Position numbers and translations under genes: made by a program. The notes beneath the pieces were generated by a model. That model saw only the letters and a program-made list of their open reading frames with translations, was not told the origin of the DNA and made no database searches. DNA of 63,150 nt from an uncultured Candidatus Actinomarina sp. (GTDB taxonomy: Bacteria > Actinomycetota > Acidimicrobiia > Actinomarinales > Actinomarinaceae). The DNA is taken from positions 1 through 63,150 of the forward strand of contig CACOLU010000005.1 of the NCBI GenBank assembly GCA_902628045.1, given 5' to 3'. Shown here piece by piece: positions 1 to 63,150 of the stretch; position 1 is the first letter of the stretch; each line of letters opens with the position of its first letter.

Positions 1-2
1 AT

Positions 3-308
3 GTTGATAAGCTTGCTGGTGATGTTGAGGTCATTATAAATACTACGCCATTAGGAATGCCACCATATGAAAACGAAAAACTTCCAATAAGTCATCTTAA
101 TTTTTCAAAATTAGAACTATTTTATAATTTTGGATATGGTGTATCAAAGAAACTTATAAGTGATCTTCCTAAAAATGTAACATCAATTGATGGGACAATA
201 ATGTTAATTGCTCAAGCAATATCTTCGTTTAACATATGGACAGGACAATGTATAAAATTTAACGAAGCTTACAAGGAAATTGTAGAAAGGATAGATTATG
301 AAAATTAA
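3..308 (+). CDS. aroE: Shikimate dehydrogenase, C-terminal part (5'-truncated by window edge)
   Basis: Frame is open from base 3: VDKLAGDVEVIINTTPLGM (NTTPLGM motif), then DGTIMLIAQAISSFNIWTG, typical of the AroE C-terminus. First gene of the aro cluster. Confidence 0.85.
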   Translation, partial: VDKLAGDVEVIINTTPLGMPPYENEKLPISHLNFSKLELFYNFGYGVSKKLISDLPKNVTSIDGTIMLIAQAISSFNIWTGQCIKFNEAYKEIVERIDYEN

Positions 309-1479
309 ATATCTTACAGCTGGTGAAAGTCATGGACCAGAATTAACTGCAATTATAGAAGGTATTCCATCAAATTTTGAAGTAAGTAAAAATTATATTG
401 ATGATTTTTTATCAAGAAGGCAAAAATCTTTAGGTTCTGGTGGAAGAATGAATATTGAAAAAGATGAGATTTTTATTACTTCAGGTGTAATTAATAATTT
501 ATCAACGGGCGGTCCCATAGCAATAAAGATTATTAATAAAGATTGGAAAAATTGGAAGGATAAAGAAATAGAACCTTTCGTAGTTCCTCGTCCAGGACAC
601 GCTGACTTGGTTGGGACATTTAAGTATAACCACAATGACATAAGGCTGTCACTTGAAAGAGCAAGTGCACGTGAAACTGCAATTAGATGCGCGATTGGAG
701 CAATTTGTCATCAAATCCTTGGCCAACTTGGAGTTGAAGTAGTAGGTTATGTTTCATCTATTGGTGAGCAAAAGTTAGAAAATATCAATTTAGAAGATTT
801 AGGTCTAATTAAAAAACATGTCAATGAATCTGAAGTGTCATGTCCAGATAAAAAAGTAAGTGAATTAATGATAAATGAAATATTAAAGGCAAGAAAGAAA
901 AAAGACACTTTAGGTGGTTCTGTAACTTTAGTTGCAAAAAATTTTCCTGCAGGGTGTGGTAGCTATGTTCATTTTGATAGAAAGTTAGATGCAAAACTTG
1001 CTTCATCCATGATGTCTATACAAAGCGTTAAAGCAGTTGAGGTTGGCAATGGAGTAGAAGCATCTAAAGATTTTGGAACTGCTGTACAAGATCAAATAGT
1101 TTTAAACGAACAAAATATTGAAAGAATCACAAATAATTTAGGTGGATTTGAAGGAGGTATGTCAACAGGAGAACCAATTATTATAACTTCTTATTTAAAA
1201 CCTATAAGTACAACTTTGACTCCTATAAAAAGTGTTGATTTGGCATCTCAGAAAGAGACAGAAACTACCTATGAAAGGTCTGATACCTGTGCTGTGCCAA
1301 GAGCTGTCCCTATTTTTGAAAGTGTAATATCTATAGATCTTTTGAATTCTTTAATTGAAAATACAGGTGGAGATAATAAAGAATTAATTTTAAATAGAGT
1401 TAATAAAATAAAAGACATAACTCTTAATAGCTTTAATTTGGAAAATAAAACATGGTCCATGAAATATGAAAATGAATAA
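298..1479 (+). CDS. aroC: Chorismate synthase
   Basis: TAGESHG N-terminus, PRPGHADL, ERASARETA, SIQSVKAVEVG, GGFEGGMSTG, RSDTCAVP motifs. Confidence 0.98.
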   Translation: MKIKYLTAGESHGPELTAIIEGIPSNFEVSKNYIDDFLSRRQKSLGSGGRMNIEKDEIFITSGVINNLSTGGPIAIKIINKDWKNWKDKEIEPFVVPRPGHADLVGTFKYNHNDIRLSLERASARETAIRCAIGAICHQILGQLGVEVVGYVSSIGEQKLENINLEDLGLIKKHVNESEVSCPDKKVSELMINEILKARKKKDTLGGSVTLVAKNFPAGCGSYVHFDRKLDAKLASSMMSIQSVKAVEVGNGVEASKDFGTAVQDQIVLNEQNIERITNNLGGFEGGMSTGEPIIITSYLKPISTTLTPIKSVDLASQKETETTYERSDTCAVPRAVPIFESVISIDLLNSLIENTGGDNKELILNRVNKIKDITLNSFNLENKTWSMKYENE

Positions 1480-1966
1480 TTCATTTTATTTATGTGGGTT
1501 TATGGGTGTTGGAAAAACTACGATTTTGAATAATATTAAACGACAAACTAAATATACGTGTTTTGATTTGGATGAAAGTATAGAAAATAAGTATGGTCAA
1601 ATAAATAGTATTTTTAAAGAACAGGGAGAGACTTTTTTTAGAGAAATTGAAGAAAAAGAATTTTTTGTAAGTCAAAACAAATTTAATTTAATTTCTATAG
1701 GTGGCGGTGCAATAGAAAATGATAATATTTTTGAGACTTTACTCGAAAGTAATCAAACTATTTATTTAAGTCTTGACTTTGAAAGCCTTTGGGAAAGAAT
1801 TAAAAATTCTAACAGGCCACTAATTAATACTGGAAGAGAAATTCTTGAAAGTAGATATAAAAACAGATTAAAAAGGTACGAGATGATGGAATATAAGATT
1901 TCTAATGAGAATGTAAAAGATACTACAAGCAAAGTATTAGAAGTAATGGAAAAGCAAAATGTCTAG
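1466..1966 (+). CDS. aroK: Shikimate kinase (start may be ATG 1472)
   Basis: GFMGVGKTT P-loop, DLD, GETFFREIE, GGG, RPL motifs; located in the aro operon. Confidence 0.95.
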   Translation: MKMNNSFYLCGFMGVGKTTILNNIKRQTKYTCFDLDESIENKYGQINSIFKEQGETFFREIEEKEFFVSQNKFNLISIGGGAIENDNIFETLLESNQTIYLSLDFESLWERIKNSNRPLINTGREILESRYKNRLKRYEMMEYKISNENVKDTTSKVLEVMEKQNV

Positions 1967-2951
1967 AAATATTTATCTAAACAATACTGAAGAATTAATT
2001 AAATATATTAACGAAGATTTACAAAATGAGAGCTTAATTATTCTCGATTCTGCGCTTGAACAATTTAAATTACATAGCAACTTAAATGCAAGTCATGTTT
2101 ACTTGAAGGTTTCTGAAGAAACAAAAAATTTAGAAACAGTTGAAAAAATTTGGGAAATAATGTTTTCATCAAATTTAAACAGATCACACGAAATAGTAAT
2201 TATTGGAGGCGGAGTTATGCTTGATCTCTGCTCTTTTGCTGCAAGCACATTTAAAAGAGGTATTTCCTATACATTAGTTCCATCTACTTTATTAGCTATG
2301 GTTGATGCATCTCATGGAGGTAAAAATGGTTTTAATAATGATTATGGAAAAAACCAGATTGGCACTTTTAATTTACCGAAGGGTGTAATTGTGTGTTTTG
2401 AACTACTAAATACATTGAAAGAAAAAGATTATAAAGATGGCTTAATCGAGCTTGTTAAACATGGACTAATTGGTAGTAAGGAAATATTTGATAAATTGAT
2501 TTCTGCAGAAGATTTCAAAATAGAAACTGAGGTAATCAAAAAAGGAATACAAATCAAAGAAGATATTGTAAAAGAAGATTATTTAGAAACTGGAAAAAGA
2601 AAATATTTAAATTTTGGACATACAATAGGCCACTTAATTGAGCAAGATTCAAAGTTTACTGTATCACACGGTGAAGCTGTAGCTATAGGAATGATTTACG
2701 AACTTGGACTATCAAAGAAACATTTTGGTTTACCGCAAGAAGTAATTGATTTATATGTATCATACCTGGAGAAACTTGATTATAAAAAATCATATGAATT
2801 TGAAAATAGTATCGATTACTTATTAGGAATTTTAAAAGATGATAAAAAAAGTAAATCTGATTCAGTAGATATTGTTTTACTGTCAGATGTATCGCAGCCA
2901 AATCTTATTTGTATAAGTTTTGATGAATTGATTGAGGTGATTAAAAATTAA
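1959..2951 (+). CDS. aroB: 3-dehydroquinate synthase
   Basis: IGGGVMLD, PSTLLAMVDASHGGKNG, LNFGHTIGHLIE, HGEAVAIGM motifs. Confidence 0.97.
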   Translation: MSRNIYLNNTEELIKYINEDLQNESLIILDSALEQFKLHSNLNASHVYLKVSEETKNLETVEKIWEIMFSSNLNRSHEIVIIGGGVMLDLCSFAASTFKRGISYTLVPSTLLAMVDASHGGKNGFNNDYGKNQIGTFNLPKGVIVCFELLNTLKEKDYKDGLIELVKHGLIGSKEIFDKLISAEDFKIETEVIKKGIQIKEDIVKEDYLETGKRKYLNFGHTIGHLIEQDSKFTVSHGEAVAIGMIYELGLSKKHFGLPQEVIDLYVSYLEKLDYKKSYEFENSIDYLLGILKDDKKSKSDSVDIVLLSDVSQPNLICISFDELIEVIKN

Positions 2952-3384
2952 AAGTATATATTTTATCAACGGTCCCAATCTTAATTTTTTAGGCGTGAGA
3001 GAAATTACACAATACGGTTCAACAAGCTATGATGAGTTAAAAAATTTAGTTAATTCTGAAGCTAAAAAGTTAAAAATTAAAACTGTTTTTTTTCAATCAA
3101 ATATTGAAGGTGAAATTGTAAATTATATTCAAAACCTAATTAATGATAAAAATTCATGGATTGTAATTAACCCTGGAGCATATACACATACAAGTATTGC
3201 AATAAGGGACGCTCTGCAGATTTATGCACAAAACAATAAAATAGTTGAAGTTCATATTTCAGATATAAATCAAAGAGAACAATTTAGAAAAACAAATTTA
3301 ATTTCTGATATTTGTAATAAATCAATTGTTGGCAGAGGTGTGCAAGGATATATTGAAGCACTGGAGTATATTAATGAACAGTAA
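2947..3384 (+). CDS. aroQ: Type II 3-dehydroquinate dehydratase, apparently starting at a non-canonical ATT codon
   Basis: The conserved INGPNLNFLGVRE motif lies upstream of the called GTG (2995). An in-frame TGA sits at 2938-2940 with no ATG/GTG/TTG between it and the motif. SD GAGGTG at 2934-2939 is 7 nt before ATT 2947. Also FQSNIEG, INPGAYTHTSIAIRDA, EVHISD. Confidence 0.93.
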   Translation: MKSIYFINGPNLNFLGVREITQYGSTSYDELKNLVNSEAKKLKIKTVFFQSNIEGEIVNYIQNLINDKNSWIVINPGAYTHTSIAIRDALQIYAQNNKIVEVHISDINQREQFRKTNLISDICNKSIVGRGVQGYIEALEYINEQ

Positions 3385-4195
3385 GCAAACAATTGCCTAT
3401 CAAGGTTCATCTGGCTCATATTCAGAAGAACTTTTAAAAAAGGAATATCCAAATTATCTGTACCATCCAACTGAGACGTTTACTGAATTAATATCCTATG
3501 TAAAATCTGATTCTGGAATTGGATTATTGCCTGTTGAAAATTCAATCGCAGGTACTGTGAATGAAGCATACGAAGAGCTAATAGATAGTGGTCTTAAAAT
3601 ACTTGCTGAATATGTGCTTAGAATTAACCACAGTTTAATAGGATTAGTTGGTTCAGATTTAGTAAATATTACAAATGTTATTTCACACCCACAGGCATTA
3701 CAGCAGTGCAGCAAGTTTATACAAAAGCATAACTTAAGAATCACTCCAGTCTTTGATACTGCCGGAAGTGTATTTGAAATTTTAGAAAATAATGAACTAA
3801 CTACGGCTGCGATTGCAGGAGATCATTTTGAAAGTGATGAAAGGTTCTTGATTTTAGAAAAAAATATATCAAATCATGAAGAAAATTATACAAGATTTCT
3901 TCTTATTGGAAATTTAGATTTAGATCAGAATCAAGTTAAAAATAAGTTTTCATCAGTGCTTATATCTGATGATAAGCCAGGCTCTCTATTACAGTCTTTG
4001 AATATTTTTAGTGACCTTGATATAAACCTTACAAAACTTGAATCACGACCAATACTGGGAAGACCCTGGGAGTATAAATTTTATATTGATTATGAATTAG
4101 AAAATTTGGAAAAACAATCTGAGCTTGAGGAAAAAATAAGTAAAGTTTGTAAAGAATTTAAGCTCTTGGGACATTATCCAAAAGCTATTCAGTAA
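3374..4195 (+). CDS. pheA: Prephenate dehydratase with ACT domain
   Basis: AYQGSSGSYSE, LPVENSIAGTV, SHPQALQQC, NYTRF, DKPGSL, NLTKLESRP, WEYKFYID. Start taken at ATG 3374 (MNSKQ). Confidence 0.95.
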   Translation: MNSKQTIAYQGSSGSYSEELLKKEYPNYLYHPTETFTELISYVKSDSGIGLLPVENSIAGTVNEAYEELIDSGLKILAEYVLRINHSLIGLVGSDLVNITNVISHPQALQQCSKFIQKHNLRITPVFDTAGSVFEILENNELTTAAIAGDHFESDERFLILEKNISNHEENYTRFLLIGNLDLDQNQVKNKFSSVLISDDKPGSLLQSLNIFSDLDINLTKLESRPILGRPWEYKFYIDYELENLEKQSELEEKISKVCKEFKLLGHYPKAIQ

Positions 4196-5264
4196 TTCTC
4201 CACTGAATACCTTGTTCAGAATCTTCTATTTGCAAACCAGAAGATTCTAATATATCTCGAACTTCATCAGAAAGCTTGTAATTTTTTTCGTTTCTTAACT
4301 TTGACCTTAGTAATATTAGTTTTTCAACTAAAATTTCAAAACGTTCGGTATTCTTCTTATTGGATTCTATCTGAATTTCTAAATTAGCAATTTCTTTTAA
4401 AGTAGATTTATCTATCGAATTTGCCTCAGTTTCAACATTATCTATTTTCTTGACAGAGCCATTTTTTTCTGAAACCAATAGCTTTTGTAGAATATCTAAA
4501 CTTTCTTCAGAATCTTTTTCGAAGACATGAGTCCCTTCTTTGTTTAAAATAGTTACATTTCCTAATCCAACAACTTTAAATGTTTCATTTTTTCCAGAAA
4601 TTATTAAGGCAGTATGTTCATCGATGCCAAGAATGTTTGAATAAGACTTATCTAAAAGTGTCTTCATTCTATTTTCGCCAACATAACTAAAGCTTGTATC
4701 ATGATTTCCACCCTCTGCATTATTAAAGTGAGGAACTACTGTACAAGATAGACCGTAAACATCTAATAAATTTAATCCTTTTTCCCAATAAGGGTCTTTA
4801 CCTACTTTATAAATTTCGTAAACCGGCAGTGTATGTTCTCCAAGAGTAGAGGCTGCTGCACTTGCAAATAAGCTTTTACCACCCTTTATCAGATGATTTT
4901 TTAAAGTTTGTTCAAACTCATTACCATGCCATAATTTGCTTGCATAACTTGGACTTCCTGGTCCAGCAAAAATAAATGATGCACTTTCTAATAATTGAAT
5001 TGATTTAAAGAAAGATTTTGTATTTAGCTCTTCAATTTTCCTGTAACTAGCTAGTTTCATTTCAACATTTAAACTTACTTTGTAAAAGTCTATAATTTTT
5101 TCAACGAGCTGATTAGCATTTTCTTGAAACCCAAATGGTGAGTCAATCATAAAAATACTTGAAGAATCATCTAATCCTTCAAGCAGTTCTCTATGGACAC
5201 TAACTAAATTAGGACTCGTTTCACCTGATCCTAAAATAGCTAATGATCCTAAAGCGTTTTTCAT
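4185..5264 (-). CDS. Peptidase S51 / cyanophycinase-like hydrolase fused to a C-terminal CysRS anticodon-binding-like helical domain
   Basis: LAILGSGE, IFAGPGSP, FASAAA (nucleophile Ser), VVPHFNN, GIDEHTALI; coiled linker; tail RSKLRNEKNYKLSDEVRDILESSGLQIEDSEQGIQW resembles the CysRS C-terminus. ATG 5264 is preceded by TATAAT-6 nt. Confidence 0.75.
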   Translation of the reverse strand: MKNALGSLAILGSGETSPNLVSVHRELLEGLDDSSSIFMIDSPFGFQENANQLVEKIIDFYKVSLNVEMKLASYRKIEELNTKSFFKSIQLLESASFIFAGPGSPSYASKLWHGNEFEQTLKNHLIKGGKSLFASAAASTLGEHTLPVYEIYKVGKDPYWEKGLNLLDVYGLSCTVVPHFNNAEGGNHDTSFSYVGENRMKTLLDKSYSNILGIDEHTALIISGKNETFKVVGLGNVTILNKEGTHVFEKDSEESLDILQKLLVSEKNGSVKKIDNVETEANSIDKSTLKEIANLEIQIESNKKNTERFEILVEKLILLRSKLRNEKNYKLSDEVRDILESSGLQIEDSEQGIQWRITE

Positions 5265-5315
5265 GAATCTATTATATATTTTTTTTGTACACAACTAAAG
5301 GTGTATAATTTAAAC

Positions 5316-6314
5316 ATGGCAAGTTTATTAGCTTTAATTCTTGAAAAATTTACAATCGAAATAATTCCTAGACTTCCATTGTTTCTTAGGACACCATTGT
5401 ATGTAAATATATTAAAACTTAGAAAAGTTCGTGATCGAATTAGGCTCGACGTAACAAGAAAAAATCCTACATTTCAAGACCGTTTAGATTATGCAATTGA
5501 TTCAAGAGCAAATCTGAATAATTCAGGTGAAAGAATATTACCTTTTAATGATGAAGTTAAAATTGAAGAAATTGAGGATTCTCCTGTAAAAATTTATAAA
5601 TTTACTCCAAAAAATGCAGAGACCGGAAAGTATGGTGTTTATTTTCATGGAGGAGGATATTTTGCGGGGAGCATTAAATCACATAAAAATTTTGTTTCAA
5701 TAATTTCTCAAAAATCAAATTTAGTAATTTATTTTTTTGAATATAGGCTTAGTCCAGAGCATAACTTTCCTGCTGCACATGAAGATGCAAAGATAGCTGT
5801 AGAATTTATTGATGCTCTTCATAAAGATGAGCACTCAATTTGGATGGGTGAATCAGCTGGAGGAGGTTTAGCAACAGGGCTTGTGGTAGATGATGGGTTT
5901 ATTTATAATCCTGACAGTCTCATTTTGCTTTCGCCCTGGCTTGATTTATCAGATGGATTTCAAGATAAAAGATTTTTTAAAAACAGAGATGTAACAATAA
6001 TTATTGAAGGAATGTATGAGGTTGGAGAGTTTTACGCAGGAGAGTACAGCACCACAAATCCAGTGTTATCTCCAGTTTATGCTGATATAAATAGTTTTCC
6101 AGACACTTTAATACAAGTATGCTCAGATGAATTACTTTACAATGATGCAATTGAATTTGTTAAAAAATTAAGAGACAAAAATACAAATGTCCAACTTCAA
6201 ACTTGGGATAAACTCTGGCATGCATGGCACTTTTTTCCAATTAAGGAAGCTTTTGAAGCCATAGATAATATAGCTGAATATATTAAGTCTACAGAACTTC
6301 ACTCTTCTAAATGA
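5316..6314 (+). CDS. Alpha/beta hydrolase, HSL-family esterase/lipase
   Basis: YFHGGGY oxyanion motif, EYRLSPEHNFPAAHED, GESAGG nucleophile elbow, LSPWLDL, late WHAWH. Start ATG 5316 follows TATAAT. Confidence 0.92.
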   Translation: MASLLALILEKFTIEIIPRLPLFLRTPLYVNILKLRKVRDRIRLDVTRKNPTFQDRLDYAIDSRANLNNSGERILPFNDEVKIEEIEDSPVKIYKFTPKNAETGKYGVYFHGGGYFAGSIKSHKNFVSIISQKSNLVIYFFEYRLSPEHNFPAAHEDAKIAVEFIDALHKDEHSIWMGESAGGGLATGLVVDDGFIYNPDSLILLSPWLDLSDGFQDKRFFKNRDVTIIIEGMYEVGEFYAGEYSTTNPVLSPVYADINSFPDTLIQVCSDELLYNDAIEFVKKLRDKNTNVQLQTWDKLWHAWHFFPIKEAFEAIDNIAEYIKSTELHSSK

Positions 6315-7045
6315 TGAAGTGCAAATCCAAAAGGTAATTCGAGTCTATTATCAGACATAACCTTTTCATTTTTTAGAATTCTATAAGTTTCATCATCTGC
6401 AGTAATTTTTCCATCGTTTAAAATTATACTTCTATTGCATATTTCTAATGCCATTGGTAAATCATGAGTCACAAGGATAACTGAAACTTCTAAATTTTTA
6501 AGTATATCTATAAGCTCTCTTCTTGATGCAGGATCTAAGTTTGAACTCGGTTCATCCAAAACTAGTAATTCAGGCTCTGAAGCAAGAACGCTAGCTATTG
6601 CTACCTTTCTTTTTTGACCAAAGCTTAGATGATGAGGTGGTTTGTCTTTAAATTGTAACATTTTGACTTGTTCAAGTGCTTTAATTGAATTTTTCTTGAC
6701 TAATTCGTCACTAAATCCAAAATTTTTTGGTCCAAACATTACATCTTCCAGCACAGTTGGCATAAAAAGTTGATCATCAGGATCCTGAAAAACCAAACCT
6801 ACAGACTTTCTAATTTGAGAGATATTTTCATCTGAAAAAGGCTTTTCATTTAATGTAATTTGTCCGTTTAAGTCACCTAGAATGCCATTTAAATGAAGAA
6901 TGAGAGTAGTTTTACCTGCTCCATTTGGCCCCAGCACAGCAAGTCTTTCCCCTTTTGATAAGCTTAGATTTATATTTTCGAGAGCTTTAAATCCATCTGG
7001 GTATTCAAAACTCAAATTATTTACATTTAGGTATTGCTTATTCAT
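6299..7045 (-). CDS. cbiO: ECF-type Co/Ni transporter ATPase (CbiO/NikO)
   Basis: GPNGAGKTT, VFQDPDDQLFMPTVLEDVMFGP, HLSFGQKRKVAIA, LDEPSSNLDP, VTHD. ATGA overlap with cbiQ. Confidence 0.92.
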   Translation of the reverse strand: MNKQYLNVNNLSFEYPDGFKALENINLSLSKGERLAVLGPNGAGKTTLILHLNGILGDLNGQITLNEKPFSDENISQIRKSVGLVFQDPDDQLFMPTVLEDVMFGPKNFGFSDELVKKNSIKALEQVKMLQFKDKPPHHLSFGQKRKVAIASVLASEPELLVLDEPSSNLDPASRRELIDILKNLEVSVILVTHDLPMALEICNRSIILNDGKITADDETYRILKNEKVMSDNRLELPFGFALHHLEE

Positions 7046-7806
7046 AGAGCGAGCCTATCAACAATACAAATTACAACTGAGAATATAGAAATTAGCAGAA
7101 TTAAATTAGATGAATTAAATTGTCGTGCCTCTAATTCTAATGTTCCTTTGAAACCCCGAGAAATCATTGAATTGTAAACTCTTTCTCCTCTTTCATACCC
7201 TCTTATTAAGAGAGCACCCGATGCAAATGCAAGTGGCTTTAATGTTCTTAACCCTTTTTCGGAATAACCTCTCGAGCGCATAGATATTTTTACTCTTTTT
7301 ACTTCGTCAATAAATACATCAATATATCTGATTGCAAAAGAAAATATAGAAATTAACAAAGGCGAAACTTTAAGTATTTGTAATCCATAAATTATTTCAA
7401 TATTAGACGTAGTGGCTGTAAGAACAATTGCTAAAGTGACACAGAGAGTTATTTTAATCAGAATTGATATCATTTCGTCGACTCCAGTTTTGTAAATACT
7501 CAAACTAAATAAAGTGGTTAAAATTTCTCCGTTCCCTTTACTTATAAACGGCAAAAATAAAGCGAATAATATGAACGGTATATCTATTGAAAGTCTTTTT
7601 AAATACGTTTTGGGTTGTAATTTTGAAATAATCAACAATCCTGCAACTATTAATGCCTGTAATAAAATCAAAACATTATTTTCTAAACTCAAAAAAGCAA
7701 TAGAAAGAATAATTGCAAAAAAAGAAATTAATTTTATTTCAGGTTTGATTTTTACTAAATACGAGTCACTATGAGTTTCTAAATGATGAGAATGGGATGT
7801 TTCCAT
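7042..7806 (-). CDS. cbiQ: ECF-type Co/Ni transporter transmembrane T component (CbiQ/NikQ) with His-rich N-terminus
   Basis: Hydrophobic helices; AIRYIDVFIDE, SMRSRG, LLIRGYERGERVYNSMISRGF (xRx motifs); N-terminus METSHSHHLETHS. Confidence 0.9.
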   Translation of the reverse strand: METSHSHHLETHSDSYLVKIKPEIKLISFFAIILSIAFLSLENNVLILLQALIVAGLLIISKLQPKTYLKRLSIDIPFILFALFLPFISKGNGEILTTLFSLSIYKTGVDEMISILIKITLCVTLAIVLTATTSNIEIIYGLQILKVSPLLISIFSFAIRYIDVFIDEVKRVKISMRSRGYSEKGLRTLKPLAFASGALLIRGYERGERVYNSMISRGFKGTLELEARQFNSSNLILLISIFSVVICIVDRLAL

Positions 7807-7820
7807 ATTTGTATATCTTA

Positions 7821-7837
7821 ATGCAAATAATTTGCAA
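7821..7837. promoter_or_regulatory. Nur/Fur-family operator upstream of cbiQO (ATGCAA-N5-TTGCAA)
   Basis: Perfect 7-1-7 palindrome TGCAAAT-A-ATTTGCA (7822-7836), about 15 nt upstream of the cbiQ ATG and just downstream of the Fur-family gene. Matches the Streptomyces Nur consensus tTGCaa-N5-ttGCAA as I recall it. Confidence 0.75.
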
Positions 7838-7845
7838 TAAAAGAT

Positions 7846-8256
7846 TTATTTGCAATTTTTACAAAATCCAGAATATATGAAGTGATTTGTTATCTCTCTA
7901 AAATTTGTTTTGCTTGTTATAAGATCGTTTACTTTTTTGGATGTTTTTATATCAAGATCTGAAATATCTCCACAAGATTCACATACAATATGAATATTTG
8001 AGTGAACATCTTTCACAAAATACAAACCTGAACCGTGTACTTGGTGAGAATGTTCAATTAAGTTTATGTTTTCTAAAAGTTCTAATGTTCTGTATACAGT
8101 AGCTAAGTCTATATTTTTATCTTTTTTTAACGAAAGTTTGTGTAGTTCTTCAACAGTAAAATGTTTGTGTCCAGATGTTTCAAGAATTTTGCAAACAACT
8201 TCTCTTGCATTAGTTATTCTCTTGCCTCTTTTTCGTAATTCATTAACGAAATCCAT
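7846..8256 (-). CDS. nur: Fur-family metalloregulator, Nur (nickel uptake regulator)-like
   Basis: KRITNARE, HKHFTVEE, DLATVYRTLELL, HSHQVHG (cf. Nur HAHLGHG), IHIVCESC, NHF..GFCKNC. Start taken at ATG 8256 with TATAAT at 8272-8267. Confidence 0.85.
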   Translation of the reverse strand: MDFVNELRKRGKRITNAREVVCKILETSGHKHFTVEELHKLSLKKDKNIDLATVYRTLELLENINLIEHSHQVHGSGLYFVKDVHSNIHIVCESCGDISDLDIKTSKKVNDLITSKTNFREITNHFIYSGFCKNCK

Positions 8257-8290
8257 ATTCAAGTATATTATATGTCTGACGGGCAAAATT

Positions 8291-8764
8291 ATGAAAAAAA
8301 AGTTTCTTAGAATATTAAACAGATACAGTTTACTTTATCTCCCTACCGGATGGGTGCTTGGACTTGCTGTTATTTTTATTGCTTATGAACCAATTACTGT
8401 TCTTTACTTTTTGAGTTTATTTGTTTTAGGTATATTTGGGTTTCTGATTTTTTATACATCAAATAGAGACATGGTTGATGAATCTTATAATGTATCGGAT
8501 TACCAATATTCAATAATTGAGTTTTACTCAGACTACTGACTAGGTTGTACTGCTTCAAAATTCATAGTTGATGAATTTAAAAAGAAAAATCCAGATGTTT
8601 TTTTTGTTTCTATAAATGCAAGTAAGCAAAAAGATCACAAGTTTATTGAAAGATATAAATTAAATAATACTCCAACGTATGTATTGATTAATAATAAAGG
8701 CGAAAAAATTGGAAGAAGAGTTGGTACTTTTTATCCAAAGTATTTCGAAAATAAAATAGTCTAA
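8291..8764 (+). CDS. Membrane-anchored thioredoxin-fold selenoprotein (157 aa; Sec83 in U-L-G-C)
   Basis: N-terminal hydrophobic helices, then IIEFYSDY-TGA-LGC. The frame continues open for 74 codons with Trx features (FFVSINA, YKLNNTPTYVLINNKGEKIGRRVG) to TAA 8762-8764, overlapping the csaA stop. Confidence 0.85.
8558..8578 (+). promoter_or_regulatory. Candidate bacterial SECIS hairpin
   Basis: AAATTCAT-AGTTG-ATGAATTT: perfect 8-bp stem starting 18 nt after the UGA. The 5-nt loop has G at position 2 followed by U, and lies 26 nt from the UGA. Confidence 0.6.
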
Positions 8765-9096
8765 GACACTTTATCACCAAGCTCAGCTTTATCTGATGGC
8801 TGAAGTAGTAAAACATCTCCATTTTTAGATATTGATCCTAGAACTAGGCATTCACTCATAAAAGGCCCTATTTGTTTACTTCCAAGATTTATAATTGCTA
8901 CACAAGGCTTTTCTTTAAGTTCGTCTAAGTCATAGTTTGTTATTTGAGCACTTGTTTTTTTAGTACCAATTAAATCACCAAAATCTATGGTTAATTTGTA
9001 TGCTGGTTTTATAGCTTCTTTAAAAATTTCTGCGTTAATTATTTTTCCAACACGAATATCTAATTCAAAAAAATTAGTTGATTTATCACTTTCCAT
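8761..9096 (-). CDS. csaA: CsaA / Trbp111-like tRNA-binding OB-fold protein
   Basis: LDIRVGKII, KPAYKLTIDFG, KTSAQIT, INLGSKQIGPFMSECLVLG, GDKVS. Confidence 0.92.
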   Translation of the reverse strand: MESDKSTNFFELDIRVGKIINAEIFKEAIKPAYKLTIDFGDLIGTKKTSAQITNYDLDELKEKPCVAIINLGSKQIGPFMSECLVLGSISKNGDVLLLQPSDKAELGDKVS

Positions 9097-9124
9097 ATAA
9101 CAAACATAATTACATACTTAATTC

Positions 9125-9670
9125 ATGTCAAAATTATTAATTCTTAGCGCAGGAGTTAGCGAAGATTCATATAATACCAAATTAGCAAAAAAGCTTAATA
9201 AATTTCTTAATGATGAAGGCTTATCTAATGAAATATATGAAAATCTTCATGAAGACATTCCATTTTTGCTAGATAACCAAGAAGATATTCCCAAAAAAAT
9301 AATAAAAATGAGAAAATCTCTAGAAAGTGCAAATAAAATTGTAATTTTTAGTCCAGTTTATAATGGAGGATTTTTAGCACATTTAAAGAATACTCTTGAT
9401 TGGCTATCCCTTTCTTATGAAGGTCATAAATACAATTCTTTATTCAAAGATAAAACAGTAGGAGTCATTACATCAGTGAGAGGTGGTGGCGGAAATGCTC
9501 AAAATGCATTTGACATACTAAGTGCACAATTAATTAATTATGGACTAAGAGTCTTTGAAGAATTTCATCTAATCACAAATAAAGAACATCAAGTAGATGT
9601 TGAAATTGATGAAAATCAAAAAGTTTTTGAAAATATTACACAATATGTGAATAGATTTTTAGATTTTTAA
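9125..9670 (+). CDS. NAD(P)H-dependent FMN reductase family flavoprotein
   Basis: SAGVSEDSYNTKLA, FSPVYNGGFLAHLKNTLDWLS, FKDKTVG, GGG motifs. Confidence 0.85.
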   Translation: MSKLLILSAGVSEDSYNTKLAKKLNKFLNDEGLSNEIYENLHEDIPFLLDNQEDIPKKIIKMRKSLESANKIVIFSPVYNGGFLAHLKNTLDWLSLSYEGHKYNSLFKDKTVGVITSVRGGGGNAQNAFDILSAQLINYGLRVFEEFHLITNKEHQVDVEIDENQKVFENITQYVNRFLDF

Positions 9671-10387
9671 TTTTTCATCAATTAAGTTATAAATTTTTGT
9701 TGTCATTTCTTCTACAGTTAACTCTTCTGAGTGATTTATTGGGTTTAATATTTCGATAGTTATTTCACCACTTCTCAACCAAACCTCTCCTTTTCTCATT
9801 AGGTTATGTGCATTATGCGTGACTACTGGGATGATAGGAAGTTGAAAATCTTTTGATATGTAAGCAGCTCCTTTTTTAAATGGGAGGAGGTCTTTCTGAT
9901 TACTTCTTTTCCCTTCAGGAAAAATCATGATAGAGTTTTTGTTCTTAATTACTTTTGATATAGATTCGTTAATTTTTTCAAAATTTGCACTAGCATTTTT
10001 TCTATCTATTCTGGGCAGTCCTAAAACTTTTAAAACTCTTCCAAACACTGGAATCCTAAACAACTCAGTTTTTGTAAGAAACCTTATTGATACAGGTAAA
10101 GCTGTTATATGTGTAAAAATATCTAAAGTAGAGGGATGATTTGATACTACAACATAGCTTTTATTTACATCTATTTTTTCAGCACCTTTAACAATAAGTT
10201 TTATACCAACAAATTTAAGACCGATCCAACCAAAAAATTCATAAATTTTTGTTGCTATAAATTTCCCATTAGGTAAAAAAGAAGCAGCAATGATTAATAG
10301 CATGATTGGAACTAATATAAATATCATAAAAATTGGGAATAGAAAAAATGTTCTAATGAAAATAGAGATTGTGATTTTACTTCTCAT
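9659..10387 (-). CDS. plsC: 1-acyl-sn-glycerol-3-phosphate acyltransferase
   Basis: NHPSTLD (HX4D), FLTKTEL, IDR, IFPEGKRS, FKKGA motifs; N-terminal TM helix. Confidence 0.92.
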   Translation of the reverse strand: MRSKITISIFIRTFFLFPIFMIFILVPIMLLIIAASFLPNGKFIATKIYEFFGWIGLKFVGIKLIVKGAEKIDVNKSYVVVSNHPSTLDIFTHITALPVSIRFLTKTELFRIPVFGRVLKVLGLPRIDRKNASANFEKINESISKVIKNKNSIMIFPEGKRSNQKDLLPFKKGAAYISKDFQLPIIPVVTHNAHNLMRKGEVWLRSGEITIEILNPINHSEELTVEEMTTKIYNLIDEKLKI

Positions 10388-10456
10388 AATTGTATTTTAA
10401 AAAAAGAATTGCCCTGATATCAAATAATTGAAATAAATATCATTAAAATTGACTAT

Positions 10457-11170
10457 ATGAAAAAATATTTTATTGTTTTACTCATACTATTTGCTTTTTG
10501 TGGTGATGGTACTGATCAATCAGAACAGTCCGAATCCTTGAGTTCTAACACAACGGAAGCAACAGTTGTTACTGAAAAAGAGACAACAACTACCACTGAG
10601 ATTGTACAATTAGACTCTTTTGAGGGTACAGTTTACGAAATTCAAAAAGATAAAAGTAGAGTAGGTTATTTAGCTCCAAAGCAATTTTTGAACTCTGGCC
10701 TTGAAACAGTAGAAGGTGTTACAAGTGAGATTATTGGTGAATTCACTCTTGAACTTTCTGAATGCGAGCAATCAGATTCTTGTCTTTATATAACAAATTT
10801 GTTGATTCGTGTTGACATCTCAACTTTAAAAAGTAATAACTCAATTAGAGATTCAGCAATTAAATCCCAATGGCTTGAATCAAAATTATTTCCAGAGGCC
10901 GTATTCAAAATAGATGAATTGGTTATTCCAAATAAAAATTTTGATTCTAAAGTTGAAGATACAATAATTGGTAAAATGTCGATTAGAGAAATTGAGTTAG
11001 ACACACCCTTTTCTATTACAGCCTCACTCATAGGTGATGAAATACGAATTCAAGGATTTTCAGAAATTGATACTACTTGGTTTGGCTTTGATGCTCCAAC
11101 AAAATTTAATGCATGGGAAGTTTTGAACCCAATAGGTTTGACTGTAGATCTGGTTGCAAAGCAAAAATAA
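10457..11170 (+). CDS. YceI-family lipid/polyisoprenoid-binding protein, probable lipoprotein
   Basis: Signal ending LFAFC, Thr/Glu-rich linker, SRVGY, VDISTLKSNNSIRD, WLESKLFPEAVF, GKMSIRE. Confidence 0.85.
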   Translation: MKKYFIVLLILFAFCGDGTDQSEQSESLSSNTTEATVVTEKETTTTTEIVQLDSFEGTVYEIQKDKSRVGYLAPKQFLNSGLETVEGVTSEIIGEFTLELSECEQSDSCLYITNLLIRVDISTLKSNNSIRDSAIKSQWLESKLFPEAVFKIDELVIPNKNFDSKVEDTIIGKMSIREIELDTPFSITASLIGDEIRIQGFSEIDTTWFGFDAPTKFNAWEVLNPIGLTVDLVAKQK

Positions 11171-11723
11171 ATTGTTAAAAAATCAATTAGTTTATAAAAA
11201 AATTGATAGTTTCGTGGAAAAAACAAAAAATAATTATGCTTCGGTAGCTGTTTTATTTATTGACGAAGTAGAAATTCTGTTTATAAAGCGATCAGAAAAT
11301 ATGCCTACACATAAAGGACATATAGCATTTCCTGGTGGAAAAAAAGAAAAAAATGATACCAGCATTATTCATACTGCAGTACGCGAAGCTACGGAGGAAT
11401 TATTAATACCGGATTATTTGATCACACCATTTGGATACATTGACTCTGTTGACACAGTAGAGTATAAATTCGAAGTTTTTCCTATTCTCTGCTTTTTAGA
11501 GAACAAACCAAAAAAGTTTAACAAAAATGAAGTACAAAAAGTTTTATATGCATCAATCGATGATCTTAAACACGAAAAAAATTGGCTATATAGAGGATTT
11601 TATCCAAATGATTGGATTTTTAATATTGAAGACGAAATTTTATGGGGTGCTACAGCAAAGATGATTAGAAATATACTCAATCTCGATTTAGATTCTAATC
11701 AAGACTCCGAGCTTCATCCTTAA
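11154..11723 (+). CDS. Nudix hydrolase, CoA pyrophosphatase (NudL/PCD1) type
   Basis: LFIKRS..THKGHIAFPGGKKE....AVREATEEL Nudix box; ILWGATAKM. Confidence 0.9.
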   Translation: MQSKNKLLKNQLVYKKIDSFVEKTKNNYASVAVLFIDEVEILFIKRSENMPTHKGHIAFPGGKKEKNDTSIIHTAVREATEELLIPDYLITPFGYIDSVDTVEYKFEVFPILCFLENKPKKFNKNEVQKVLYASIDDLKHEKNWLYRGFYPNDWIFNIEDEILWGATAKMIRNILNLDLDSNQDSELHP

Positions 11724-12600
11724 CTGCTAAATAAAGAGAAATAAATATAAAAAATAATGTTACAAAAAAAATATTATTTATTACTTCATCAAGAAAAATA
11801 TAGCCAACATAAATTCCCACGATTGGAACAACATAGTCAACTAGAGTTGTAAACGTAGCTGAAAGCCTTTTAATTGTATAAAAGAACAGGGAATAGTTAA
11901 ATATATCCATAAAAACTAATCCAGACAACCTAAGGGCCTGAGAACTATTTAAAATTTCAATCTCCCCTCCAAGAATAAAAAACAATATTAAAGAAAAAAT
12001 TGTACTTGCTATCCATTGAATCAAAAGATATGTCTTAGCAGGAATATATTGAGAGTCTTTTTTATTTGTAATATTACTTAAAGCAAGTCCCTGTACACCG
12101 ATAAGTGCCAGCAGTCCTCCAGTAATTAGATCTCCATCATTTGATAGCCCAGTAGCTCCTGAAGCAAAAAGTAAAATTAGTCCACTAAGGCCTACAAATA
12201 CCGAAATAACTTTTAGCCGTGTAATTTTCTCTTCTTTATAAATTAAATAAACCCAGAAGACTGTGAACATAGGAATTGTAGAAATAAAAATACTTTGGAG
12301 ACCAGAAGAAATACTTTTTAAAGCATAAATAAAAGTCCAACCCGGAATAGTTATTGCTAAAAACCCGGTTAGTGTGCCTTTTAAAAAATATTTTTTATTG
12401 ATTTCAGAAATAAACTCTTTCAAACAATAAATAGAAAGTAAAAAAGTTACGAGTGTGATTCTGGCAGTAACAACAAAAATCTCACTTACACCATCTACTA
12501 ATAAACTCCTGTTAAGCAAACCATGAAAACCAAATAAAACTCCGATTATTATTATGTTTATTAATCCTGCATTGGCTGATAACTTATATTCAGATTTTAT
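11695..12600 (-). CDS. DMT/EamA family transporter, apparently starting at an ATA codon
   Basis: Two EamA repeats (ISSGLQSIFISTIPMFT; SATFTTLVDYVVPIVGIYVG). The frame extends 27 codons above the called TTG and adds TM1. SD GGAGAG (12611-12606) is 5 nt before ATA 12600. Confidence 0.85.
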   Translation of the reverse strand: MKSEYKLSANAGLINIIIIGVLFGFHGLLNRSLLVDGVSEIFVVTARITLVTFLLSIYCLKEFISEINKKYFLKGTLTGFLAITIPGWTFIYALKSISSGLQSIFISTIPMFTVFWVYLIYKEEKITRLKVISVFVGLSGLILLFASGATGLSNDGDLITGGLLALIGVQGLALSNITNKKDSQYIPAKTYLLIQWIASTIFSLILFFILGGEIEILNSSQALRLSGLVFMDIFNYSLFFYTIKRLSATFTTLVDYVVPIVGIYVGYIFLDEVINNIFFVTLFFIFISLYLAVKDEARSLD

Positions 12601-12641
12601 AAAAACTCTCCAATTTGATTTAGTTTATTAGAATAGCAGAT

Positions 12642-13616
12642 ATGAAAACAGTTTTTTCTGGTATCCAGCCAAGTGGCCTAGTTCATCTAGGAAATTTACT
12701 TGGTGCAATAAATAATTGGGTCAAGCTATCAAACGAAAACAGTAAAAATTATTTTTGCATTGTTGATCTGCATTCTTTAACAGGACTACCTAGTAAGGAT
12801 GATCTAAAAAAAAGTATAAATGATACTTTAAAAGTACTTTTAGCATCTGGAATTAATACCAAAACTTCGGTCATATACACGCAAAGTAATCTTCAGGAAC
12901 ATGCCTATCTTTCTTGGATATTGTCTAATTTTTGCCAAGTTGGAGAACTACAACGAATGACTCAATTTAAAGAAAAAGCTTCTTCTTTTGGCACACATTC
13001 AGGTTTATTGACATACCCAATCTTGATGGCCTCTGATATTTTAATTCATAAAGCTAATGAAGTTCCTGTAGGAGATGATCAAACTCAGCATCTTGAATTG
13101 ACTAGGAATATAGCGGAGCGTTTTAATGCAAATTATGGAGAAATATTTCCAATTCCTGAAAAAACAAGTGGAAAATCGGGTGCTCGCTTGATGTCTTTAA
13201 GGCATCCAGAAAGTAAAATGTCTAAAAGCTCCGATGATATTAATGGAACTATTTACTTTAACGATGAGAAAGACAACATATTGAAAAAATTTAAATCTTC
13301 TGTTACTGATTCTGAAAATATTGTTAGATACGATCTTAAAAATAAACCAGGTATTAGTAATTTGATTGAAATTTATGCTGCAGTTAATGACAAAGAAATA
13401 TCTGAGACTGAAAAAGAATTTGAAAATTCACAATATGGAGAATTCAAAATAGCTGTAGCTGAAACAGTAATTGATTACCTTGATCCAATAAAAAAGAATT
13501 TTGATGAATTAACCGCTAATGATATAGATGATATTGTCGTATCTAATTTAAAATCAGCAAAAGATTCTGCACAAAAAACAATTATTGAAGTAGAAGAAGC
13601 TCTAGGTATAAATTGA
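12642..13616 (+). CDS. trpS: Tryptophanyl-tRNA synthetase
   Basis: SGIQPSGLVHLGN, YPILMASDIL, VPVGDDQTQHLELTR, KMSKS. Confidence 0.98.
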   Translation: MKTVFSGIQPSGLVHLGNLLGAINNWVKLSNENSKNYFCIVDLHSLTGLPSKDDLKKSINDTLKVLLASGINTKTSVIYTQSNLQEHAYLSWILSNFCQVGELQRMTQFKEKASSFGTHSGLLTYPILMASDILIHKANEVPVGDDQTQHLELTRNIAERFNANYGEIFPIPEKTSGKSGARLMSLRHPESKMSKSSDDINGTIYFNDEKDNILKKFKSSVTDSENIVRYDLKNKPGISNLIEIYAAVNDKEISETEKEFENSQYGEFKIAVAETVIDYLDPIKKNFDELTANDIDDIVVSNLKSAKDSAQKTIIEVEEALGIN

Positions 13617-13653
13617 AAATAATTTTATTTCCGAAAGAAATTTCTTTTCTTTA

Positions 13654-15795
13654 ATGTCAGCAGATACTCAAATTCCAGATGAGTGGAAAAATATTCTCAA
13701 CGCAAGCCAAATTGAAGCTGTAACTACTATTAATGGTCCAATTTTAATTATGGCTGGAGCAGGATCTGGTAAAACAAGAGTACTTACACATAGATATGCT
13801 CATTTGGTGAAGCAACATAAAGTTGATATAGAGCAGATATTAGCTATTACATTCACAAACAAAGCTGCTGAGGAAATGAAATTGCGTATTGGTAATTTAT
13901 TGAATTTAAAAATCTCTCCTAAATGGATATCCACTTTTCATAGCTTATGTGTAAAAATCCTCAGAATTCATGGAGATAAAATTGGTTATAAAAATAATTT
14001 TTCGATTTACGATCAATCAGACTCAAACAAAGTAGTAAGAAACTGCATGTCAGAAAATAATGTTGATTTAAAGCAGTACTCACCAAAAAGATTTCAAGCT
14101 CACATTTCAAATTTAAAAAATAATATGATTTCCCCAGGAGAGGCCCTGCAGAATGCAGAATCATTTTTTGAAGTTAAAGTTGCAGAAATATATTCAAGTT
14201 ATGAAAAGAAATTAATTTTGTCCAACTCTATGGATTTTGATGACTTATTAATCAAAACTGTAGAACTTTTGAATACAAATGAGCAAATACTACATTATTG
14301 GTCGAATAAGTTTCAATTTGTCATGGTAGATGAATATCAAGATACAAATTATGTTCAATATAAGCTTGTTGAACTATTGAGCTCAAATAATCAAAATGTA
14401 TGTGTTGTTGGCGATTCCGATCAAAGTATTTATGCCTTTAGAGGTGCGGATATAAGGAATATTATTGAGTTCGAAAAAGATTTTAAAAACGCAAAGATAA
14501 TTCAACTTGATAAAAACTATAGATCAACAAAAAAAATATTAGATTTGGCAAACACAATTATTTCAAATAATCCAAGAAAAATTAAAAAGAATCTTTGGAC
14601 TGATAATGAAGATGGTCTTGAAATAAGTTCTTTGAGATTTAGATCTGAAAAAGATGAATCAAGATGGGTAGCTGAAGAAGTTAAGGAGATTCTTGAGAGT
14701 GATAAAGAAGCAGAAGTTGCAATTTTCTACAGAACAAATAGTCAATCTAGATTATTTGAAGAAGAGTTAAGAAAATTAAATATAAACCACAAGCTAATTG
14801 GCAGTGTTAGATTTTATGACAGAAAGGAAATAAAAGATGTAATTTCTTATTTGAAATTTTTAGTAAATGAAAATGATGTAGTTTCTTTTGAAAGAATTGT
14901 CAATGTTCCAAAAAGAGGGATTGGGGAGTCAAGTGTTAAGAAGCTAAGAGATCATATTGACAAACATGAAATGTCGATATTCGAATTACTGCAAGATATT
15001 GAACAGGTTGAGAGCATCTCTCCAAGAATAAAAAATAAATTGATAGAATTCAAAAATTTGATTTTAGATTTAAAAACTTTTTCACTTGATGGCCCATCAA
15101 AATCTATAGAGAAAATTATCGATTTAACTGGTTATAAAATGAATCTCATTAAAGAAGGAACAATGGAATCACAAATGAGACTTGAAAATATTGAAGAGCT
15201 ATTAAATTCTGCATATAATTTTGAAAATCTTTATGAAGAGGAGATTGATGAACCCTATGCAAAATTGCGAGACTATCTTGAATCAATAGCACTCTTTTCA
15301 GAAACTGATGAACTCAAAGACTCGGATAAAGTTTTATTAATGACTTTACATAATGCAAAAGGTTTAGAGTTTCCTTATGTCTTCATGACAGGAATGGAAG
15401 AAAATCTTTTTCCACACGAAAGAAGCTCACATGGTGACCAATCAGAAATTGAAGAAGAGAGAAGACTTTGTTATGTTGGTGTAACCAGAGCAGAAAAAAA
15501 GCTTTATTTATCGCATGCATGGTCTAGGACTTTGTGGGGTGGTACAACATATAACTTACCAAGTAGATTTCTGGATGAGGGATCAGAACATTTTGAAACT
15601 AAAGATTTTTCTCCAGAATTTCATGAGTCAAATGAAAAGAATAATTCGTCATCAGTTGGCCAAAAAATTATTCATGATAAATACGGAGAAGGAGTAATAA
15701 AGGAAGTTCAAGGAAATGAAATTACAGTTGAATTTTCAGATGATATAGGAACTAAATATTTAGACATAGAATGGGCTCCAATAAAATTTCTATAA
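13654..15795 (+). CDS. pcrA: ATP-dependent DNA helicase PcrA/UvrD
   Basis: AGAGSGKTRVLT, TFTNKAA, DEYQDTN, GDSDQSIYAFRGA, MTLHNAKGLEF, EERRLCYVGVTRA, C-terminal Tudor-like HDKYGEG. Confidence 0.97.
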   Translation: MSADTQIPDEWKNILNASQIEAVTTINGPILIMAGAGSGKTRVLTHRYAHLVKQHKVDIEQILAITFTNKAAEEMKLRIGNLLNLKISPKWISTFHSLCVKILRIHGDKIGYKNNFSIYDQSDSNKVVRNCMSENNVDLKQYSPKRFQAHISNLKNNMISPGEALQNAESFFEVKVAEIYSSYEKKLILSNSMDFDDLLIKTVELLNTNEQILHYWSNKFQFVMVDEYQDTNYVQYKLVELLSSNNQNVCVVGDSDQSIYAFRGADIRNIIEFEKDFKNAKIIQLDKNYRSTKKILDLANTIISNNPRKIKKNLWTDNEDGLEISSLRFRSEKDESRWVAEEVKEILESDKEAEVAIFYRTNSQSRLFEEELRKLNINHKLIGSVRFYDRKEIKDVISYLKFLVNENDVVSFERIVNVPKRGIGESSVKKLRDHIDKHEMSIFELLQDIEQVESISPRIKNKLIEFKNLILDLKTFSLDGPSKSIEKIIDLTGYKMNLIKEGTMESQMRLENIEELLNSAYNFENLYEEEIDEPYAKLRDYLESIALFSETDELKDSDKVLLMTLHNAKGLEFPYVFMTGMEENLFPHERSSHGDQSEIEEERRLCYVGVTRAEKKLYLSHAWSRTLWGGTTYNLPSRFLDEGSEHFETKDFSPEFHESNEKNNSSSVGQKIIHDKYGEGVIKEVQGNEITVEFSDDIGTKYLDIEWAPIKFL

Positions 15796-15847
15796 ACGCA
15801 CAGCATAAATTTTATTTTTTTGTAATCTATATTCTTGTTATAACATT

Positions 15848-16981
15848 ATGAATCTTTTTGAATACCAAGGTAAAAGACTTTATCAAGACTTTTCTATTCC
15901 AACACCCAAATCTATTTTTGTATCAAACATATCTGAAATTTCAGATGATCATGGATTAACATATCCAGTTGTGGTTAAGGCCCAAGTTCAGGTCGGCGGA
16001 AGAGGTAAAGCCGGTGGTATAAAAGTCGCAAAAGATTTTGATGAACTTACTAAATTTTCTGATGAAATTTTAGGAATGGATATCAAAGGCCATACTGTAG
16101 AGAGCCTTTTACTAGAAGAGGCTTCAAATATATTAGAAGAATATTATATTTCTTTCACACTTGATAGATCAGCAAAATCTTACTTAATGATGCTCAGCGC
16201 AAAAGGTGGTATGGATATTGAAGAAGTAGCAGAAAAAAACCCGGACGATTTAATTATGCTTCATATTTCTCCTTCTAAAGGATTAGATTCGGAAACAATT
16301 CATAAGTCTGTAGATGATGCAAAACTCAATGAAAATTATAAAGTTGAATTAAGCGAAGTTATTTCCAAATTATATAAATTATTTGTAGAAGGTGATTGTG
16401 ATTTAGTTGAAGTTAATCCACTTGCAATTACTGACCATGGAGTTTCTGCTTTAGATTCAAAAGTTTCATTAGACATGAATGCTATTTATAGACACGAAAA
16501 TTTTAAAAATTTTGAAAATGAAATACCAATTCCAGTTTCGGAGCAATTTGCCAAAGAAAAAAACCTTAATTTTATAAAGCTTGAAGGAAGCGTTGGAATT
16601 ATTGGTAATGGCGCAGGTTTAGTGATGTCTACTCTGGATGTTGTCTCTGAACATGGTGGAATGGCAGCAAACTTTTTAGATATAGGTGGTGGCGCAAAAG
16701 CTGAGACTGTTACAGCAGCATTGGAAGTATTGGAATCAGAGGATAACGTTAAAAGTGTATTAATTAATATATTTGGTGGAATTACAAGGTGTGACCTTGT
16801 AGCCAATGGGATAGTTGAAGCAACAAAAGGCAAAGAACTTAAATGGCCGATAATTGTTAGGCTTGATGGAACTAATTCAAAAGAAGGATTATCTATTTTG
16901 GAACAACACACAAATGAAAAAATTACAATATCTAGTTCTATGGATGAAGCAGCAAAGTTAGCAGTCGAGGGAGCAGTTTAA
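15848..16981 (+). CDS. sucC: Succinyl-CoA synthetase beta subunit
   Basis: [59 protein letters not shown]. Confidence 0.98.
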
Positions 16982-17850
16982 TGTCTATTTTTATAAATAA
17001 TGATACAAAAGTTGTAGTCCAAGGCCTAACTGGTGAACAGGGAAAATTTCATGCATTGAGAAATAGAGATTATGGTACAAAAGTCGTTGCAGGCACAAGA
17101 CCTGGAAAAGGTGGAGAATCTGTAGAGGGAATTCCAATTTACAATACGGTTGAAGAAGCAGTAGATGCAACTGGAGCAAATACAGCTATGACATTTGTCC
17201 CGCCTCCATTTGCAAAAGATGCAGTTTTAGAAGCTGCATATGCTGGGTGTGATTTAATAGTTTGTATTACTGAAGGAATTCCTGCAAAGGATGAAGCAGA
17301 AATGTATGATATCTTAAAAGAAAATACATCTTCAAGATTACTTGGTCCAAATTGCCCCGGATTAATTTCTCCAGGTAAATCTAACGTTGGAATTATGCCT
17401 CACGAAATAACAATTGAGGGGAACGTTGGTGTTGTCTCTAGATCTGGAACATTAACATATCAAGCAGTTCTTGAGTTAACAAATTTAAATATTGGCCAAT
17501 CAACTTGTATTGGCATTGGGGGTGACCCCGTTCCAGGTACATCTTTTATTGATGTACTTGATGCTTTTCAAAACGATCCACAGACAGAGGCCATTGTTAT
17601 GATTGGTGAAATAGGTGGAAGCGCTGAAGAGGAAGCAGCGGAGTTTATTAAAAAGAATGTTACAAAACCTGTGGTTTCATACATTGCTGGACTTACAGCT
17701 CCACCCGGTAAAAAGATGGGTCATGCTGGTGCAATTGTTTCTGGAAATAAAGGTACTGCTAGTGCTAAAATTGAAGCACTAACTGATGCCGGTGCAAATG
17801 TCGTTAAAAACCCTACACGGATTGGTCAAGCGATTAAGGATGTTGTATGA
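16981..17850 (+). CDS. sucD: Succinyl-CoA synthetase alpha subunit
   Basis: [32 protein letters not shown] (phospho-His). Confidence 0.98.
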
Positions 17851-19082
17851 ATGAAAATTTAAGCAGAAAAGATTTAGAATTAGCGATTCAAAAAACTAGA
17901 GATTCATTCGACACAGACAAACCAGTTGTTCCTTTTATTGAAGGAGATGGCATAGGTATAGATATTTGGCCTGCTTCACAGAAAGTTTTTGATGCTGCTG
18001 TAGAAAAAGCCTATTCAAATGAAAGAAAGATTGATTGGCAAGAAGTGCTTGCTGGTCAAAAAGCATTTGATAATACAAGTGAATGGTTGCCAGATAAGAC
18101 AATTGAAATGTTTGATCAGTTTGGAATTGGCATCAAGGGTCCTCTTACAACACCAGTAGGAGGAGGAATTAGGTCAATCAACGTTGCAATTAGGCAAAAA
18201 TTAGATTTATATGCCTGTTTGAGACCACTTAGATGGTTTGAAGGAGTTGAAACACCTACAAAAAATCCAGGGAATGTAGACATTGCACTATTCCGTGAAA
18301 ATACTGAAGATGTCTATTCAGGGAAAGAATTAGAAATGGACTCTAAAGATGTAGTTAAATTAAATAAATTTTTAAAAAAAGAATTCAATTGGGATATTAG
18401 AAGTGATAGTGGTATTGGAATTAAGCCAATATCAAAGACTGCTTCTGAACGACTAATTCGATCTGCACTAAATTATGCTGTTGAGAATGACAAAAAAAAT
18501 CTGGCCATTGTTCACAAGGGGAACATTATGAAATTTACAGAAGGTGCATTTAGAGCTTGGGGTTATGAATTGGTAAAAAATGAATTTTCTGATGTAGCTG
18601 TTGCTTGGGAAGACTGCAATGGCGATTCGGGAGATAAAATTTTAGTCCAAGATGTTATTGCAGATGCCTTTTTACAACAAATATTAGTTAAACCACATGA
18701 GTTTGATGTTATAGCAACAACAAATTTGAATGGAGATTATGCATCTGATGCTTTAGCTGCACAGATAGGTGGGATTGGAATAAGTCCCGGAGGAAATATA
18801 AATTATGAAAATGGTAAATCAGTTTTTGAGGCTACTCATGGAACCGCACCAAAGTATGCTGGACAGGATAAAGCTAATCCTGGCTCTTTAATATTATCGG
18901 GAGAGATGATGTTTAGATATATGGGGTGGAGTGAAGCTTCAGATCTTATTATTAATGCTATGGAAAAATCAATTAGTGAAGGAAATGTGACCTACGATCT
19001 TGCTAGAGGTCGAACAGATGCTACAACACTATCTTCTTCTGATTTTGCAGCAAGTTTAGTTGAAAATATAGAAAGTTTTTAA
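17847..19082 (+). CDS. icd: NADP-dependent isocitrate dehydrogenase (E. coli/Bacillus homodimeric type)
   Basis: [61 protein letters not shown] (KY suggests NADP preference). Confidence 0.97.
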
Positions 19083-19084
19083 AT

Positions 19085-20023
19085 ATGAATAAAGTAACTG
19101 TTGTTGGTGCTGGAAAATATGGTTCTATGACTGCGCTTAGAGTAGCCGAGTATGATCTTGTTGATTCTGTTGTGATGACTGATATTGTCGATGGCCTTCC
19201 CCAAGGACTTGCTCTTGATATGAATCAATCAAGATATGTTGAGAATTTTTCTAGCAAAATAATTGGAACAAATGATTATGAAGATACTTCCGACAGTGAT
19301 GTTGTAGTTATTACGGCAGGCTTACCAAGAAAACCTGGCATGACCAGAATGGATTTGCTTGAAGTTAATGCAAATATAGTTAGTGATGTTACTAAACAAA
19401 TTCTAAATTATTCTGAATCACCGATCATAATTGTTGTTACTAATCCATTAGATCAAATGACAACTCTAGTATCTGAGGTGTCTGGCTTACCTAAAAACAA
19501 AGTAATTGGTCAAGCAGGTGTTTTAGATTCTTCTCGTTTTGCATACTTTATTTCTGAAAAATTAGGAATAAATATGAATGATATTGAAGCGTTAACCCTA
19601 GGAAGTCATGGCGAAACAATGGTTCCAGTTCCTTCGCAATGCAAAGTTTCAGGTAAGCCTCTTAAAGATTTATTAAGCAATGATGAAATTTCAGAATTAG
19701 TTAAAAAGACTTCCGATGGTGGTGCCGAAATTGTTGGCCTACTCAAAACTGGAAGCGCATATTTTGCACCATCTTCTGCTGCAGCAACAATGGTTAAGTC
19801 AATTGTTTCAAATTCTAATGAAATAATGCCTGCATGTTCCTGGGTTAATGGTGAATTTGGTATTAATGAAGTATTTTTAGGAGTTCCAACGATGCTTGGC
19901 TCAAGCGGTGTTACAAAAGTTGTTGAAATTGAACTGCATGAAGATGAGTTAGATGCGCTTAAAACTGCCTCAGAGGCTGTAAAATCTAAGGTAGAAGAAC
20001 TCAATAGCATATTAAGTCAATAA
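19085..20023 (+). CDS. mdh: Malate dehydrogenase (LDH-like tetrameric type)
   Basis: GAGKYG, QGLALD, ITAGLPRKPGMTRMDL, VTNPLD, LDSSR, GSHG, GGAEIVGLLKTGSAYFAP. Confidence 0.97.
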   Translation: MNKVTVVGAGKYGSMTALRVAEYDLVDSVVMTDIVDGLPQGLALDMNQSRYVENFSSKIIGTNDYEDTSDSDVVVITAGLPRKPGMTRMDLLEVNANIVSDVTKQILNYSESPIIIVVTNPLDQMTTLVSEVSGLPKNKVIGQAGVLDSSRFAYFISEKLGINMNDIEALTLGSHGETMVPVPSQCKVSGKPLKDLLSNDEISELVKKTSDGGAEIVGLLKTGSAYFAPSSAAATMVKSIVSNSNEIMPACSWVNGEFGINEVFLGVPTMLGSSGVTKVVEIELHEDELDALKTASEAVKSKVEELNSILSQ

Positions 20024-20142
20024 ATTCAGTCTTTTTTAAAAAAAACTCAATAAATTTAGGATTTTAAGACAAATCATATAAAAAAACTATACTTATTACT
20101 AAGGAGTTTTACAAAAACTCAGTAGAGAAAGGCTAAACAGCT

Positions 20143-20415
20143 ATGAATAAAGATCAATTAGCAAGTGTTGTAGCAGCCGAAGTGGGGTTGTCACAATCTG
20201 ATGCTAAAAGAGCTGTAGAGGCCGTGTTCGATGGCGTAACAAATGGTATGAAGAATGGCGACAAAGTTAGTGTTGCTGGTTTTGGTACTTTTGAGTCAAG
20301 ATACAGGGCTGCAAGACAAGGCAGAAATCCAGCTACAGGAGAAACCATCCAAATTGCTGCGAAGAATGCCCCAGCTTTTAAAGCTGCAAAAGGATTAAAA
20401 GACGCTTTAAACTAA
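20143..20415 (+). CDS. hup: Histone-like DNA-binding protein HU
   Basis: MNKDQL, GFGTFE, ARQGRNPATGETIQI, PAFKA. Confidence 0.98.
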   Translation: MNKDQLASVVAAEVGLSQSDAKRAVEAVFDGVTNGMKNGDKVSVAGFGTFESRYRAARQGRNPATGETIQIAAKNAPAFKAAKGLKDALN

Positions 20416-20435
20416 AAGCACTTTTTATCAAATTT

Positions 20436-20466
20436 GAAAAGACGACGAAAGTCGTCTTTTCTTTTT
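20436..20466. terminator. Bidirectional intrinsic terminator between hup and the sdh-SCP2 operon
   Basis: GAAAAGACGAC-GAAA-GTCGTCTTTTC 11-bp stem with GNRA loop; T-run downstream and A-run upstream. Confidence 0.9.
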
Positions 20467-20740
20467 ATGAAGAAAGAATACTGATATCCCCAGAAATTTT
20501 TACTTTTTCATTGAAAAGAAGATCTTCTGGATGTTTCTTTCCTTCAACAATCAATAATAAGTTTTCAGTAGATATTTTGAATTTCAAAAACCTGTTATCT
20601 TCAGCTGGTTTGTTTATTGGTTTGCAGCTATCAAGATTATATATTTTGTCAATATCTGTAATTTCAAAATATATTGATTTTAAATCAATATTACTATCGA
20701 CAAGATTATTTTTGAATTGATTAAGGATATCTTCAATCAA
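20465..20740 (-). CDS. SCP2 sterol/lipid-binding-domain-like small protein
   Basis: C-terminal ISTENLLLIVEGKKHPEDLLFNEKVKISGD matches the SCP2 pattern. TTGA overlap with the sdhB stop. Confidence 0.6.
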   Translation of the reverse strand: MIEDILNQFKNNLVDSNIDLKSIYFEITDIDKIYNLDSCKPINKPAEDNRFLKFKISTENLLLIVEGKKHPEDLLFNEKVKISGDISILSS

Positions 20741-21432
20741 TTGATTGTGAGTGTTTGTCTTTTAACATCTTCTATAGCTTTAGTAACTTGTATACCACGA
20801 GGACAAGCTGACGTACAATTGAATGCAGTTCTACATCTAAATGCACCATCTACATCTTTTAATATTTCAAGTCTTTGTTTAGAAGCATTATCTCTGGAAT
20901 CAAAAACAAACCTATGTGCATTTACAATCGCTGCCGGTCCCACATAGGTATCAGCAGTCCAAAAAACAGGACAGCTTGTTGTACATGCGGCACACAGTAT
21001 ACATTTTGTAGTATCTTCAAACCTATCTCTATCTTCTGGAGACTGAAGCCTTTCTCTTTCACCAGGCTCAGCATCATTTACAAGATAAGGCATTACTTTT
21101 TTGTATGAATCAAAAAAAGAATCCATATTTACTACTAAATCTTTTACAACAGGTAAACCTCTGATAGGTTCAATTTTAATTGGTGTACTGACTTCTTTGA
21201 CAAGAACCTGACAAGCAAGCATATTTTCGCCATTTACAACCATGGCATCAGATCCACATACTCCATGAGCGCAGGACCTTCTAAATGCTAAACTTCCATC
21301 GTCGAACCATTTTACTTTGTGAAGTAAGTCTAATATTCTTTCATCAGGATCAGCTTCTAGAATGTATTCTTCCCAATGACCTTTTCTATCAGTCTCAGGA
21401 TTGTATCTCAAAATATTAACTTTGACATCCAT
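20737..21432 (-). CDS. sdhB: Succinate dehydrogenase iron-sulfur subunit
   Basis: FRRSCAHGVCGSDA, CILCAACTTSCP, CRTAFNCTSACP. Confidence 0.97.
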   Translation of the reverse strand: MDVKVNILRYNPETDRKGHWEEYILEADPDERILDLLHKVKWFDDGSLAFRRSCAHGVCGSDAMVVNGENMLACQVLVKEVSTPIKIEPIRGLPVVKDLVVNMDSFFDSYKKVMPYLVNDAEPGERERLQSPEDRDRFEDTTKCILCAACTTSCPVFWTADTYVGPAAIVNAHRFVFDSRDNASKQRLEILKDVDGAFRCRTAFNCTSACPRGIQVTKAIEDVKRQTLTIN

Positions 21433-23174
21433 TAGTACTTTCTTTCCTTAGGTTCATAATTTCCAAGTTCAACATCTTTATATTCTAGCTTAACGGACGC
21501 ATCATTTTTAAATGCAAATGAATGCTTAAGCCAGTTTTTGTCATCTCTTTCAACGTGATCGACCCTTGAGTGAGCTCCTCTACTTTCTTTTCTATGAAGT
21601 GCACTCGCAACAGTTGTATCTGACATATCAAGTAAATACTCAAGTTCAATTGCTTCCAAAAGCTCTGTGTTAAAAACTTTTCCTTTATCTGAAATAGTAA
21701 CGTTTTGATATCTATCACGTAGGTCTGTAAGTATTTTTGTTTGTTTTTCTAAACTTTCCTCTGTTCTAAATATTTTGGCATTTTCCTCCATAGTATCTTG
21801 TAATTCTTCTCGAATTCTTGGGACTGAAAATTCTAAGTTGTGATCTTTGTCCATTAAGTTTTCTATTTTATTTGTTAAGTCCTCTGCAGCATTTTCAGAG
21901 AGTGCCATAGGTTTAGTAGAAGAAACATAATCAACCATGCTTTGACCTGCCCTTTTACCAAAAACTACTATATCTAGTAGTGAATTTGTTCCTAATCTAT
22001 TTGCGCCGTGTACACTTACACATGCTGATTCGCCAGCAGAATACACTCCAGGAAGGACAGTGCCAGTGGCATCACTTAAAACCCTTGCATTAACATCAGT
22101 TGGAATACCTCCCATGGCGTAATGTGCAGTTGGTTGTACTGGAATTGGCTCATTAATAGGTTCAATTTTTACGTACGTTCTTACAAAATCAGTTATGTCA
22201 GGAAGTTTTTGTTTGATTGTTTCAGCGCCAAGGTGTGTTAAGTCTAGATATACAAAATCATTATTTGGGCCCGCACCATTTCCCTCACTAATTTCTGTGG
22301 CAATTGCACGAGAAACCATATCTCTTGGAGCCAAGTCTTTGATAGAGGGCGCATATCTCTCCATAAATCTTTCACCATCTTTATTCCTTAAAATACCACC
22401 CTCTCCACGTGCAGCTTCTGACAACAATATTCCTAGTCTATATATCCCAGTAGGGTGGAATTGATAAAATTCCATATCTTCAAGAGGAATCCCTTTTTGA
22501 TATAAAATCCCAGGACCATCTCCAGTGAGTGAATGAGCATTCGAGCTAACTTTATAAATTTTTCCAAAACCTCCAGTTGCAAAAGTTACTGCTCTAGCTT
22601 CAAAAATATGAATATTGCCTGTTGCAATTTCATATGCAATAACACCTTTACAAACTCCATCATCAATTTTTATATCTAATACTTGAAACTCATCAAAAAA
22701 AGTAACACCCATTGATACGCACTTTTGATACAAAGTTTGTAAAATCATGTGACCCGTTCTGTCGGCAGCATAGCAAGCCCTGAAGGCCGGCGCCTCACCT
22801 TCTTTTACAGTATGACCACCAAACCTTCTTTGCGCTATTTTTCCATTTTCTAATCTGCTAAAAGGCAAGCCCCAGTGTTCTAACTCAACAACAGAATCTA
22901 TTGCTTCTTTGCAAAGAATATCTACAGCAGGTTGATCTGCTAAGTAATCAGAACCCTTAACCGTATCAAATGCATGCCAATTCCAATTATCTTCTTCTAC
23001 ATTCGCTAGAGCGGCACTCATGCCACCTTGAGCAGCTCCGGTATGTGATCTGGTAGGGTAAAGTTTTGTAATCACTGCAAGCTTCATGTGAGGAGCTGCC
23101 TCAATCGCTGCCCTTAAACCTGCTCCACCTGCTCCAACAATTACACCATCAAATGAATGCTTTATTACCTTCAT
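21432..23174 (-). CDS. sdhA: Succinate dehydrogenase flavoprotein subunit
   Basis: GAGGAG, RSHTGAAQGG, QFHPTG, SEAARGEGG, HYAMGG, HGANRLGTNS, RKESRGAH. True start is ATG 23174 (ATGA overlap with sdhD, SD GAGGG), not the 58-codon upstream extension. Confidence 0.97.
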   Translation of the reverse strand: MKVIKHSFDGVIVGAGGAGLRAAIEAAPHMKLAVITKLYPTRSHTGAAQGGMSAALANVEEDNWNWHAFDTVKGSDYLADQPAVDILCKEAIDSVVELEHWGLPFSRLENGKIAQRRFGGHTVKEGEAPAFRACYAADRTGHMILQTLYQKCVSMGVTFFDEFQVLDIKIDDGVCKGVIAYEIATGNIHIFEARAVTFATGGFGKIYKVSSNAHSLTGDGPGILYQKGIPLEDMEFYQFHPTGIYRLGILLSEAARGEGGILRNKDGERFMERYAPSIKDLAPRDMVSRAIATEISEGNGAGPNNDFVYLDLTHLGAETIKQKLPDITDFVRTYVKIEPINEPIPVQPTAHYAMGGIPTDVNARVLSDATGTVLPGVYSAGESACVSVHGANRLGTNSLLDIVVFGKRAGQSMVDYVSSTKPMALSENAAEDLTNKIENLMDKDHNLEFSVPRIREELQDTMEENAKIFRTEESLEKQTKILTDLRDRYQNVTISDKGKVFNTELLEAIELEYLLDMSDTTVASALHRKESRGAHSRVDHVERDDKNWLKHSFAFKNDASVKLEYKDVELGNYEPKERKY

Positions 23175-23569
23175 ACTTCCCTCACGAAGGCCACTAATAC
23201 ATAAGTTCCTAATATAAAAAAAGCAGTTGATGTAAAGTACAATCCATACAAAGCAAGTTGTCGGAATGTTTTGTTTGCGATATTGTCGTGCATCACAATT
23301 CGGAGCCCGTTTGTTCCGTGGAGGATACTTAATGTTAATAAAAGCCAATCAAATGTTCTCCAGTAAGGGGTATCCCATCTTGCTGCTACAAATTCGTAAT
23401 CCAAGTTGAGTGTGTCATTAAAAACATGCATTATAAACATATGACCTGCAGCCAAAAGAACAAGAAATAAACCACTAATTCTCATAAAAAACCAAGCATA
23501 TAATTCAAAGTTAGTACCACCAATAGGCGGTGTTCTTCTTCCCCAATCAGTTCTTTTTACCGACTTCAT
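23171..23569 (-). CDS. sdhD: Succinate dehydrogenase hydrophobic anchor subunit
   Basis: WFFMRISG, GHMFIMH, FVAARW..PYWRTFD, LHGTNGLR. ATGA overlap with sdhC. Confidence 0.93.
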   Translation of the reverse strand: MKSVKRTDWGRRTPPIGGTNFELYAWFFMRISGLFLVLLAAGHMFIMHVFNDTLNLDYEFVAARWDTPYWRTFDWLLLTLSILHGTNGLRIVMHDNIANKTFRQLALYGLYFTSTAFFILGTYVLVAFVREV

Positions 23570-24027
23570 TTTGTTTTCCAATCTGGCAGTGGCCTGATCA
23601 TACAGTCAACAATGGTTGTTCCTGCTGAACTTTTTTCTAAGCACAGTTCAAAGTAAGAATCTATCATTTTATATGTTGTAGGAACAAATATTGCAATAAA
23701 AACTATCATCGCAGAAATATTTAATGCTTTTTGGTAGTCAGATCCTTTACTCCAGAGATCAACAGCGATAATTCTTAAGCCATTGATTGCATGAGCCAGA
23801 ACAGCTGCCATAAGCCCAACTTCTCCAATACGAAAATAAAAATTTTTGTAAATAGCTTCTGCGCCTTCATATATTTCTGGACCTGCAAGTATTAATGCAG
23901 TTGATATGATGTGAAGTAAAAGATAACCAAATAGTGCTACTCCTGTAATCCTATGAAATAGGTACAACCACATACCGGTTCTACCTTTATAAACAGAACC
24001 AGTAGAAACAATATCTTGATAAGCCAT
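23566..24027 (-). CDS. sdhC: Succinate dehydrogenase cytochrome b556 subunit
   Basis: YKGRTGMWLYLFHRITG, LLLHI-like helix, HAINGLRIIAVDLW. Confidence 0.93.
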   Translation of the reverse strand: MAYQDIVSTGSVYKGRTGMWLYLFHRITGVALFGYLLLHIISTALILAGPEIYEGAEAIYKNFYFRIGEVGLMAAVLAHAINGLRIIAVDLWSKGSDYQKALNISAMIVFIAIFVPTTYKMIDSYFELCLEKSSAGTTIVDCMIRPLPDWKTK

Positions 24028-24082
24028 AAGTTATTATCCTATATTACCAAAATAACTATTAATTATTTAGACAATTCACCCC

Positions 24083-24111
24083 TTGACAATAAAGAATAGG
24101 GGTAATAAATT
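24083..24111 (+). promoter_or_regulatory. Sigma70-type promoter for whiB
   Basis: TTGACA (24083-24088), 17-nt spacer, TAAATT (24106-24111); SD AAGGAG before GTG 24143. Confidence 0.65.
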
Positions 24112-24142
24112 ACACTTATGTAATTTACATTAAGGAGATAGG

Positions 24143-24424
24143 GTGGAGCTAAAAATTATAGATGAGTTGATTGGCGGAATGCCTTCTTGGACCGAAGAAG
24201 CGAATTGTAAAGGTGCAGACGCAGATCTATTTTTTCCCGAAAGAGGAGCCTCCACAAGAAAAGCAAAAGCTATATGTAGAGCTTGTACAGTACAAGATGA
24301 GTGTCTTGAATATGCAGTTGAACAATCAGAAAAGTTTGGTATTTGGGGTGGCCTTTCTGAAAGAGAAAGAAGACGTATCAAAAGACAACGTGCAGCTGAG
24401 TTTGACGTTAGAGATGTAGGTTAA
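24143..24424 (+). CDS. whiB: WhiB-family Fe-S transcriptional regulator (WhiB/WhiB2-like)
   Basis: Four Cys (ANC..., ICRAC, EC), LFFPERG, FGIWGGLSERERR. Confidence 0.97.
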   Translation: MELKIIDELIGGMPSWTEEANCKGADADLFFPERGASTRKAKAICRACTVQDECLEYAVEQSEKFGIWGGLSERERRRIKRQRAAEFDVRDVG

Positions 24425-24876
24425 ATTCCAAAACTTTCTGAGTATTCGCTAAAGTCTCTTTCAACACCTATTTCATCACTCTTTATTATTTCAGTGATTA
24501 CATTTTCTTCATTTGTAATAAATGTATATCTCAAAGATATACCGGCACCATCATGAAAACATCCAAATTTTTTAGCTGCTTCACCATGTGGCCAAAAATC
24601 AGATAAAATAGGAAACTCAATATTGTAATGTGCAGCCCAAGCTCTGTTGGTAGGACTTGCACCTACTGTTACTAGTACTGTATTTGTATCTTCTTTTATG
24701 AAAGATTCTTGATAATCTCTTAATTCACAGATTTCTTTGTCACAAACACTACTAAAAGGAAATGGCATAAAGACAAACATTGTTTTTTGACCTAAAAAGT
24801 CTTTGTCGCTATATTTCGTTTTGTCGTGATTGTATAATTCAAATTCTGGTATTTGGTCTCCGATATTTAATGACAT
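24421..24876 (-). CDS. Peroxiredoxin, AhpE/BCP-like
   Basis: LNIGDQIPEFEL, PFPFSSVC (PxxxSxxC), ILSDFWPHGEAAKKFG. SD AAAGGA supports ATG 24876. Confidence 0.9.
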   Translation of the reverse strand: MSLNIGDQIPEFELYNHDKTKYSDKDFLGQKTMFVFMPFPFSSVCDKEICELRDYQESFIKEDTNTVLVTVGASPTNRAWAAHYNIEFPILSDFWPHGEAAKKFGCFHDGAGISLRYTFITNEENVITEIIKSDEIGVERDFSEYSESFGI

Positions 24877-24919
24877 ATGCATATCCTTTCTTAATAAGTC
24901 AATGTTAGCCAAGTTAAAT

Positions 24920-25960
24920 TTAAATAGGAGGTAACGAAGTTCTCGCTGCCCAAGAAATTGGATCTTCAATTTCTGAAGATGAAGGAATAAGATCAATATC
25001 TGACAATATATCAAGTGTGGAATATTGACTTTCACTTTCTTTTAGATAGTTTATGAAACTTTCTGATTTTTCATCATAATTTGAGATCTTGTTTTCAAAA
25101 TCATTGATATTTTCATCCGTTCCAACTAGATCTAAATCTGCGACTAAATTTATAATGCTGGGATCTATATAGTTTAAAAAATCTTTAGTAGTACTTTTTA
25201 TTACTTGTCTATAAAAACTTAATGGTGCAAAAATTGAATCAAATATTGAATCAAAGTTTAGATTGTTTAACTCTGGTATATTTGAAAATATTTCTTCTGG
25301 ATTTGAAAAACTCGTAGGATCTATATCTGGTTTCATTTCATCTAAGCTTTCAATTAGGCTCTCGTTACTCTTTTTCATTTGTTCAAGCACGAATAAAAAA
25401 GGAGCATTAAACTTTCCTAAAGCCAGCGAGATAAATTCTAAAGCCATTAACGCCATTGTGGCCTCTTTATCATCAACTTCAAATTTAGTAATTCTTGATT
25501 CAAAATTTAATTTATTGATTGCAAGACTTTTACTTCTAGGGAGAATTATTCCAAAATGACTAAGCCCCCAAGTATTTTTACTGAGGAATCCAGAGATATT
25601 TCCTAGCTGCATACCGATTAAAGATGACTGTGCACCACCTAAATTGAATGGACCAGAACTAGATATATTTAAATTACTAAAGTCAAAATGCTTTACTGAC
25701 TCTAAGAACCAATTTCCATATTCTTTAGAATTTAGTATTCTCAAATTTTCGATATTTTCATACGGAACGTCTAGAGACTGATTGTTTAGCTGGATTGCCC
25801 TAAAGATTTCATCATAATTCATCTCGCTATTTGAAAATAAAAAATTTTCTTCAGTTTCTTTATTGATGTGGTTATTTATTTGAGAAGCTAAATTCCAATT
25901 TACGTCATCATCGTCATTATTAAATAAATTAAATAGTTGAGAAAAAATATCGTCAGACAT
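24920..25960 (-). CDS. Actinobacterial zincin-like protein (DUF2342 / Zincin_2 type) with degenerate metal motif
   Basis: N-terminal DDDDVNWNLASQI, LIGMQLGNISGFLS..., then ALMALEFIS where HExxH is expected. Position matches the Rv3195-type neighbourhood. Confidence 0.55.
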   Translation of the reverse strand: MSDDIFSQLFNLFNNDDDDVNWNLASQINNHINKETEENFLFSNSEMNYDEIFRAIQLNNQSLDVPYENIENLRILNSKEYGNWFLESVKHFDFSNLNISSSGPFNLGGAQSSLIGMQLGNISGFLSKNTWGLSHFGIILPRSKSLAINKLNFESRITKFEVDDKEATMALMALEFISLALGKFNAPFLFVLEQMKKSNESLIESLDEMKPDIDPTSFSNPEEIFSNIPELNNLNFDSIFDSIFAPLSFYRQVIKSTTKDFLNYIDPSIINLVADLDLVGTDENINDFENKISNYDEKSESFINYLKESESQYSTLDILSDIDLIPSSSEIEDPISWAARTSLPPI

Positions 25961-27161
25961 CAGAAGGTCGTAGATCCAACTCAAAAACAAGCATTATTGT
26001 TTGTGAGTTTCTAAGTATTTCTATTTCAACAGTATCACCGGCTCGTTTTTGCCTTAATACTGTAATTAAACCATCTAATGTTTTTACATTTATTCCATTA
26101 ATTTTTTTGATAATGTCACCAGGCAGTGCCCCGGCTTTTCCGATTGCAAATACTTCATTTCCTGGACCATAAAGTTCCTGAATTATGACTCCAGAGAATA
26201 CCCTTGCTCCATCGTCTGCAATGTCAAAATGTTGTGCGCCTAAAATTCCAAGAAAAGCGTGTAAAATGTTTCCATCTTTAAGTAGATCATCTGCTATTCC
26301 TAGCGCTAAATTAACTGGAACAGCAAATCCTAATCCTTCTGCACCCACATCAGCAGTAGCAATTGCAGTAGTTATGCCAATCAATTCTCCATTACTATTA
26401 ATTAAGGCACCTCCACTTGAACCTCTTGTTATAGGAGCATCGGTCTGAATCAAGCCAAATAAGGTAACTCCAGAATTCATTACTTCTCCGCCTACGTCTA
26501 GCCTTCTTTCTAGCGCTGAAACAACCCCAGTGGTTACAGTAGGTGCAGCACCCAAAGTTAATGGGTGGCCAATAGCAACTGCAAGGTCACCAACCTTGAG
26601 AGCTTCACTATTACCGATTGATATTGGAACTAAATTTGATGCAGTAATTTTTAACAATCCAATATCTGTTAGTCTATCGGATCCAATGATCTCACTTTCA
26701 TACATTCTCCCATCTTCAAAGATAACCCTTACTTGTGTTGAGTTGTCGATAACATGGTGGTTAGTCATTATTAAACCGTCTTCGGATATAACAACTCCTG
26801 ATCCTCCACCATTGGGTAAAAATTCTCCATCTTCTGAGATATTTCCAACTTGAACTTGAACAATTGTTTTTGTAGCTAGCTCAGCTATTGATACTATTTC
26901 TGTTGAGTCTACTCTTGGCATTACTAATTCTTTTTCAGTAATAGTTTCTGTTATTGTTACCGGTTCCGGAATGACAATCTCTTCTTCGTCAAACAACCCA
27001 AACAAAAATAAAAATGATAGAACTATTCCACTTGAAATTAATGAGGCCCCAAAAATAATATTTATAGAGCTTTTTTCTTTGTCAGATTTTTTTTCAATCA
27101 AATCAGAAATGTATTGTTCCTGTTCAAATAGTTCTTGTTGAGAAAAATTATCATCGTCCAT
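25953..27161 (-). CDS. htrA: HtrA/DegP-family membrane serine protease with PDZ domain
   Basis: TM helix, GSGVVI, TNHHV (His), DIGLL (Asp), IQTDAPITRGSSGGAL (Ser), C-terminal PDZ (LPGDIIKKING). Confidence 0.93.
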   Translation of the reverse strand: MDDDNFSQQELFEQEQYISDLIEKKSDKEKSSINIIFGASLISSGIVLSFLFLFGLFDEEEIVIPEPVTITETITEKELVMPRVDSTEIVSIAELATKTIVQVQVGNISEDGEFLPNGGGSGVVISEDGLIMTNHHVIDNSTQVRVIFEDGRMYESEIIGSDRLTDIGLLKITASNLVPISIGNSEALKVGDLAVAIGHPLTLGAAPTVTTGVVSALERRLDVGGEVMNSGVTLFGLIQTDAPITRGSSGGALINSNGELIGITTAIATADVGAEGLGFAVPVNLALGIADDLLKDGNILHAFLGILGAQHFDIADDGARVFSGVIIQELYGPGNEVFAIGKAGALPGDIIKKINGINVKTLDGLITVLRQKRAGDTVEIEILRNSQTIMLVFELDLRPSDV

Positions 27162-27293
27162 ATATCTAATGATAAATAGGCAATAATTGTAACTAATATT
27201 TGTAAGCAAAATTTTTACAAGGTTTCATGCTAATTTTTTTAAATTTTGTATAGGTTGAAAAAATTTACATGATTACTTAGAGTTATTAAGTAA

Positions 27294-28082
27294 ATGTTAT
27301 CTGTTCAAAACCTTGAGGTTGTTTATCAGGATGTAATTCTTGTTCTCAGAGGAATATCTTTTGAAATACCAAAAGGAAAAATAGTTGCATTATTAGGAAG
27401 TAATGGTTCTGGAAAAACAACAGTTATTAGATCTATTACTGGACTCTTAGATGTTCAAAATGGAGATATCACCAAGGGAAATATAACAGTTGACGGTGAT
27501 GATATTACTAATTTAAATCCTTCAAAAATTGTAGAAAAAGGTATTGCTCAAGTAATGGAGGGTAGAAGAATTTTTTCTGAACTTTCTGTTGTTGAGAACC
27601 TTCGTTTAGGAGGCCATACTAATAGTTCAAATATTGAGAATAATATTGATAGAGTTCTCGATATGTTTCCAGCTTTAAAAGATAGACAAAAAGGTGAAGC
27701 GGGCTATCTTTCTGGGGGTGAGCAACAAATGTTAGCAATAGGTAGAGCACTTATGTCTGAGCCAGAATATCTTTTACTTGACGAGCCAAGTTTAGGACTA
27801 GCGCCCAAGCTAGTAGATCAAATTGCTGAGTTGATTAAAGAGATCAACGAACAAGGAGTTACTGTGTTACTTGTAGAACAAAATGCAAATATGGCATTAA
27901 ATATATCAGATCATGGATACATCATGGAAACAGGAAATATTGTCATGGATAATGACAGTCAAAAACTACTTAATGATGAAGACGTTAGGGAATTTTATTT
28001 AGGCTTAAATGCTGAAGGAACAAAAAGAAAATCTTTTAAAGATGTTAAGCATTACAAAAGAAAGAAGAGATGGTTATCATGA
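27294..28082 (+). CDS. livF: Branched-chain-type ABC transporter ATPase (LivF-like)
   Basis: GSNGSGKTT, VMEGRRIFSELSVVENL, LSGGEQQMLAIGRALM, LDEPSLGLAP, VEQN. Confidence 0.93.
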   Translation: MLSVQNLEVVYQDVILVLRGISFEIPKGKIVALLGSNGSGKTTVIRSITGLLDVQNGDITKGNITVDGDDITNLNPSKIVEKGIAQVMEGRRIFSELSVVENLRLGGHTNSSNIENNIDRVLDMFPALKDRQKGEAGYLSGGEQQMLAIGRALMSEPEYLLLDEPSLGLAPKLVDQIAELIKEINEQGVTVLLVEQNANMALNISDHGYIMETGNIVMDNDSQKLLNDEDVREFYLGLNAEGTKRKSFKDVKHYKRKKRWLS

Positions 28083-28843
28083 GCCAAGTATTAAGCTTTA
28101 AAGACGTAACTTTAAAATTTGGTGGAATTACAGCACTAAACTCGGTAAGTTTTGAAGTTAATCCTGGTGAACTTTATGCAATAATCGGTCCAAATGGTGC
28201 AGGTAAGACATCAATTTTCAACTGTATAAGTGGGATTTATAGACCATCGGAAGGTAATGTGACCTATGGTACAAGTTCTATTCCAGAATTAAGGCCTGAT
28301 CAAGTAGCTAACCTTGGGATTGCAAGAACTTTTCAAAATATCGAATTGTTTGAAAACATGACTGTTATTGATAATATTTTATTTGGAGCACATAGCCAAT
28401 TAAATTATGGAGCAGTCTCAAGCCTTTTTTATACAAAAAAAGTAAGAAATAGTGAAAGAGAGGCAAGAGAAATTGCTGAAGATATTATTGATTTTCTTGA
28501 GATTGAACAATATAGATATTCTTACATACTCTCACTACCATATGGTGTTCAAAAAAGAGTTGAATTAGGAAGAGCTCTAGCAATGAATCCAGAAATAGTT
28601 TTACTTGATGAACCAGCTGCTGGTATGAATAGTGAAGAAACAGAAGACATTGCTCGATTTATAATTGATTTACATGAAGAAAGAAAAAAGACAATAATAC
28701 TTGTTGATCACGATATGAATATGGTGATGGATATTGCACAAAGAGTTATGGTTTTAAATTTTGGAGAAAAATTGGCCGAGGGCACGCCAAAAGAAATAGT
28801 TGTTGATGAAAATGTTATTGAGGCATATTTAGGAGGTAAGTGA
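28079..28843 (+). CDS. livG: Branched-chain-type ABC transporter ATPase (LivG-like)
   Basis: GPNGAGKT, IARTFQNIELF, LPYGVQKRVELGRALA, LDEPAAG, DHDMNMV, VIEAYLG. Confidence 0.93.
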   Translation: MSQVLSFKDVTLKFGGITALNSVSFEVNPGELYAIIGPNGAGKTSIFNCISGIYRPSEGNVTYGTSSIPELRPDQVANLGIARTFQNIELFENMTVIDNILFGAHSQLNYGAVSSLFYTKKVRNSEREAREIAEDIIDFLEIEQYRYSYILSLPYGVQKRVELGRALAMNPEIVLLDEPAAGMNSEETEDIARFIIDLHEERKKTIILVDHDMNMVMDIAQRVMVLNFGEKLAEGTPKEIVVDENVIEAYLGGK

Positions 28844-30696
28844 TTATGGCGCTAACAATGAATGATATTTATGAAATTTTAAGGAATGAAGGCGGAAGAA
28901 CACCTTCTGAGAAAGTCATGGAAGTTTCTAAAGATTATCCAGAAAAAATTGCTATGAGATACAAAGTGTATGGTATCTGGCAAGAGACTACTTATAGAGA
29001 TTTTTGGTTGACATCAAATTATGTATCAATGGCCTTGCGTTTTTTTGGTGTAGAAAAAGGTGAATCTGTAGCTATACAATCTGAAAATCGTCCAGAATGG
29101 TTTTTTGCAGATGTTGGAGTGCAGTCCATTGGTGCTGTAAGTGTAGGCCTATATCCAACAAACCCTGCCCCTGAAGTGGAGTATCTTCTTTCACACTCTG
29201 AAAGCAAAATTTTATTTGCGGAAGACCAGGAACAGGTCGATAAAGCATTGGAAGTAATTGATTCACTTCCTCAGTTAGAAAAAATAATTTATTTTGAAAA
29301 CAAGGGAATGTATAACTATGACCATCCAAAGCTAATGACTTTTTCTGAATTTTTAGATATTGGTAAAGGTGAATATGAATCTTTTCCTGAATTTGTGGAA
29401 AATGAAATAAAAAAACTAGATGACAATGATGTAGCCATTATGGTTTACACTTCTGGAACTACCGGCCCTCCGAAAGGATCAATGCTAACTCACGGTAATT
29501 TACGATGGGTAGCTACTCAACTTCCATATTTTCCAATTTCTAATAATTTAAGTGAAGGTGATTCCCAATTTTTATCATATTTACCACTTTGCCATGTTTT
29601 TGGACGCCTTATTGATTTATTGATCGGAATTCATTTGATGGCAACTATAAATTTTGCAGAATCTATCGACACAGTCCAAACAGATTTAGCAGAAATACAA
29701 CCAACAATTTTTCCTGCTGTTCCAAGAATATTAGAAAAGATGCATTCAAGTGCACTTGTCAAGATGAAAGATGCTTCATATGTAAAAAGACTATTGTTCA
29801 AATTTTCAACGTTCTTGGGTGATATTGCGGTTGAGAGAAAGCTAAACAAAAATTTTGATGATTTCTTAGCGAAGATTCTCTTATCAATTGGTTATATTTT
29901 ATCTTTTAGATCGTTAAGGAAAAAACTTGGTTTGCAAAGAGCAGAATTTGCTGCATCAGGTGCAGCTCCAATTGCACCAGAAGTACTTAAATTTTTTATG
30001 AGTATTGGTGTCCCTTTGTTCGAAGCTTATGGAATGACGGAAAATTGTGCGTATGCAACTAGTAACAGTCCTGAAAATATAAAAATAGGCACGGTTGGAG
30101 TTCCAGCTCATGGTGTTGAATTAAAGCTTGCAGAAGATGGGGAAATTTTAATTAGAAGTGGTGGTGTATTCAAAGGCTACTTTAAGGATGAACAAGCTAC
30201 AAATGAAACTATTGATAAAGATGGATGGCTATATACAGGTGATGTAGGAATTTTTGAAGGTGATTTTGTCAAAATTGTTGATAGAAAAAGAGATATTATT
30301 ATCACGAGTGGTGGAAAAAATGTCTCACCTTCTGAAATAGAAAATAAAATTAAGGTATCACCATTTGTTAAAGAAGCAATTGTAATTGGTGATAGAAGAA
30401 AGTTCCTTTCTGTTTTAATTGGAATAGAGTTTGATACTGTATCAAACTGGGCTTTAAGAAAAAATATTCCACATACAACCTATAGGGACTTATCTGAAAA
30501 GCAAGAGGTAAAAGATTTAGTATGGAAAGAAATTTTAAAGGCTAATGAAAAGACTTCATCGTTGGAAGTGAGAGAATTTCGAATGATCCCTAAAGAATTA
30601 GATCATGAAGAGGGCGAGCTTACTGCGACTCAGAAAGTAAAAAGGAATGTTTTGATTGAACAATTTAGTGATTTGATTGAGGAGATGTATTCTTGA
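28840..30696 (+). CDS. fadD: Long-chain fatty acid-CoA ligase (AMP-binding) embedded in the ABC operon
   Basis: YTSGTTGPPKG, YLPLCH, EAYGMTE, GWLYTGDVG, DRKRDIIITSGGKNVSP, ELTATQKVKR. Confidence 0.93.
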   Translation: MIMALTMNDIYEILRNEGGRTPSEKVMEVSKDYPEKIAMRYKVYGIWQETTYRDFWLTSNYVSMALRFFGVEKGESVAIQSENRPEWFFADVGVQSIGAVSVGLYPTNPAPEVEYLLSHSESKILFAEDQEQVDKALEVIDSLPQLEKIIYFENKGMYNYDHPKLMTFSEFLDIGKGEYESFPEFVENEIKKLDDNDVAIMVYTSGTTGPPKGSMLTHGNLRWVATQLPYFPISNNLSEGDSQFLSYLPLCHVFGRLIDLLIGIHLMATINFAESIDTVQTDLAEIQPTIFPAVPRILEKMHSSALVKMKDASYVKRLLFKFSTFLGDIAVERKLNKNFDDFLAKILLSIGYILSFRSLRKKLGLQRAEFAASGAAPIAPEVLKFFMSIGVPLFEAYGMTENCAYATSNSPENIKIGTVGVPAHGVELKLAEDGEILIRSGGVFKGYFKDEQATNETIDKDGWLYTGDVGIFEGDFVKIVDRKRDIIITSGGKNVSPSEIENKIKVSPFVKEAIVIGDRRKFLSVLIGIEFDTVSNWALRKNIPHTTYRDLSEKQEVKDLVWKEILKANEKTSSLEVREFRMIPKELDHEEGELTATQKVKRNVLIEQFSDLIEEMYS

Positions 30697-31613
30697 CAAT
30701 ATTTCTGCAAGCTACTGTTGAAGGGCTATCGTTAGCAGCTATTTATTCTTTAGTTGCTATTGGTTTTGTTTTAATTTACAAATCAATGGATGTTTTAAGT
30801 TTTGCGCAACCAGCTTTAGCAGTAGTAGGAGCAGGGCTGATAAGTTCGTTGGCTGTTGACAGAGGTGTACCTTTTTGGGTAGCTTTGTTTATAGGTATTT
30901 CGTTAACAGGTGTTTTGGGACTTATTGTCGAAAGAACTTTCTTGAGACCAATGGTAGGTGAACCAGTATTTTCTGTAGCAATATTAACGATAGGTATTGA
31001 TATATTATTGAGAACTACTTTAGATAATTGGATAGGCCTTAATCCAAGATATATGGGAGATCCATTTCCATCATTTGGAAACTTTGGGTCAGCACAAATT
31101 GGTGGGGTGACTATCAAATATCTAGAAATTGCTGCATTAGCGACAGCAATTTTTATCATCATTGCTTTAAATGTTTTTTTTAGAAAGTCAAAATATGGTG
31201 TAGCAATGAGGGCTACTTCATTTGATCAAGAAGCAGCCCTAGCACAAGGAATTAATGTTGGAAGAATATTCGGACTTGTCTGGTTTATTGCTGGAATTTT
31301 GGCTGCTTTCGCAGGGTTTTTTATTACTGGCGGTTTCAATACGCTGTCACAGACGAGTTTTGTTGTTGCACTAAGAGCTTTACCAGCAGTAGTTATTGGT
31401 GGTTTAGACTCAATTCCTGGGGCAGTTGTTGGTTCAATAATTATTGGATTAACACAGGGGTATGTTGCTTATTATCAATATGATTTCGAAATTTTAACAG
31501 GTATAACACTAGGAAATGGCTTTTCACTGCTTGCACCATATATAATTATGTTTTTTATTTTAGTTGTAAAACCTGATGGCTTATACGGTACGAAGGAAGT
31601 TGAAAGAGTATGA
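30693..31613 (+). CDS. livH: Branched-chain-type ABC permease (LivH-like)
   Basis: YSLVAIGFVLIYK, SFAQ, GVAMRA, GGLDSIPGAVVG, KPDGLYG. Confidence 0.92.
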   Translation: MTIFLQATVEGLSLAAIYSLVAIGFVLIYKSMDVLSFAQPALAVVGAGLISSLAVDRGVPFWVALFIGISLTGVLGLIVERTFLRPMVGEPVFSVAILTIGIDILLRTTLDNWIGLNPRYMGDPFPSFGNFGSAQIGGVTIKYLEIAALATAIFIIIALNVFFRKSKYGVAMRATSFDQEAALAQGINVGRIFGLVWFIAGILAAFAGFFITGGFNTLSQTSFVVALRALPAVVIGGLDSIPGAVVGSIIIGLTQGYVAYYQYDFEILTGITLGNGFSLLAPYIIMFFILVVKPDGLYGTKEVERV

Positions 31614-32713
31614 AAAGTAGACCAAATCTTTACACAAACTACGATAAAGAAACTGCAATATTTTCAAACAATACACAGAAATTTTGGTTTGCTGTTTTAT
31701 TTGTATTATCAGTATCTCTTTGCTTTGTAGCAACAGATTATTGGATTTTACTAATATCAAGATCACTAACTTTTTCAATAGGTGCTTGGGGAATAAATAT
31801 AGTTTCTGGGTTAGCAGGACAGATTACATTAGCGCATGGATCATTTATTGGTATTGGTGTGTACACAGCAGCAGTACTTGGAGGAGTCGCTTCAAACAGT
31901 GTATGGGGTTATGAACTTGATATGTTAATTTGGCTACCAGCAGCTGGAATTGTAGCAGCACTTTTTAGTCTTATTTTGGCCCCACTAGCAGTTCGACTAA
32001 AGGGATTAAACTTAGCTTTAGTAACTCTTGCATTCCTATTTATTTGTTCACATATTTTTTCGAATTTTATATCAGTAACTGGTGGGGCAGGTATTGGAAG
32101 AAAGGTGGCTAAGCTTGTACTTTTTGGTATCAACCTTGAGGAAGGTTTAGTATTTGGTAATTTCTTACTTGAGAAAAATCAAATTCAGTATTTAATATGT
32201 TTGTTTTTATGTATAGTTATGGGTTTCGGTTTTAAAAATATTGTACGTTCAAGAGCAGGTAGAGCGTATGCGGGAATACGTGATGGAGATATCGCAGCTG
32301 AAGCTTTAGGTGTAAATTTATTTAGATATAAAGCTAGCGCATTTGCTCTTGCAAGTTTTTATGCTGGAGTTGGCGGCGCTATGGCATCTACAATTTCTGG
32401 CGGTGTAGAGCCAGGTCTATTTAACCTATTATTTTCTATTTTGGCTGTAGCAATAATTGTGATTGGTGGTGCAGGCACAGTATTAGGACCTCTTTTTGGA
32501 GCATTTTTCTATATTATGGCACCAGGTTTTATTCAATATATTTTGAAAATAACACACTTAACAGAATCAGCGTTACCCCTTAATTTAGGCCAAATAGAAG
32601 CGATGCTTTTTGGGCTTTGTATAATCTTATTTTTGATATTTGAACCTAGAGGACTATGGGGTATATGGTTTAGGTTACGTAATTATTTTAAAGCCTGGCC
32701 TTTTTCCTACTAG
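31610..32713 (+). CDS. livM: Branched-chain-type ABC permease (LivM-like)
   Basis: GLAGQITLAHG, LALVTLAF, GRAYAGIRD, GVNLFRYK, IVIGGAG, EPRGLWG. Confidence 0.92.
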   Translation: MKSRPNLYTNYDKETAIFSNNTQKFWFAVLFVLSVSLCFVATDYWILLISRSLTFSIGAWGINIVSGLAGQITLAHGSFIGIGVYTAAVLGGVASNSVWGYELDMLIWLPAAGIVAALFSLILAPLAVRLKGLNLALVTLAFLFICSHIFSNFISVTGGAGIGRKVAKLVLFGINLEEGLVFGNFLLEKNQIQYLICLFLCIVMGFGFKNIVRSRAGRAYAGIRDGDIAAEALGVNLFRYKASAFALASFYAGVGGAMASTISGGVEPGLFNLLFSILAVAIIVIGGAGTVLGPLFGAFFYIMAPGFIQYILKITHLTESALPLNLGQIEAMLFGLCIILFLIFEPRGLWGIWFRLRNYFKAWPFSY

Positions 32714-32770
32714 ATAAGAAAAAATCTACTAATCTTTAATTATTAGTACTAATAAATCTAAGGGGGAGAA

Positions 32771-34153
32771 ATGAAATCATTGCGTAAGCAAGGGATCATT
32801 CTATTTACTATTTTTGCCCTTGTTTTAGTAGCCTGTGGTGGTGACGCTGCTGAGGAGGAAGTTGTAGAGGAAGCAACACCTGAAGTTGTTGAAACTTTAG
32901 ACTCACCTGCAGTAACAACCGCACAATCTGTTAAAACAGGAGTGGGAGTAACTTCAGACCCATGTCCAGAAGCTGTTGGATCATTTCCAACAGGTGCAGA
33001 CCCATCCAAGGGATGTATATATCTTGGGCTCATAAATGACTATACAGGTCCTTATGGAGCACTAGGTCCAGCACTTGAGCTTGGACAAAGAGCATTCTGG
33101 CTATGGGCAAACACATCCGGCGGAGTTGGAGACTATAGCGTAACAATTGTTGAAGGTGGAGACGCACAATACAATCCTGCAAAACATTTAGAGGTTTATA
33201 ATTCTCAAAGAGATAATGTTGCAGCATTAGCTATGTCTTTAGGAACACCGCAAACTTTATTTATTCTTGATGAACTAGATAAAGATAATATGATTGCAGC
33301 ACCAATGAGTTGGTATTCAGGTTATGCATATAAAGAACTTGATAAAGGCTTAATTGTTGAATTCGGATCTTCATATTGTGCACAAGGTATGAATGCTCTT
33401 GACTGGGCGCTAGCAAGCTTACCAGTAGACATTAAAACTATTGGAATTATCGGTAATGCTGGTGATTACGGTGGTGACTGGGCTAAAGGTGTACAGGCTG
33501 CTGCAGAAGCAAACGGAGTAACAGTCGCATGGAGTTATTTACCTCCAGCTACTGAATTCGACGTTGCACAAGCAGTCGGCTTAATGGTTACACAACCAGT
33601 CGACGCTTATTTCCCAGCTTTAGGACCTACAGCAATGGCTCAAGTTGCTGGTGGTGCATTCCAGCAAGGCATAACGCCAATTGCTATGATGGCAGCTCCA
33701 TCATTTAACGATAGTTTCGTTAGAGAAGGATTTGCTTTGGCACCATTATTTACTTCTGGGTCAATGTATGTAACTGCTTTCACACAACCGTATGAAGCAG
33801 ATACACCAGGTCATGCAGCTATGAGAGCTACTTTTGAAGCAGTGGGTCAAAATACAGGTAACTTATTCGTTACAGCTGGTTGGACATCACAGTATCATTT
33901 AAGAGATGTACTCAAAGCCGCTATAAAAGGTGGAGATTTAACAAGAGCGGGTATTAGAAGAGCAGCAGCTAATGTTGATGTTAGTTCTGATCAAATGATG
34001 CCTATTAAAAATCTTGGTCGTGATGGAGGTCAAACAGAAACATATGTTGGAGTTCCTACAGCAGACAATTTGAGTGGTATTAACACATTAGCTTGGCCAT
34101 ACATTGGGCCAACAGCCGCAAACACTGATTGGAGTGCGGGCGCTTGTAGTTAA
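32771..34153 (+). CDS. ABC substrate-binding lipoprotein (LivK/PBP1 superfamily)
   Basis: Lipobox LVAC, acidic linker, LGLINDYTGPYG, DAQYNP, GTP, DYGGD; last gene of the operon. Confidence 0.9.
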   Translation: MKSLRKQGIILFTIFALVLVACGGDAAEEEVVEEATPEVVETLDSPAVTTAQSVKTGVGVTSDPCPEAVGSFPTGADPSKGCIYLGLINDYTGPYGALGPALELGQRAFWLWANTSGGVGDYSVTIVEGGDAQYNPAKHLEVYNSQRDNVAALAMSLGTPQTLFILDELDKDNMIAAPMSWYSGYAYKELDKGLIVEFGSSYCAQGMNALDWALASLPVDIKTIGIIGNAGDYGGDWAKGVQAAAEANGVTVAWSYLPPATEFDVAQAVGLMVTQPVDAYFPALGPTAMAQVAGGAFQQGITPIAMMAAPSFNDSFVREGFALAPLFTSGSMYVTAFTQPYEADTPGHAAMRATFEAVGQNTGNLFVTAGWTSQYHLRDVLKAAIKGGDLTRAGIRRAAANVDVSSDQMMPIKNLGRDGGQTETYVGVPTADNLSGINTLAWPYIGPTAANTDWSAGACS

Positions 34154-34169
34154 TATTTAACTATTTGAT

Positions 34170-34208
34170 ATAAAGAGCCGGTAATATACCGGCTCTTTAT
34201 TTTTTTTT
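34170..34208 (+). terminator. Intrinsic terminator after the substrate-binding protein
   Basis: ATAAAGAGCCGGTA-ATA-TACCGGCTCTTTAT perfect 14-bp stem followed by a T-run. Confidence 0.92.
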
Positions 34209-34225
34209 AAATCTAAAATCTTTCT

Positions 34226-35248
34226 ATGTACAATTTGTTAAAAACAAAGAAAAAAATAATTATCCCTTTCATTATTGTTTTTATAACTGTTTCATCTTTA
34301 TCTTTTGTTAAGACAGATTATTACTTTATGTCTCCTGGGCCTCCTTATCAGTGGGAAATAGATTATGGGGAAATAAAAAATTATGATTTTGAAGGTAATC
34401 TCTATCAACTTACTGTGAGGAGAGATGAGGCAAATGCATTAATTTATGCATGGTCTTTAATTAATGATTCATATGATTTATATCCAAGAGAAGAAATTTT
34501 ACCTGATGGTGTTACTCCTAAGGAACTTAGTGAAATTAGTATTCAAAATATGAGAACATCCGAAAATGTTGCCATTGCTGTAGCTTTAAAAAATGTAGGT
34601 TATGAAATTAGTTCAAAAGGTGATGGAGTTTCAGTAGTAGGTTTACTCGACGATTCACCAGTAAAAGAAAAGTTAAAAAAAGGTGATTTATTAAATTCAA
34701 TCAACAATAAAGAAATTAGTTCTACAACTGAGTTCATATCCACTTTAAGAACATACAATATTGGGGAATCTGTAACAATTGGTTTACTTAGAGAAGTAGA
34801 TGGAGAATTAAAGCAAATGTTTGTAGAGACCACTCTTATTGAACACGTTGAATACAAAGGTGAACCTATGGTTGGGTTTCTTGCTACGACTGTAAATGAA
34901 AGATTTGACTTCCCTTTCGAAATAGATATTAAGACAGGAAATGTCGGAGGGCCTTCAGCAGGCCTAATGATGGCTTTAAATGTTTACAATAATTTAATAC
35001 CAGAAGATATAACAAATTCTATGATTATTGCGGGGACTGGGACAATTGAAATTGATGGCTCAATAGGACCGGTAGGTGGTATCAAACAAAAAATAATTGC
35101 TGCAAAAAGAGCTGGCGCTGAACTGATTCTTGTTCCAATAGCGAATTTTGAAGAGGCTAGAACATTTGAAACTGAAAAAACAGCAATAGTTGCTGTTGAT
35201 TCTTTCGATGAAGCATTATCAGTTATTTCGCAGTATAGTTCACGTTAA
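34226..35248 (+). CDS. YlbL-like PDZ domain / Lon protease C-terminal (S16) membrane protein
   Basis: N-terminal TM, SPG, PDZ (LKKGDLL), VGGPSAGLMMAL (Ser), AGTGTI, VGGIKQK (Lys). Confidence 0.92.
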   Translation: MYNLLKTKKKIIIPFIIVFITVSSLSFVKTDYYFMSPGPPYQWEIDYGEIKNYDFEGNLYQLTVRRDEANALIYAWSLINDSYDLYPREEILPDGVTPKELSEISIQNMRTSENVAIAVALKNVGYEISSKGDGVSVVGLLDDSPVKEKLKKGDLLNSINNKEISSTTEFISTLRTYNIGESVTIGLLREVDGELKQMFVETTLIEHVEYKGEPMVGFLATTVNERFDFPFEIDIKTGNVGGPSAGLMMALNVYNNLIPEDITNSMIIAGTGTIEIDGSIGPVGGIKQKIIAAKRAGAELILVPIANFEEARTFETEKTAIVAVDSFDEALSVISQYSSR

Positions 35249-35274
35249 AGACGAGAGATAAATAATATATAAAC

Positions 35275-38088
35275 ATGGTTAATATCGGCGGTACAAATAC
35301 TGGCAATGAAAGAAGAGGCTTATCTTTTCTTGTTTTTGTTGGAATTATTGGATTTTCAATTGCAAGAGCAATAGCAACCTTTTTTACCAATTATTTGTGG
35401 TTTGATTCTGTTGACTTAAATTCAGTTTGGATAAAAATTCTTTTAACAAAATCTATTCTTGTCGCGGCTACATCACTTTTGGCATTTGCATTCATTTTTA
35501 TAAATTTAAGACTTGCCGTAAGAGCGACACCAGTGATGGATATTTTTGAATCATTTGAATCCCAAGATCCATTATCTAGATTTCGTGAATTTTTTAATGA
35601 ACGTTTCCTAAAGTATAGACTTTGGGGTGCTATTGGTCTTTCTATATTTCTTGGCGCTGGAGCTTCCCAATTATGGGAACAGGTTTTATTATTTATAAAT
35701 CAAAAGTCATTTGGAGTTACAGATCCTATTTTTCAAAACGATGTATCAAGTTATGTTTTTGGTTTGCCACTATACAGACTGTTCGTTTCCTGGGGATTTC
35801 AATTGGTCATCTTTACTTCATTTATTATTGTTTTATTCTTTATCGCAACGGGAGCTTTACAGCTTCGACAAGGTAGATTACCTGAAGTAAGTAGTGGTGC
35901 AAAGGCTCATCTTTCTGTTTTGCTTGCATTTGTAGCATTACTCAAAGCGTTCGCTTACAGACTGGACTCTATGGAACTTTTATATTCTCCACGAGGAAAA
36001 GTTTTTGGCGCCAGTTATACAGATGTAGTTGCGCATTTGCCAGCTTTAAATCTATTGATATTAATTTCATTGTTTGGTGCGATATTGTTGCTAGTCAATA
36101 TAAAACGAAGAGGTTGGTTATTACCTGCTACAGCAATTAGCTTGTGGCTTGCTGTTTCAATAATCGTTGGTGGAGTTGTTCCTGCAGCAATCCAAAGATT
36201 TAGAGTTGTGCCTGATGAGTTGAATAAAGAACTTCCTTATGTTGAGAATCACATAAACTATACAAGACTTGCTTATGGTTTAAATAGTATCGAAGAAAAA
36301 TCATTCGAAGCATCACCAGATCTAACAGACAACGATATAGCTGAGAATGCACAAACTGTCGACAATATTAGATTATGGGATCCTACTGTTTTAGCTGAAA
36401 CATACAGTCAGCTACAGGAGATTAGAGCATACTACGCACTTGATGAAGTAGATGTTGATCGTTATAAAATAAATGGTGAGCTAACACAGGTAATGGTCTC
36501 AGCTAGAGAGTTAGATCAAACAAATTTGCCGGCAGTTGGTTGGGTCAATGAAAGACTTCAATACACACATGGTTATGGTGTAGTTTTTAGTCCAGCAAAT
36601 GATGTTGCAAGCCAGGGTCAACCAGATTTTTATGTAAAAGGTGTGCCTGCGAATACAACTGTTAGTGAACTAGAAGTTGAACAACCAAGAATTTACTTTG
36701 GCGAATCAGCAGAGTCAGTTGAATATGTAGTTGTAAACTCTTTACAAGACGAAGTTGATTACCCATTGTCAACAGAGGGTCAGTCAGTTGCATATACAAA
36801 TTACTCAGGAGATGGTGGTGTAGGAATTGGTTCATTTTTTAGAAGGCTTGGTTTTGCACTACGATATAGTGAATTGAACCTGTTAATTTCAAACCAGCTA
36901 TCTGATGACTCAAAATTAATTATGGAACGAAATGTCGTAAGTAGAGTTAAAAAGGCCGCTCCATTTTTATATACAGACAATGATCCATATTTGGCATTAA
37001 TAGATGGAAATTTGTTTTGGATAATTGATATGTATACAGTGTCTGACAAATATCCCTATGCTCAACCAGCTGATACAAGAAGAATTAATGAAAACTCTGG
37101 ACTTCCTATGAACTTTAACTACTTAAGAAACTCTGTTAAAGCAGTAGTTAATGCATATGACGGTACAATGAATTTTTATGTTGTTGATGAAAATGATCCA
37201 CTAATTTTGTCATACAACGATATTTTTCCAAATCTTTTTACACCACAAAGCTCAATGAGCACTGAGTTGCTTGATCATATAAGATACCCAGAAGATTTAT
37301 TTACAATTCAATCCGACATGTATAGAGATTATCACATGATTGATCCACGAGTATTTTATGCAGATGAAGACCCATGGGTAATACCATCTGACTCCTCAAC
37401 GACACCTAGAGTTGCTACCTTAAGGGGAGAATTTACAGAAATTGGATTTAAACCAATGTTGCCATATTATCTGTTAATGAGCTTGCCTGGGGAAAGTGAT
37501 TTGAGTTATCTAATTTTTCAACCATTTAATCCAGAGAATAGACCAAATATGCAGTCCTTCTTAGTTGCAGATGCAGATCCAGAAAATTATGGACAGTTAA
37601 TTGACTTTAGGCTACCAAAAGGTGAATTTGTCGATGGACCTAGCCAGGTTGCAACTAGAATTAACCAGGACCCTGATATTTCTCAAATATTTACTCTTCT
37701 TGACCAGCAAGGTTCTAGTGTTATTAAAGGTAACCTTTTTGTTGTTCCTATAAATCAATCAATACTTTATTATCAACCAATTTATCTCCAAGGAGAGCAG
37801 AATCCATTACCTGAATTTAAATTTGTTGTAGTTGTTTTTCAAGACAGAATAATAATGGAGGAATCTTTGTCTGAAGCCTTAGCTAGCGTTTTTGGTGGAG
37901 ATTTCGCAACTGAGAATGTTGAAGAAACAGAAGGTGAAAGCCCTCTTGAGCTACTTGAAAAAGCAACTAGAGCTTTTGAAAAAGCCCAAGAGGAATTGCA
38001 AAATGGAAATCTAGGTTTGTATCAAAAACTTGTCGAGCAAGCCCAACAATTTGTCGACCTTGCTTTAGCAATCTTAAATAACAATTAA
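35275..38088 (+). CDS. UPF0182 family membrane protein
   Basis: LWFDSV, DPIFQNDVSSYVFGLP, IRLWDP, DVDRY, YTHGYG, PRIYFGE, NYLRNSVKAVVNAYDG, YPEDLF, GNL..VP, LYYQPIY. Confidence 0.96.
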   Translation: MVNIGGTNTGNERRGLSFLVFVGIIGFSIARAIATFFTNYLWFDSVDLNSVWIKILLTKSILVAATSLLAFAFIFINLRLAVRATPVMDIFESFESQDPLSRFREFFNERFLKYRLWGAIGLSIFLGAGASQLWEQVLLFINQKSFGVTDPIFQNDVSSYVFGLPLYRLFVSWGFQLVIFTSFIIVLFFIATGALQLRQGRLPEVSSGAKAHLSVLLAFVALLKAFAYRLDSMELLYSPRGKVFGASYTDVVAHLPALNLLILISLFGAILLLVNIKRRGWLLPATAISLWLAVSIIVGGVVPAAIQRFRVVPDELNKELPYVENHINYTRLAYGLNSIEEKSFEASPDLTDNDIAENAQTVDNIRLWDPTVLAETYSQLQEIRAYYALDEVDVDRYKINGELTQVMVSARELDQTNLPAVGWVNERLQYTHGYGVVFSPANDVASQGQPDFYVKGVPANTTVSELEVEQPRIYFGESAESVEYVVVNSLQDEVDYPLSTEGQSVAYTNYSGDGGVGIGSFFRRLGFALRYSELNLLISNQLSDDSKLIMERNVVSRVKKAAPFLYTDNDPYLALIDGNLFWIIDMYTVSDKYPYAQPADTRRINENSGLPMNFNYLRNSVKAVVNAYDGTMNFYVVDENDPLILSYNDIFPNLFTPQSSMSTELLDHIRYPEDLFTIQSDMYRDYHMIDPRVFYADEDPWVIPSDSSTTPRVATLRGEFTEIGFKPMLPYYLLMSLPGESDLSYLIFQPFNPENRPNMQSFLVADADPENYGQLIDFRLPKGEFVDGPSQVATRINQDPDISQIFTLLDQQGSSVIKGNLFVVPINQSILYYQPIYLQGEQNPLPEFKFVVVVFQDRIIMEESLSEALASVFGGDFATENVEETEGESPLELLEKATRAFEKAQEELQNGNLGLYQKLVEQAQQFVDLALAILNNN

Positions 38089-38132
38089 ATTTCTTGAGTT
38101 TAAATTAATTCTTATTATTATTAATTATTCAG

Positions 38133-38209
38133 CGCGGGGTGGAGCAGTCTGGTAGCTCGCTGGGCTCATAACCCAGAGGTCGTAGGTTCAAATCCTACCC
38201 CCGCTACCA
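38133..38209 (+). tRNA. tRNA-fMet (CAT), initiator
   Basis: CGCGGGG acceptor with C1:U72 mismatch; anticodon arm CTGGG-CTCATAA-CCCAG with three G-C pairs; GGTTCAAATCC T arm; encoded CCA. Confidence 0.97.
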
Positions 38210-38211
38210 AT

Positions 38212-38349
38212 TTATCTTATAAACAAATCTATTATTCGTTTTCTACCTGTAGAAGCAGCCAATAACTTTAACGCAAATAATCCGGAAGCACCAAGATAAG
38301 CCAAGCTCCCTAAAACAAGAAAAATTCTCCAAAATAATATTGCATCCAT
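38212..38349 (-). CDS. Small single-TM protein (45 aa), not in ORF track
   Basis: MDAILFWRIFLVLGSLAYLGASGLFALKLLAASTGRKRIIDLFIR. Perfect TATAAT 6 nt before the ATG; fills the gap exactly. Confidence 0.6.
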   Translation of the reverse strand: MDAILFWRIFLVLGSLAYLGASGLFALKLLAASTGRKRIIDLFIR

Positions 38350-38380
38350 ATTTAAATTATAAACAACTTATAGGCAATGG

Positions 38381-38875
38381 CTATTTAGTTAATTCAAATA
38401 TTTCATTTGCTGTAATCTCTCCATTAAGAGTATGCAAGATTAAAAGGTTGCTATCTAATATTAAGGTAGTTGGTATTCCAGTCCAATTGAACTGCGATAA
38501 AACAATATCGGACTCTTCCTCTTTTAATATATTTTTATAAGGAATTTTATTAGTTTTAATAAATTCTCTACCATTTGATGCTGAGTCATCAACAAGAACA
38601 CCAATGACAGTAATATTTGATTCTTCAGAAATTTTTAATAATTCCTCGACTTCATTTTGACAAGGAATACACCAACTAGCCCAAAGATTGAGAATAATAT
38701 AATCTGTTTTGATTTGATCAAAACTTATAGAATTCAACTGTTTTAGTGACCCAACTTCAATTCCATTATTTATATCTGAAATAGTATTAGTTTGTTCATC
38801 AGGAGTTGAGGCATTTAACACGGCAATACCAATAAGCCCGGTTAAAAGTATGAGTAGTAAATTTCTTTTAATCAT
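38381..38875 (-). CDS. TlpA/ResA-family thiol-disulfide oxidoreductase, exported
   Basis: Signal/TM helix, NLWASWCIPC, GIPTTLILD. Confidence 0.92.
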   Translation of the reverse strand: MIKRNLLLILLTGLIGIAVLNASTPDEQTNTISDINNGIEVGSLKQLNSISFDQIKTDYIILNLWASWCIPCQNEVEELLKISEESNITVIGVLVDDSASNGREFIKTNKIPYKNILKEEESDIVLSQFNWTGIPTTLILDSNLLILHTLNGEITANEIFELTK

Positions 38876-38914
38876 AATGTAATGTTATTACCTAATATAA
38901 ATACAATACTAAAC

Positions 38915-39940
38915 ATGGACATTCAAGATATATATTATCCCGGATTTAATAAAAGCCTTGAAGAGCTAAATGCTATCACTAAGTTAAAGAAAAAATCTTG
39001 CGAGATACTTGATTTCACTGAGATTGAATGGGTAAGAGATGTATTACGTCAAAGGATTAACGAAAATCATAATCTAGAAGTTAATTTTAAAACTCCATCT
39101 GAGAAACAATTTGAAGAAGTCTCAGCACTTGTTGGTGCAAACATCGATATGGAAGATTTAAAAAACAACTTTCATAAAAATAAAAGAATTATAGGGATTA
39201 CATCTGGAAAAGGAGGTGTTGGCAAATCTACTGTAACATCTTTGCTTGGTATTGCATTTGATGAAATTGGCAAAAAAGTTGGAATACTTGATTCTGATAT
39301 TTGGGGCTACTCTGTTCCAAAGATTTTAGGTGCTAAATTTCCTCCAATTCCATTTAATGAAAGAATCTTTCCATCAAAAATTAATAATTTAAGTGTGATA
39401 TCAATGGAATATTTTGTAAAACAAGATGAGGCTGTTATATGGAGAGGGCCAATGCTACATAAAGCTATTGAGCAATTCCTATTTGAAGTGTTGTGGCAAG
39501 ATGTAGATATATTACTTATAGACATGCCACCTGGTACTGGTGATGTTTCAATTTCTTTATCTCAATTCTTAAAATATTATGAAAATATTGTTGTAACAAC
39601 TCCTCAAACAAATGCAACCATTGTTGCAGAGCGTTCAGGAATTATGTCTAAAAAAGTTAATGCAAGCATTATTGGAGTTATTGAAAATATGTCATATATG
39701 GAAGTAGATGGCAATAAACTTTATCCATTTGGTAAGGATGGAGGAAAAGATCTATCTAAAAAACTTGATGTACCAATACTTGGAGAGTTACCTTTATTAG
39801 AAGATATAACAGTTGCTTCTGAAGGCAGTGATTTATTTGCTTTTAAAAATAATCCACACTTTCAGGGTGTTATTGACATTGCTAATGAAATTTTGAAATT
39901 TCAACCTAAAAAGAAACCGATTGATCTAAAGATTAATTAA
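38915..39940 (+). CDS. mrp: Mrp/ApbC-family P-loop NTPase
   Basis: SGKGGVGKST, DSDIWGYS, WRGPML, DMPPGTGD, VTTPQ, ENMSY. Start taken at ATG 38915 (TACAAT-7 nt). Confidence 0.93.
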   Translation: MDIQDIYYPGFNKSLEELNAITKLKKKSCEILDFTEIEWVRDVLRQRINENHNLEVNFKTPSEKQFEEVSALVGANIDMEDLKNNFHKNKRIIGITSGKGGVGKSTVTSLLGIAFDEIGKKVGILDSDIWGYSVPKILGAKFPPIPFNERIFPSKINNLSVISMEYFVKQDEAVIWRGPMLHKAIEQFLFEVLWQDVDILLIDMPPGTGDVSISLSQFLKYYENIVVTTPQTNATIVAERSGIMSKKVNASIIGVIENMSYMEVDGNKLYPFGKDGGKDLSKKLDVPILGELPLLEDITVASEGSDLFAFKNNPHFQGVIDIANEILKFQPKKKPIDLKIN

Positions 39941-40690
39941 GTAAGTTACTAGCGAAATCAAACCCAATAAAAAGCAATAAATTGAAAATACATTTAATTT
40001 AGAACTAACTGTAAAACTAATAAGAACCCTGATTGCAATTAGTCCCGAAAGAAATGCAGCAATGCAAGGAATCCATAGAGAATTGTTAATAGGTTCTGTA
40101 GCCTGTATAAAAGTTAGAAACCAAGCTCCAAAAATTGTAGGGAGTCCAAGAAGTAGTGAAAAGAATATTGCTTCAGTTTTTTTTAGTTTCAAATATAAAG
40201 CTGTACTTAGAGTGATCCCTGACCTTGATACCCCAGGAAATAATGCAATGGCTTGGGCAAATCCTATTGTTAAAGATTCTTTTAACGAAAGATCTAATAT
40301 ACTTTTATCCCCCTCTTCTAGCTTGTCAGCAAAATACAACACACTCGCAATAAATACATAAGCTACTGCCGTTATTAATAAAATTGCGCTGCTTTCATCA
40401 ATTAAATTACTTATTGGCAAAAATAATCCAAAACCTACAGCCGGCATTACTCCTATAAATATAAGCTTAAAAATTTGAATCAATGAGTTACGGTTTTTTA
40501 AGATTAAGAGAATGTCTTTGAAATAATATATTAAAATTGAAAAAAATGTTCCTAAGTGTAAAAATGCTATTTCATAAGTATTAAAGCTGTTGTCTTTGAA
40601 CAACTCTGACAGAATAACTAGATGTCCACTTGATGAAATTGGTAAAAATTCAGTGATTCCTTGTATTATCCCAAATAAAATATCAATCAT
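39926..40690 (-). CDS. uppP: Undecaprenyl-diphosphate phosphatase
   Basis: GIIQGITEFLPISSSGHL, HLGT, QAIALFPGVSRSGIT. Confidence 0.96.
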   Translation of the reverse strand: MIDILFGIIQGITEFLPISSSGHLVILSELFKDNSFNTYEIAFLHLGTFFSILIYYFKDILLILKNRNSLIQIFKLIFIGVMPAVGFGLFLPISNLIDESSAILLITAVAYVFIASVLYFADKLEEGDKSILDLSLKESLTIGFAQAIALFPGVSRSGITLSTALYLKLKKTEAIFFSLLLGLPTIFGAWFLTFIQATEPINNSLWIPCIAAFLSGLIAIRVLISFTVSSKLNVFSIYCFLLGLISLVTYLINL

Positions 40691-40692
40691 AA

Positions 40693-40848
40693 TTAATTAA
40701 TTGTTGAAAAATGCCATCCTTGACATGATGTACATAAGTATATTCTAAATTTTTTACTGTATTCTTTTTCTATAAACAATCTTTCTTTTCTTGCTTCAAT
40801 TTCAGAGTTAAACCTTCTTTTGTTTGAGCATTCAGATATATTGTTCAT
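40693..40848 (-). CDS. Small Cys3-His zinc-finger-like protein (51 aa), not in ORF track
   Basis: MNNISECSNKRRFNSEIEARKERLFIEKEYSKKFRIYLCTSCQGWHFSTIN: C-x2-K-x-R-F ... Y-x-C-x2-C-x-GWH pattern. Stop is 2 nt before the uppP ATG. Confidence 0.7.
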   Translation of the reverse strand: MNNISECSNKRRFNSEIEARKERLFIEKEYSKKFRIYLCTSCQGWHFSTIN

Positions 40849-40925
40849 ACATTTATAAGATTAAATTTGTAAATTGTATAAACGAGCTATATCTTATTTA
40901 TTTTTAATGAATTAGACTCAAATAA

Positions 40926-41534
40926 ATGAATTTTTTAGTAGTAGTCCTGAGTTACTTGCTTGGTTCAATAAATTTTGCCTATATTACAGCTCGAATTAAA
41001 GGTATTGACATTTCTTCTGAGGGAAGTGGTAATCCAGGCACATCAAATGTGCTAAGGACATTAGGAAAAGGATCTGCAGCAATTGTATTGTTTGGAGATT
41101 TATTAAAAGGAGCTATTCCTATTATATATTTTTATCAAGATCGATATTTTTTAATTTATGGACTAGCTGCTGTTATAGGCCATATTTATCCTGTATTTTA
41201 TAAATTTAAAGGTGGGAAAGGGGTTGCTACGTACCTTGGTGTTTATATTACAACAGTGTTCGTAAATCCTCATAATTCTGATTTATTCAATGCAGAGATA
41301 TTTCAAATACTTAATATACCTGCGCTTGCATTTTTCTATTTTGTTATATTTAAAACAACTCGTGTGTCAGCGATTGCTAGTTTGACAACAGTTTTAATAA
41401 CTGTGTCATTATTAATTTATGCAAATAATGAAATATCAAATGTCGTAATTCTTTCTGTTATATTTGTTTTAATTTTGTTAAAACATTCTGAAAATATCAA
41501 AAGACTTAGAGAAGGCAAAGAAAATAAATTTTAA
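40926..41534 (+). CDS. plsY: Glycerol-3-phosphate acyltransferase PlsY
   Basis: YLLGSI, GSGNPGTSN, DLLKG, GHIYPV..KFKGGKGVAT, KHSENIKRL. Confidence 0.96.
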   Translation: MNFLVVVLSYLLGSINFAYITARIKGIDISSEGSGNPGTSNVLRTLGKGSAAIVLFGDLLKGAIPIIYFYQDRYFLIYGLAAVIGHIYPVFYKFKGGKGVATYLGVYITTVFVNPHNSDLFNAEIFQILNIPALAFFYFVIFKTTRVSAIASLTTVLITVSLLIYANNEISNVVILSVIFVLILLKHSENIKRLREGKENKF

Positions 41535-41592
41535 AAAGAGAAAATTTTTTTAAAACTAGTTATTATTAAGACAACAACAGTAAGGGCAGGGC

Positions 41593-41955
41593 ATGAGTTC
41601 TACACTAGTTTTAATAGCATTAATGATATCGCTTTCAATAGCTGTCGTTTTCCCTGAGTTACAATATTCAAAAATAAATAAGTCTATTTCAAATGAGTAT
41701 CAATTTATGGTGGACAAACAAAGAAGAGGATTTATTATTTTAGGATTAGTAGCTATGTCAAGTTTCTTTATAGCTCTTCAAACACTCTCAGTTACAATTT
41801 TTGTATTCCATCTAATTATTGATTTAGTTTTTGGTGTTTATGCATATACTGCATTTCAAGTACGATCATCTTCTCTTCAAAGAAACAGTTTTACTTTTGT
41901 AGATGATTTATCTGCAGATGATGATAACGTTGAATATTTCAAACAAGCAGTTTAA
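41593..41955 (+). CDS. Small 3-TM protein, possibly a reduced SepX/GlpR-like divisome protein
   Basis: TM1 ending in VFP, QRRG before TM2, TM3 ending YAYTAFQVR, acidic tail. Resemblance judged by eye only. Confidence 0.45.
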   Translation: MSSTLVLIALMISLSIAVVFPELQYSKINKSISNEYQFMVDKQRRGFIILGLVAMSSFFIALQTLSVTIFVFHLIIDLVFGVYAYTAFQVRSSSLQRNSFTFVDDLSADDDNVEYFKQAV

Positions 41956-42585
41956 TTGTCAAGATTTGATGCTAATTTAGAAAATTTATCAGCAGCTTTT
42001 GATAAATTAAATGATATTCGTGAACAGTCTTTAACTATTTCAAGAGAAATAGTTCGTGAGTGTTCTAAAAGTATCAGAAACGTTCATAGAAATGATGTAT
42101 CTGGTGCTGAGAATCACATAAAAAGTGCTCAAAAAAAATTAACAGATTTAAAAAGCATTTGTAGTGAGATTTCTGAAATCAGTTATGCAGGTTATGTTCT
42201 AGACGCCGAAAGAGAGTTTGTAGAGGCGGTTATGTTTTATAATTTTGAAGTGAAAGGAACAATTCAGCCATTTTCCGAATTTAATTTGCATCCTTCCAGT
42301 TACATACAAGGAATAGGCGATACTATTGGTGAGTGGAGAAGAAAAGCACTCGACCATTTAAGAAATCTTGATATTAAAAAAGCTGAGTCATATTTGGAAA
42401 TTATGGAAGAAGGTATGGGAATATTAAATGAGCTTGATTATCCAGATGCACTTACTGGAGGACTTCGAAGGTATGCGGATAATGCAAGATCAATTATTGA
42501 AAGAACTAGATCTGATATAACAAATGCTTTTATCAATGAGGCATTAAGAAAAGACATATCTAATATAAATAAAAGTGAATTATAA
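41956..42585 (+). CDS. Translin/TRAX (C3PO)-family RNase homolog
   Basis: All-helical; REQSLTISREIVREC, AEREFVEA (ExxE), YIQGIGDTIGEWRR (DxxGE), GLRRYADNARSIIERT. TTG start directly after the upstream stop. Confidence 0.88.
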   Translation: MSRFDANLENLSAAFDKLNDIREQSLTISREIVRECSKSIRNVHRNDVSGAENHIKSAQKKLTDLKSICSEISEISYAGYVLDAEREFVEAVMFYNFEVKGTIQPFSEFNLHPSSYIQGIGDTIGEWRRKALDHLRNLDIKKAESYLEIMEEGMGILNELDYPDALTGGLRRYADNARSIIERTRSDITNAFINEALRKDISNINKSEL

Positions 42586-43075
42586 ATATATAACTGGTCA
42601 AGTTCTAGAAATTGCTCCGACCTCTGGCTGGACTGATGGAACATTGCTTCAAGACATCTATCCTGACTCTTCTTTTGTAAGTGGCAATAATCCAGATAGC
42701 ATGCAAATGAAACCAGAAATTAAAAATCGTAAAGTTTATGCAAAGTATTCATTTGCAAAAAGATTTGAAGGAGGCCCTGGTCTTGTTCATGGTGGTATTT
42801 TGTCAGCAGCTTTGGATGATATGATGGGCTACTCAACTGTTATTCATAATATATTTTCTGTAACTGCAAATTTATCTGTTAACTTTCTGAAACCGACTCC
42901 AGTTGAAAAAGATTTTGAATTGTATGCTTGGGTTAAAGAAGTTGATGATAAAAAAGTTTATACGGAAGCTGTTATTCAATTGGGTGATGAAATTCATGTC
43001 GAAGCTCATGGCATGTTCATTGATTTAGGACTAGATGCGGCAGAGTTCTTTGCCCCAGATAAAAATTATCCTTAA
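42575..43075 (+). CDS. PaaI-family hotdog thioesterase
   Basis: SGNNPDS, FEGGPGLVHGGILSAALDDMMG, TANLSVNFLKPTP. Confidence 0.9.
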   Translation: MNYKYITGQVLEIAPTSGWTDGTLLQDIYPDSSFVSGNNPDSMQMKPEIKNRKVYAKYSFAKRFEGGPGLVHGGILSAALDDMMGYSTVIHNIFSVTANLSVNFLKPTPVEKDFELYAWVKEVDDKKVYTEAVIQLGDEIHVEAHGMFIDLGLDAAEFFAPDKNYP

Positions 43076-43076
43076 A

Positions 43077-44909
43077 CTAAATTTTTGACATTAAAAAGTG
43101 GCTCATAGATTGAATACTTATCATAGGATTGACTCCTGAGCATCTTGGAAAAGTTGAAGCATCAACTATGTAAACATTTTCTAAGCCATGTACTTTACCA
43201 TTTAAATCTATAACCCCATGTTCAGGGTTTGGATTAATTCTCGCAGTACCCATTTGATGTGCTGAGCCTAAAAGTAATCTATAAGGTTGATTTTTAATTG
43301 CTAAAACCTTACTTAAAAACTCCTCTATATCTCCATTTTCATTTCTCTTCCAATGCATGGTTGGGGAAGCTGAAACCATAATTTCCTCAGCCCCCGCAAG
43401 ATAATAAGACTTTACAAGTTGAGTAAGCCCATCAAGAAGGTGATTATTATCAAATTCATTTAATTTATACTTCCAGAGTGGACCATTATTAATTAAAGAA
43501 CCACTACTTGTATCAGATGTCAGAACAATTGCACCAGACCAGTAATTGTAACTTTCAATAAAATCTTCAGCTGAGGAAACAAAATTTGGAAAATATGGAA
43601 AAAAGATACTTGGATGCATCGGCAATCCTTGTAATAAGTATCCATAATTGTTGGTTTTGAATAAGAAATCCTCAGAATGCATACCCTGCATACTTCCATA
43701 CCAAGGCTGTTGCTGTTCATTAAATTTTGCAGCAACTCCTGAAACTGGGTGTGTTTTTAAGTTCTTTCCAAGTTGTGGGTTTTTGTATCCACTATTTAAC
43801 AAGATTCTAGGAGTGTTCAGCGATCCACCTGCAAGAATAACTCTTTCAACTTCGATTCTTGAAGCTGTACCATTATTTTCAACTTCAATGTGAGTTGCTT
43901 TGTCATTGTTTATAATAATTTTTTGAATGCCAGTATCACTGTAAATATTTCCATTGAAATTTCCATTCTCCAACCAGATTTTATAAGATGAATTTCTACT
44001 TTCATACCCACATCCAAAGGCACAAAAACCACACTCCATGCCATGAGTACTACGATTATTTTTTGGAATGACTCGATAGCTAATATTGTTTTTTTCAAAT
44101 CCCTCTGCTAACTTTTCCTCTTTCAATGGGATATGATTATATTCAGTAGTTACCCCAAGATTATCAACTACATGCTTGATACTCTCTTTAAATACATCAG
44201 AATTAAAATAATCTTGTTGTTTAGTCAGTTGATCCCATTCATTCAACACTTCTGTTGGGGTCTCAAGAGATGTCTGCCAATTGATGCTTGTACCACCACC
44301 TATACTTTTTCCTGTAAGAAGTTGAATTCCAAATCCTCTAGTAGCACTAAGTCCATAATGTTCAAAAAAGTTGTGATACCCAAAAGTTTCATTGTTTGTG
44401 TCTTTATTTAGATAACTTGCTTTGTCAAACACTGCAACATCATATTTTTTGGATAAAGTATGTGCTGCTATACCTCCACCAGCTCCACTACCAATGACTG
44501 CGACTTGGACTTTTTTTGGGAGTGAATGAGATATCTTGTCTACGGATCCATTTTTGTGTTTTGGATAATTTAGTTTATTATAAATTACTCCCTCTCCATC
44601 AAGAGATCTCGAAATACAGTGTCCCATTAAAACAAACATATAGACACCAAGTTTTCGTAAAATTAAAAAATTTGATCTCTGAAGATAAGAAAAGAAGTCT
44701 TTAACTTTCTGATCTTTTATAAAAAGCTTTCTGAGCCCAAACGAAAAAACATACATAAAAAGCTTGAGTTGATAAATATTATTTTTATCCGGGAATTTCT
44801 TCAATGTGAATAAAAAGTAATCCAAAGCTTTTTTGCAATCATCTTCATCAAGGTTGGGATAAAAGTTTTTAAAAATTGATTTAAAGCTTTTAGATACTCT
44901 TTTATTCAT
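43077..44909 (-). CDS. GMC-family FAD oxidoreductase, long-chain alcohol oxidase-like
   Basis: VIGSGAGGG, IGGGTSINW, CGFCAFGC, AGGSLNTP..L, GKNLKTHP, SAHQMGTAR, DASTFPRCSGVNPMISI; helical N-terminal extension. Confidence 0.88.
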   Translation of the reverse strand: MNKRVSKSFKSIFKNFYPNLDEDDCKKALDYFLFTLKKFPDKNNIYQLKLFMYVFSFGLRKLFIKDQKVKDFFSYLQRSNFLILRKLGVYMFVLMGHCISRSLDGEGVIYNKLNYPKHKNGSVDKISHSLPKKVQVAVIGSGAGGGIAAHTLSKKYDVAVFDKASYLNKDTNNETFGYHNFFEHYGLSATRGFGIQLLTGKSIGGGTSINWQTSLETPTEVLNEWDQLTKQQDYFNSDVFKESIKHVVDNLGVTTEYNHIPLKEEKLAEGFEKNNISYRVIPKNNRSTHGMECGFCAFGCGYESRNSSYKIWLENGNFNGNIYSDTGIQKIIINNDKATHIEVENNGTASRIEVERVILAGGSLNTPRILLNSGYKNPQLGKNLKTHPVSGVAAKFNEQQQPWYGSMQGMHSEDFLFKTNNYGYLLQGLPMHPSIFFPYFPNFVSSAEDFIESYNYWSGAIVLTSDTSSGSLINNGPLWKYKLNEFDNNHLLDGLTQLVKSYYLAGAEEIMVSASPTMHWKRNENGDIEEFLSKVLAIKNQPYRLLLGSAHQMGTARINPNPEHGVIDLNGKVHGLENVYIVDASTFPRCSGVNPMISIQSMSHFLMSKI

Positions 44910-44967
44910 AAAATAATTTTACTCTCTCAATTTTGGATATGACCTGTAATTTGTACAGTTATAATTT

Positions 44968-45393
44968 ATGTGGAAATCTAAAAATAAAGCAAAAAAAATA
45001 TTCTTTGTTTTCTTTGGTTTAATTAGTTTTTCTTTAGGTGCAATTGGAATAATTATTCCAGGGCTTCCAACGACACCCTTTATGATTTTATCTTCGATAT
45101 TATTTCTAAATTCCTCAGATAAGCTCTATTCGTGGCTAATTACACATGAAAAATTTGGCAAGTATGTGCTCGATTTTAAAAAAGGGAAAGGCATAACTTT
45201 CAAAACTAAATTATATGCCCAAACAATGATGCTCTTGACTATGTCGTTATCATTAATACCTATTTCACCAGCTTTTATCGATAATGTAGTTGTGCGAATT
45301 ATATTAGCTATCTCTGCTGTATTTAGTTTTTGGTTAGTTGGATTCAAAATACCTACTAATAAATCCTTAAAAAATGAATCTATTAAAAAATAA
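44968..45393 (+). CDS. YbaN (DUF454) family membrane protein
   Basis: LGAIGIIIPGLPTTPFMILS, S.KLYSWL..H..FG.Y, GI..KTK. Confidence 0.9.
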   Translation: MWKSKNKAKKIFFVFFGLISFSLGAIGIIIPGLPTTPFMILSSILFLNSSDKLYSWLITHEKFGKYVLDFKKGKGITFKTKLYAQTMMLLTMSLSLIPISPAFIDNVVVRIILAISAVFSFWLVGFKIPTNKSLKNESIKK

Positions 45394-46273
45394 AAAACTT
45401 TTAATAACTGTAGTTTTTTTTGTAGTTTTATATTTTTTATTATCATTTATTGTTGCGTTTACTGCTTTTAGCATCGGAGATGAAACTTATGAATTTTCAC
45501 CAAGTGATTTAAATATTCCTTATGAAGCGATACAAATAAAATCATATAATTCCTTTATTTCTACCTGGTGGATACCTTCTGACTCAGATGTAACAATTAT
45601 TATGCTTCACGGTTTAAGAAGTCAAAAAGCTGACCCAGAGATGCTTGAAAAAATTAAACTTTTTAACGATCAGGGTTTTTCTATAATTGCAATTGATTTC
45701 AGGAATCATGGGTTTTCAGGTAAAGGAAACTTTACTTTTGGTATCGAAGAAGTTGATGATGTTTATACAACTATTAACTATTTTTATGAAAATGAAGGAT
45801 TGAAAAGTTTTGGTATTTGGGGCTTTAGCTATGGTGCAACAACTGCTTTATTTTCTGGATTTCAGTTTTATGAGAATACTTCGAATGTTGAACTGATTGG
45901 AATTTTTGCTGAAAGTCCTTATTTAGATTTATTAGAAGTTTTTACTGATCAAGTTTCCTACAGAACCCCATTAAACAAAACTATGGCAAATCTGTTAAAA
46001 CCTGGAACAATTTTCTTAACTAATTTAATTTATGATTTCGACTTTAACTCAATTAATAAAACTTTTGAATCGAATAAAGAAATAGCTTTTCCAACAGTAG
46101 TATTGTCATGTTCAAATGATGAAATAGTTCCTAAATTACAATCACAAAGGATTGTTCAAATACTTGGTTCAAATGCAGTTTACGAAGAATTTGCTGAGTG
46201 CAGCAATCACGGCAATACTTTTGAGAGTAATTCATCAAGATACATCCAAATTTTAAAAAATTTATTTAATTAG
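45374..46273 (+). CDS. Membrane-anchored alpha/beta hydrolase
   Basis: N-terminal TM, IMLHG, IDFRNHGFS, GFSYGA, AESPY, DEIVP, late His (SNHG). Confidence 0.88.
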   Translation: MNLLKNKKLLITVVFFVVLYFLLSFIVAFTAFSIGDETYEFSPSDLNIPYEAIQIKSYNSFISTWWIPSDSDVTIIMLHGLRSQKADPEMLEKIKLFNDQGFSIIAIDFRNHGFSGKGNFTFGIEEVDDVYTTINYFYENEGLKSFGIWGFSYGATTALFSGFQFYENTSNVELIGIFAESPYLDLLEVFTDQVSYRTPLNKTMANLLKPGTIFLTNLIYDFDFNSINKTFESNKEIAFPTVVLSCSNDEIVPKLQSQRIVQILGSNAVYEEFAECSNHGNTFESNSSRYIQILKNLFN

Positions 46274-46331
46274 ATTTTTTGTTAGTTATGGCAGTCATTA
46301 AAAGCTTTTTTTAAATTCGATTCAAAAAATT

Positions 46332-46739
46332 CTATTCATCAATAATTACTACAGGTTCGATTGGAGCCAATGCTAATTGTTGATATAAATTTTCCTGATA
46401 ATTTAAACTTTTCCAGTTTTCTTCATATATATTTCCCATGTCACAAAAGTAAAAAAGAGAACTCAGGTAATTTTCTACATTCATTTGAGATCCACCCAAG
46501 TATCTAAATTTGTAATATTCGTACTCAACAAAGAATGACATAGGAATACCATCATTTTCATAGTATTCTCTTTCTTCTTCAAGAAGTTCACATTGAGAGT
46601 CAAGATCTCTAGTACTTTCCTCAAAACTACTAATTTCATCAAATAGAAGCTGAGCATTAAGTGATAATTCTTCTTCGTATGGGTTAGTACTACAAAAAAT
46701 AAGTAACAAAAATACTAAAGAAACAAGTTTTAATTTCAC
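46332..46739 (-). CDS. Hypothetical exported acidic protein, possible lipoprotein
   Basis: GTG start giving MKLKLVSLVFLLLIFCST (signal-like), then an acidic helical body. No family recognised. Confidence 0.55.
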   Translation of the reverse strand: MKLKLVSLVFLLLIFCSTNPYEEELSLNAQLLFDEISSFEESTRDLDSQCELLEEEREYYENDGIPMSFFVEYEYYKFRYLGGSQMNVENYLSSLFYFCDMGNIYEENWKSLNYQENLYQQLALAPIEPVVIIDE

Positions 46740-46914
46740 AAAATTAATTATATGACCAAACAAGATAAATAAAATGCCAAAAATATTGTTATTTTGCAAT
46801 TAATGACTAGTTTTTAGCTTCAGAAAGTAGTAAAAAATCATAGAGTCTTAAAATTGGATGTTTAGAATTTAGATAAGTTCATCTTTAGGCTCAACTAAAT
46901 ATATAATTATCTTG

Positions 46915-49176
46915 ATGGACCTTTCAAAAACAAATATTGAATTAGTAGAGAGAGTTTATAAGACTCTTGAGTCAAACATTGCATTATTTAAGGCTAGAAA
47001 AGGAAATTCACTAACTTTAGCGGAAAAAATCTTATATGGACACGCTAGAAATGTCTCTGAAATATCATTAAACAGAGGTGAGGATTTTGGTGATTTTTTA
47101 CCAGACAGAGTTGCCATGCAGGATGCAACTGCTCAAATGGCATTATTACAGTTTATGCAAGCTGAACTTCCTGAAACAGCTGTTCCTACAACAGTTCATT
47201 GCGATCATTTAATACAAGCTTATGAAGGTGCAAATAGTGATTTAAATGTAGCAAACAAGACCCATAAAGAGGTTTTTGACTTTCTGAGATCAGCATCAGA
47301 AAAATATAATATTGGCTTTTGGGGCCCTGGTGCTGGAATAATTCATCAAGTTGTATTAGAGCAATATGCATTTCCTGGCGGAATGATGATAGGTACTGAT
47401 AGTCATACTCCAAATGCAGGCGGACTTGGTATGGTCGCAATAGGTGTAGGTGGAGCTGATGCAGTTGACGTAATGGCAGGAATGCCATTTAATACAAAAA
47501 TACCAAAATTAATTGGTGTAAAGCTTACCGGAAAACTAAATGGGTGGACAGCTCCAAAAGATATTATCTTGAAAGTTGCAGAAATTCTAACTGTTAAAGG
47601 AGGAACAAATGCTATTGTTGAATATTTTGGAGAGGGTACAAAGTCAATTTCAACAACTGGAAAAGCAACAATTACAAATATGGGGGCCGAAATTGGAGCA
47701 ACGTGCTCTATATTCCCTTTTGATAAAAAAGGTGAAGAATATTTAGATGCAACAGGAAGATCTGATATTGCACTATTAGCAAATAAAAATATGCACTTGC
47801 TTACTGCAGATGATGATGTTGTGAGTAATCCAGGTAATTTTTTTGATCAAGTAGTTGAAATTAATTTAGACACATTAGAGCCACACATAGTTGGTCCACA
47901 TACTCCAGACCTAGCTCGTCCGGTTTCTCGATTAAAAGAAGATGCTATCGATAATAGTTACCCACTTCAAATTTCAAGCGCATTGATAGGTTCATGTACA
48001 AATTCTTCCTATGAAGACATAGGAAGAGCAGCTTACATCGCAAGGGAAGCAGCAAAAAAAGGGTTAAAGTCTAAAGTGCCATTGATGGTTACCCCTGGTT
48101 CTGAAATTACAAGAGCCACAATTGAAAGAGATGGGTATCTAAGTGATCTAGAGGCAATAGGTGCTACAGTGTTAGCAAATGCCTGCGGTCCATGCATTGG
48201 ACAATGGAAAAGAGATGATATAGAACCTGGTGAAAGTAATTCTATTGTTTCATCATATAATCGAAATTTTCCAGCAAGAAATGATGGAAATAAAGAAACT
48301 CTTTCTTTTATCGGATCTCCTGAAACTGTAATAGGATTAGCTTTAGGGGGCACTTTAGAGTTCGATTTTTTAAATGATACGTTAATTAACGATGAAGGTG
48401 ATGAAGTAAGATTGTCACCACCAACTGCGGAAGAGCTACCTCCTGAGGGGTTTGCTAGTACTTTAGAGGGATTTATACAACCAAAAGAAGATAGCAGTGT
48501 TGAAGTTGTGATAGATCCAAACTCGGAGAGATTACAAGTCTTAACTCCTTTTGATCCATTTGATGAAAATAACTATATAAATATGACAGTTCTAATGAAA
48601 GCAGTAGGAAAGTGTACGACTGATCATATATCACCTGCCGGTAAATGGTTAAGGTTTAGAGGACACTTAGAAAATATATCACAAAACTTATTTATTGGTG
48701 TTAATAATGCATTTTCAGAAGAGTCTGGAACTGGTGTTAACACAATTAACAATAAAGTTATGACATTGCCTGATCTTGCAAAAACATACCACGAGAATAA
48801 TATAAATTGGATTGCTATCGGCGATGAGAACTATGGTGAGGGATCTTCAAGGGAACATGCTGCTATGGAGCCAAGATTTAGAGGTTGTAGAGTAGTTTTG
48901 GTCAAAAGCTTTGCGAGAATTCATGAAGCTAATTTGAAAAAGCAGGGAATACTTCCATTAACTTTTGCTGACAGAACGGATTATGAAAAAATAGAACAAA
49001 ATGATAAATTAACCATAAAAAATTTAGAAAATTTAAAACCAGGAAGTAAAGTTACAGTTTCTATACAAAAAGAAGATGGTTCAGCAGTAGATATAGATAC
49101 CAATCATTCTTTATCTGAAGAGCAAATAAGTTGGTTTGAAAGTGGATCGGCTTTAAATTATATCAAATCAAATTAA
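46915..49176 (+). CDS. acn: Aconitate hydratase, mitochondrial-like (about 750 aa) type
   Basis: RVAMQDATAQMA, VHCDHLI, GAGIIHQ, GTDSHTPN, IGSCTNSSYED, ANACGPCIGQW, TTDHIS, NYGEGSSREHAA, SFARIHEANLKKQG. Confidence 0.96.
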   Translation: MDLSKTNIELVERVYKTLESNIALFKARKGNSLTLAEKILYGHARNVSEISLNRGEDFGDFLPDRVAMQDATAQMALLQFMQAELPETAVPTTVHCDHLIQAYEGANSDLNVANKTHKEVFDFLRSASEKYNIGFWGPGAGIIHQVVLEQYAFPGGMMIGTDSHTPNAGGLGMVAIGVGGADAVDVMAGMPFNTKIPKLIGVKLTGKLNGWTAPKDIILKVAEILTVKGGTNAIVEYFGEGTKSISTTGKATITNMGAEIGATCSIFPFDKKGEEYLDATGRSDIALLANKNMHLLTADDDVVSNPGNFFDQVVEINLDTLEPHIVGPHTPDLARPVSRLKEDAIDNSYPLQISSALIGSCTNSSYEDIGRAAYIAREAAKKGLKSKVPLMVTPGSEITRATIERDGYLSDLEAIGATVLANACGPCIGQWKRDDIEPGESNSIVSSYNRNFPARNDGNKETLSFIGSPETVIGLALGGTLEFDFLNDTLINDEGDEVRLSPPTAEELPPEGFASTLEGFIQPKEDSSVEVVIDPNSERLQVLTPFDPFDENNYINMTVLMKAVGKCTTDHISPAGKWLRFRGHLENISQNLFIGVNNAFSEESGTGVNTINNKVMTLPDLAKTYHENNINWIAIGDENYGEGSSREHAAMEPRFRGCRVVLVKSFARIHEANLKKQGILPLTFADRTDYEKIEQNDKLTIKNLENLKPGSKVTVSIQKEDGSAVDIDTNHSLSEEQISWFESGSALNYIKSN

Positions 49177-49823
49177 TGAAAAACTTTTCTGAAAAGATTC
49201 AATCTCTGAGGAACGAATATAGCGATTTAGACCTTACATTAGAGGATTTAAATCATGACCCAATAATCCAATTTACAAAATGGCTAGATGAAGCTATTGA
49301 AACGCAAATTTACGAACCTAATGCAATGGTTATTGCTACTGTAGATGAAAATGCACCAAGATCGAGATATGTATTATTTAAAAATATTATAAATGATAAT
49401 TTAATCTTCCATTCACACTATGAAAGTCCAAAAGCAATGGAGATATTTGCTAACCCTAATGTTTCGGGAATTTTTTATTGGGCTGAAATACACAGGCAAG
49501 TCAGATTCCAAGGTAAAGCAAAAAAAGCTGACTCAAAAGTATCTGATGAATATTTTAAGACTAGACCAAGAGGTGGACAATTAAGTGCATTGGCCTCAGC
49601 GCAAAGCAATATTATCTCCTCTAGAGAAGATGTTACGAATAAAATTGATGAGCTTGAAAAAGAATATGAAGGAAAAGAAATACCAAGACCTGACTTTTGG
49701 GGTGGTTTCTCTATTGAGGTAAATTATTGGGAGTTTTGGCAAGGGAGAAGAAACAGGACACATGATAGGTTTTGTTATAAGCAAGACGATAATTCTTGGA
49801 ATATCGAAAGGATGTCCCCTTAA
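49176..49823 (+). CDS. pdxH: Pyridoxine/pyridoxamine 5'-phosphate oxidase
   Basis: DPIIQF..W, EPNAMVIAT, RQVRFQG, YFKTRPRGGQL, PRPDFWGG, EFWQGRRNRTHDR. Confidence 0.96.
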   Translation: MKNFSEKIQSLRNEYSDLDLTLEDLNHDPIIQFTKWLDEAIETQIYEPNAMVIATVDENAPRSRYVLFKNIINDNLIFHSHYESPKAMEIFANPNVSGIFYWAEIHRQVRFQGKAKKADSKVSDEYFKTRPRGGQLSALASAQSNIISSREDVTNKIDELEKEYEGKEIPRPDFWGGFSIEVNYWEFWQGRRNRTHDRFCYKQDDNSWNIERMSP

Positions 49824-50485
49824 TGAGGCCAATAAAAGTAACCAAAAACTTTATTAATTCAGCTGAAAACTCAGTTTTATATGAATCAGGCAGTACAAAA
49901 GTATTAGTTACAGTATCTGTCTCAACTAGAATTCCAGACTGGTTACTTAATTCTGACAAGGGTTGGGTAAGTGCAGAATACAATATGTTACCTGGATCAT
50001 CTGGGAATAGAATATCAAGAAAATCTTTTGAATCTGGTAGGTCTAAAGAAATTTCAAGATTAATTGGAAGATCTTTAAGAGCTGTTTGTAATTTAGGAAT
50101 TATAAATGGATATTCCTTTACAGTAGATTGTGATGTGTTAGAAGCCGACGGTGGCACAAGAACTGCTTCTATTAATGGTGCTTGGATAGCTCTAAATGAT
50201 ACATTTGAAAAAATGATCCAGGAAAACAAATTAAATCAAAATCCACTTACAAGTAAAGTTGGCGCCATTTCAGTTGGGATTGTTGCTGGTGAACTGACAG
50301 CAGATCTTGATTATGAAAAAGATTCTAATGCAGAGGTTGATCTGAATTTAGTACTGGATGAAAAATTTGAAATACTAGAGATACAGGGAACTGCAGAAGG
50401 AAAACCATTTCCAAAAGAACATCTCGATAAACTTTTTGAAATTGGAAAAGAGTGTATAAAAGAAGTATTTGAAATACAAAAATAA
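49823..50485 (+). CDS. rph: Ribonuclease PH
   Basis: MRPIKV, GWVSAEYNMLP, EISRLIGRSLR, DCDVLEADGGTRTASING, DLDYEKD, EIQGTAEG. TAATG overlap with pdxH. Confidence 0.97.
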   Translation: MRPIKVTKNFINSAENSVLYESGSTKVLVTVSVSTRIPDWLLNSDKGWVSAEYNMLPGSSGNRISRKSFESGRSKEISRLIGRSLRAVCNLGIINGYSFTVDCDVLEADGGTRTASINGAWIALNDTFEKMIQENKLNQNPLTSKVGAISVGIVAGELTADLDYEKDSNAEVDLNLVLDEKFEILEIQGTAEGKPFPKEHLDKLFEIGKECIKEVFEIQK

Positions 50486-50489
50486 CCAG

Positions 50490-51059
50490 ATGGAAATCCT
50501 TTTAGCTTCAAATAATAAAAATAAGCACAAAGAGTTATTAAAAATTTTTCAAGAATTTGGAAGTAAACACACCTTGATAATAAATAAAGATATTCCAGAT
50601 GTAATTGAAGATAAAAATACTATTGAGGAAAATGCAAAAAAGAAAGCTAAAGAATGTTACGAAGTTTTTAAATCTCCAATTATTTCTGATGATTCGGGTT
50701 TGTTTGTAGATGCATTAGAAGGTCAGCCTGGTGTTCATTCAAAGAGATATGCAGGCTTTAGTTCTACTGATGTTGAAAATAATCAAAAATTAATAAATGA
50801 ACTTAAAACAGCTGACAATCTTAGTGCTTTTTTTAAAACAGTTCTTTGTTATTTTGATGGTTTAAATTTCATAACATCAAAAGGAGTTCTTGAGGGAAAG
50901 ATTGTATTTGAACCAAGAGGAAAAAACGGTTTTGGCTATGACCCTATTTTTGAGGTAAGCGGGAAAACATTGGCTGAAATGACTTTAGATGAAAAATCAA
51001 ATATAAGCCATAGAAAATTAGCAGCAGTAAAGTTAGTTGGGAAACTAAATGAAATATAA
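50490..51059 (+). CDS. rdgB: Non-canonical purine NTP pyrophosphatase (RdgB/HAM1)
   Basis: LASNNKNK, ENAKKKA, SDDSGL, PGVHSKRY, NGFGYDPIF, SHR. Confidence 0.96.
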   Translation: MEILLASNNKNKHKELLKIFQEFGSKHTLIINKDIPDVIEDKNTIEENAKKKAKECYEVFKSPIISDDSGLFVDALEGQPGVHSKRYAGFSSTDVENNQKLINELKTADNLSAFFKTVLCYFDGLNFITSKGVLEGKIVFEPRGKNGFGYDPIFEVSGKTLAEMTLDEKSNISHRKLAAVKLVGKLNEI

Positions 51060-51741
51060 AAATAAAATTTATTTACTTGTAGCTTTTCTTGTATTTTCGG
51101 CATGTGAGATTAAATGGAACATGAATGTTGAATTTAACGAAGACTTTTCTGGAAGGTACACAATAAAATTATTAATTAACGAAGAACTCCAATTGTATGC
51201 ACTCGACATAGGTGAAGAGTCATCAATTGGAAGTCTTAACGATATTATTACTGATCTTCCAGATGGATTTGGTTCAAGTATATTCCAGGAAGATGCTTAT
51301 CTTGGAATACTAGTTCGTAATGATTTTGATAATATTAGTGAACTAAACGACCAGTTTGAACTTCTAAAATCTAACGAAAATACAGCTCTGTTACTTTTAC
51401 CAATTGAAGAGATTGATTTTCAAAATAATGATGGAGAATTTAAAATTAATGGATCTTTTGGTGAGTTGTTTGATACTGAAAATGAAATTATTAATCAATC
51501 GGGCTATGAAAATGTATTTGATGGAAAGCTGGGCTTTAAAGTACCTGGAGAAATTACAAAACCAAATATTAGCAATATCGTAGAAAATACCATCATTTTT
51601 GAAGCCGATGGAGTTTCAAGTAAAACTTTCGAACTTATATCAAGTACTGAAAGACCTCTCAATCCAATAAATATTGCTATAGCTTTTGTTGTGTTAACAG
51701 CAGTATATTTTTTTGTTAGACAATCAAGAAAAATAAAGTAA
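51049..51741 (+). CDS. LppM/DUF3153-like lipoprotein with C-terminal membrane anchor
   Basis: Lipobox FSAC, beta-rich start (WNMNVEFNEDFSG), VPGEIT, C-terminal TM followed by RQSRKIK. Confidence 0.6.
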   Translation: MKYKNKIYLLVAFLVFSACEIKWNMNVEFNEDFSGRYTIKLLINEELQLYALDIGEESSIGSLNDIITDLPDGFGSSIFQEDAYLGILVRNDFDNISELNDQFELLKSNENTALLLLPIEEIDFQNNDGEFKINGSFGELFDTENEIINQSGYENVFDGKLGFKVPGEITKPNISNIVENTIIFEADGVSSKTFELISSTERPLNPINIAIAFVVLTAVYFFVRQSRKIK

Positions 51742-51751
51742 TATTGTCACA

Positions 51752-51778
51752 ATGAAAAAAATTATAATTATTATTTAG
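51752..51778 (+). CDS. cimA leader peptide MKKIIIII
   Basis: ATG AAA AAA ATT ATA ATT ATT ATT TAG: five tandem Ile codons directly upstream of the attenuator. Confidence 0.85.
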   Translation: MKKIIIII

Positions 51779-51779
51779 G

Positions 51780-51827
51780 AGCAACGTTCTAAGCGTTGTT
51801 GCCCTTGCGTTGCAAGGGTTTTTTTTT
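51780..51827 (+). promoter_or_regulatory. Transcription attenuator (alternative hairpins plus intrinsic terminator) upstream of cimA
   Basis: Terminator GCCCTTGC-GTT-GCAAGGGT followed by a T-run (51801-51827). GCAACG (51781-51786) can pair with CGTTGT (51794-51799) or with CGTTGC (51808-51813) inside the terminator. Confidence 0.85.
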
Positions 51828-51833
51828 GGAATT

Positions 51834-53390
51834 ATGAAAATAGACATATTTGATACAACTTTAAGAGACGGCTTTCAACAAGAAGGAATTTCTCCATCTG
51901 TGAAGGATAAAATTGCAATTGCAAAACTGATAGATGGCTTAGGAGTTAGTTTTATTGAGGGTGGTTGGCCAGGTGCATCACCTAAAGAGGAAGAGTTTTT
52001 TGAAGCTGCAAAAAGAGAGTTAAATTTAAAAAATGCAAAACTTGTAAGTTTTGGTTCCACTAGAAAACTAGACTTATCAGCTAAAGACGATCCACAAGTA
52101 AAGGCATTGGTTGATTCTGGCACTGATTATATCTGTATTGTAGGTAAATCTTCAAAACTTCATATTACAAAAGCGTTGCAAACTGATGTTGGCAGTGCAA
52201 TTGATATGGCAGTTGATACAATTTTGTATTTAAAGTCAAAGGGTAAAAAAGTATTTTTTGATGCAGAGCATTTTTTTGACGGCTACAAAGAAGACTTTAA
52301 AACAAGTCTAAAAATTCTAGAATCTGTAGTTTCAGCTGGTGCAGATTGTTTTATATTTTGTGATACAAATGGTGGTACATTGCCTGAGGAAGTTAGAAGA
52401 ATTCTCTCTGAGGTTATAGAAGAACATCCAAAAACTAAATTTGGTGTTCATTTTCAAAATGATAATGGCTGTGCAGTTGTTAACTCAATGGTCGCGGTAG
52501 ATCTTGGTGTTGATCATGTTCAGGGAACAATAAATGGGTATGGTGAAAGGACTGGAAATGCAGACCTTTGTACACTCATTCCTAATCTATCTTTAAAGCA
52601 AAATTATGAGACAATACCTACAGATTCTCTTAAAAAACTAACTCAGACAGCCAATCATATTGCAGAACTTGTAAATGTGTCAATCGATTCAAGGCATCCA
52701 TATGTTGGGTCATCAGCTTTTACCCACAAGGCAGGACTTCATGCATCTGGTATGTCAAAAGACAGTTCACTATATGAACACATAGATGCTTCAAAAGTTG
52801 GCAATTTTACAAGAACTACTGTTTCAGAATTAGCAGGTAGAGCAAGTGTTATTACAAAAGCAGAGGAATTTGGATTAAGTATTAATAATGATGAAGCTAA
52901 AGATTTAATTCAACAAGTTCAAAACTTAGAACACATTGGTTTTCAATTTGAAGCGGCGGATGCTTCGTTATTTATATTAATGAATTTAATAAAAGGAATT
53001 AAGCCAGATTTTTTTGAATTTGAAAGTTTTAGAGTTTTTTCGGAAAGAAGAAATTCTGAAAATGTTGTTTCAGAAGCTGTTTGTAAGATTACTGTAAATA
53101 ATAATAGATATGTTAAAACCGGAGAAGGAGTTGGTCCGGTTGATGCCCTCTCAAAAGCATTGAAATCAGCACTTGAAAATGACTACAAAGACATTAACAA
53201 TGTGAAACTTATTGATTACAAGGTGAGGATAATTGATTCCTCTGATGGTACAGAAGCTAAAACAAGAGTACTAATTGAATTTACTGATACAAAAAAACAA
53301 TGGAGCACTATTGGTGTACATGAAAATATTATCAATGCCTCTTGGAATGCTCTTTGCGATGGATTTAATTATTATTTTATGACTTCTTAG
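51834..53390 (+). CDS. cimA: Citramalate synthase
   Basis: DTTLRDGFQQEG, IEGGWPG, FDAEHFFDG, CDTNGG, HFQND, NGYGERTGNAD, AFTHKAGLH, SELAGRA, G.GPVDAL, DYKVRI, WSTIGVHENII. Confidence 0.95.
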   Translation: MKIDIFDTTLRDGFQQEGISPSVKDKIAIAKLIDGLGVSFIEGGWPGASPKEEEFFEAAKRELNLKNAKLVSFGSTRKLDLSAKDDPQVKALVDSGTDYICIVGKSSKLHITKALQTDVGSAIDMAVDTILYLKSKGKKVFFDAEHFFDGYKEDFKTSLKILESVVSAGADCFIFCDTNGGTLPEEVRRILSEVIEEHPKTKFGVHFQNDNGCAVVNSMVAVDLGVDHVQGTINGYGERTGNADLCTLIPNLSLKQNYETIPTDSLKKLTQTANHIAELVNVSIDSRHPYVGSSAFTHKAGLHASGMSKDSSLYEHIDASKVGNFTRTTVSELAGRASVITKAEEFGLSINNDEAKDLIQQVQNLEHIGFQFEAADASLFILMNLIKGIKPDFFEFESFRVFSERRNSENVVSEAVCKITVNNNRYVKTGEGVGPVDALSKALKSALENDYKDINNVKLIDYKVRIIDSSDGTEAKTRVLIEFTDTKKQWSTIGVHENIINASWNALCDGFNYYFMTS

Positions 53391-53440
53391 GTAGATTTTT
53401 CACTTTACAGATATATATACTATTTTAAAGGGGAGAATTT

Positions 53441-55387
53441 ATGAATGAAAAAATTGAAAACCTACTTAAAGAAGATAGAAAGTTTCCGCCTTCTGAAGAG
53501 CTTATTAAAAATGCAAACGCTCCTTCTTCTTGGTATGACGATGCAAATGAAGATAGATTAAAATTTTGGCAAAAACAAGCTCTAACAAGAATTTCTTGGT
53601 TTAAAGAACCAACAGAGATACTTGATGATTCAAACCCACCTTTTTTCAAATGGTTTAAAGATGGCGAGCTTAACTTATCATATAATTGCTTAGATAGACA
53701 CCTTGAGTCTGATGGAGATAGAGTTGCATTCTATTGGGAAGGAGAACCCGGAGATACCCAAAAAATTACATATCAAGACTTATATGAGAGAGTTTGTAAG
53801 CTTTCAAATGCAATGAAAAAACTTGGTGTAGAAAAAGGTGACAGAGTAGCAATTTATTTAGGGATGACTCCAGAAATTGTAGTTTCTATGCTGGCATGTG
53901 CAAGGATTGGGGCAGTGCATTCAGTTGTATTTGGTGGATTTTCATCAGAAGCCCTTGCAGATAGAATTAATGACGCAAAAGCAAAAACAGTTATTACCGC
54001 TGATGGGGCATGGAGAAGGGGAGATATAGTTCCTCTAAAAAACAATGTTGATGGCTCATTAGAACTTACCGAATATGTAGAAAATGTAATTGTTGTTAAA
54101 CGTACTGAACAGGATATCAATATGACTGAAGGTCGAGATCATTGGTACCACGATTTAACTGATAACGAATCTTCTGATTGTGAACCTGAAATAATGAATT
54201 CTGAAGATATGCTGTACATTCTTTATACATCTGGCACAACTGCAAAACCTAAAGGTATTGTACACACACAAGCGGGATATTTAACAGGAGTGACAACTAC
54301 TCATCACGAGGTTTTTGATGTAAAAGAAGATGATATTTACTGGTGTGCTGCAGATTGTGGATGGGTTACAGGTCATAGTTATATTGTTTATGGTCCATTA
54401 GCTAATAAAGCTACAAGCGTTATGTATGAGGGAGCACCAAATGCACCAGACGAGAAAAGACTTTGGAGTATTATTGAAAAGTATAAAGTAAATATTTTTT
54501 ATACAGCTCCAACTGCAATAAGAGCATTTATGAAATGGGGTGTAGAGCATCCTCAAGCACATGATTTAAGTTCACTAAGAATTTTAGGTACTGTGGGGGA
54601 ACCTATTAATCCAGAAGCATGGATGTGGTATCACGAAAATATCGGTGGTAAGAATTGTGCAATTGTGGATACATGGTGGCAAACGGAAACTGGCTCAATA
54701 ATGATTTCACCGCTCCCAGGTGTGACAAGTACCAAACCTGGATCAGCTTGTGGACCACTGCCCGGTATCGAATCAATTGTGATTGATAATGATGGAAAAG
54801 AAGTAGGTAAGGGTGAAGGAGGCTTTTTAGCAGTAAAATCTCCATGGCCATCAATGCTTAGAACTGTTTATGGAGACGATAAAAGGTATTTGGATACTTA
54901 TTGGTCACAACACGATGGTTTATATTTTGCAGGTGATGGTGCCAAATATGATGAAGAAGGCTATATATGGCTCTTAGGCCGTGTTGATGATGTAATGAAT
55001 ATATCTGGACATAGAATATCTACTGCTGAGGTTGAGAGTGCTTTAGTATCTCATCCAGCAGTAGCTGAAGCTGCAGTTATTGGCAGAAGTGATGAAATAA
55101 CTGGAGAGGCTATTGCTGCATTTGTTTCATTAATAGGAACTGATGAAGGCAACGAAGATTTAATTGCTGATCTTAGGCAGCACGTAAGTGACAAAATTGG
55201 TCCAATTGCTAAACCAAAAAGTATTGTTATAACTGCTGATTTACCAAAAACTAGAAGTGGAAAAATCATGCGGAGGCTTTTAAAAGATATTTCAGAAGAA
55301 AGAAAGCTCGGAGATGTAACTACATTAGCTAACGCAGATATTGTATCTGAATTACAGACAAGAGCATCTGAATCTGACGATGAATGA
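53441..55387 (+). CDS. acs: Acetyl-CoA synthetase (AMP-forming)
   Basis: YTSGTTAKPKG, WVTGHSYIVYGPL, DTWWQTETG, GRVDDV, PKTRSGKIMRR (acetylatable Lys). Confidence 0.98.
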   Translation: MNEKIENLLKEDRKFPPSEELIKNANAPSSWYDDANEDRLKFWQKQALTRISWFKEPTEILDDSNPPFFKWFKDGELNLSYNCLDRHLESDGDRVAFYWEGEPGDTQKITYQDLYERVCKLSNAMKKLGVEKGDRVAIYLGMTPEIVVSMLACARIGAVHSVVFGGFSSEALADRINDAKAKTVITADGAWRRGDIVPLKNNVDGSLELTEYVENVIVVKRTEQDINMTEGRDHWYHDLTDNESSDCEPEIMNSEDMLYILYTSGTTAKPKGIVHTQAGYLTGVTTTHHEVFDVKEDDIYWCAADCGWVTGHSYIVYGPLANKATSVMYEGAPNAPDEKRLWSIIEKYKVNIFYTAPTAIRAFMKWGVEHPQAHDLSSLRILGTVGEPINPEAWMWYHENIGGKNCAIVDTWWQTETGSIMISPLPGVTSTKPGSACGPLPGIESIVIDNDGKEVGKGEGGFLAVKSPWPSMLRTVYGDDKRYLDTYWSQHDGLYFAGDGAKYDEEGYIWLLGRVDDVMNISGHRISTAEVESALVSHPAVAEAAVIGRSDEITGEAIAAFVSLIGTDEGNEDLIADLRQHVSDKIGPIAKPKSIVITADLPKTRSGKIMRRLLKDISEERKLGDVTTLANADIVSELQTRASESDDE

Positions 55388-55874
55388 AAGAATAGTTAAA
55401 TGGGACTTAGTTCCAGGCTTAGTCTTAGAGTTAGTAAATTTAGATAAAGATGCTAGAAGAGATTTCTTTGTAAATTTACCAGTTGAAAATATTCCAATGG
55501 GTGCCTTAATGGACACTTCACAAGTTGAAGTTGATAATAACGGTCAGGTAACTTTTACACTAACGCCACAAGAGTTTCATTACAATCCCCTTGGAACTGT
55601 TCATGGGGGTTTAGCAGCTACAATGTTAGATTCTTGTAATAGTATTTCAGCTAACTGTCAGCTTGATAAGGGGTTTTTGACAATGACAACAGATATAAGG
55701 GTTAATTACTTTAGACCTATGACAGTTTCCACTGGTGAAGTTACTGCATCGGCAAAGATTGAAAAAATAGGAAGAAGAGTAATTTTTGTTACTGGTACTT
55801 TAAGTGACAAAGATGGAAAAATTTATGCAACCGCTAATTCAACAGAGCTTATTGTAGAATTTCCTCCAAAATAA
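55380..55874 (+). CDS. PaaI-family hotdog thioesterase
   Basis: HYNPLGTVHGGLAATMLDS, TTDIRVNYFRP, GRRV. Start ATG 55380 overlaps the acs end. Confidence 0.9.
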   Translation: MNERIVKWDLVPGLVLELVNLDKDARRDFFVNLPVENIPMGALMDTSQVEVDNNGQVTFTLTPQEFHYNPLGTVHGGLAATMLDSCNSISANCQLDKGFLTMTTDIRVNYFRPMTVSTGEVTASAKIEKIGRRVIFVTGTLSDKDGKIYATANSTELIVEFPPK

Positions 55875-55888
55875 ATAATTATAATCTG

Positions 55889-55971
55889 TGCGGATGAGAG
55901 GACTCGAACCTCCACGAGCAAAGCTCACTAGATCCTAAATCTAGCGCGTCTACCAGTTCCGCCACATCCGC
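55889..55971 (-). tRNA. tRNA-Leu (TAG)
   Basis: GCGGATG acceptor, CTAGA-TTTAGGA-TCTAG anticodon arm, long variable arm, GGTTCGAGTCC. Confidence 0.96.
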
Positions 55972-55983
55972 TAAAATGTCGCG

Positions 55984-56057
55984 TGGGTCGCCGGGGACTT
56001 GAACCCCGAACCTGCGGATTAAGAGTCCGTTGCTCTGCCAAATTGAGCTAGCGACCC
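55984..56057 (-). tRNA. tRNA-Lys (CTT)
   Basis: GGGTCGC acceptor, anticodon loop CTCTTAA, GGTTCAAGTCC. Confidence 0.95.
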
Positions 56058-56152
56058 CTTTTAAAGATTAACTTAGATTATGATAGTTAAGTATAAATTT
56101 TTTCTATTTATTCTTTTTATAAAACAGTTAATATAGAAAAATAATTAAGTTG

Positions 56153-56227
56153 CGGGCTGTGGCTCAGCTTGGCTAGAGCGCCTGCTTTGGGAGCAGGAGG
56201 TCGTGAGTTCGAATCTCACCAGCCCGA
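56153..56227 (+). tRNA. tRNA-Pro (TGG)
   Basis: CGGGCTG acceptor, CCTGC-TTTGGGA-GCAGG, GTTCGAATC. Confidence 0.96.
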
Positions 56228-56234
56228 CAGACCT

Positions 56235-56305
56235 GCGGGTGTAGCTTAATGGCAAAGCTCCAGCCTTCCAAGCTGGCTATGAGGGTTCGATTCCCTTCAC
56301 CCGCT
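56235..56305 (+). tRNA. tRNA-Gly (TCC)
   Basis: GCGGGTG acceptor, CCAGC-CTTCCAA-GCTGG, GGTTCGATTCC. Confidence 0.96.
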
Positions 56306-56313
56306 CACGAAGA

Positions 56314-56387
56314 GCTCTCGTAGCTCAAATGGATAGAGCAACAGACTTCTAATCTGTAGGTTATAGGTTCGAGTCCTATCGAGAGCG
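56314..56387 (+). tRNA. tRNA-Arg (TCT)
   Basis: GCTCTCG acceptor, ACAGA-CTTCTAA-TCTGT, GGTTCGAGTCC. Confidence 0.96.
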
Positions 56388-56391
56388 CTGT

Positions 56392-56467
56392 GGTGATCGT
56401 AGCTCAGTTCGGTTAGAGCGCCTGGTTGTGGTCCAGGAGGTCGCGGGTTCGAATCCCGTCGGTCACC
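56392..56467 (+). tRNA. tRNA-His (GTG)
   Basis: Encoded G-1 with C73 discriminator, CCTGG-TTGTGGT-CCAGG, GGTTCGAATCC. Confidence 0.96.
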
Positions 56468-56488
56468 CTTATATTTAATAGGAGATGA

Positions 56489-57808
56489 ATGAAATATAAA
56501 GTTAAAAAAGTTGGTGATTTTGAAAACAACATTGAAATTGATATTGATTTTGAAGATCTTGATTCCAAAAAAGATGAGGCAATTTCAAAAATTAGTAAAT
56601 CATTAAAAGTTAAAGGATTTAGACCAGGAAAAATCCCAAAAAATATTGTCATAAGAGAAGTAGGAGAAGACTATATACTTGAGGAATCTATGGATCTATA
56701 TTTGCCTGAGCAAATATTCGAAATTTTGCAAAAAGAAGAATTAAATCCAGCAGTTAGGCCTGTGGTAAAAGATTTAAAAAAAGAAAAAAAATCCTACAAG
56801 GTAGATGTTTTAATCACACTTTGGCCTAAATTATCAAAACTTCCAAAACTAAATCAAACTGTAGAAGTAGAATCCATTACTCCAACAGAGGAAGAGATTT
56901 CAGATCAAATTGACAGAATAAAGCTACAGTTTGCTGACGTAACCAAAGTTGAAAGACCTTCAAAAACATCTGATTATTTATTAGTAAACATAGGTGGTAC
57001 AGAAAATGGTAATGAGTTAGAAGAATTTTCTTATCAAGATTATTTGTATGAACTTGGAAGTAACTCACTAACACCCTCAATGGATTCAAAATTAGAAGGT
57101 GTGTCTACAGGGGCAATTATTAAATTTAATGATGATATACCCTCTATTGGAAAAAACAATGTCGAAATTACTGTCTTAGTAAAAGAAATCAAAGAAAAAG
57201 TTATGCCAGAATTGACTGACGAATGGGTTTCTTCAATGACTGAATTTGATAATATTGAAGAAATGAACGACGAGTTATTTAAAAATATTGAGATGGTTAA
57301 AAAAAGACAAATTGCTAATCAGTACCAAGGTTTATTGACAAGTAAATTGATAGAAGAATCAAAGTTAGAACTTCCTGAACAGTTAGTAATTGCTGAAATG
57401 GACAGCATATTGCAAAACTTTATGGCTGAATTGAACCAAAATAATATAAAAATTGAAGATTACTTACAAATAACTGGACTAACTGAAGAAACTCTTCAAG
57501 AAGACTTAAAAAATCAAGCAACTAGAAATTTATCAATGGTGGTTATTCTTGATAAAGTTGTTGAAGATCAAGAGCTTAAACTAGATGACAAAGAAATTAA
57601 ATATATTGATGATCACATGTCAACTCATGATGAAGAAGGAAATGAAATTGAGGATGCAAGTCATAGGTTAAATTTAGAAGCAGAATCCCTAAGAAATAAG
57701 GCTATGCTACATATTTTGCAACAAGGAGTGTCTGTTGATAAGGATGGTGAAAAAGTATACCTACAAGACGTCTACAATCAAGAGGAAGAAGTAAGAGAGG
57801 AAGAATAA
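56489..57808 (+). CDS. tig: Trigger factor
   Basis: KGFRPGKIP ribosome-binding loop, FKBP-like domain, [24 protein letters not shown]; tig-clpP-clpX synteny. Confidence 0.96.
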
Positions 57809-57809
57809 T

Positions 57810-58427
57810 ATGAAAGAATTACCTTCAAATTATGTTATCCCTACTGTTATAGAAAATACTAACAGGGGCGAGAGGGCCTTTGATATATACTCAAGGCTTT
57901 TAAAAGATAGAATTATATTTTTGGGAACACCAATTGATGATGGTGTAGCAAACTCCATAATGGCTCAGCTATTGCATTTAGAGTCAGAAGACCCAGATAA
58001 AGATATTTTTATGTATATCAATTCGCCAGGAGGATCAATCACTTCACTATTTACAATTTATGACACAATGAAGTACATAAAGCCAGATATTTCTACAGTG
58101 TGCATGGGGCTAGCAGCCTCTGCAGCTTCTGTTATTTTAGCTGGTGGTACATCTGGAAAAAGATATAGTTTGCCAAATGCAAGAATTATGCTCCACCAAC
58201 CTTCTGGTGGTATGGAGGGGACTGTAGCTGATATGGAGAGAAATTTTGACTTGATTGTATCAATGAGAACTCAATTAAACGGTTTATTGGCCGATTTTAC
58301 TGGTCAAGATGTTGAAAAAGTTGCAGAAGATACAGATAGAGATTTTTGGATGACCGCGCAAGAAGCTAAAGAATACGGTATAGTAGATGAGGTGCTAATT
58401 CAAAGGGAGTTAGCCGAAAAAAAATAA
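57810..58427 (+). CDS. clpP: ATP-dependent Clp protease proteolytic subunit
   Basis: [27 protein letters not shown] (Ser), MLHQP (His), DRD (Asp). Confidence 0.98.
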
Positions 58428-58451
58428 CATAAAACAACAGGGTAGTTAAAA

Positions 58452-59708
58452 ATGGCAAATAAAGACTCATCTCAAGCACTTAAGTGCAGTTTTTGTGGCA
58501 AGTCTCAAAAACAAGTAATTAAGTTAATCGCAGGTCCAGGTGTATATATATGCGATGAATGTATTGAACTTTGCGTTGAAATAATCGAAGAAGAAAAAGT
58601 CGAAAAATTAGAAACAAGTCCAGAAGAGTACCTACCTTTACCAAAAGAAATTAATCAATCTCTTAATGAATACATTATCGGCCAAGAAGACGCCAAAAAG
58701 ACATTATCTGTTGCAGTTTATAATCATTACAAAAGAATTTATAAGGGTGATTTGCTAAATAATGAACTTGAAATCCAAAAATCAAATGTTCTACTTTTAG
58801 GTCCAACTGGTAGCGGTAAAACTTTATTGGCACAAACATTAGCAAAAACCCTAAACGTGCCTTTCGCAATCGCTGATGCAACTACTCTTACAGAGGCTGG
58901 TTACGTTGGCGAGGATGTCGAGAATATTTTGCTAACTTTAATACAGTCTGCTGATTATGAAATTCCTAGAGCCGAAAAGGGCATTATTTACATCGATGAA
59001 ATAGATAAAATCACAAGAAAATCAGATAACCCATCAATAACAAGAGATGTTTCTGGAGAAGGAGTTCAGCAGGCATTACTTAAAATACTTGAAGGAACAA
59101 CTGCTCAAGTGCCACCACAAGGTGGTAGAAAACATCCGCAACAAGAGTACTTGCAAATAGATACTACAAATATTTTATTTATTGTTGGGGGAGCTTTTGA
59201 TGGACTAGATCAAATTATCAGTAAAAGACTTGGAGAGAATACAATTGGCTTTAATACAAACATTTCAGATTCGAAGGAATTTAACAAAGAGGAACTGTTT
59301 GCTTTTGTTGAACCAAAAGATTTAATTAAGTTTGGATTAATACCTGAATTTATTGGAAGACTACCAGTTACAACTAATGTTAATGAATTAAGTAAAGATG
59401 CTTTGATAGAGATATTAACCAAGCCTAAAAATGCTATTACAAAACAATTTAAGAAAATGTTTGAACTTGATGATATAGATCTTGTATTCACTGATGCATC
59501 TCTTGAGGCAATGGCTGATTTAGCACTAGAAAGAAAAACTGGTGCAAGAGGTCTACGTTCAATATTAGAGAAAATATTGTTAGATGAAATGTACGAATCG
59601 CCATCAAGAAAAGATATTTCTAAAATAATTATCGATAAAGAAAATGTTTTGGAAGATATTTCACCAAAAATGGTTTTGAAAGAGTCAAAAGACGACAAAA
59701 CTGCATAA
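58452..59708 (+). CDS. clpX: ATP-dependent Clp protease ATPase subunit
   Basis: CSFC...ICDEC zinc finger, [27 protein letters not shown] loop, IGF loop, GARGLR. Confidence 0.98.
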
Positions 59709-59718
59709 AATATAATAT

Positions 59719-62310
59719 ATGCAAGATGAAAAATACGATCCATTATCAATTGAAAAAAAATGGCAAAAGAATTGGGAACAAGGAAATAAATTTCAACCAA
59801 AAGATTCTGACAAAAATTTTTCTATAGTAATTCCACCTCCAAATGTAACTGGCTCGCTTCATATGGGTCATGCTTTAGAACATTCGATAATTGACGTTAT
59901 AACAAGAATAAAAAGATTACAAGGCTTTCAAACTCTTTGGCTTCCTGGAACTGACCATGCTGGAATTATTACCCAACTTCTTGTTGAAAAAGAATTAGAG
60001 GAGAATGGAATTTCTAAGCACGATTTAGGAAGAGAAAACTTCTTATCAAAAGTATGGGAGTGGAAAGATAAATCAGGTGACAATATTACTAATCAAATGA
60101 AAACTTTAGGTATGAGCTGTGATTGGTCAAGAGAAAGATTCACAATGGATGAAGGACTCTCAGAAGCAGTAATAAATGTATTTGTATCGCTATATGAGAA
60201 TGATTTAATTTACAAGGGTACTCGAATGGTTAATTGGGATACAAAATTAAAGTCAGCAGTTTCAGATTTGGAAGTAACATCTTCAAATGAATTAGGGAAG
60301 TTGTGGACAATTAACTATAAAGTTGGAGATTCATCTTTAGAAATAGCAACAACAAGACCAGAGACTTTACTGGGGGATACAGCCGTTGCTGTAAATCCTT
60401 CAGATGATCGATATAAAGATCTAATAGGCCAGACTGCAACTATACCAATCGTAAATAGAGAAGTAAAAATTATTGCTGATGACTATGTTGATGTTGAGTT
60501 TGGATCTGGTTGTGTAAAAATTACACCTGCTCATGATTTTAATGATTACGAGATCGGTAAAAGGCACAATCTAGAAATGATCAGGTGCTTAGATTTTGAT
60601 GGAAAAATTGAAGATCATGAATTTATACCTCATGAATTAAGAGGACTTGATAGATTTGAGGCTCGTGAAAAGATAATAGATATGCTTAAAAATCAAAATT
60701 TACTTAAAGGAGTAAAAGATCATCAAATTCAAATTCCAAAAGGTGATAGGTCAAAAACAATACTTGAACCAATGGTTTCTGAACAATGGTTTGTGAAAAC
60801 TGACGAGGTTGCAAAAAAAGCAATAAAAGTTGTTGAGGATGATGAAATTAGGTTTATACCAAAAAATTGGGAAAAAACTTATTTTGAATGGATGTACAAT
60901 ATTCAGGACTGGTGCATATCTAGGCAGCAGTGGTGGGGCCATAGGATTCCAGCTTGGTATGATGCTGAGCAAAATCATTATGTTGGTACAAGTGAGGTTA
61001 ATGTAAGAGAGAAATATGGCCTTAAAGATAGTATTAAATTAACGCAAGATGAAGATGTATTAGATACCTGGTTTTCATCAGCGCTTTGGCCATTCAGTAC
61101 TTTAGGCTGGCCAGAAGACACAGAAGATTTAAATAGCTACTATCCTACAACCTTACTTGTGACTGGTTTTGATATTATATTTTTCTGGGTTGCAAGAATG
61201 ATTATGATGGGTTTATACACAATGGAAAGTATTCCATTTAAAGATATTCTTATCCATGGTTTAGTTAGAGATTCACAAGGCAGGAAAATGTCAAAAAGCC
61301 TTGGCAATACAATGGACCCCTTAGAATTATCTGAAAAACATGGCGCAGATGCTTTGAGATTCTCCCTAATAGAAAAAGCAAATCCAGGACAAGATGTACC
61401 GTTTGATGAAGAGTGGACAGTGTCTGCAAAAAAATTTGGTAACAAAATTTGGAATGCAGCAAAATTTGTACATTTATATACTGATGAATCTACACCATCA
61501 GAAATAAGCAGTGTATCTTTGATTGAAAATAAATGGATCATTTCAAGGTTTAATGACACTCTAGAAGAATTTAATGAGCTTTTTGAAAAGTATAAAATTT
61601 CTGATGCCTATAAGTTATTGTATAATTTCTTATGGTCAGAGTTATTTGATTGGTATTTTGAATTTTCGAAAAACTTGTTTAATGACGAAGATAATAAAAA
61701 TGAAACTCAAATAGTATTAAAATCTATATTTTTAGAATCATTGAAATTATTGAACCCTGCAATGCCTCATATAACTGAAGAGATATGGTCATCGTTTAAC
61801 AAAGATTATATAATTGAAAATACATGGCCTTCAACATTTCATGAAGAATCAGGTGATATTTTTGAAATAGAAAATTTAAAAGAAATCATAACAAAAATTA
61901 GAAACTTTAAATCAACTTATAATCTGAAAAACTCTTTAGCCATTGATTTATACTCATTTAGTACTTATCCGGATTGGTTTGTCAATCAGCTTGAGAAAAC
62001 TGCAAATGTCAATATATCTGTTATCGAAAGCAGCTTAGAAGAAGGAGTTGTTCTCTCTTTCCAATCAAATGATTTTGTATTAAGCCTATTGGCTAATAAT
62101 TATATTGATGTTGAAAGTGAAATAAAAAGACTCAAAAAGAAAAAATCGGAATTGAATAAATCATTAGAAATTTCTAATAATAGGTTGACTAATGAAAAAT
62201 TTCTTCAAAATGCAAAACAAGAATTAATTGATCAAGAAAAACAAAACTTACAAAATCTAAGTAGTCAGATTGAATCAATAAATTCAACATTAAATTCTCT
62301 TAATAATTGA
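59719..62310 (+). CDS. valS: Valyl-tRNA synthetase
   Basis: PPPNVTGSLHMGH, DWCISRQQWWGH, DVLDTWFSS, KMSKS, C-terminal coiled coil. Confidence 0.98.
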   Translation: MQDEKYDPLSIEKKWQKNWEQGNKFQPKDSDKNFSIVIPPPNVTGSLHMGHALEHSIIDVITRIKRLQGFQTLWLPGTDHAGIITQLLVEKELEENGISKHDLGRENFLSKVWEWKDKSGDNITNQMKTLGMSCDWSRERFTMDEGLSEAVINVFVSLYENDLIYKGTRMVNWDTKLKSAVSDLEVTSSNELGKLWTINYKVGDSSLEIATTRPETLLGDTAVAVNPSDDRYKDLIGQTATIPIVNREVKIIADDYVDVEFGSGCVKITPAHDFNDYEIGKRHNLEMIRCLDFDGKIEDHEFIPHELRGLDRFEAREKIIDMLKNQNLLKGVKDHQIQIPKGDRSKTILEPMVSEQWFVKTDEVAKKAIKVVEDDEIRFIPKNWEKTYFEWMYNIQDWCISRQQWWGHRIPAWYDAEQNHYVGTSEVNVREKYGLKDSIKLTQDEDVLDTWFSSALWPFSTLGWPEDTEDLNSYYPTTLLVTGFDIIFFWVARMIMMGLYTMESIPFKDILIHGLVRDSQGRKMSKSLGNTMDPLELSEKHGADALRFSLIEKANPGQDVPFDEEWTVSAKKFGNKIWNAAKFVHLYTDESTPSEISSVSLIENKWIISRFNDTLEEFNELFEKYKISDAYKLLYNFLWSELFDWYFEFSKNLFNDEDNKNETQIVLKSIFLESLKLLNPAMPHITEEIWSSFNKDYIIENTWPSTFHEESGDIFEIENLKEIITKIRNFKSTYNLKNSLAIDLYSFSTYPDWFVNQLEKTANVNISVIESSLEEGVVLSFQSNDFVLSLLANNYIDVESEIKRLKKKKSELNKSLEISNNRLTNEKFLQNAKQELIDQEKQNLQNLSSQIESINSTLNSLNN

Positions 62311-63150
62311 AGGAATTAGAAGAATATTTAAATTCTAAAATTGGTTTAACCAACAACAAGAATCTTCATGTACTTGATAGATTCTTTACTGATTCTCAGC
62401 TTAATAATTTAATGAACAAAACAATTTCCATTGTTGGAACCAATGGCAAAACATCAACAGCTAATTTTGTATACCAACTTCTTAGTAATGATATTTTAAA
62501 TGTTTTAATGTTTACTTCGCCTCATCTTGTAAATTTTTCAGAGCGAATACAATCTAATACTGAAATTAATTTTGATTATCTCACAAAAATTGTTCAAGAC
62601 TTTGAGAGCGAGAATAATATAACTTTAGGGTATTTTGAGACACTTTTTCTGATCGCTTGTAAAGCTTTTTTAGATAATGAAATGGATTATTTCATTTGCG
62701 AGGCTGGTATTGGTGGCATTCTAGATACTACATCTGTTATTCAAAGTAAAAATGTTGTCCTGACAAATATTGGAAGAGATCATCAAGAACTACTTGGTGA
62801 CACAGCTCTTAAAGTATTAAAACAAAAGATATTTGTATCAAATAATATCGATAATTTATTTGTTGGTGATCTAAGTGATGAATTAGTTAAAGTAATAGAA
62901 AATAGTTATAAACATTGTAAATCAAAGTTCTTCTTAAAAGATTTTGTTGACAGTGAATCTAAAAAATTAAAAAATTTAACAGCAAATCAAGTAAATTATG
63001 TACTTGCCTCGATTACCGTAAAATCAATACTGAATCTAAAGAATAAGGAAATTTCCTATGATTTTGTCAATACTTTAGTTGAAGGTAGATTTGAAATTAT
63101 TAATCGAAATCCTTTAAAAATTTTAGATGGTGCACACAATATCGATGGGT
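62307..63150 (+). CDS. folC: Folylpolyglutamate synthase/dihydrofolate synthase (3'-truncated by window edge)
   Basis: TTG start overlapping the valS TGA; IVGTNGKTST, FTSPHL..FSERI, EAGIGG.LDTT, GRFE, ILDGAHN. Not in the supplied ORF track. Confidence 0.95.
   Translation, partial: MKELEEYLNSKIGLTNNKNLHVLDRFFTDSQLNNLMNKTISIVGTNGKTSTANFVYQLLSNDILNVLMFTSPHLVNFSERIQSNTEINFDYLTKIVQDFESENNITLGYFETLFLIACKAFLDNEMDYFICEAGIGGILDTTSVIQSKNVVLTNIGRDHQELLGDTALKVLKQKIFVSNNIDNLFVGDLSDELVKVIENSYKHCKSKFFLKDFVDSESKKLKNLTANQVNYVLASITVKSILNLKNKEISYDFVNTLVEGRFEIINRNPLKILDGAHNIDG

Follow-up and report, generated by a model that had tools for sequence, protein, structure and literature searches.

The gene occupying positions 4185..5264 on the reverse strand of the window, by which we mean the whole 63,150-nucleotide stretch of Candidatus Actinomarina DNA analyzed here, raises a simple question: what would a hydrolase do with the part of a cysteinyl-tRNA synthetase (CysRS) that reads the anticodon? 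The gene comprises 359 codons and a stop codon (4185-4187), and its 359-aa product starts at an ATG at position 5264. A -10-like TATAAT box can be read from the sequence on the same strand (5271..5276), 6 nt 5' of this ATG, and no Shine-Dalgarno sequence was found in the region preceding it. For these two reasons the start at 5264 is preferred over a TTG at 5294, and the arrangement suggests a leaderless mRNA beginning at or near 5264.

A preliminary description of the locus, based on the letters and their translations, had proposed a cyanophycinase/PepE-like domain joined through a coiled linker to a CysRS-like tail. All of the motifs that it quoted are found in the protein, namely FASAAA (residues 133-138), VPHF (177-180), GIDEH (213-217) and RSKLRNEKNYKLSDEVRDILESSGLQIEDSEQGIQW (320-355), and phmmer, profile searches and AF2/Foldseek support the two-domain reading, with an S51 fold in residues 1-262 and a CysRS-like tail in residues 280-359. 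Both similarities are beyond chance. The AF2 model of the full-length protein has a pLDDT of 92.3 and a pTM of 0.86, and its low-confidence segment is the linker between the two domains (residues 263-279; 4428..4478, reverse strand; pLDDT 57-78), which varies in sequence and length among relatives.

The peptidase S51-fold domain (4479..5264, reverse strand) is modelled with pLDDT values mostly above 90. Searched as a single sequence against the PDB with phmmer, the protein matches 6nqc over residues 4-241 (E 1.6e-8), which is also the best Foldseek match of the domain (E 1.5e-16, TMt 0.81, 23% identity). Further Foldseek matches include PepE (6a4r/1fy2) and cyanophycinase (3en0/7uqw), and the top 20 are S51 structures throughout (TMt 0.67-0.81, E from 1e-16 to 1e-10). 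The Pfam S51 model (PF03575) gives the single sequence 17.4 bits, under its gathering threshold of 23.9, and Peptidase_S51 is matched by 24 of 62 relatives with E below 0.01. The predicted nucleophile is Ser135 (codon 4860..4862, in F-A-S-A-A-A), which aligns with the Ser of the 6nqc motif CSAGA and is invariant in the 62 relatives. His179 (codon 4728..4730, in V-P-H-F-N-N), also invariant, is the predicted general base and aligns with PHFN of 6nqc, and Glu216 (codon 4617..4619, in G-I-D-E-H-T), conserved in at least 90% of the relatives and aligned with GIDEVTA of 6nqc, is the predicted third residue of the triad; D215 beside it is invariant in the 62-relative alignment. Immediately after the catalytic His comes a family-specific loop, E184-G-G-N-H188-D189-T190 (4695..4715, reverse strand), which falls in a gap of the 6nqc alignments and whose residues G185, H188, D189 and T190 are invariant in the same relatives. 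Since the Ser135/His179/Glu216 triad is intact and many neighbouring residues are invariant among proteins sharing only 34-45% identity, sequence conservation indicates that the S51 domain is an active enzyme.

The C-terminal region (residues 280-359) consists of one long helix and a small alpha/beta domain. DSSP assigns the helix, on the AF2 model, as a single 46-residue element (residues 280-325; 4290..4427, reverse strand). It is the remnant of the helical bundle of CysRS, and its end merges with helix one of the anticodon-binding domain. Actinomarina proteins are without about 55 residues of this bundle, which longer relatives align here to CysRS residues 335-406. The coiled linker of the preliminary description has to be corrected in that the segment is not merely a coiled coil, being a CysRS helical-bundle domain in most relatives. 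The CysRS-type anticodon-binding domain itself (residues ~305-359; 4188..4352, reverse strand) aligns to E. coli CysRS 407-459. A resemblance of this tail to the C-terminus of CysRS had been claimed and a profile search named as the way to check it; that search, conducted with a profile of the tail alone against the PDB, returned CysRS as the only significant match (E 1.4e-14), and a profile of the 62-member family likewise reached CysRS with an E of 1.4e-13. Single-sequence phmmer against the PDB matched residues 300-357 to the CysRS structures 8qhp (7.6e-5), 6ujd (1.9e-4) and 3tqo (7.5e-4), the NCBIfam cysS models matched residues 255-356 (E 5e-7), and the modelled tail gave 1u0b_B as its sole confident Foldseek match (46 columns, rmsd 1.3 A, 37% identity, probability 1.00). 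Pfam CysS_C (PF23493) scored 12.6 bits with the single sequence, against a gathering threshold of 23, and was matched by 50 of the 62 relatives (best E 7.9e-11).

Nothing of the synthetase beyond this C-terminal part is present. The CysRS matches are confined to E. coli residues 335-461 and the TIGR00435 match spans only model positions 363-464 of 466, so that the class I Rossmann core is absent, in agreement with the earlier observation that the protein has no HIGH/KMSKS catalytic core. A complete CysRS, anticodon-binding domain included, is encoded by a separate gene of this genome, the two tails being ~40% identical, from which it follows that the module is an extra copy and not half of a split synthetase. 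For the same reason, trans-complementation of a truncated CysRS is ruled out.

E. coli CysRS touches the GCA anticodon through residues R427, W432, D436 and R439 (PMC13449415). In the alignment these correspond to R324 (4293-4295), Y329 (4278-4280), D333 (4266-4268) and R336 (4257-4259), which together span 4257..4295 on the reverse strand. R324, D333 and R336 are invariant both in the 62 relatives and in 56 tails, and the remaining position is aromatic here (Y329). The invariant columns of the tail number just five, R320, R324, D333, R336 and D348. The anticodon-binding domain of E. coli CysRS is disordered in the absence of tRNA, which argues that the Arg and Asp residues conserved in it are there to touch RNA and not for folding. 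Because the anticodon-contact residues fall at the conserved positions of the tail, targeting of the protein to tRNA-Cys, as the preliminary description had imagined it, is a plausible prediction from the sequence, and we consider that the protein probably acts on tRNA-Cys or senses it.

The family is large, being found in about one third of the Acidimicrobiia sampled and only sporadically elsewhere. Orthologues were found in 31 of 36 Actinomarina genomes sampled, in 29 of 115 other Acidimicrobiia and in ~3% of other Actinomycetota; cultured carriers exist, such as Dactylosporangium and Salinilacustrithrix flava. One of the Actinomarina genomes (G099) has a broken copy of the gene, which, together with the patchy distribution, implies a dispensable function. 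Relatives are labelled "CysS/YqeB C-terminal domain-containing" by NCBI and cyanophycinase-like exopeptidase by JGI. Domain labels thus already exist in databases, and no member of the family has been studied so far: a literature search covering the fusion, 6NQC, PF23493 and YqeB/CysS found no paper on it.

In this genome, the divergent neighbour is an esterase of the hormone-sensitive-lipase type (Abhydrolase_3, GESAG subfamily, by Pfam and NCBIfam) at 5301..6314 on the forward strand. The two genes are adjacent and divergent at each of 15 loci from Actinomarina, the median distance between them being 43 bp, an arrangement that may reflect co-regulation. Across the family, the usual partner is an alpha/beta hydrolase gene (with Abhydrolase_1/6 and Hydrolase_4/S33 aminopeptidase matches) located directly upstream in 45 of ~65 loci; its nearest solved relative, 3KXP, is a generic amide hydrolase and uninformative, and no homologue of this partner was found in the present genome, which is 70% complete. 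One locus (L054) has an M17 aminopeptidase upstream. The contexts in Chloroflexota-, Dormibacterota- and Acidobacteria-labelled MAGs and in metagenome contigs are heterogeneous and include alpha/beta hydrolase, M17 aminopeptidase, methyltransferase, APH kinase, ClpS-DUF2017 and ZnuABC genes. A convergent Mn/Zn ABC transporter recurs mainly in loci of Ilumatobacteraceae-type and unclassified Actinomycetota MAGs, and no second neighbour besides the alpha/beta hydrolase recurs across the lineages sampled. No tRNA-Cys gene was found near the gene in 93 loci, nor anywhere within the window.

We propose, tentatively and at somewhat less than an even chance, that the protein, as a serine hydrolase, docks on tRNA-Cys and attacks its aminoacyl ester. 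The CysRS-derived module would grip the GCA anticodon through R324, Y329, D333 and R336, and in most relatives the helical bundle, retained in the longer proteins as the counterpart of CysRS residues 335-406, would run along the anticodon stem as well. The long helix and the flexible linker would bring the S51 domain close to the acceptor end, where Ser135-His179-Glu216 would attack the ester that joins the amino acid to A76, the amino acid being most likely cysteine, or else a modified or wrong residue. The resulting aminoacyl-Ser135 intermediate would be resolved either by water, leading to deacylation, or by an amine acceptor, leading to transfer; we weigh these two outcomes about equally. 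The binding of RNA, the geometry and the acyl ester as the bond attacked are the parts of this scheme that we infer. In the reaction of PepE, an aminoacyl-enzyme arises whose alpha-amine is free. MccG enzymes, which also belong to S51, cleave an aminoacyl-nucleotide that mimics an aminoacyl-adenylate (PMC9239234). By analogy with these two reactions, the chemistry of S51 enzymes fits an aminoacyl substrate. Nevertheless, the characterized S51 enzymes all act on peptides or small conjugates, and the neighbouring genes, an alpha/beta hydrolase with S33-like matches and in one case an M17 peptidase, look like peptide breakdown. The patchy distribution of the family and the lack of a tRNA-Cys gene nearby in the 93 loci also count against the scheme.

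The scheme also has no direct precedent, as we know of no deacylase or aminoacyl-tRNA transferase that reads an anticodon. No homology to YbaK/ProX, AlaX, DTD or Pth was found with Pfam and NCBIfam up to E 10, a range in which HMMER filters weak matches, and no Fem/GNAT-type, L/F-transferase, MprF, CDPS or LanB/PEARL fold was found with Pfam or with Foldseek, which gives S51 only. Any resemblance to trans-editing or deacylase families would thus be one of function and not of membership. In its boldest form, which we regard as rather doubtful, the proposal makes the combination of an S51 fold and an anticodon reader from CysRS an unrecognized class of aminoacyl-tRNA-dependent enzyme, in which Cys-tRNA-Cys would be picked by its anticodon, a cysteinyl-Ser135 formed, and the cysteine passed not to the ribosome but to an acceptor such as a peptide or the small-molecule precursor of a thiol.

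The same conserved contact residues fit equally well with a second reading, in which the S51 domain works as an exopeptidase or dipeptidase of the ordinary kind and the CysRS module senses uncharged tRNA-Cys, a sign of cysteine shortage, thereby switching the peptidase on or off. Sensing of this kind has a precedent in GCN2, whose HisRS-like domain senses uncharged tRNA on behalf of a kinase domain. The fold and the triad are typical of peptidases, and the peptidase-like neighbours described above, Hydrolase_4-type genes foremost, point the same way. However, the allostery would have to be argued by analogy, the gene context shows no cysteine-specific peptide substrate, and the family-specific loop that follows the catalytic His, together with many other invariant residues, suggests a substrate unlike those of known S51 peptidases. 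We consider this reading unlikely, if still a serious possibility.

Equally serious, and to our mind just as unlikely, is the reading that the CysRS-derived tail has lost tRNA binding and now serves oligomerization, localization or contact with a protein, for example CysRS or the ribosome, and that the substrate broken down by the enzyme is a small peptide, for example a dipeptide that is cyanophycin-like or contains Asp. The exopeptidase name given by JGI to relatives is consistent with it, as is the absence of a tail from the closest solved structure, 6nqc. In the model, the long helix could be a coiled-coil dimerizer. Moreover, the NCBI name of the tail domain refers to YqeB proteins as well, which have no known tRNA role, a point that also weighs against docking on tRNA-Cys. 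On the other side, the score for the cyanophycinase equivalog TIGR02069 is just 32.9 bits, far below its cut-off of 126.6. Three of the four residues equivalent to anticodon contacts are among the invariant tail positions, which do not resemble a hydrophobic interface, and the tail is conserved from Actinomarina through Micromonosporaceae to MAGs labelled Chloroflexota, whereas the linker varies freely.

The transfer branch of the docking proposal includes, as a special case, a cysteinyl transferase in a mycothiol-like pathway, which would move Cys from Cys-tRNA-Cys to a GlcN-inositol-type acceptor and so replace the ATP-dependent ligase MshC. The gene set of Actinomarina is compatible with such a role: all 34 sampled genomes that yielded a CysRS-type gene have just one and are without an MshC-like paralogue, MshD is absent (0/25), inositol-1-phosphate synthase is present in 23 of 25 genomes, 17 of 25 carry an MshB/LmbE-like deacetylase (~180 bits), and there is a distant MshA-like GT4 (150-190 bits). 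Among the other Acidimicrobiia, MshA occurs in 29 of 29 family carriers vs. 69 of 86 non-carriers (Fisher p 0.006, uncorrected for phylogeny), and Acetyltransf_6 and PIG-L genes lie 3-4 kb downstream of the gene in one metagenomic locus. Against this, the GT4 of Actinomarina may be something other than MshA, enzymes of the LmbE type also serve other purposes, and mshA and mshB never adjoin the gene in the Actinomycetota loci examined. The family is found in 20 of 72 MshA-positive genomes with an MshC-like paralogue vs. 9 of 26 without one (p 0.62), and 17 genomes with MshA and without MshC do not have the family either. General replacement of MshC is thus unsupported, the family being equally frequent with or without the paralogue, and we judge the mycothiol-like reading quite improbable.

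Finally, the preliminary description had suggested trans-editing and stressed that the genome appears to use selenocysteine (Sec). This last point proved right, an in-frame TGA in selD and a tRNA-Sec gene both being present on another contig, and CysRS is able to mischarge selenocysteine; a Sec-linked factor would strip Sec or another near-cognate residue mischarged on tRNA-Cys in organisms that use Sec. We reject this link as highly improbable, because selD co-occurs without association in the 115 non-Actinomarina Acidimicrobiia (19 of 29 family carriers vs. 50 of 86 non-carriers, Fisher p 0.52), ten carriers are without selD, and Pfam and NCBIfam recognize none of the known editing domains in the protein. 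Furthermore, tRNA-Cys has, to our knowledge, no known mischarging problem for trans-editing to solve.

If the tail binds tRNA-Cys, the protein would be the first known enzyme of a hydrolase fold to pick its substrate by reading an anticodon, and the module that does so would come from a synthetase. This would add a new quality-control step, a new tRNA-dependent biosynthetic route for cysteine, or a new means by which cells monitor their cysteine supply, in a family that is abundant in marine and freshwater Acidimicrobiia. The retention of the gene in the streamlined 1-Mb genome of Ca. Actinomarina, whose cells are among the smallest free-living ones, argues for a real physiological role.

Among known systems, 6NQC ("peptidase from an acI-B1 Actinobacterium", a cyanophycinase-like exopeptidase of COG4242) shares the N-terminal GSGE and the aligned Ser, His and Glu motifs, but its 259 residues include neither the C-terminal helix, nor the CysRS module, nor the invariant EGG.HDT loop; a literature search found no paper on its function. 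The characterized S51 enzymes PepE and cyanophycinase CphB share the fold and the Ser-His-Glu geometry (Foldseek E 1e-12 to 1e-10, TMt 0.71-0.76) at only 13-17% identity. Unlike them, the present protein has a nucleophile elbow of the A-S-A-A type in place of a G-x-S-x-G-like one, additional invariant motifs and a tRNA-type tail. The nearest documented chemistry is that of the S51 enzymes MccG, which detoxify processed microcin C by cutting the bond between amino acid and nucleotide (PMC9239234); MccG, in contrast, stand alone, act on a small isoaspartyl-nucleotide and carry no RNA-binding module. YqeB-family proteins have, to judge from the name that NCBI gives to relatives, the same C-terminal domain outside a synthetase, with a different catalytic part.

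The C-terminal bundle and anticodon domain of CysRS (E. coli 1LI5/1U0B; 8QHP, 6UJD, 3TQO) are homologous over E. coli residues 335-461 in the long relatives and 407-459 here, with the same alpha/beta fold, identical equivalents of R427, D436 and R439, and W432 replaced by Y329; in contrast to CysRS, the protein has an S51 hydrolase in place of the Rossmann catalytic core, CP domain and SC fold. MshC, the Cys:GlcN-Ins ligase, is likewise an actinobacterial offshoot of CysRS that handles cysteine, and the distributions of the two proteins are not complementary. Whereas MshC keeps the catalytic core and has no anticodon-binding domain, the protein described here is its reverse, an anticodon-binding domain from which the synthetase core is missing.

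Over positions 4185-5264, the single long open reading frame lies on the minus strand and runs from an ATG at 5264 to a stop codon at 4185-4187. It encodes 359 residues in the ~1 Mb, 30% GC genome of a Candidatus Actinomarina (class Acidimicrobiia). In leaderless actinobacterial mRNAs, a -10-type box directly ahead of the start, without a ribosome-binding site, is the usual picture. The ATG, which is also the start position in more distant Actinomarina orthologues, is preferred over an alternative TTG at 5294 (10 additional residues) because a TATAAT box (5271-5276) lies 6 bases ahead of it and no ribosome-binding site is present.

The N-terminal part of the protein belongs with the S51 hydrolases. 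Taken as a single sequence, it scores 17.4 bits against Peptidase_S51, which is under the Pfam threshold, and its residues 4-241 match 6NQC, a solved "cyanophycinase-like exopeptidase" (E 1.6e-8). An AlphaFold2 model computed from 62 relatives is confident (pLDDT 92.3, pTM 0.86), and a Foldseek search of the PDB with it gives only S51 enzymes among the 20 best matches: 6NQC (TMt 0.81, E 1.5e-16) as well as dipeptidase E and cyanophycinase. Ser135 (FASAAA), His179 (VPHFNN) and Glu216 (GIDEHT) line up with the counterpart motifs of 6NQC and are invariant or nearly so across relatives of only 34-45% identity, as are, without exception, the motifs GSGETSP, P[FY]GFQEN, GPGSP.YA and PVYEIYK. Whereas 6NQC lacks an EGG.HDT loop, this loop is invariant in the family and inserted right behind the catalytic His. 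Judged from these motifs, the domain looks like an active enzyme with a substrate other than that of the known S51 peptidases.

The C-terminal part is of cysteinyl-tRNA synthetase (CysRS) type. Searched as a single sequence, residues 300-357 align with the very C-terminal ends of four CysRS structures (E 7.6e-5 to 0.24), and NCBIfam cysS models match the tail at E 5e-7. The family profile aligns with CysRS over ~120 residues (E 1.4e-13) corresponding to E. coli CysRS 335-459, which comprises the helical bundle and the anticodon-binding domain. When the profile is restricted to the last 95 residues, its significant matches are all CysRS (E 1.4e-14 to 1e-5; E. coli 407-459); for the tail modelled separately, the only confident structural match is chain B of the E. 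coli CysRS-tRNA-Cys complex 1U0B (46 columns, rmsd 1.3 Å, 37% identity). Most relatives are 400-430 residues long and retain the helical bundle; ~55 of its residues are missing from the Actinomarina proteins, in which it is modelled as one 46-residue helix continuing into the domain. Profiles and models of both domains thus confirm the preliminary description of an S51-like domain with candidate Ser, His and acidic residues followed by a CysRS-like tail.

Does this tail still read an anticodon? An engineering study from 2026, based on 1U0B, picked Arg427, Trp432, Asp436 and Arg439 of E. coli CysRS for mutagenesis as anticodon-interacting residues (PMC13449415). HMMER and MAFFT alignments place them at R324, Y329, D333 and R336. 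The sole invariant tail columns are R320, R324, D333, R336 and D348, in the 62-sequence family alignment as in a 56-sequence tail alignment, and position 329 is aromatic in every tail inspected; in the linker ahead of the tail, both length and sequence vary freely. The best case for continued tRNA-Cys binding by the module is that three of the four GCA-reading residues are invariant and the fourth aromatic, while the linker is free to vary; on these alignments the predicted targeting to tRNA-Cys holds.

The family comprises ~336 clusters (50% identity) at E < 1e-30, most with two matched stretches and hence both domains, and is found at more than 580 genome loci. Of the 36 Actinomarina genomes sampled, 31 carry it (those without it are 79-87% complete); it also occurs in 29 of 115 other Acidimicrobiia, in ~3% of the remaining Actinomycetota, and in MAGs labelled Chloroflexota, Dormibacterota and Acidobacteria. 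An in-frame TAA divides one Actinomarina copy (G099:C2:198507-199308) into two matches, which could point to a pseudogene or to a sequencing error.

Outside Actinomarina, an Abhydrolase_1/6 gene lies directly upstream on the same strand in 45 of ~65 loci; the gap has a median of 3 bp, which makes co-translation of the two genes probable. This partner is generic (best solved relative, 3KXP) and has no homologue in the window's genome. Actinomarina loci keep other neighbours. A divergent HSL-type esterase (Abhydrolase_3, GESAG subfamily; 5301-6314), 36 bp from the start of the family gene and kept in 15/15 loci, may have taken the place of the co-directional partner by non-orthologous replacement. 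It adjoins an ECF-type cobalt/nickel transporter pair, cbiO and cbiQ, with a Fur-family regulator (6299-8286). Since a ZnuABC-type transporter converges on the family gene at 24 other loci, mainly in Ilumatobacteraceae-type and unclassified Actinomycetota MAGs, metal transporters occur nearby in two different arrangements. On the other side, convergent pheA (prephenate dehydratase, by Pfam; 3326-4195, +; 14/15 Actinomarina loci) overlaps the last codons and stop of the family gene by 11 nt (4185-4195), and transcription of both must collide. It closes an apparent shikimate/aromatic operon (3-4195, +), otherwise read by eye: partial aroE, aroC (298-1479), aroK (1466-1966), aroB (1959-2951) and aroQ (2995-3384).

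Further neighbours vary by lineage (ClpS-DUF2017, a methyltransferase, an APH-type kinase, an M17 aminopeptidase), and Acetyltransf_6 and PIG-L genes lie a few kb away in other lineages. Besides the alpha/beta hydrolase, and the ABC transporter with its narrower range, no neighbour recurs across the sampled lineages. ClpS and DUF2017 lie just upstream on three metagenomic or MAG contigs (L095, 5114-5961; L096, 7197-8005, overlapping the family gene; L099, 2724-3477), preceded by ctaA/ctaB; this proximity may reflect synteny within the lineage and not a functional tie to the N-degron pathway. No tRNA-Cys gene lies near the family gene at any of 93 loci, nor was one found in the window or the 70%-complete assembly; the window carries tRNA-Met (38133-38209) and a six-tRNA cluster (55888-56468) of Leu-tag and Lys-ctt (-) and Pro-tgg, Gly-tcc, Arg-tct and His-gtg (+).

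In the mechanism we favour, the hydrolase would dock on tRNA-Cys and its triad would attack the aminoacyl ester at A76, the acyl intermediate being resolved by water or by an acceptor. S51 catalysis proceeds through an acyl-enzyme whose acyl group is an amino acid with a free amine. The MccG enzymes, which belong to S51, split an aminoacyl-nucleotide (PMC9239234). Together, these reactions make the proposed attack chemically plausible. We infer that the helix (~69 Å fully extended), a 17-residue flexible linker and the ~40 Å catalytic domain could span the ~70 Å between anticodon and acceptor end. One main rival, a peptidase regulated by uncharged tRNA-Cys through a logic analogous to that of GCN2, would share the conserved anticodon contacts and agrees with the peptidase-like neighbours; the other, a peptidase with a repurposed tail, would have to accommodate those contacts.

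A possible role as a tRNA-fed cysteine source replacing the CysRS paralogue MshC in mycothiol-like pathways is not supported by co-occurrence. Inositol-1-phosphate synthase, a deacetylase resembling LmbE/MshB and a distantly MshA-like GT4 glycosyltransferase are encoded in Actinomarina genomes, in which neither an MshC-like paralogue nor MshD was found, so canonical mycothiol synthesis is absent. Among MshA-positive Acidimicrobiia, the family occurs in 9/26 genomes without MshC versus 20/72 with it (p 0.62), and 17 lack both. MshA is present in 29/29 carriers versus 69/86 non-carriers (p 0.006, uncorrected for phylogeny and with a high base rate). A single CysRS-type gene without an MshC-like paralogue characterizes 26 of the 98 MshA-positive genomes, including the near-complete G025, G035 and G039, with clear MshA and MshB homologues.

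The genome does use selenocysteine, as had been proposed, with selD (7289-8206) carrying one in-frame TGA and tRNA-Sec (anticodon tca; 33812-33904) on another contig, C6; selD is present in 36/36 sampled Actinomarina genomes, with TGA in nearly all copies. The suggested link with the family fails: across the 115 other Acidimicrobiia genomes, selD occurs in 19/29 carriers versus 50/86 non-carriers (p 0.52). The preliminary interpretation is partly supported: the two domains and, through the conserved contacts, the predicted tRNA-Cys targeting stand, deacylation is a putative activity, and the selenocysteine link is lost. The genome also encodes its own CysRS (466 aa, contig C4), whose tail is of this type and complete, so the family gene is an extra copy of the reader rather than one half of a split synthetase.

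Full-text literature searches found no published work on the family. Its architecture is already visible in databases, where relatives carry names such as "CysS/YqeB C-terminal domain-containing protein" or "cyanophycinase-like exopeptidase"; the function is directly testable. Compared with CysRS, the family protein mirrors the architecture of the synthetase, but with the catalytic body exchanged for a hydrolase.

Follow-up and report, generated by a model that had tools for sequence, protein, structure and literature searches.

Gene Content of the Locus

The window analysed here is a stretch of 63,150 nucleotides from an assembly of Candidatus Actinomarina (882 kb, 30% GC, 70% complete), a lineage that ranks among the smallest of the free-living marine actinobacteria and also among the most abundant. 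Its reverse strand carries nikO/cbiO, for the ATPase (A component) of a putative nickel/cobalt ECF importer (6299-7045), nikQ/cbiQ, for the T component (7042-7806), and nur, for a predicted Fur-family repressor of 136 aa (7846-8256, with the ATG at 8256); the forward strand carries a gene for a membrane-anchored, thioredoxin-like UxxC selenoprotein (8291-8764). The nikO and nikQ reading frames overlap by 4 nt, the nur stop and the nikQ ATG are separated by 39 nt (7807-7845), and 34 nt lie between the nur ATG and the divergent ATG of the selenoprotein gene at 8291. The gene nikO is syntenic in 20/20 related loci. On re-reading, the open reading frames, motifs, and gaps of the initial annotation were all recovered where it had placed them; its description of the nickel regulon as compact holds for nur, the operator and nikQO, which lie together, but not for the substrate-capture gene nikM, which is found on a different contig. 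A literature search on Actinomarina and nickel returned no description of the present regulon.

Identity of the Fur-Family Regulator

The nur product contains a Fur-family domain (PF01475, 2e-23) with the sequences HSHQVHG at residues 69-75 and NHF at residues 124-126. Its top match in the PDB is Nur of Streptomyces coelicolor (ScNur, 3EYY; E 8e-22, 80.8 bits), followed by Fur structures with at most 52 bits (the runner-up), FurB with 49, PerR with 42, and ScZur (3MWM) with 30. In an ML tree whose reference set excludes Zur and PerR sequences, the protein clusters with ScNur and other Nur-like proteins of Acidimicrobiia with support of 99/97, and the Fur references fall outside this cluster together with the host genome's second Fur paralog. 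For the NCBIfam profiles, which include no Nur-specific model, the Fur, PerR, Irr, and Zur equivalogs all score far under their cut-offs. By alignment, H69/H71/H125 of the window protein correspond to the Ni-site residues H70/H72/H126 of ScNur, and the DNA-contact residues Y56/R57 are retained; the triad, which has been reported as exclusive to Nur orthologs (PMC2691836), is kept in 27/27, 26/27, and 25/27 distinct Actinomarina sequences, respectively. The PDB scores, the tree, and the Ni-site triad agree with the earlier reading of the protein as Nur-like rather than Zur- or Fur-like, and to judge from these comparisons it is a genuine relative (ortholog) of Streptomyces Nur. The second Fur paralog adjoins a Znu-like ABC operon.

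The M-site is differently preserved. H33 and H90 are kept in all 27 Actinomarina Nur sequences, whereas H86 occurs in seven and H88 in one, with Asn at position 88 in 19. Among the ScNur mutants, H88A abolishes DNA binding and H86A does not (PMC2691836); given that neither His is conserved here, metal activation may therefore differ. Because the M-site is shared across the Fur family and does not define Nur, its loss points to a variant within the Nur group and not to exclusion from it.

Operators and Extent of the Regulon

The gap between nur and nikQ contains a Nur box at 7821-7837, which reads ATGCAA-ATAAT-TTGCAA on the forward strand and TTGCAA-ATTAT-TTGCAT on the reverse strand, and which extends to the palindrome TTATTGCAA-N5-TTGCATTAA at 7818-7840. 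The box agrees with the published Nur consensus, tTGCaa-N5-ttGCAA (PMC2691836). Across the 20 related loci, the half-sites never change but the N5 spacer does; the information content is approximately 2 bits at half-site positions versus 0-0.5 bits in the spacer. In the literature, the 6-5-6 spacing is Nur-specific, and operators of the Fur, Zur, and Per types are single-base-spaced. As a conserved 6-5-6 element immediately upstream of nikQ-nikO in 20/20 loci, the palindrome bears out its earlier assignment as a Nur box.

A candidate -10 hexamer, TAAGAT (7815-7820, reverse strand), abuts the right half-site of this box; its counterparts in relatives read TAAnnT, and most of them have 6-8 nt between this element and the start codon of nikQ, a placement that would imply a leaderless or near-leaderless internal promoter for nikQ. 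A simple sigma-70 scan of the gap called no promoter, because the -35 is poor. No terminator was found between nur and nikQ, the gap having neither a T-tract nor a GC stem, so the box could instead affect transcription that continues into nikQ from the nur promoter. The latter has a candidate -10 element, TATAAT, at 8267-8272 on the reverse strand, 10 nt before the ATG (TTCATA-17-TATAAT in the scan, 10/12 matches), which is kept as TATAAT or ATTATA in relatives and has no Nur box nearby.

A second box, this one perfect, lies approximately 28 nt upstream of the nikM-PDGLE gene on another contig (C9, with nikQO on C5), so that the genome-wide motif scan before nikM suggested in the initial annotation proved positive. 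It is kept in 25/25 loci of relatives, 24 of which have it 28-30 nt from the ATG, and the -35 element of a predicted leaderless promoter (TTGCAA-16 nt-TATAAT-6 nt-ATG) coincides with its right half-site. ScNur likewise binds the nikM promoter (PMC2691836). In an Acidimicrobiia genome of 54% GC, a similar box, TTATTGCAA-ATAAT-TCGCAA, precedes nikM, and a Nur-like gene adjoins a nikM-PDGLE-nikQ-nikO cluster.

When TTGCAA-N5-TTGCAA was searched with at most one mismatch, 4 matches were obtained in the window versus 0.64 expected, and 14 in the 882-kb genome, of which two are perfect, one of them before nikM. In the 31 Actinomarina genomes covered by the genus-level scans, ATTGCAA-N5-TTGCA occurs essentially only upstream of nikQ and nikM, and a reversed-pattern control gave 0 matches in the same genomes. 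Further candidate members of the regulon were rejected: the sites at C2:50069 (perfect) and at G008:533191 lie within coding regions and are unshared between genomes. Similarly, a one-mismatch site at 8178-8194 falls in the nur coding sequence (codons V-C-K-I-L-E), is shared by close relatives only, having changed at synonymous positions in the others, and is best ascribed to chance. The additional TTGCAA half-site reported at 7850-7855 is present, but it occupies the last nur codons (N-C-K-stop), reads TGTAAA in most relatives, and looks like chance rather than part of the system.

Putative Nickel Importer and Nickel Demand

NikO matches PF00005 at 1.8e-31 and scores 228-236 bits against ECF ATPase models, under their equivalog cut-offs; against the cbiO model TIGR01166 it reaches 195.6 bits, below the cut-off of 211.8. 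NikQ matches TIGR02454 (ECF_T_CbiQ) with 136.1 bits versus a cut-off of 111.8, and PF02361 at 3e-31, and has a His-rich N-terminus (METSHSHHLETH). A QO module that also serves vitamin S-components was considered and set aside; one CbiQ/EcfT gene per genome, of the CbiQ type, was found in the six genomes checked. NikM matches PF01891 at 3.5e-51, starts with MHVPDGF, has His at positions 2, 67, and 183, and carries a PDGLE domain (PF13190, 32 bits) fused to its C-terminus. The residues M1, H2, and H67, which are the nickel ligands of TtNikM2 (PMC3945884), are all retained. Since the square-planar N4 site of NikM/CbiM can also bind Co2+ (PMC3945884), the nickel specificity of the importer is something that we infer. 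The nikM-PDGLE and nikQO genes lie approximately 255 kb apart in a relative assembled as one contig (G008), and the importer components do not share a single operon.

On the side of demand, sodN (Ni-SOD) is present in 23 of the 31 Actinomarina genomes, and Fe/Mn SOD in none of them. Urease, considered as another nickel sink, was discarded on account of its absence from the same 31 genomes. A Ni-hook regex for sodN found no match in the host's own 70%-complete assembly, and the nickel sink is therefore deduced from congeners. By these searches, which covered the Ni-, Fe- and Mn-types, no SOD other than Ni-SOD was found in the genus; if it is also the only SOD of any type, defence against oxidative stress in surface seawater would hinge on the supply of nickel.

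The Streptomyces Nur regulon includes the repression of sodF and the indirect activation of sodN. For Actinomarina, a Nur box at sodN with a corresponding SOD switch was tried and rejected: in seven relatives, the 400 nt preceding sodN contain neither the motif nor a half-site, and Fe/Mn SOD is absent from the 31 genomes. There is therefore no SOD-choice arm, and the motif scan before sodN suggested in the initial annotation came out negative. SOD-choice control belongs to the Streptomyces regulon, not to the Nur protein family.

Proposed Regulation and Alternative Readings

Very probably, then, the window protein is a Nur ortholog that, in its nickel-loaded form, represses the nickel ECF importer of Actinomarina through two operators. 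With sufficient cytoplasmic Ni2+, nickel-loaded Nur dimers would occupy the two 6-5-6 operators (TTATTGCAA-N5-TTGCAaTAA), one in the 39-nt gap before nikQ-nikO, where it abuts TAAnnT, and the other upstream of the separate nikM-PDGLE gene; by occluding RNA polymerase, this binding would shut off the only ECF-type nickel importer. When nickel becomes scarce, Nur would leave the DNA and the importer would be produced, with Ni-SOD as the presumed main consumer. Within this scheme, the homology, the diagnostic residues, the conservation and placement of the operators, the size of the regulon, and the presence of Ni-SOD are observed directly; that binding depends on nickel, that it represses and does not activate, that nikQ has an internal promoter, and that the substrate is nickel and not cobalt are what we infer from the sequences.

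A variant of this scheme, which is rather unlikely but deserves some weight, dispenses with the internal promoter: nur, nikQ, and nikO would be transcribed together from the nur promoter, and a roadblock of Nur in the gap would uncouple the synthesis of the regulator from that of the transporter. The shortness of the gap, the poor -35 upstream of the box, and the lack of both a terminator-like structure and a called sigma-70-like promoter are consistent with such an arrangement. Against it, most of the 20 loci keep TAAnnT at the canonical leaderless distance (6-8 nt) from the nikQ start codon, the clear overlap of the nikM site with a promoter points to occlusion at nikQ as well, and roadblock repression is usually weak. 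It is improbable that the metal is another one, with a Fur-family protein that senses Co2+ or Zn2+ and a CbiM-type transporter that imports cobalt. The "cobalt" in the Pfam and NCBIfam names, the capacity of the N4 site to take Co2+ (PMC3945884), and the remodelled common M-site would fit this reading; it is opposed by the conservation of a triad reported as Nur-exclusive, by an operator of Nur-specific 6-5-6 spacing instead of the single-base-spaced Fur/Zur/Per type, by the lack of CbiN, and by the presence of Ni-SOD in a genus that has no Fe/Mn SOD to take its place.

The least probable reading is that no regulatory protein binds the box, which would then be an AT-rich inverted repeat arisen by chance or have a structural role, for instance as a weak nur terminator. 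Palindromic AT-rich hexamers are common because the genome has 30% GC, and a perfect match also lies inside a coding region (C2:50069); however, the half-sites remain invariant while the spacer and flanks drift and the encoded proteins fall to about 50% identity, the same motif precedes the functionally linked nikM, the reversed-pattern control is empty, and the T-tract or GC stem of a terminator is missing. This phylogenetic footprint effectively refutes such a reading.

A more specific form of the preferred reading, nickel-loaded Nur acting on two operators, can be put forward only tentatively and is by itself unlikely: Actinomarina Nur may be a naturally minimised nickel sensor that works through the Nur-specific Ni-site and the Cys4 site only, M-site H86/H88 being lost, and that governs a two-operator regulon as the sole route to metallate Ni-SOD. 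Sensing by the Ni-site alone is proposed because the Fur-family M-site has lost His86/His88, of which H88 is needed for DNA binding by ScNur. As a natural variant, the Actinomarina protein lends itself to testing whether Nur can be driven by the Ni-site alone.

Comparison with Known Systems

The Actinomarina Nur system belongs to an ordinary and already known type of switch, and it reveals no new mechanism. With S. coelicolor Nur (3EYY; An et al. 2009, PMC2691836; Kim et al. 2014, PMC3919588) it shares the Fur-family fold, H70/H72/H126, the Cys-X-X-Cys pairs, Y56/R57, the TTGCAA-N5-TTGCAA operator, and the position of an operator before nikM of an ECF nickel importer. It differs in the loss of M-site His86/His88 (mostly Tyr/Glu and Asn), in a regulon that is confined to the importer, with neither sodF nor a sodN box, and in the physical linkage of nur to nikQO, and its identity to ScNur is modest (80.8 bits). 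With the NikMNQO/NikKMLQO ECF transporters (Rodionov/Eitinger systems; Zhang et al. 2009, PMC2667541; TtNikM2, PMC3945884) it has in common the M1-H2...H67 site, a CbiQ-type T component, and a single CbiO; the N/L-like PDGLE domain may be the counterpart of their extra small TM module. Unlike in those systems, the genes occupy two loci with an operator each, PDGLE is fused to NikM, and the NikQ N-terminus is His-rich; other Acidimicrobiia have one nikM-PDGLE-nikQ-nikO operon in place of the split loci. NikR-nikABCDE of E. coli and Helicobacter follows the same logic, in which a nickel-loaded repressor closes nickel import, but NikR has a ribbon-helix-helix fold and a different operator, and the importer is a canonical ABC rather than an ECF system. 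Through comparative genomics, the nickel regulon of Candidatus Actinomarina is now annotated, with one sensor, two operators, and the only ECF importer, and the Nur/6-5-6-box system characterised in Streptomyces reaches the class Acidimicrobiia.

The Divergent Selenoprotein Gene

The gene opposite nur has a thioredoxin Pfam match and an in-frame TGA at 8537-8539; the TGA and conserved sequence downstream of it are found in 19/19 orthologs. A SECIS-like hairpin at 8558-8578 lies 21 nt after the UGA and shows a compensatory T-A to C-G change, with an unexceptional free energy (z -0.12). The host genome encodes tRNA-Sec and SelA (C1:70411-71487), and neither selA nor selB lies beside the tRNA-Sec gene.

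The initial annotation had envisaged a Ni-Se oxidative-stress module in which Nur also controls this divergent gene and thereby couples nickel status to a selenium redox enzyme. Such a module now appears very unlikely. The head-to-head pair, with a gap of 33-35 nt, recurs in each of the 19 loci of the genus that are complete, and the candidate -10 elements of the two genes overlap; nevertheless, a TTGCAA-type half-site is absent from the divergent gap in all 20 relatives, the box-like site in the nur coding sequence and the half-site at 7850 are unconserved, sodN lacks the motif, and the motif stands at only two loci per genome. The head-to-head layout, whose conservation across Acidimicrobiia the initial annotation had proposed to test, is confined to a highly syntenic genus and absent at the four other Acidimicrobiia loci examined, where a Nur-like gene has no adjoining selenoprotein homolog. 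Within Actinomarina, a flanking tRNA-binding gene is just as syntenic, and the adjacency of nur and the selenoprotein gene therefore says little. Membership of the selenoprotein gene in the nickel system is unsupported by these sequences, and it is regarded as a neighbour only. As a weaker addition to the minimised-sensor reading, the overlapping back-to-back -10 elements may couple transcription of nur and the selenoprotein gene by promoter interference.

Gene layout and identity of the regulator

The window is contig C5 of a genome comprising 882 kb in 33 contigs (32% GC, 70% complete), and near-identical loci occur in single-cell and metagenome assemblies of 'Candidatus Actinomarina' / OCS155. 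Each sequence feature claimed for the window in the initial annotation was found at its position. On the minus strand, a Fur-family gene of 136 aa (nur, 7846-8256; PF01475 at 2e-23) is followed by nikQ/cbiQ (7042-7806; TIGR02454, 136 bits, cut-off 111.8) and nikO/cbiO (6299-7045), an ABC ATPase scoring 228-236 bits on ECF-ATPase models. On the plus strand, a thioredoxin-like ORF of 157 codons (8291-8764; in-frame TGA at 8537-8539, motif U-L-G-C) stands head-to-head with nur across a 34-nt gap, next to a gene with a tRNA-binding domain (8761-9096, minus strand). The Fur-family protein carries HSHQVHG and NHF, the 39-nt gap between nur and nikQ contains ATGCAA-ATAAT-TTGCAA at 7821-7837, and a further TTGCAA lies at 7850-7855.

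The interpretation of this locus as Nur, a Nur box and a nickel ECF importer is well supported. Among solved structures, the top match of the regulator is Streptomyces coelicolor Nur (ScNur, 3EYY; E 8e-22, 80.8 bits), followed by Fur (at most 52 bits), Mycobacterium tuberculosis FurB/Zur (49), PerR (42), and S. coelicolor Zur (30). In an ungapped alignment, H69, H71, and H125 of the window protein align with the Ni-site residues H70, H72, and H126 of ScNur, and H32 and H89 with its M-site residues H33 and H90. The window protein also retains the two CxxC pairs and the DNA-contact residues Y56/R57. The Ni-site triad is conserved solely in Nur orthologs (PMC2691836). A maximum-likelihood tree was built from ten Actinomarina sequences, four Nur-like sequences from other Acidimicrobiia, ScNur, four Fur references, and a second Fur paralog of the genome; the Actinomarina, Acidimicrobiia, and ScNur sequences cluster at 99/97 support, and the Fur references and the second paralog fall outside this group. 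The identification as Nur thus stands against a grouping with Fur in the tree, which includes neither Zur nor PerR, and against Zur in the structure-database scores.

The second paralog (C12:10650-11087, minus strand), the only other Fur-family gene of the genome, scores 33.6 bits against Nur and 52 bits against Fur, and carries an HPHHHH motif. It is divergent from a Znu/Tro-like ABC operon (C12:11199-13907, plus strand) encoding a His-rich lipoprotein, an ATPase, and a permease, and is probably a Zur or an Mn/Fe regulator.

Two predicted operators

The published Nur box is tTGCaa-N5-ttGCAA (PMC2691836). When the orthologous locus was compared across 20 Actinomarina genomes spanning Nur identities of 100% to about 50%, the gap after the nur stop codon was found to hold TTATTGCAA-N5-TTGCA(T/G)TAA in every genome. 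The hexamers are invariant, and the flanks and the five spacer bases vary (e.g., ATTAT, ATAAT, GTAAT, ATAGT, TTGAT, ATCAT, AACGT, and ACCAT); such constant half-sites around a drifting spacer uphold the palindrome in this gap as a predicted Nur box.

A second, perfect box lies at C9:1998-2014, 28 nt upstream of an ORF starting MHVPDGF (C9:1034-1969, minus strand), which encodes a CbiM/NikM (PF01891 at 3.5e-51) fused to a PDGLE domain; the expectation that a genome scan would reveal the motif before nikM was therefore borne out. Residues 2 and 67 of this NikM are His, matching the His ligands of Ni in TtNikM2 (PMC3945884), and in S. coelicolor the nikM promoter is bound by Nur (PMC2691836). The box is present in 25 relatives and ends 28-30 nt from the ATG in 24 of them; the nikM operator is the second, stronger predicted operator of Nur.

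Perfect TTGCAA-N5-TTGCAA occurs in just two copies in the whole genome. The pattern ATTGCAA-N5-TTGCA has matches in each of the 31 Actinomarina genomes sampled, nearly all at the nikQ and nikM loci, and a reversed-pattern control gave zero matches in the same 31 genomes; the few extra matches are genome-specific, and those inspected lie in coding sequence. The consensus from 39 distinct nikQ and nikM sites is TTATTGCAAA-nnn-tTTGCAnTAA, with an information content of about 2 bits per half-site position against 0-0.5 bits per spacer position. A perfect TTGCAA-GGCTC-TTGCAA at C2:50069-50085 was set aside as a chance match, being inside a 232-aa ORF and missing from that locus in relatives; a single perfect box is hence insufficient evidence by itself.

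Predicted promoter geometry

Upstream of nikM, the order is TTGCAA-N5-TTGCAA, 16 nt, TATAAT or TATACT, 6-7 nt, and ATG. Because the N-terminal Met of NikM is a metal ligand, the start codon is fixed, and we infer that the nikM mRNA must be leaderless, with the right half-site probably occupying the -35 position. At nikQ, the right half-site is directly followed by TAAnnT and, after 6-8 nt in most relatives, by ATG; this arrangement would also be leaderless, with the operator filling the promoter spacer. Alternatively, Nur bound in the nur-nikQ gap may act as a roadblock to transcription that reads through from the nur promoter, a live variant to which two observations lend weight: no terminator-like structure was found between nur and nikQ, and a simple promoter scan does not call the predicted nikQ promoter. 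The leaderless nikQ promoter, for its part, draws on the spacing of TAAnnT and ATG in the relatives.

No Nur box accompanies the candidate promoter of nur, TTCATA-17-TATAAT at 10 nt from the ATG, and autoregulation of nur is therefore not indicated. Within the 34-nt gap (8257-8290), nur (minus strand) and the selenoprotein gene (plus strand) have overlapping candidate -10 elements, TATAAT and TATTAT, respectively, so that each -35 region falls inside the coding sequence of the opposite gene.

A split importer and an uptake-only regulon

The Actinomarina system shows minor variants: an importer split under two operators, a remodelled M-site, and a regulon confined to uptake. A literature search on Actinomarina and nickel returned no description of a Nur or Ni-importer regulon. 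The nikM gene stands alone between genes for an alpha/beta hydrolase and a uracil-DNA glycosylase, and in a one-contig relative (G008) nikM-PDGLE is about 255 kb from nikQO; each genome checked has one CbiQ/EcfT gene only. Four genomes (G003, G006, G007, and G024) have nikM and its box without a nur/nikQO locus, two (G005 and G009) have nur-nikQO without nikM, and one (G045) has only a nikQ-type box, without nikM. These absences may be assembly gaps, most genomes being 71-87% complete; G007 is in 7 contigs and G009 in 5. The N-terminus of NikQ is His-rich (METSHSHHLETH; window 7765-7806, minus strand), with the genus consensus x-(S/T)-H-x-H-H-L; other Acidimicrobiia have only part of this stretch in their NikQ. 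The stretch could serve the T component as a Ni-binding tail.

The Ni-site and Cys4 residues hardly vary among 27 distinct Nur sequences from Actinomarina, in which H33, H90, and, at E101, an acidic residue are also retained. M-site H86 is kept in 7 and H88 in one, with Asn at H88 in 19, and other Acidimicrobiia Nur-like proteins have HxH or HHH at this position. In ScNur, DNA binding is lost with H88A but persists with H86A (PMC2691836). Since H86 and H88 are largely lost in Actinomarina and H88A is so damaging in ScNur, metal activation in this genus may rely more heavily on the Ni-site.

A sodN gene (PF09055, 143-152 bits; Ni-hook HCDLPCGVY) occurs in 23 of the 31 genomes of the genus and was not found in the assembled 70% of the window's own genome. 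Neither Fe/Mn SOD, for which control genomes were positive, nor urease was detected in any of the 31, and no Nur box or half-site was found in the 400 nt before sodN in 7 relatives. The sodF/sodN switch of the Streptomyces regulon is therefore absent here, and the proposed control of SOD choice falls away; the Actinomarina regulon, unlike that of Streptomyces, comprises uptake only.

The selenoprotein gene

Conservation suggests that the thioredoxin-like selenoprotein is genuine. The TGA occupies the same codon in all 19 complete orthologs, within an invariant IIEFYSDY-U-LGCTAS, and the downstream sequence is conserved. An 8-bp hairpin begins 21 nt after the UGA, and in three lineages a T-A pair in it has become C-G by a compensatory change; its folding energy is ordinary for such AT-rich sequence (z -0.12). 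The genome encodes tRNA-Sec and SelA. G009 and the one-contig G008 (87% complete) gave no SelA (PF03841) match above cut-off, yet both retain tRNA-Sec and the in-frame TGA in the thioredoxin-like gene; their SelA is either divergent or lost to a gap in the assembly.

The proposed coupling of nickel status to this gene found no support. No half-site is present in the nur-selenoprotein gap (33-35 nt) of any relative, and each genome has the motif at essentially just two sites, both elsewhere; a box-like site in the nur coding sequence (8178-8194) and the half-site at 7850 were rejected as operators, neither being conserved. The tRNA-binding gene, next along, is as syntenic as the selenoprotein gene, so adjacency within the genus says little. 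Nor does the layout extend to the four other Acidimicrobiia loci compared, where no selenoprotein homolog lies beside the Nur-like gene.

Nur and importers in other Acidimicrobiia

Two Acidimicrobiia genomes outside Actinomarina, of 72% and 54% GC, have a Nur-like gene next to an intact nikM-PDGLE-nikQ-nikO operon, whereas in Actinomarina these genes are split, with an operator on each half; in a third, the Nur-like gene lies beside a NiCoT-like permease. The pairing of Nur with a nickel importer therefore appears to be an ancestral trait of Acidimicrobiia. Upstream of nikM, TTATTGCAA-ATAAT-TCGCAA occurs in the 54%-GC genome; the remaining loci have weaker TGCAA/TGCGA-N5 palindromes. Within the class, the type of importer under the control of Nur-like regulators may vary. 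At one further locus (L055, G029:C16), a Nur-clade protein with HVHLGHG...RHFA (5996-6427, minus strand) is encoded beside a Znu/Tro-type ABC importer (2126-5927) rather than an ECF importer.

Follow-up and report, generated by a model that had tools for sequence, protein, structure and literature searches.

A probable membrane-tethered, thioredoxin-like selenoprotein in Candidatus Actinomarina

Positions 8291–8764 of the window (the whole 63,150-nt stretch of Candidatus Actinomarina contig DNA that was analysed) very probably encode a 157-residue selenoprotein: a membrane-tethered, thioredoxin-like redox protein with selenocysteine (Sec) at UGA codon 83. Sequence and comparison together establish the conservation of the TGA, the Sec machinery of the host, a SECIS-like element, the fold, and the existence of homologues with Cys or Sec at the same site. 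From strong comparative evidence for decoding, we infer Sec insertion itself; the catalytic chemistry, the substrate and the membrane side that the domain faces are likewise inferences. The host genome measures 0.88 Mb at 32.5% GC. A preliminary description of this DNA had seen in the locus a thioredoxin with Sec83 and N-terminal transmembrane helices, and hence a selenocysteine trait in a streamlined, low-GC actinobacterium. Its main elements stand, with amendments to the hairpin stem and to the novelty that it implied.

Reading frame and hairpin

The 157-codon frame contains a single in-frame TGA, at codon 83 (8537–8539), in the context EFYSDY-TGA-LGC. Past this codon the frame stays open for 74 codons and closes at TAA 8762–8764, exactly as first described. 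A table-11 gene caller cuts the product at codon 82, which is the truncation that had been anticipated for standard annotation. The overlap of the TAA with the stop of the convergent csaA gene was also correctly seen; it amounts to 2 nt, the minus-strand stop occupying 8761–8763. An independent downstream ORF was considered and rejected: there is no in-frame start codon after the TGA before codon 132, and the frame is conserved together with the TGA. Taken on a single sequence alone, the open frame is within chance. (Indeed, 12 of the 243 TGA-ended ORFs in the same genome likewise remain open for at least 74 codons past the TGA.) The significance of both frame and hairpin comes from comparison with relatives.

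Table 1. Coordinates of the putative selenoprotein gene, its elements, its neighbours, and a second selenoprotein gene of the same genome
Feature	Position	Strand	Details
Selenoprotein CDS, whole (putative)	8291..8764	+	157 codons then TAA; ATG at 8291
L-N-R-Y-S motif (residues 9-13), NxYS signature of the wider family	8315..8329	+	N10, Y12, S13 invariant
Two predicted transmembrane helices (~residues 14-30, 37-53), loop AYEPIT	8330..8449	+	hydropathy scan, AlphaFold2
Thioredoxin-fold domain (~residues 73-157)	8507..8761	+	AlphaFold2, Foldseek, Pfam PF00085
TGA codon 83, predicted Sec, attacking residue of UxxC (U-L-G-C)	8537..8539	+	invariant among orthologues
TGT codon 86, predicted resolving Cys of UxxC	8546..8548	+	nearly invariant among orthologues
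Bacterial SECIS core within the CDS (putative)	8559..8577	+	7-bp stem 8559-8565/8571-8577, loop 8566-8570
Fur-family regulator, divergent	7846..8256	-	Pfam FUR E = 2.5e-23
CsaA-type tRNA-binding-domain gene, convergent	8761..9096	-	2-nt overlap with the selenoprotein stop
Separate TlpA/ResA-like selenoprotein gene, same genome	C16:823-1302		

Inside the coding sequence, at 8558–8578, lies the hairpin AAATTCAT-AGTTG-ATGAATTT. Its pentaloop, AGUUG (8566–8570), begins 26 nt past the UGA and carries G and U at loop positions 2 and 3. The preliminary description gave this hairpin an eight-pair stem. Location, loop and spacing all stand, but the conserved stem is shorter: seven pairs form in every one of 45 distinct orthologous sequences, whereas the outermost eighth pair (8558/8578) is unpaired in 26 of the 45. 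One stem pair covaries (UA in 38 of these sequences, CG in four, UG in three, and a mismatch in none); the remaining stem pairs are invariant within the genus, so that covariation is seen at one pair only. The loop varies among orthologues between AGUUG and AGUUA. Moreover, synonymous-codon entropy reaches its minimum for the gene at codons 89–95 (0.14 bits, versus about 1.0 elsewhere). Part of the loop conservation could lie at the protein level, because Cys homologues also keep the V-D residues that the loop encodes.

The bacterial SECIS (bSECIS) model places the loop 16–37 nt after the UGA (PMC13188914), and specifies an apical loop of 3–9 nt, a G within its first two positions, and an upper stem of 4–16 bp. 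The hairpin agrees with each of these features: a 7-bp stem; an AGUUG loop with G at position 2; and a spacing of 26 nt. Together, synonymous-site conservation, covariation, and this agreement with the model support the earlier proposal that the hairpin would behave as a SECIS element.

This AU-rich hairpin, with its short stem and a local minimum free energy of −4.7 kcal/mol, does not stand out by folding energy alone. Folding the region, a check suggested at the outset, gave a divided answer: a 71-nt stretch (8530–8600) folds no better than its shuffles (z = +0.81), but a 36-nt stretch does so (z = −2.1). Rfam searches of the window at gathering thresholds returned tRNAs only, and no SECIS family.

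Homologues provide a further comparison. A distant homologue with Sec (L098) has the AGUUG loop at an identical position, but its stem differs (aagccugu/auaggcuu), with four compensatory pairs relative to the stem of the Actinomarina gene. A hairpin occurs at this site in three of four Sec forms (local z from −2.1 to −2.6) and in none of the four Cys forms checked (z from +0.4 to +1.7).

Hairpins with the loop motif are not in excess genome-wide, numbering 48 against 45–57 in shuffled sequence. Only four of them come after an in-frame TGA flanked by open frame on either side, and selenoprotein genes account for three. The fourth, an AGUUA hairpin at 27273–27293, was rejected as a selenoprotein candidate: it sits between genes. 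A genome-wide scan for selenoproteins by codon-usage score was of no use, most of its 467 candidates being antisense frames; an overlap filter and the loop-motif scan took its place.

Five selenoprotein genes were seen in the host genome. In the genus, the SelW-like (CxxU) and TlpA-like (UxxC) genes also have an AGUUG or AGUUA pentaloop, although their stems are unrelated and covary; the loop of the TlpA-like gene falls in a different reading frame. The AGUUR pentaloop is not universal in this genome, because the hairpin of selD has a different loop (CAA).

Decoding of the UGA codon

All four genes of the Sec machinery, for which the preliminary description had proposed a search, are present in this one genome: selA (384 bits); selB (201 bits over its full length, adjoining selA); selC, the tRNA-Sec with anticodon UCA (75.4 bits, against a cut-off of 47); and selD (373 bits), which has an in-frame TGA of its own. 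Their joint presence is one of the marks by which a selenoprotein is recognised. The selB match lies below the curated NCBIfam cut-off of 242 bits, and the gene carries the SECIS-binding wing domain SelB-wing_3 (PF09107; 37 bits). The machinery and the Ca. Actinomarina host both agree with the selenocysteine trait that had been proposed for a streamlined actinobacterium. The comparative evidence strongly suggests a decoding model in which SelB, with Sec-tRNA(Sec), would bind the 7-bp AGUUG hairpin downstream of UGA 83, and the hairpin-bound SelB would lead the ribosome to insert selenocysteine there without termination.

Downstream RNA structures can promote stop-codon readthrough quite generally. 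The hairpin might thus stimulate readthrough of the UGA without Sec, for example by a near-cognate Trp or Cys tRNA, to give a mixture of truncated and full-length products. We consider this very unlikely. A complete Sec machinery is maintained in a streamlined genome of about 1 Mb; the UGA falls exactly at the catalytic Cys of the CxxC motif; and genes of other classical selenoprotein families, SelW-like CxxU and TlpA-like UxxC, have this loop motif after their UGA too.

It is very unlikely that TGA has been reassigned to Trp or Gly (code 4 or 25), which would make the product a single-Cys thioredoxin-like protein. Public metagenome gene calls do give the same protein as 157 residues with W at position 83, and the genome is small and AT-rich, resembling those of code-4 organisms. 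However, the W arises from callers that apply code 4 to short AT-rich contigs (with_TGA=W). TGA works as an ordinary stop in this genome, because RF2, the release factor that reads UGA, is present with its SPF motif and because TGA terminates 122 of 568 long ORFs (21%). The only tRNA with a UCA anticodon is the tRNA-Sec, which is of typical form, and the single tRNA-Trp has the anticodon CCA. Moreover, homologues have the catalytic Cys at this site, not Trp. Among 30 distant representatives of the family, the position aligned to the UGA is Cys in 21 and "W" in nine, and all three of the "W" cases examined at the codon level proved to be TGA. The suggested inspection of position 83 in homologues therefore found TGA in the orthologues and Cys in most distant relatives, and such alignment of Cys homologues to the UGA is a second mark of a selenoprotein.

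Returning to selenocysteine at UGA 83, the orthologues provide a third such mark: an in-frame UGA that is conserved, with purifying selection downstream of it. All 78 full-length orthologous copies, comprising 53 distinct sequences, have TGA at codon 83. The 29 genus orthologues of the first set all share the frame, with one TGA each, and an orthologue was found in 32 of 36 same-genus genomes, at 47–99% identity and with exactly one TGA apiece. The TGA is invariant while nearby synonymous sites vary. Indels are absent from 76 of the 78 copies; the two most divergent vary in length upstream of the TGA. The ratio dN/dS is 0.18 upstream of the TGA; downstream it is 0.23, with dS above 1, indicating purifying selection there. 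No orthologue disrupts the frame after the TGA, an outcome that had been named beforehand as the sign of a pseudogene. A pseudogene, or a truncated membrane peptide of 82 residues followed by a relic or chance frame, would agree with standard annotation, which ends at the TGA, and with the long frames that follow TGA elsewhere in the genome, but it is hardly credible for a downstream frame that persists in relatives down to 47% identity, and for a thioredoxin fold that requires β1 from upstream of the TGA as well as the part downstream, with a Pfam match that spans the codon.

A sequencing error at the TGA is implausible, because more than 50 independent assemblies share it. In GTDB genomes, 51 loci were found, all in Actinomarina or Actinomarinales records save for one contig, which is probably misbinned. 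Five same-genus genomes were without the gene; none of these had a CsaA match either, and only a PlsC paralogue at 31% was found. One of the gene-less genomes is a close relative as judged by its SelW-like gene (97%), and here the gene probably is missing through an assembly gap.

Protein architecture and family

The predicted protein begins with a short, basic N-terminus and the NxYS motif, which stands directly ahead of the first transmembrane helix. AlphaFold2 places the two helices at residues 13–31 and 36–57, joined by the short, acidic loop AYEPIT. These are followed by a minimal thioredoxin fold with the U83-L-G-C86 motif. In the model, the order of the domain is β1 (residues 73–79), U83 at the N-terminus of a helix (84–99), β2 (103–109), the cis-Pro motif, and β3. 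The cis-Pro motif, T127-P128-T129, is invariant or nearly so, and aligns to the PT of thioredoxin-T (6z7o). In the same profile alignment, codon 83 falls on the first Cys of thioredoxin CGPC, in accord with the original placement of the TGA at the attacking Cys. One species (L026/L069) has Phe in place of Cys86 (ULGF).

The fold is supported by several lines of evidence. The AlphaFold2 model has a mean pLDDT of 84.5 and a pTM of 0.76. The top Foldseek matches in the PDB are all thioredoxins (E about 1e-7; TM about 0.75 on the target). The Pfam Thioredoxin model PF00085, searched with U written as C, matches residues 70–145, a span that includes the TGA, and scores 26.0 bits where the gathering threshold is 23.5. 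This match above threshold, together with a predicted β-α-β ... β-β-α fold in which the redox motif sits where helix 1 begins, places the domain in the thioredoxin fold; with the two predicted helices, it bears out the anchored thioredoxin first proposed. No NCBIfam model, curated selenoprotein models included, reached its cut-off with the 157-residue protein.

The 30 distant representatives share the architecture of NxYS motif, two transmembrane helices and thioredoxin domain, with the motif in the broader form N-x-[YHNF]-[SA]. The Cys homologues carry the IMG name "thiol-disulfide isomerase/thioredoxin". Topology predictions differ within the family. In the Actinomarina clade, charge bias predicts an N-in/C-in arrangement with a cytoplasmic thioredoxin domain. 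Elsewhere in the family, a K/R-rich loop joins the helices, which predicts an extracytoplasmic domain. This apparently inverted anchor charge bias could mean that the redox domain has switched membrane side in the Actinomarina clade relative to its relatives.

Most likely, the protein is a thiol-disulfide oxidoreductase tethered to the membrane. U83, as the selenolate, would attack the disulfide of a substrate, or else a selenium species or thiol in oxidised form, and C86 would resolve the mixed selenenylsulfide formed at U83.

Known systems and genomic context

A bacterial thioredoxin selenoprotein (UxxC; PF00085) has been characterised in Treponema denticola and is included in two reviews (PMC9312934, PMC13188914). 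The Actinomarina protein resembles it in several respects: the thioredoxin fold; Sec as the predicted attacking residue, with the resolving Cys three residues on; the cis-Pro loop; and, shortly after the UGA within the coding region, a bSECIS hairpin. It differs in its active site, Y-U-L-G-C rather than W-C/U-G-P-C, and in the addition of the N-terminal NxYS motif and two transmembrane helices. Membership in canonical TrxA (the TIGR01068 equivalog) was rejected: the match scores 29.9 bits against 96.8, the motif is YULGC and not WCGPC, and the anchor has two transmembrane helices.

TlpA, ResA and DsbE (CcmG) are likewise membrane-held CxxC proteins of the thioredoxin fold, and the extracytoplasmic domain predicted for the wider family is the arrangement that they have. 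The Actinomarina protein departs from them in having two transmembrane helices in place of one signal-anchor, in the absence of a ResA-type insertion, and in its predicted cytoplasmic domain. Membership in this group also was rejected, with no match to a ResA, TlpA or DsbE model at E ≤ 0.01 and with two transmembrane helices.

Marine metagenomes have yielded thioredoxin-like UxxC selenoproteins since 2005. Examples are a "thiol-disulfide isomerase-like" selenoprotein from the Sargasso Sea (PMC1088965) and the GOS bins "Trx-like 1" (COG0526) and "Trx-like 3" (weak cd02950) (PMC2398784). Compared by description only, these share with the Actinomarina protein the surface-ocean source, the UxxC motif and the thioredoxin-like fold. 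The bins were defined without organism assignment, and the texts mention no transmembrane anchoring (PMC1088965, PMC2398784). A preprint by Nielsen and Lui reports that Actinomarina universally has selC, selA, selD, and a divergent selB, with about five predicted selenoproteins per genome and a Sec-containing SelD (bioRxiv 10.64898/2026.04.03.716425). The Sec genes and five selenoprotein genes of the present host match this selenoproteome. The same authors sorted their candidates into groups on the first 20 residues and describe the majority as uncharacterised; Rfam models gave them no SECIS, and "thioredoxin" is absent from the main text (bioRxiv 10.64898/2026.04.03.716425). The present analysis goes beyond that work by assigning the fold, by placing the protein in a family with Cys and Sec members, and by giving a SECIS consensus, the AGUUR pentaloop. 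The preliminary description implied a novel trait. The Sec trait is real, but both selenium use in Ca. Actinomarina, reported in the 2026 preprint, and thioredoxin-like UxxC selenoproteins as a class are already known. General knowledge of selenocysteine decoding and of thioredoxin-fold selenoproteins is unchanged.

A broader, tentative reading, with somewhat less than even chances, has three parts. First, the NxYS motif, two transmembrane helices and thioredoxin domain with U/CxxC may define a family not explicitly described, which would occur in several marine lineages with either Sec or Cys. Second, its member in Ca. Actinomarina would be one of the core genes, conserved in synteny and paired with a regulator of the Fur/PerR type. 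Third, Actinomarina SelB would read a lineage-specific code: AGUU(G/A) on a 6–8-bp stem, 16–26 nt after the UGA. If this is correct, the code could serve to read out the whole selenoproteome of a photoheterotroph that ranks among the most abundant in the ocean.

Among free-living bacteria of the ocean, Ca. Actinomarina ranks with the smallest and most abundant. Upkeep of a whole Sec pathway in a 1-Mb genome would be justified by about five targets, of which this gene would be one, and in sunlit surface water it is a concrete candidate for redox or oxidative-stress chemistry close to the membrane. Current annotations either end the gene at the UGA or wrongly translate that codon as Trp, and its correct annotation is a direct gain. 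So also is a practical SECIS consensus for the Actinomarina lineage, where Rfam models fail.

The neighbouring genes are themselves conserved: of 51 related loci, 50 have the Fur-family gene adjacent, and 50 likewise the CsaA-type gene. The start codons of the Fur-family and selenoprotein genes lie about 34 nt apart. The best NCBIfam similarities of the regulator are to Fur and PerR, all below cut-off. Because this divergent Fur/PerR-family regulator is conserved, it weakly suggests metal- or peroxide-responsive control of the selenoprotein gene.

The TGA at codon 83

The gene reads as one frame through its TGA and ends on the stop of a convergent CsaA-like gene, at the coordinates that the preliminary description had assigned. 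An open frame behind a TGA is not by itself telling: 12 of 243 TGA-ended ORFs of this genome stay open for at least 74 further codons. Likewise, the 71-nt fold, taken as a single sequence, is no more stable than its shuffles (z = +0.81). Because neither the open frame nor the single-sequence fold goes beyond chance, the case for selenocysteine rests on comparison with relatives.

Orthologues were found in 32 of 36 same-genus genomes (47-99% identity, exactly one TGA each), and a GTDB genome scan yielded 51 loci. Full-length copies number 78, of which 53 are distinct, and in every one the TGA is codon 83; apart from the two most divergent, each has exactly 157 codons and no indel. Pairwise dN/dS is 0.18 upstream of the TGA and 0.23 downstream, with dS above 1, and the downstream part is therefore translated. 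Relatives retrieved by protein-pattern search are nearly all labelled Candidatus Actinomarina, Actinomarinales or OCS155.

Ordinary stop function of TGA in this genome is plain: TGA terminates 122 of 568 long ORFs, contig C10 carries an RF2 that has the SPF motif, and the single tRNA-Trp has anticodon CCA. In public metagenome gene calls the full-length protein appears with W at position 83. Gene callers applying code 4 to short, AT-rich contigs have produced this artefact; database records of such entries carry the flag 'with_TGA=W'. Full-length Trp-for-Sec deposits of this kind are P0002-P0045, P0059, P0060, P0072 and P0079, and the same clusters also contain truncated versions of these genes, 53 to 83 residues long, from gene calling under code 11. 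Two genes in place of one are excluded: no in-frame start codon was found between the TGA and codon 132, and the predicted fold requires strand beta1 (residues 73-79), encoded upstream of the TGA. A pseudogene is excluded by the constant TGA, by purifying dN/dS behind it and by a frame that is intact, without disruption, in relatives.

The assembly (33 contigs, 0.88 Mb, 32.5% GC, ~70% completeness) encodes all four components of the selenocysteine machinery: selA, selB, selC and selD. SelB includes the SECIS-binding SelB-wing_3 domain (37 bits vs 23.2). Machinery, the invariant TGA, the SECIS and homologues with Cys together bear out the selenocysteine first proposed at codon 83, and UGA-83 is very probably decoded in this way.

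Features of the selenoprotein gene, its surroundings and the selenocysteine machinery (C-numbers, contigs of the source assembly)
Feature	Location	Strand	Remarks
Fur-family gene	window 7846-8256	-	divergent
Selenoprotein gene	window 8291-8764	+	one frame, 157 codons, sole in-frame TGA
Membrane anchor	window 8291-8460	+
TGA, codon 83	window 8537-8539	+	context EFYSDY-TGA-LGC
Hairpin AAATTCAT-AGTTG-ATGAATTT	window 8558-8578	+	loop begins 26 nt past UGA
TAA, end of frame	window 8762-8764	+	overlaps convergent CsaA-like stop by 2 nt
CsaA-like gene	window 8761-9096	-	convergent to selenoprotein gene
Intergenic AGUUR hairpin ttacttag-AGTTA-ttaagtaa	window 27273-27293		8 bp; fourth such hairpin behind an in-frame TGA
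tRNA-Sec (UCA)	C6:33814-33904	-	75.4 bits, cut-off 47
selA	C1:70372-71637	-	384 bits; Pfam SelA E = 6e-97
selB	C1:68738-70360	-	201 bits across full model, below cut-off 242; directly downstream of selA
selD	C6:7286-8311	+	373 bits; own in-frame TGA, SHGSG-U-ACK; hairpin cucucc-CAA-ggagag
SelT/SelW/SelH-family selenoprotein	C9:31824-32057	+	78 residues, MEIKLEFCVV-U-NY; TIGR02174 45 bits, cut-off 34; SECIS ucgugc-AGUUG-gcacga, 17 nt past UGA
TlpA/ResA-like selenoprotein	C16:823-1302	-	160 residues, FWADY-U-GVC; lipoprotein-like signal sequence; SECIS ggcggg-AGUUA-ccuguc, 16 nt past UGA
AhpD-type 'peroxidase-related enzyme'	C18:4701-5258	-	186 residues, C-E-Y-U; TIGR01926 136 bits, cut-off 81.8; downstream hairpin cucc-GGUC-ggag

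The SECIS hairpin and its loop

Synonymous sites are free to vary at codons 77-88, including the flanks of the TGA, and are nearly fixed at codons 89-95, the codons that form the hairpin. There synonymous entropy reaches its minimum for the gene (0.14 bits vs ~1.0 elsewhere, seven-codon windows), and TCA, ATA and GTT are the sole codons at their sites in 29 of 29 orthologues. Of the 8-bp stem originally drawn, seven pairs (8559-8565 with 8571-8577) form in all 45 distinct sequences, but the eighth is unpaired in 26 of them. Covariation is seen at one stem pair, which is U-A in 38 sequences, C-G in four and U-G in three, and never the mismatch C-A. The bacterial SECIS model specifies a loop of 3-9 nt, G within its first two positions, and a distance of 16-37 nt from the UGA (PMC13188914). 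The hairpin fits on each count, as had been claimed: a 5-nt loop, G at position 2, and 26 nt.

L098, a distant Sec homologue belonging to a different lineage, carries an AGUUG loop at equal distance on a different stem, aagccugu/auaggcuu, separated from the Actinomarina stem by four compensatory pairs. Among the forms checked, a hairpin occupies the SECIS site in three of four with Sec (local z -2.1 to -2.6) and is absent from all four with Cys (z +0.4 to +1.7).

The loop recurs as AGUUG or AGUUA (AGUUR) in two unrelated selenoprotein genes of the genus, one SelW-like with CxxU (15 distinct sequences), the other TlpA/ResA-like with UxxC (18 distinct). It caps covarying stems of 6-8 bp, with a single exception in each family. 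The two sets of stems differ in sequence, and their loops start 16-17 nt past the UGA; that of the TlpA-like gene lies in another reading frame and is therefore no protein motif. Genome-wide, AGUUR-loop hairpins are in no excess over shuffled sequence (48 vs 45-57). Only four lie behind an in-frame TGA that has open frame before and after it, three of them in selenoprotein genes and one intergenic. Comparison across these genes points to the AGUUR pentaloop as the SECIS consensus for the genus, a detail added here. It is not universal in the genome: the AhpD-like gene has a GGUC loop, and the selD hairpin has a loop without GU. In selD, another type of SECIS or another fold is at work.

The intergenic hairpin lies between an HtrA-like protease gene that ends at 27209 on the minus strand and a plus-strand ABC ATPase gene that begins at 27294; it may be terminator-like or regulatory, or may reflect chance. 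A search of 22 same-genus genomes found the SelW-like gene conserved with its TGA in 20, and the TlpA/ResA-like gene is conserved across the genus with one TGA.

Thioredoxin fold, membrane anchor and the wider family

The Pfam Thioredoxin match spans the TGA (residues 70-145; 26.0 bits vs a gathering score of 23.5, with U written as C). Profile alignment to thioredoxin-T sets EFYSDY-U-LGC on DFYADW-C-GPC and P128-T on the cis-Pro loop. The AlphaFold2 model (mean pLDDT 84.5, pTM 0.76; 20-sequence alignment) contains an N-terminal helix (2-11), a long helix pair (13-31 and 36-57), and a minimal thioredoxin fold in which U83 heads helix 84-99 at its N-terminus. Its best PDB matches are all thioredoxins (E ~1e-7, target TM ~0.75). 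Alignment, domain match and fold agree with the preliminary description in placing the TGA at the attacking Cys, and the long pair, both hydrophobic, matches its N-terminal transmembrane helices. The protein reaches none of the curated NCBIfam models, curated selenoprotein models included, and scores only 29.9 bits against the thioredoxin equivalog (cut-off 96.8). Most likely it is a membrane-tethered thiol-disulfide oxidoreductase, in which U83 would attack and C86 resolve. In one species (L026 and L069, loci of Ca. Actinomarina sp. MAG 02um_A1B0725_3.57) codon 86 gives ULGF: the resolving Cys is lost; Sec and SECIS are kept.

A profile search over 1.8 billion representatives recovered distant members, 157-183 residues long, that align over their whole length. 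Common to them are an N-x-Y-S motif at the N-terminus, a pair of hydrophobic helices, and a thioredoxin domain in which K-P-x-V-D comes after [C/U]xxC. At the Sec site, 30 such representatives have Cys (21) or 'W' (nine), the latter encoded by TGA in all three cases checked. This mixture is the classical signature of a true selenoprotein family. One Cys form comes from a Chloroflexota MAG, and IMG labels several members 'thiol-disulfide isomerase/thioredoxin'.

The Actinomarina anchor carries 4-5 K/R at its N-terminus, and the loop between its helices has none; this predicts an N-in/C-in topology with a cytoplasmic domain. In most of the distant relatives (among proteins P0059-P0189) the loop, not the N-terminus, is rich in K/R (67 vs 18 in total), predicting an extracytoplasmic thioredoxin domain. 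The inverted bias suggests opposite membrane orientations in the two groups.

Earlier reports and gene neighbourhood

A bioRxiv preprint of April 2026 (10.64898/2026.04.03.716425) covers 84 complete Actinomarina genomes, every one of which it reports to have selC, selA, selD and a divergent selB. By deep-Sep prediction it counts ~5 selenoproteins per genome, among them Sec-SelD and a family of 78 residues. It obtained no SECIS from Rfam models, and most of the families are given no characterisation; 'thioredoxin' is absent from its main text. The SelW-like protein equals in length its 'uncharacterised 78-aa most abundant family'. Thioredoxin-like UxxC selenoproteins were catalogued in 2005 (Sargasso Sea) and 2008 (GOS), without organism assignment (PMC1088965, PMC2398784). 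Both the selenocysteine trait and such proteins are thus already reported; added here are the fold and membrane anchor, the Cys/Sec family and the AGUUR SECIS consensus for the genus. The first observation and its interpretation were correct, and on this basis the annotation of the gene can soundly be corrected.

The same gene order recurs in 50 of 51 loci: a minus-strand block (ABC ATPase, EcfT, Fur-family regulator), then the selenoprotein gene (plus), CsaA (minus), FMN reductase (plus) and PlsC (minus). The Fur-family protein is closest to Fur and PerR models, with every score below cut-off. Only ~34 nt separate its start codon from that of the selenoprotein gene, so both promoters must overlap coding sequence or each other. 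The preprint finds no gene adjacency universal in the genus (10.64898/2026.04.03.716425), yet this pairing is kept in 50 of 51 loci.

Elsewhere in the family, an AMMECR1-family gene adjoins the Cys form in locus L102 and lies three genes downstream in L097, where a TPMT/TehB-type methyltransferase gene directly follows the Cys form. An MFS_3 transporter is near the family gene in two other contigs; L094, a Sec form, is among the loci concerned. None of these three neighbours occurs in Actinomarina. A 4.7-kb contig in a MAG labelled Saprospiraceae (L078, JAKVCV010000044.1) reproduces the Actinomarina gene order in full (EcfT, Fur, Trx-Sec, CsaA, FMN reductase, PlsC, YceI); despite the MAG's Bacteroidota label, the contig almost certainly belongs to Actinomarina and was misbinned.

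Follow-up and report, generated by a model that had tools for sequence, protein, structure and literature searches.

A predicted isoleucine-responsive leader-peptide attenuator upstream of cimA in Candidatus Actinomarina and other actinobacteria

The enterobacterial attenuators trpL, thrL, ilvL, ivbL, leuL and hisL combine a run of end-product codons in a short leader ORF with an intrinsic terminator. Among actinobacteria, the uORF attenuator of Mycobacterium tuberculosis ilvB1 has been studied by mutation: changing LVVI to AAAA abolishes induction, and a deletion of the terminator likewise served to validate the attenuator (PMC13236596). Actinobacterial ilvB leaders with a terminator were predicted by Seliverstov et al. 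2005, who described the mode of regulation as 'not clear' (PMC1262725), and leader peptides of Streptomyces, including ilvL, are reported to be leaderless (PMC8079986). The ilvB-II motif of Corynebacterium represses expression in rich medium, as determined with reporters (Narunsky et al. 2023, PMC10272879). A cimA leader is absent from the listings in PMC1262725 and PMC8079986, and a leader peptide for cimA was not found in the literature by title and abstract, one paper on T-box, citramalate synthase and isoleucine being left aside.

In the citramalate route to isoleucine, cimA is the first committed gene. Here we describe a compact element directly preceding cimA in a Candidatus Actinomarina genome, its distribution among actinobacteria, and the ways in which it might control transcription. 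The analysis was centred on a 63 kb window (the whole stretch of DNA under study) of an assembly of 0.88 Mb (882 kb) with a GC content of ~32%. The protein encoded downstream of the element scores 616 bits against the citramalate synthase model TIGR00977 (cutoff 450, equivalog level) and 237-278 bits against LeuA models, below all of their cutoffs (517-599). Its identity is 77% to CimA from a single-cell genome labelled 'uncultured Candidatus Actinomarina sp.' and ~50% to CimA of Acidimicrobiia MAGs, and identical CimA proteins were found on Tara Oceans marine metagenome contigs. On these matches we assign the window to Ca. Actinomarina (Acidimicrobiia, Actinomycetota).

Layout of the cimA leader region

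The features of the site, with the source of each, are as follows.

51717 to 51722, plus strand: -35-like hexamer TAGACA, from a promoter scan, within the final codons of the upstream ORF
51739 to 51744, plus strand: -10 hexamer TAATAT (TAnnnT), from a promoter scan, with 7 nt between the hexamer end and the leader ATG
51739 to 51741: stop codon of the upstream ORF, from sequence reading
51752 to 51778, plus strand: leader ORF MKKIIIII* (stop codon TAG), by direct reading ATG AAA AAA ATT ATA ATT ATT ATT TAG
51761 to 51775, plus strand: five consecutive Ile codons (ATT ATA ATT ATT ATT), the proposed sensor of charged tRNA-Ile
51780 to 51800, plus strand: hairpin 1, AGCAACGUU-CUA-AGCGUUGUU, 9 bp, from the MFE fold (-8.6 kcal/mol)
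51801 to 51819, plus strand: intrinsic terminator stem-loop, RNA GCCCUUGC-GUU-GCAAGGGU, from the terminator scan and the MFE fold (-11.7 kcal/mol)
51819 to 51827, plus strand: U9 tract of the terminator (nine T in all), from sequence reading and the terminator scan
51834 to 53390, plus strand: cimA, citramalate synthase, 518 aa (TIGR00977), the proposed regulated gene

Direct reading and the terminator scan bear out the anatomy given in the original prediction, that is, a leader with five Ile codons, a GC-rich terminator with a tail of nine T, and cimA next. A single G stands between the leader stop codon and hairpin 1, and hairpin 1 and the terminator adjoin without a spacer. As DNA, the terminator hairpin (51801-51819) reads GCCCTTGC-GTT-GCAAGGGT; its G+C-rich stem of 8 bp is followed by U9, and the U tract is unvarying across the genus. 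Both hairpins are present, side by side, in the MFE and centroid folds, and the second is reported independently by the terminator scan. The U tract, ending at 51827, is separated from the cimA ATG at 51834 by the 6 nt GGAAUU, which leaves no space for a separate cimA promoter. GCAACG is found at 51781-51786, CGTTGT at 51794-51799 and CGTTGC at 51808-51813, the last falling within the top of the stem and the loop of the terminator. GCAACG had been predicted to be complementary to both of the other motifs, and in this sequence it is.

A promoter precedes the leader at nearly fixed spacing. In 19/19 genus sequences the -35 TAGACA lies at -34 to -37 from the leader ATG and the -10 TAnnnT at -12 to -15 from the A of that ATG; in high-GC relatives, (C/T/A)ATACT stands 6-12 nt ahead of the start codon of the leader. 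No Shine-Dalgarno sequence was seen ahead of the leader ATG by direct reading. The spacing would imply a transcript start at the leader ATG or within 1-2 nt of it. Because a promoter so placed would put the leader ATG at the transcript start, the transcript from which the leader is translated is most likely leaderless or nearly so.

Distribution, covariation and codon content

Covariance model R1 was built from 24 high-GC relatives, with zero sequences of this genus, and covers the element from the Ile codons and stop codon through hairpin 1, the spacer and the terminator to the U tract. A search of the window with R1 returned one match, 51761-51827 (29.1 bits, E 9e-5), which was also the top match in the whole 882 kb assembly. 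Weaker R1 matches in this genome fall inside coding sequence, and a second copy was rejected on this ground. The assembly was also scanned for short ORFs with an amino-acid run followed by a terminator, and this site was the sole credible result; a Leu-run candidate on C4 was rejected as the 3' end of a gene. ilvD and ilvE of this genome are without a leader, and genus genomes generally show the cimA copy only. A search of 50500-53000 against Rfam 15 with E up to 10 gave no relevant match, and nine representative cimA-type and ilvB-type loci gave zero matches with E up to 0.1; the Rfam 15 test covered the Leu, Thr, His and Trp leaders, ilvB-OMG and T-box.

Every genus genome with cimA carries the leader-hairpin-terminator element. 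The leader ORFs of the genus are 24 or 27 nt long, with start and stop codons in frame, and they keep the Ile run (MKKIIIII, MKKIIIIV, MQKIIIIV, MNIIIII, MMNIIIIN, MINFIIII) while swapping ATT, ATC and ATA synonymously. High-GC Acidimicrobiia have elements of the same layout and wholly different sequence, in which the leader ends in IIII followed by R, D, C, T, L, S or N and the stop codon, the hairpin begins at the stop codon and the terminator comes next. The element is immediately 5' of cimA in several Acidimicrobiia families; in those families in which cimA comes right after ilvE, it is located ~2 kb upstream, before leuB-ilvE-cimA, where a check of the gene identities bore out this order and the leaders end VIIIP*, VVIIP*, VIVID* and IIIIR*.

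A phylum-wide scan with R1 matched 85/401 genomes. A match was present upstream of cimA, on the coding strand, at 57 of the 80 named cimA loci, including those of Kribbella, Actinoplanes, Pedococcus, Nostocoides, Nonomuraea, Amycolatopsis, Kitasatospora and Streptomyces, and at several further Streptomyces and Kitasatospora loci the element is present below threshold. Second copies precede ilvB or ilvD in the same genomes, as do matches in other classes. The element was not found at the cimA loci of Paenibacillus, Thermodesulfovibrionia and Dehalococcoidia. The original prediction had looked to relatives for conservation of the leader upstream of cimA, and this was found across the genus, the Acidimicrobiia and many Actinomycetes. 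The element is ancient and widespread in actinobacteria and has been kept in a minimal marine genome.

Both helices are supported by covariation across 58 homologues. In total, 98.2% of cells are paired, 12 of the 14 pairs show compensatory changes, and there are 182 compensatory cells; 0/500 shuffles matched the observed covariation score, the cells paired or the compensatory cells in the 58 sequences. Compensatory changes occur in 7/7 modelled pairs of hairpin 1, and in the terminator helix 100% of cells are paired and 5/7 pairs covary. The 58-sequence alignment behind these values was fitted to the covariance model; MAFFT misaligned hairpin 1 of the AT-rich genus. The MAFFT alignment, which is unfitted to R1, nevertheless had 95.7% of cells paired and compensatory changes in 11/14 pairs.

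CimA acts for isoleucine alone; IlvB and IlvD are common to the routes to all three branched-chain amino acids. Ribosome-mediated sensing predicts leader codons that match the products of the enzyme, hence pure-Ile leaders at cimA-type loci and mixed leaders at ilvB/ilvD-type loci. The last five sense codons of 45 cimA-type leaders include 159 Ile, 3 Leu and 14 Val, against 13 Ile, 19 Leu and 20 Val in 13 ilvB/ilvD-type leaders (Fisher p 1.3e-19, with related sequences treated as independent); leaders of the latter type end LVLIT*, LVLIG*, VILID*, VVVIQ* and LVVVT*. In the high-GC leaders the rare codon ATT accounts for 39% of Ile codons, compared with 6.5% in cimA coding sequences, and it clusters at the final two Ile positions. 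The originally predicted role, attenuation of cimA through a ribosome that senses Ile, has strong comparative support in the conserved uORF, Ile run, hairpin and terminator and in a codon content that tracks the gene. The further suggestion that the attenuator speaks for CimA over LeuA as the downstream enzyme also held.

The same comparisons bear on whether the site could be just the ordinary terminator of the upstream rph-rdgB-ORF230 operon, with a chance mini-ORF in AT-rich DNA. In its favour, the genes upstream share the orientation and lack any other terminator, and the triplets ATT and ATA are frequent at 32% GC. However, the start codon, Ile run and stop codon stay in frame in genomes from 32% to ~70% GC whose upstream genes differ, R1 with its Ile codons picks out this site specifically, and a conserved promoter lies ahead of the leader while cimA has no room for its own. 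We give this explanation almost no probability.

Ribosome position, alternative pairings and the proposed mechanism

The position of hairpin 1 is closely constrained: in 58/58 sequences it starts -3 to +2 nt relative to where the stop codon ends. Between hairpin 1 and the terminator, the unpaired spacer is 0-5 nt (median 1) in the 58 sequences, in which hairpin 1 measures 19-43 nt and the terminator 15-32 nt; the structural gene begins 6 to ~300 nt after the U tract. Among high-GC relatives the loop of hairpin 1 is frequently C-rich. The leader ORF of Nonomuraea, Streptomyces, Amycolatopsis and Lentzea reads across the 5' arm of hairpin 1 and has its stop codon in the loop, and in these Actinomycetes the Ile codons are still 4-8 nt ahead of hairpin 1. 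Since this distance is kept even where the leader reads into the hairpin, what is conserved is a hairpin 1 just ahead of a ribosome on the last Ile codon.

Ribosome positions were modelled in 34 homologues by masking the RNA up to +13 from the first P-site base and computing pair probabilities. With the ribosome at the first Ile codon, the pair probability of hairpin 1 was 0.89-1.0 (0.93 at this site); at the last Ile codon hairpin 1 was partly lost (0.28-0.99), and at the stop codon its probability was 0-0.06 (0 at this site). The terminator had a pair probability of >=0.93 in all ribosome states in 33/34 homologues, with a minimum of 0.79 in the other, and of 0.98 in all modelled states at this site. 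Beyond the two helices themselves, an all-against-all covariation scan returned only one-base-pair extensions of the terminator helix, with zero cross-helix pairs. Because ribosome position toggles only hairpin 1 and covariation gives zero alternative pairing, we take hairpin 1 to be the ribosome-gated element. The terminator folds in every modelled ribosome state, and so it is only from position and from the required sign of regulation that we infer that hairpin 1 would serve as the functional antiterminator.

These results bear directly on the classical arrangement put forward in the original prediction, in which a ribosome stalled on the Ile codons frees GCAACG (51781-51786) to invade the terminator by pairing with CGUUGC (51808-51813). 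The six bases are perfectly complementary in this sequence and a ribosome at the stop codon would cover GCAACG. However, the nearer and longer partner CGTTGT forms the 9-bp hairpin 1, both hairpins coexist in the folds, and the modelled ribosomes leave folding of the terminator unchanged. The pairing is not conserved, because the loop base 51809, the partner of the C of GCAACG, is G, T, A or C among genus relatives; in other genus relatives the 5' arm is ACAACG, which breaks the pairing, and high-GC homologues have no equivalent complementarity; the covariation scan gave zero cross-helix pairs. We consider such an antiterminator very unlikely, and this part of the original prediction was not supported. 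Its companion claim, that a ribosome at the stop codon masks GCAACG, was upheld by the folding model as to the masking, but what is removed is hairpin 1 and not an invader of the terminator.

Several other pairings were inspected and rejected. Pairings of the hairpin 1 5' arm with the terminator 5' arm and of the two 3' arms with each other are not conserved by eye, nor are pairings that would lengthen hairpin 1 downward, into the Ile codons, stop codon and spacer, or that would join the leader A7 run to the U9 tract. A pairing of the hairpin 1 loop with the GGG of the terminator 3' arm is likewise not conserved, and the AT-rich genus has no loop complementarity. The MFE fold also pairs 51762-51769 (Ile codons) with 51830-51837 (cimA start), which is impossible where the ribosome-binding region of genus relatives reads GGAAGAGAGAAA.

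We hold it to be probable that the element is an Ile-responsive leader-peptide transcription attenuator of cimA, gated through hairpin 1. Transcription would begin at or beside the leader ATG from the TAGACA/TAATAT promoter, and a 70S ribosome would translate the leaderless ORF of 8 codons. Hairpin 1 probably pauses the polymerase 10-12 nt downstream, in the 5' arm or loop of the terminator, until the ribosome arrives. When Ile-tRNA is plentiful, the ribosome would reach TAG and its leading edge would cover the 5' arm of hairpin 1; hairpin 1 would then be absent, with its 3' arm single-stranded, and in its absence the adjoining terminator would fold, RNA polymerase would release at U9, and cimA would be off. 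When Ile-tRNA is scarce, the ribosome would halt on the Ile codons just before hairpin 1, which would stay intact, so that termination would be suppressed and cimA would be on. In transcripts that read in from the upstream operon, the leader ATG would be internal and lack a Shine-Dalgarno sequence; these would go untranslated and likewise end at this terminator.

Hairpin 1 and the terminator have no bases in common, and therefore the suppression cannot be classical strand competition. A tentative proposal for the physical link from hairpin 1 to termination, which we regard as possible though somewhat doubtful, is a steric or 'virtual collision' antitermination without antiterminator base pairing. 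It is preferred because the junction of hairpin 1 and terminator measures zero to few nt. With the RNA looped out by hairpin 1, this pre-formed, rigid helix and the ribosome stalled at its foot would together occupy the place where the base of the terminator stem enters the RNA exit channel, and completion of that stem would thereby be hindered. Without a spacer the B-C strand would be unbroken, the hairpin 1 3' arm passing straight into the terminator 5' arm, so that the 5' end of hairpin 1 (at the stalled ribosome) and the 3' end of the terminator stem (at the RNA-DNA hybrid) would emerge at one junction, whereas a ribosome at the stop codon would turn hairpin 1 into 10-17 nt of slack. Against the steric reading, structured riboswitch aptamers sit close to terminators without blocking them, the base of hairpin 1 is weak in this AT-rich genus, being made of A-U and G-U pairs, and we know of no experimental precedent.

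Alternatively, hairpin 1 could have no effect on termination, acting as a pause or synchronising hairpin or as a stabiliser of the 5' end, while read-through depends on something different, for instance a protein, mRNA stability or the general kinetics of the polymerase, or the terminator simply leaks constitutively. Such a reading agrees with the zero competition between the hairpins on folding and with arms of hairpin 1 that are invariant within the genus, like a protein-binding site; in addition, a passage of PMC1262725 cites a codon mutation in the S. coelicolor ilvB leader that was reported to be ineffective. On the other hand, hairpin 1 differs completely in sequence from family to family yet retains its pairing and its place with respect to the Ile codons, and the 0-5 nt spacer is conserved where other distances vary. 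The conserved Ile codons, rare-codon bias and gene-specific composition are sensible only if ribosome progress matters. We judge a hairpin 1 without effect on termination to be unlikely.

Termination might also be blocked by translation itself, if on Ile starvation the ribosome frameshifts on AUU AUU, bypasses TAG and translates both hairpins. Here the +1 frame is open starting at 51768 and across the terminator, and it matches the frame of the cimA ATG; in 19/19 genus sequences one or more shifted frames cross the terminator without a stop codon. Yet the +1 frame is closed in 2/19 and the -1 frame in most, leaving zero conserved frame, several relatives have a stop codon after the U tract, and open frames are uninformative in the high-GC relatives. 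Frameshifting would moreover leave the conserved, covarying hairpin 1 unexplained, and we hold it to be highly improbable.

Significance and relation to known attenuators

A single RNA architecture with codons matched to the gene (Ile before cimA; Leu, Val and Ile before ilvB or ilvD) represents an unusually clean amino-acid logic in attenuation, and this logic speaks for the functional annotation of cimA across thousands of actinobacterial genomes. Ca. Actinomarina, whose genome of ~1 Mb is among the smallest of free-living organisms, appears to keep a protein-free regulator of isoleucine synthesis in 76 nt. The element family is missing from Rfam 15. Two features of a classical attenuator were found, namely a run of end-product codons in the leader ORF and a predicted terminator before the gene with no promoter after it; a strand shared by antiterminator and terminator was not. 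Because no strand is common to the two, the architecture fails the defining test of classical attenuators, which raises a concrete mechanistic question that is testable in the cultivable carriers Kribbella, Actinoplanes, Pedococcus and Streptomyces. If the steric reading were true, it would constitute a new physical principle of attenuation across Actinomycetota, at cimA, leuB-ilvE-cimA, ilvB and ilvD.

The Corynebacterium ilvB-II motif is similar in that a P1 helix is followed by a P2 terminator and a uORF rich in branched-chain codons precedes a gene of branched-chain amino acid biosynthesis, also in Actinobacteria (PMC10272879). Its uORF spans P1, whereas that of cimA ends before hairpin 1, at least in Acidimicrobiia, and its antiterminator, as drawn, joins the P1 loop to the lower right side of P2, a pairing that is not conserved in the cimA element. 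The previously described actinobacterial ilvB leaders resemble the element in having candidate leader peptides with I/V/L runs, then a terminator, and in being leaderless; they differ in preceding ilvB and not cimA and in ORFs that are described as overlapping the terminator hairpin (PMC1262725, PMC8079986).

The M. tuberculosis ilvB1NC uORF belongs to the same phylum and is likewise short, with branched-chain codons near its end, a ribosome at the stop codon that masks a hairpin, and a Rho-independent terminator before a biosynthetic gene; it is described with mutually exclusive antiterminator and terminator (PMC13236596), whereas the two hairpins here have no bases in common. Compared by description only, it also differs in sensing Leu, Val and Ile for ilvB, while the cimA element would sense Ile alone. 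The ilvB-type R1 matches have the layout of this ilvB1NC attenuator. Finally, the cimA element shares with the enterobacterial attenuators rare codons in the leader and a ribosome at the stop codon that would mask the segment just downstream. Those attenuators pair their segments 1:2, 2:3 and 3:4, with segment 3 common to antiterminator and terminator, whereas in the cimA element the stop-adjacent hairpin and the terminator are separate and abutting. Leader-peptide attenuation is already known, and the cimA element departs from its classical design in a defining feature.

Genes flanking the attenuator

The genes on either side of the Ile-codon leader (MKKIIIII), its terminator and cimA are as follows.

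51049-51741: upstream ORF of 230 aa (ORF230), without an NCBIfam or Pfam family match
53441-55387: acs, acetyl-CoA synthetase (NF001208, 1019 bits)

The leader promoter has its -35 hexamer within the C-terminal codons (..VRQSRKIK*) of ORF230. The upstream rph-rdgB-ORF230 operon lacks a terminator of its own, and its transcripts would end at the terminator of the attenuator.

CimA is an acetyl-CoA-consuming enzyme, and acs follows cimA after a gap of 50 nt (53391-53440). No terminator or strong promoter was predicted in this gap, and on two marine metagenome contigs cimA likewise has acs as its neighbour. The acs gene may therefore share the cimA transcript and hence may also be under control of the Ile attenuator.

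Other branched-chain amino acid genes were sought by tblastn (E 1e-10) in the source assembly, which is 70% complete. Both ilvE and ilvD were found (contigs C14 and C28), with neither a leader nor a terminator upstream of either gene. No match to ilvB or leuB was obtained in this 70%-complete assembly, nor was the LeuA-like paralogue of relatives (~27% identity to CimA) found there.

Pairing, reading frames and stop codon of the leader

In the minimum free energy fold, Ile codons at 51762-51769 (UUAUAAUU) are paired with the cimA start region at 51830-51837 (AAUUAUGA), enclosing both the terminator hairpin and hairpin 1, which precedes it. On read-through RNA whose leader is free of ribosomes, such pairing could make the cimA start codon inaccessible. 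It is impossible in those Actinomarina relatives whose ribosome-binding region is GGAAGAGAGAAA, and it is therefore probably an accident of AT richness.

Relative to the leader, the +1 frame is open from 51768 across hairpin 1, the terminator and the U tract (51768-51836), and the cimA ATG is in this frame. The +1 frame is open through the terminator in 17 of the 19 sequences compared within the genus; the remaining two have an open -1 frame instead.

In high-GC relatives, TAG is the predominant leader stop codon (columns 16-18 of alignment A3), although in such genomes TGA would be expected to be the commoner stop. The preference apparently arises because the GCGC base of hairpin 1 either begins with the G of TAG or follows it.

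Leader layouts in other Actinomycetota

At several ilvB-type loci with mixed L/V/I leaders (L108, L110 and L111), a conserved ORF of ~110-150 aa, beginning MRFEFH.. or MRYEFERDG.., lies between the leader-terminator and ilvB in several genomes. A second layout occurs at cimA itself in Nonomuraea, Acrocarpospora, Streptomyces, Amycolatopsis, Streptomonospora, Lentzea and one Actinomycetota MAG (L152), the loci being L141, L140, L185, L206, L195, L182, L172, L151 and L152. Here the leader ORF (e.g. MFYGLLIIGRRAG and MLSFATIIGSRRAGPQ) takes in the 5' arm of hairpin 1, and its stop codon lies in the loop of that hairpin. Unlike these cimA leaders that read into the hairpin, those of the Acidimicrobiia place the stop codon before hairpin 1.
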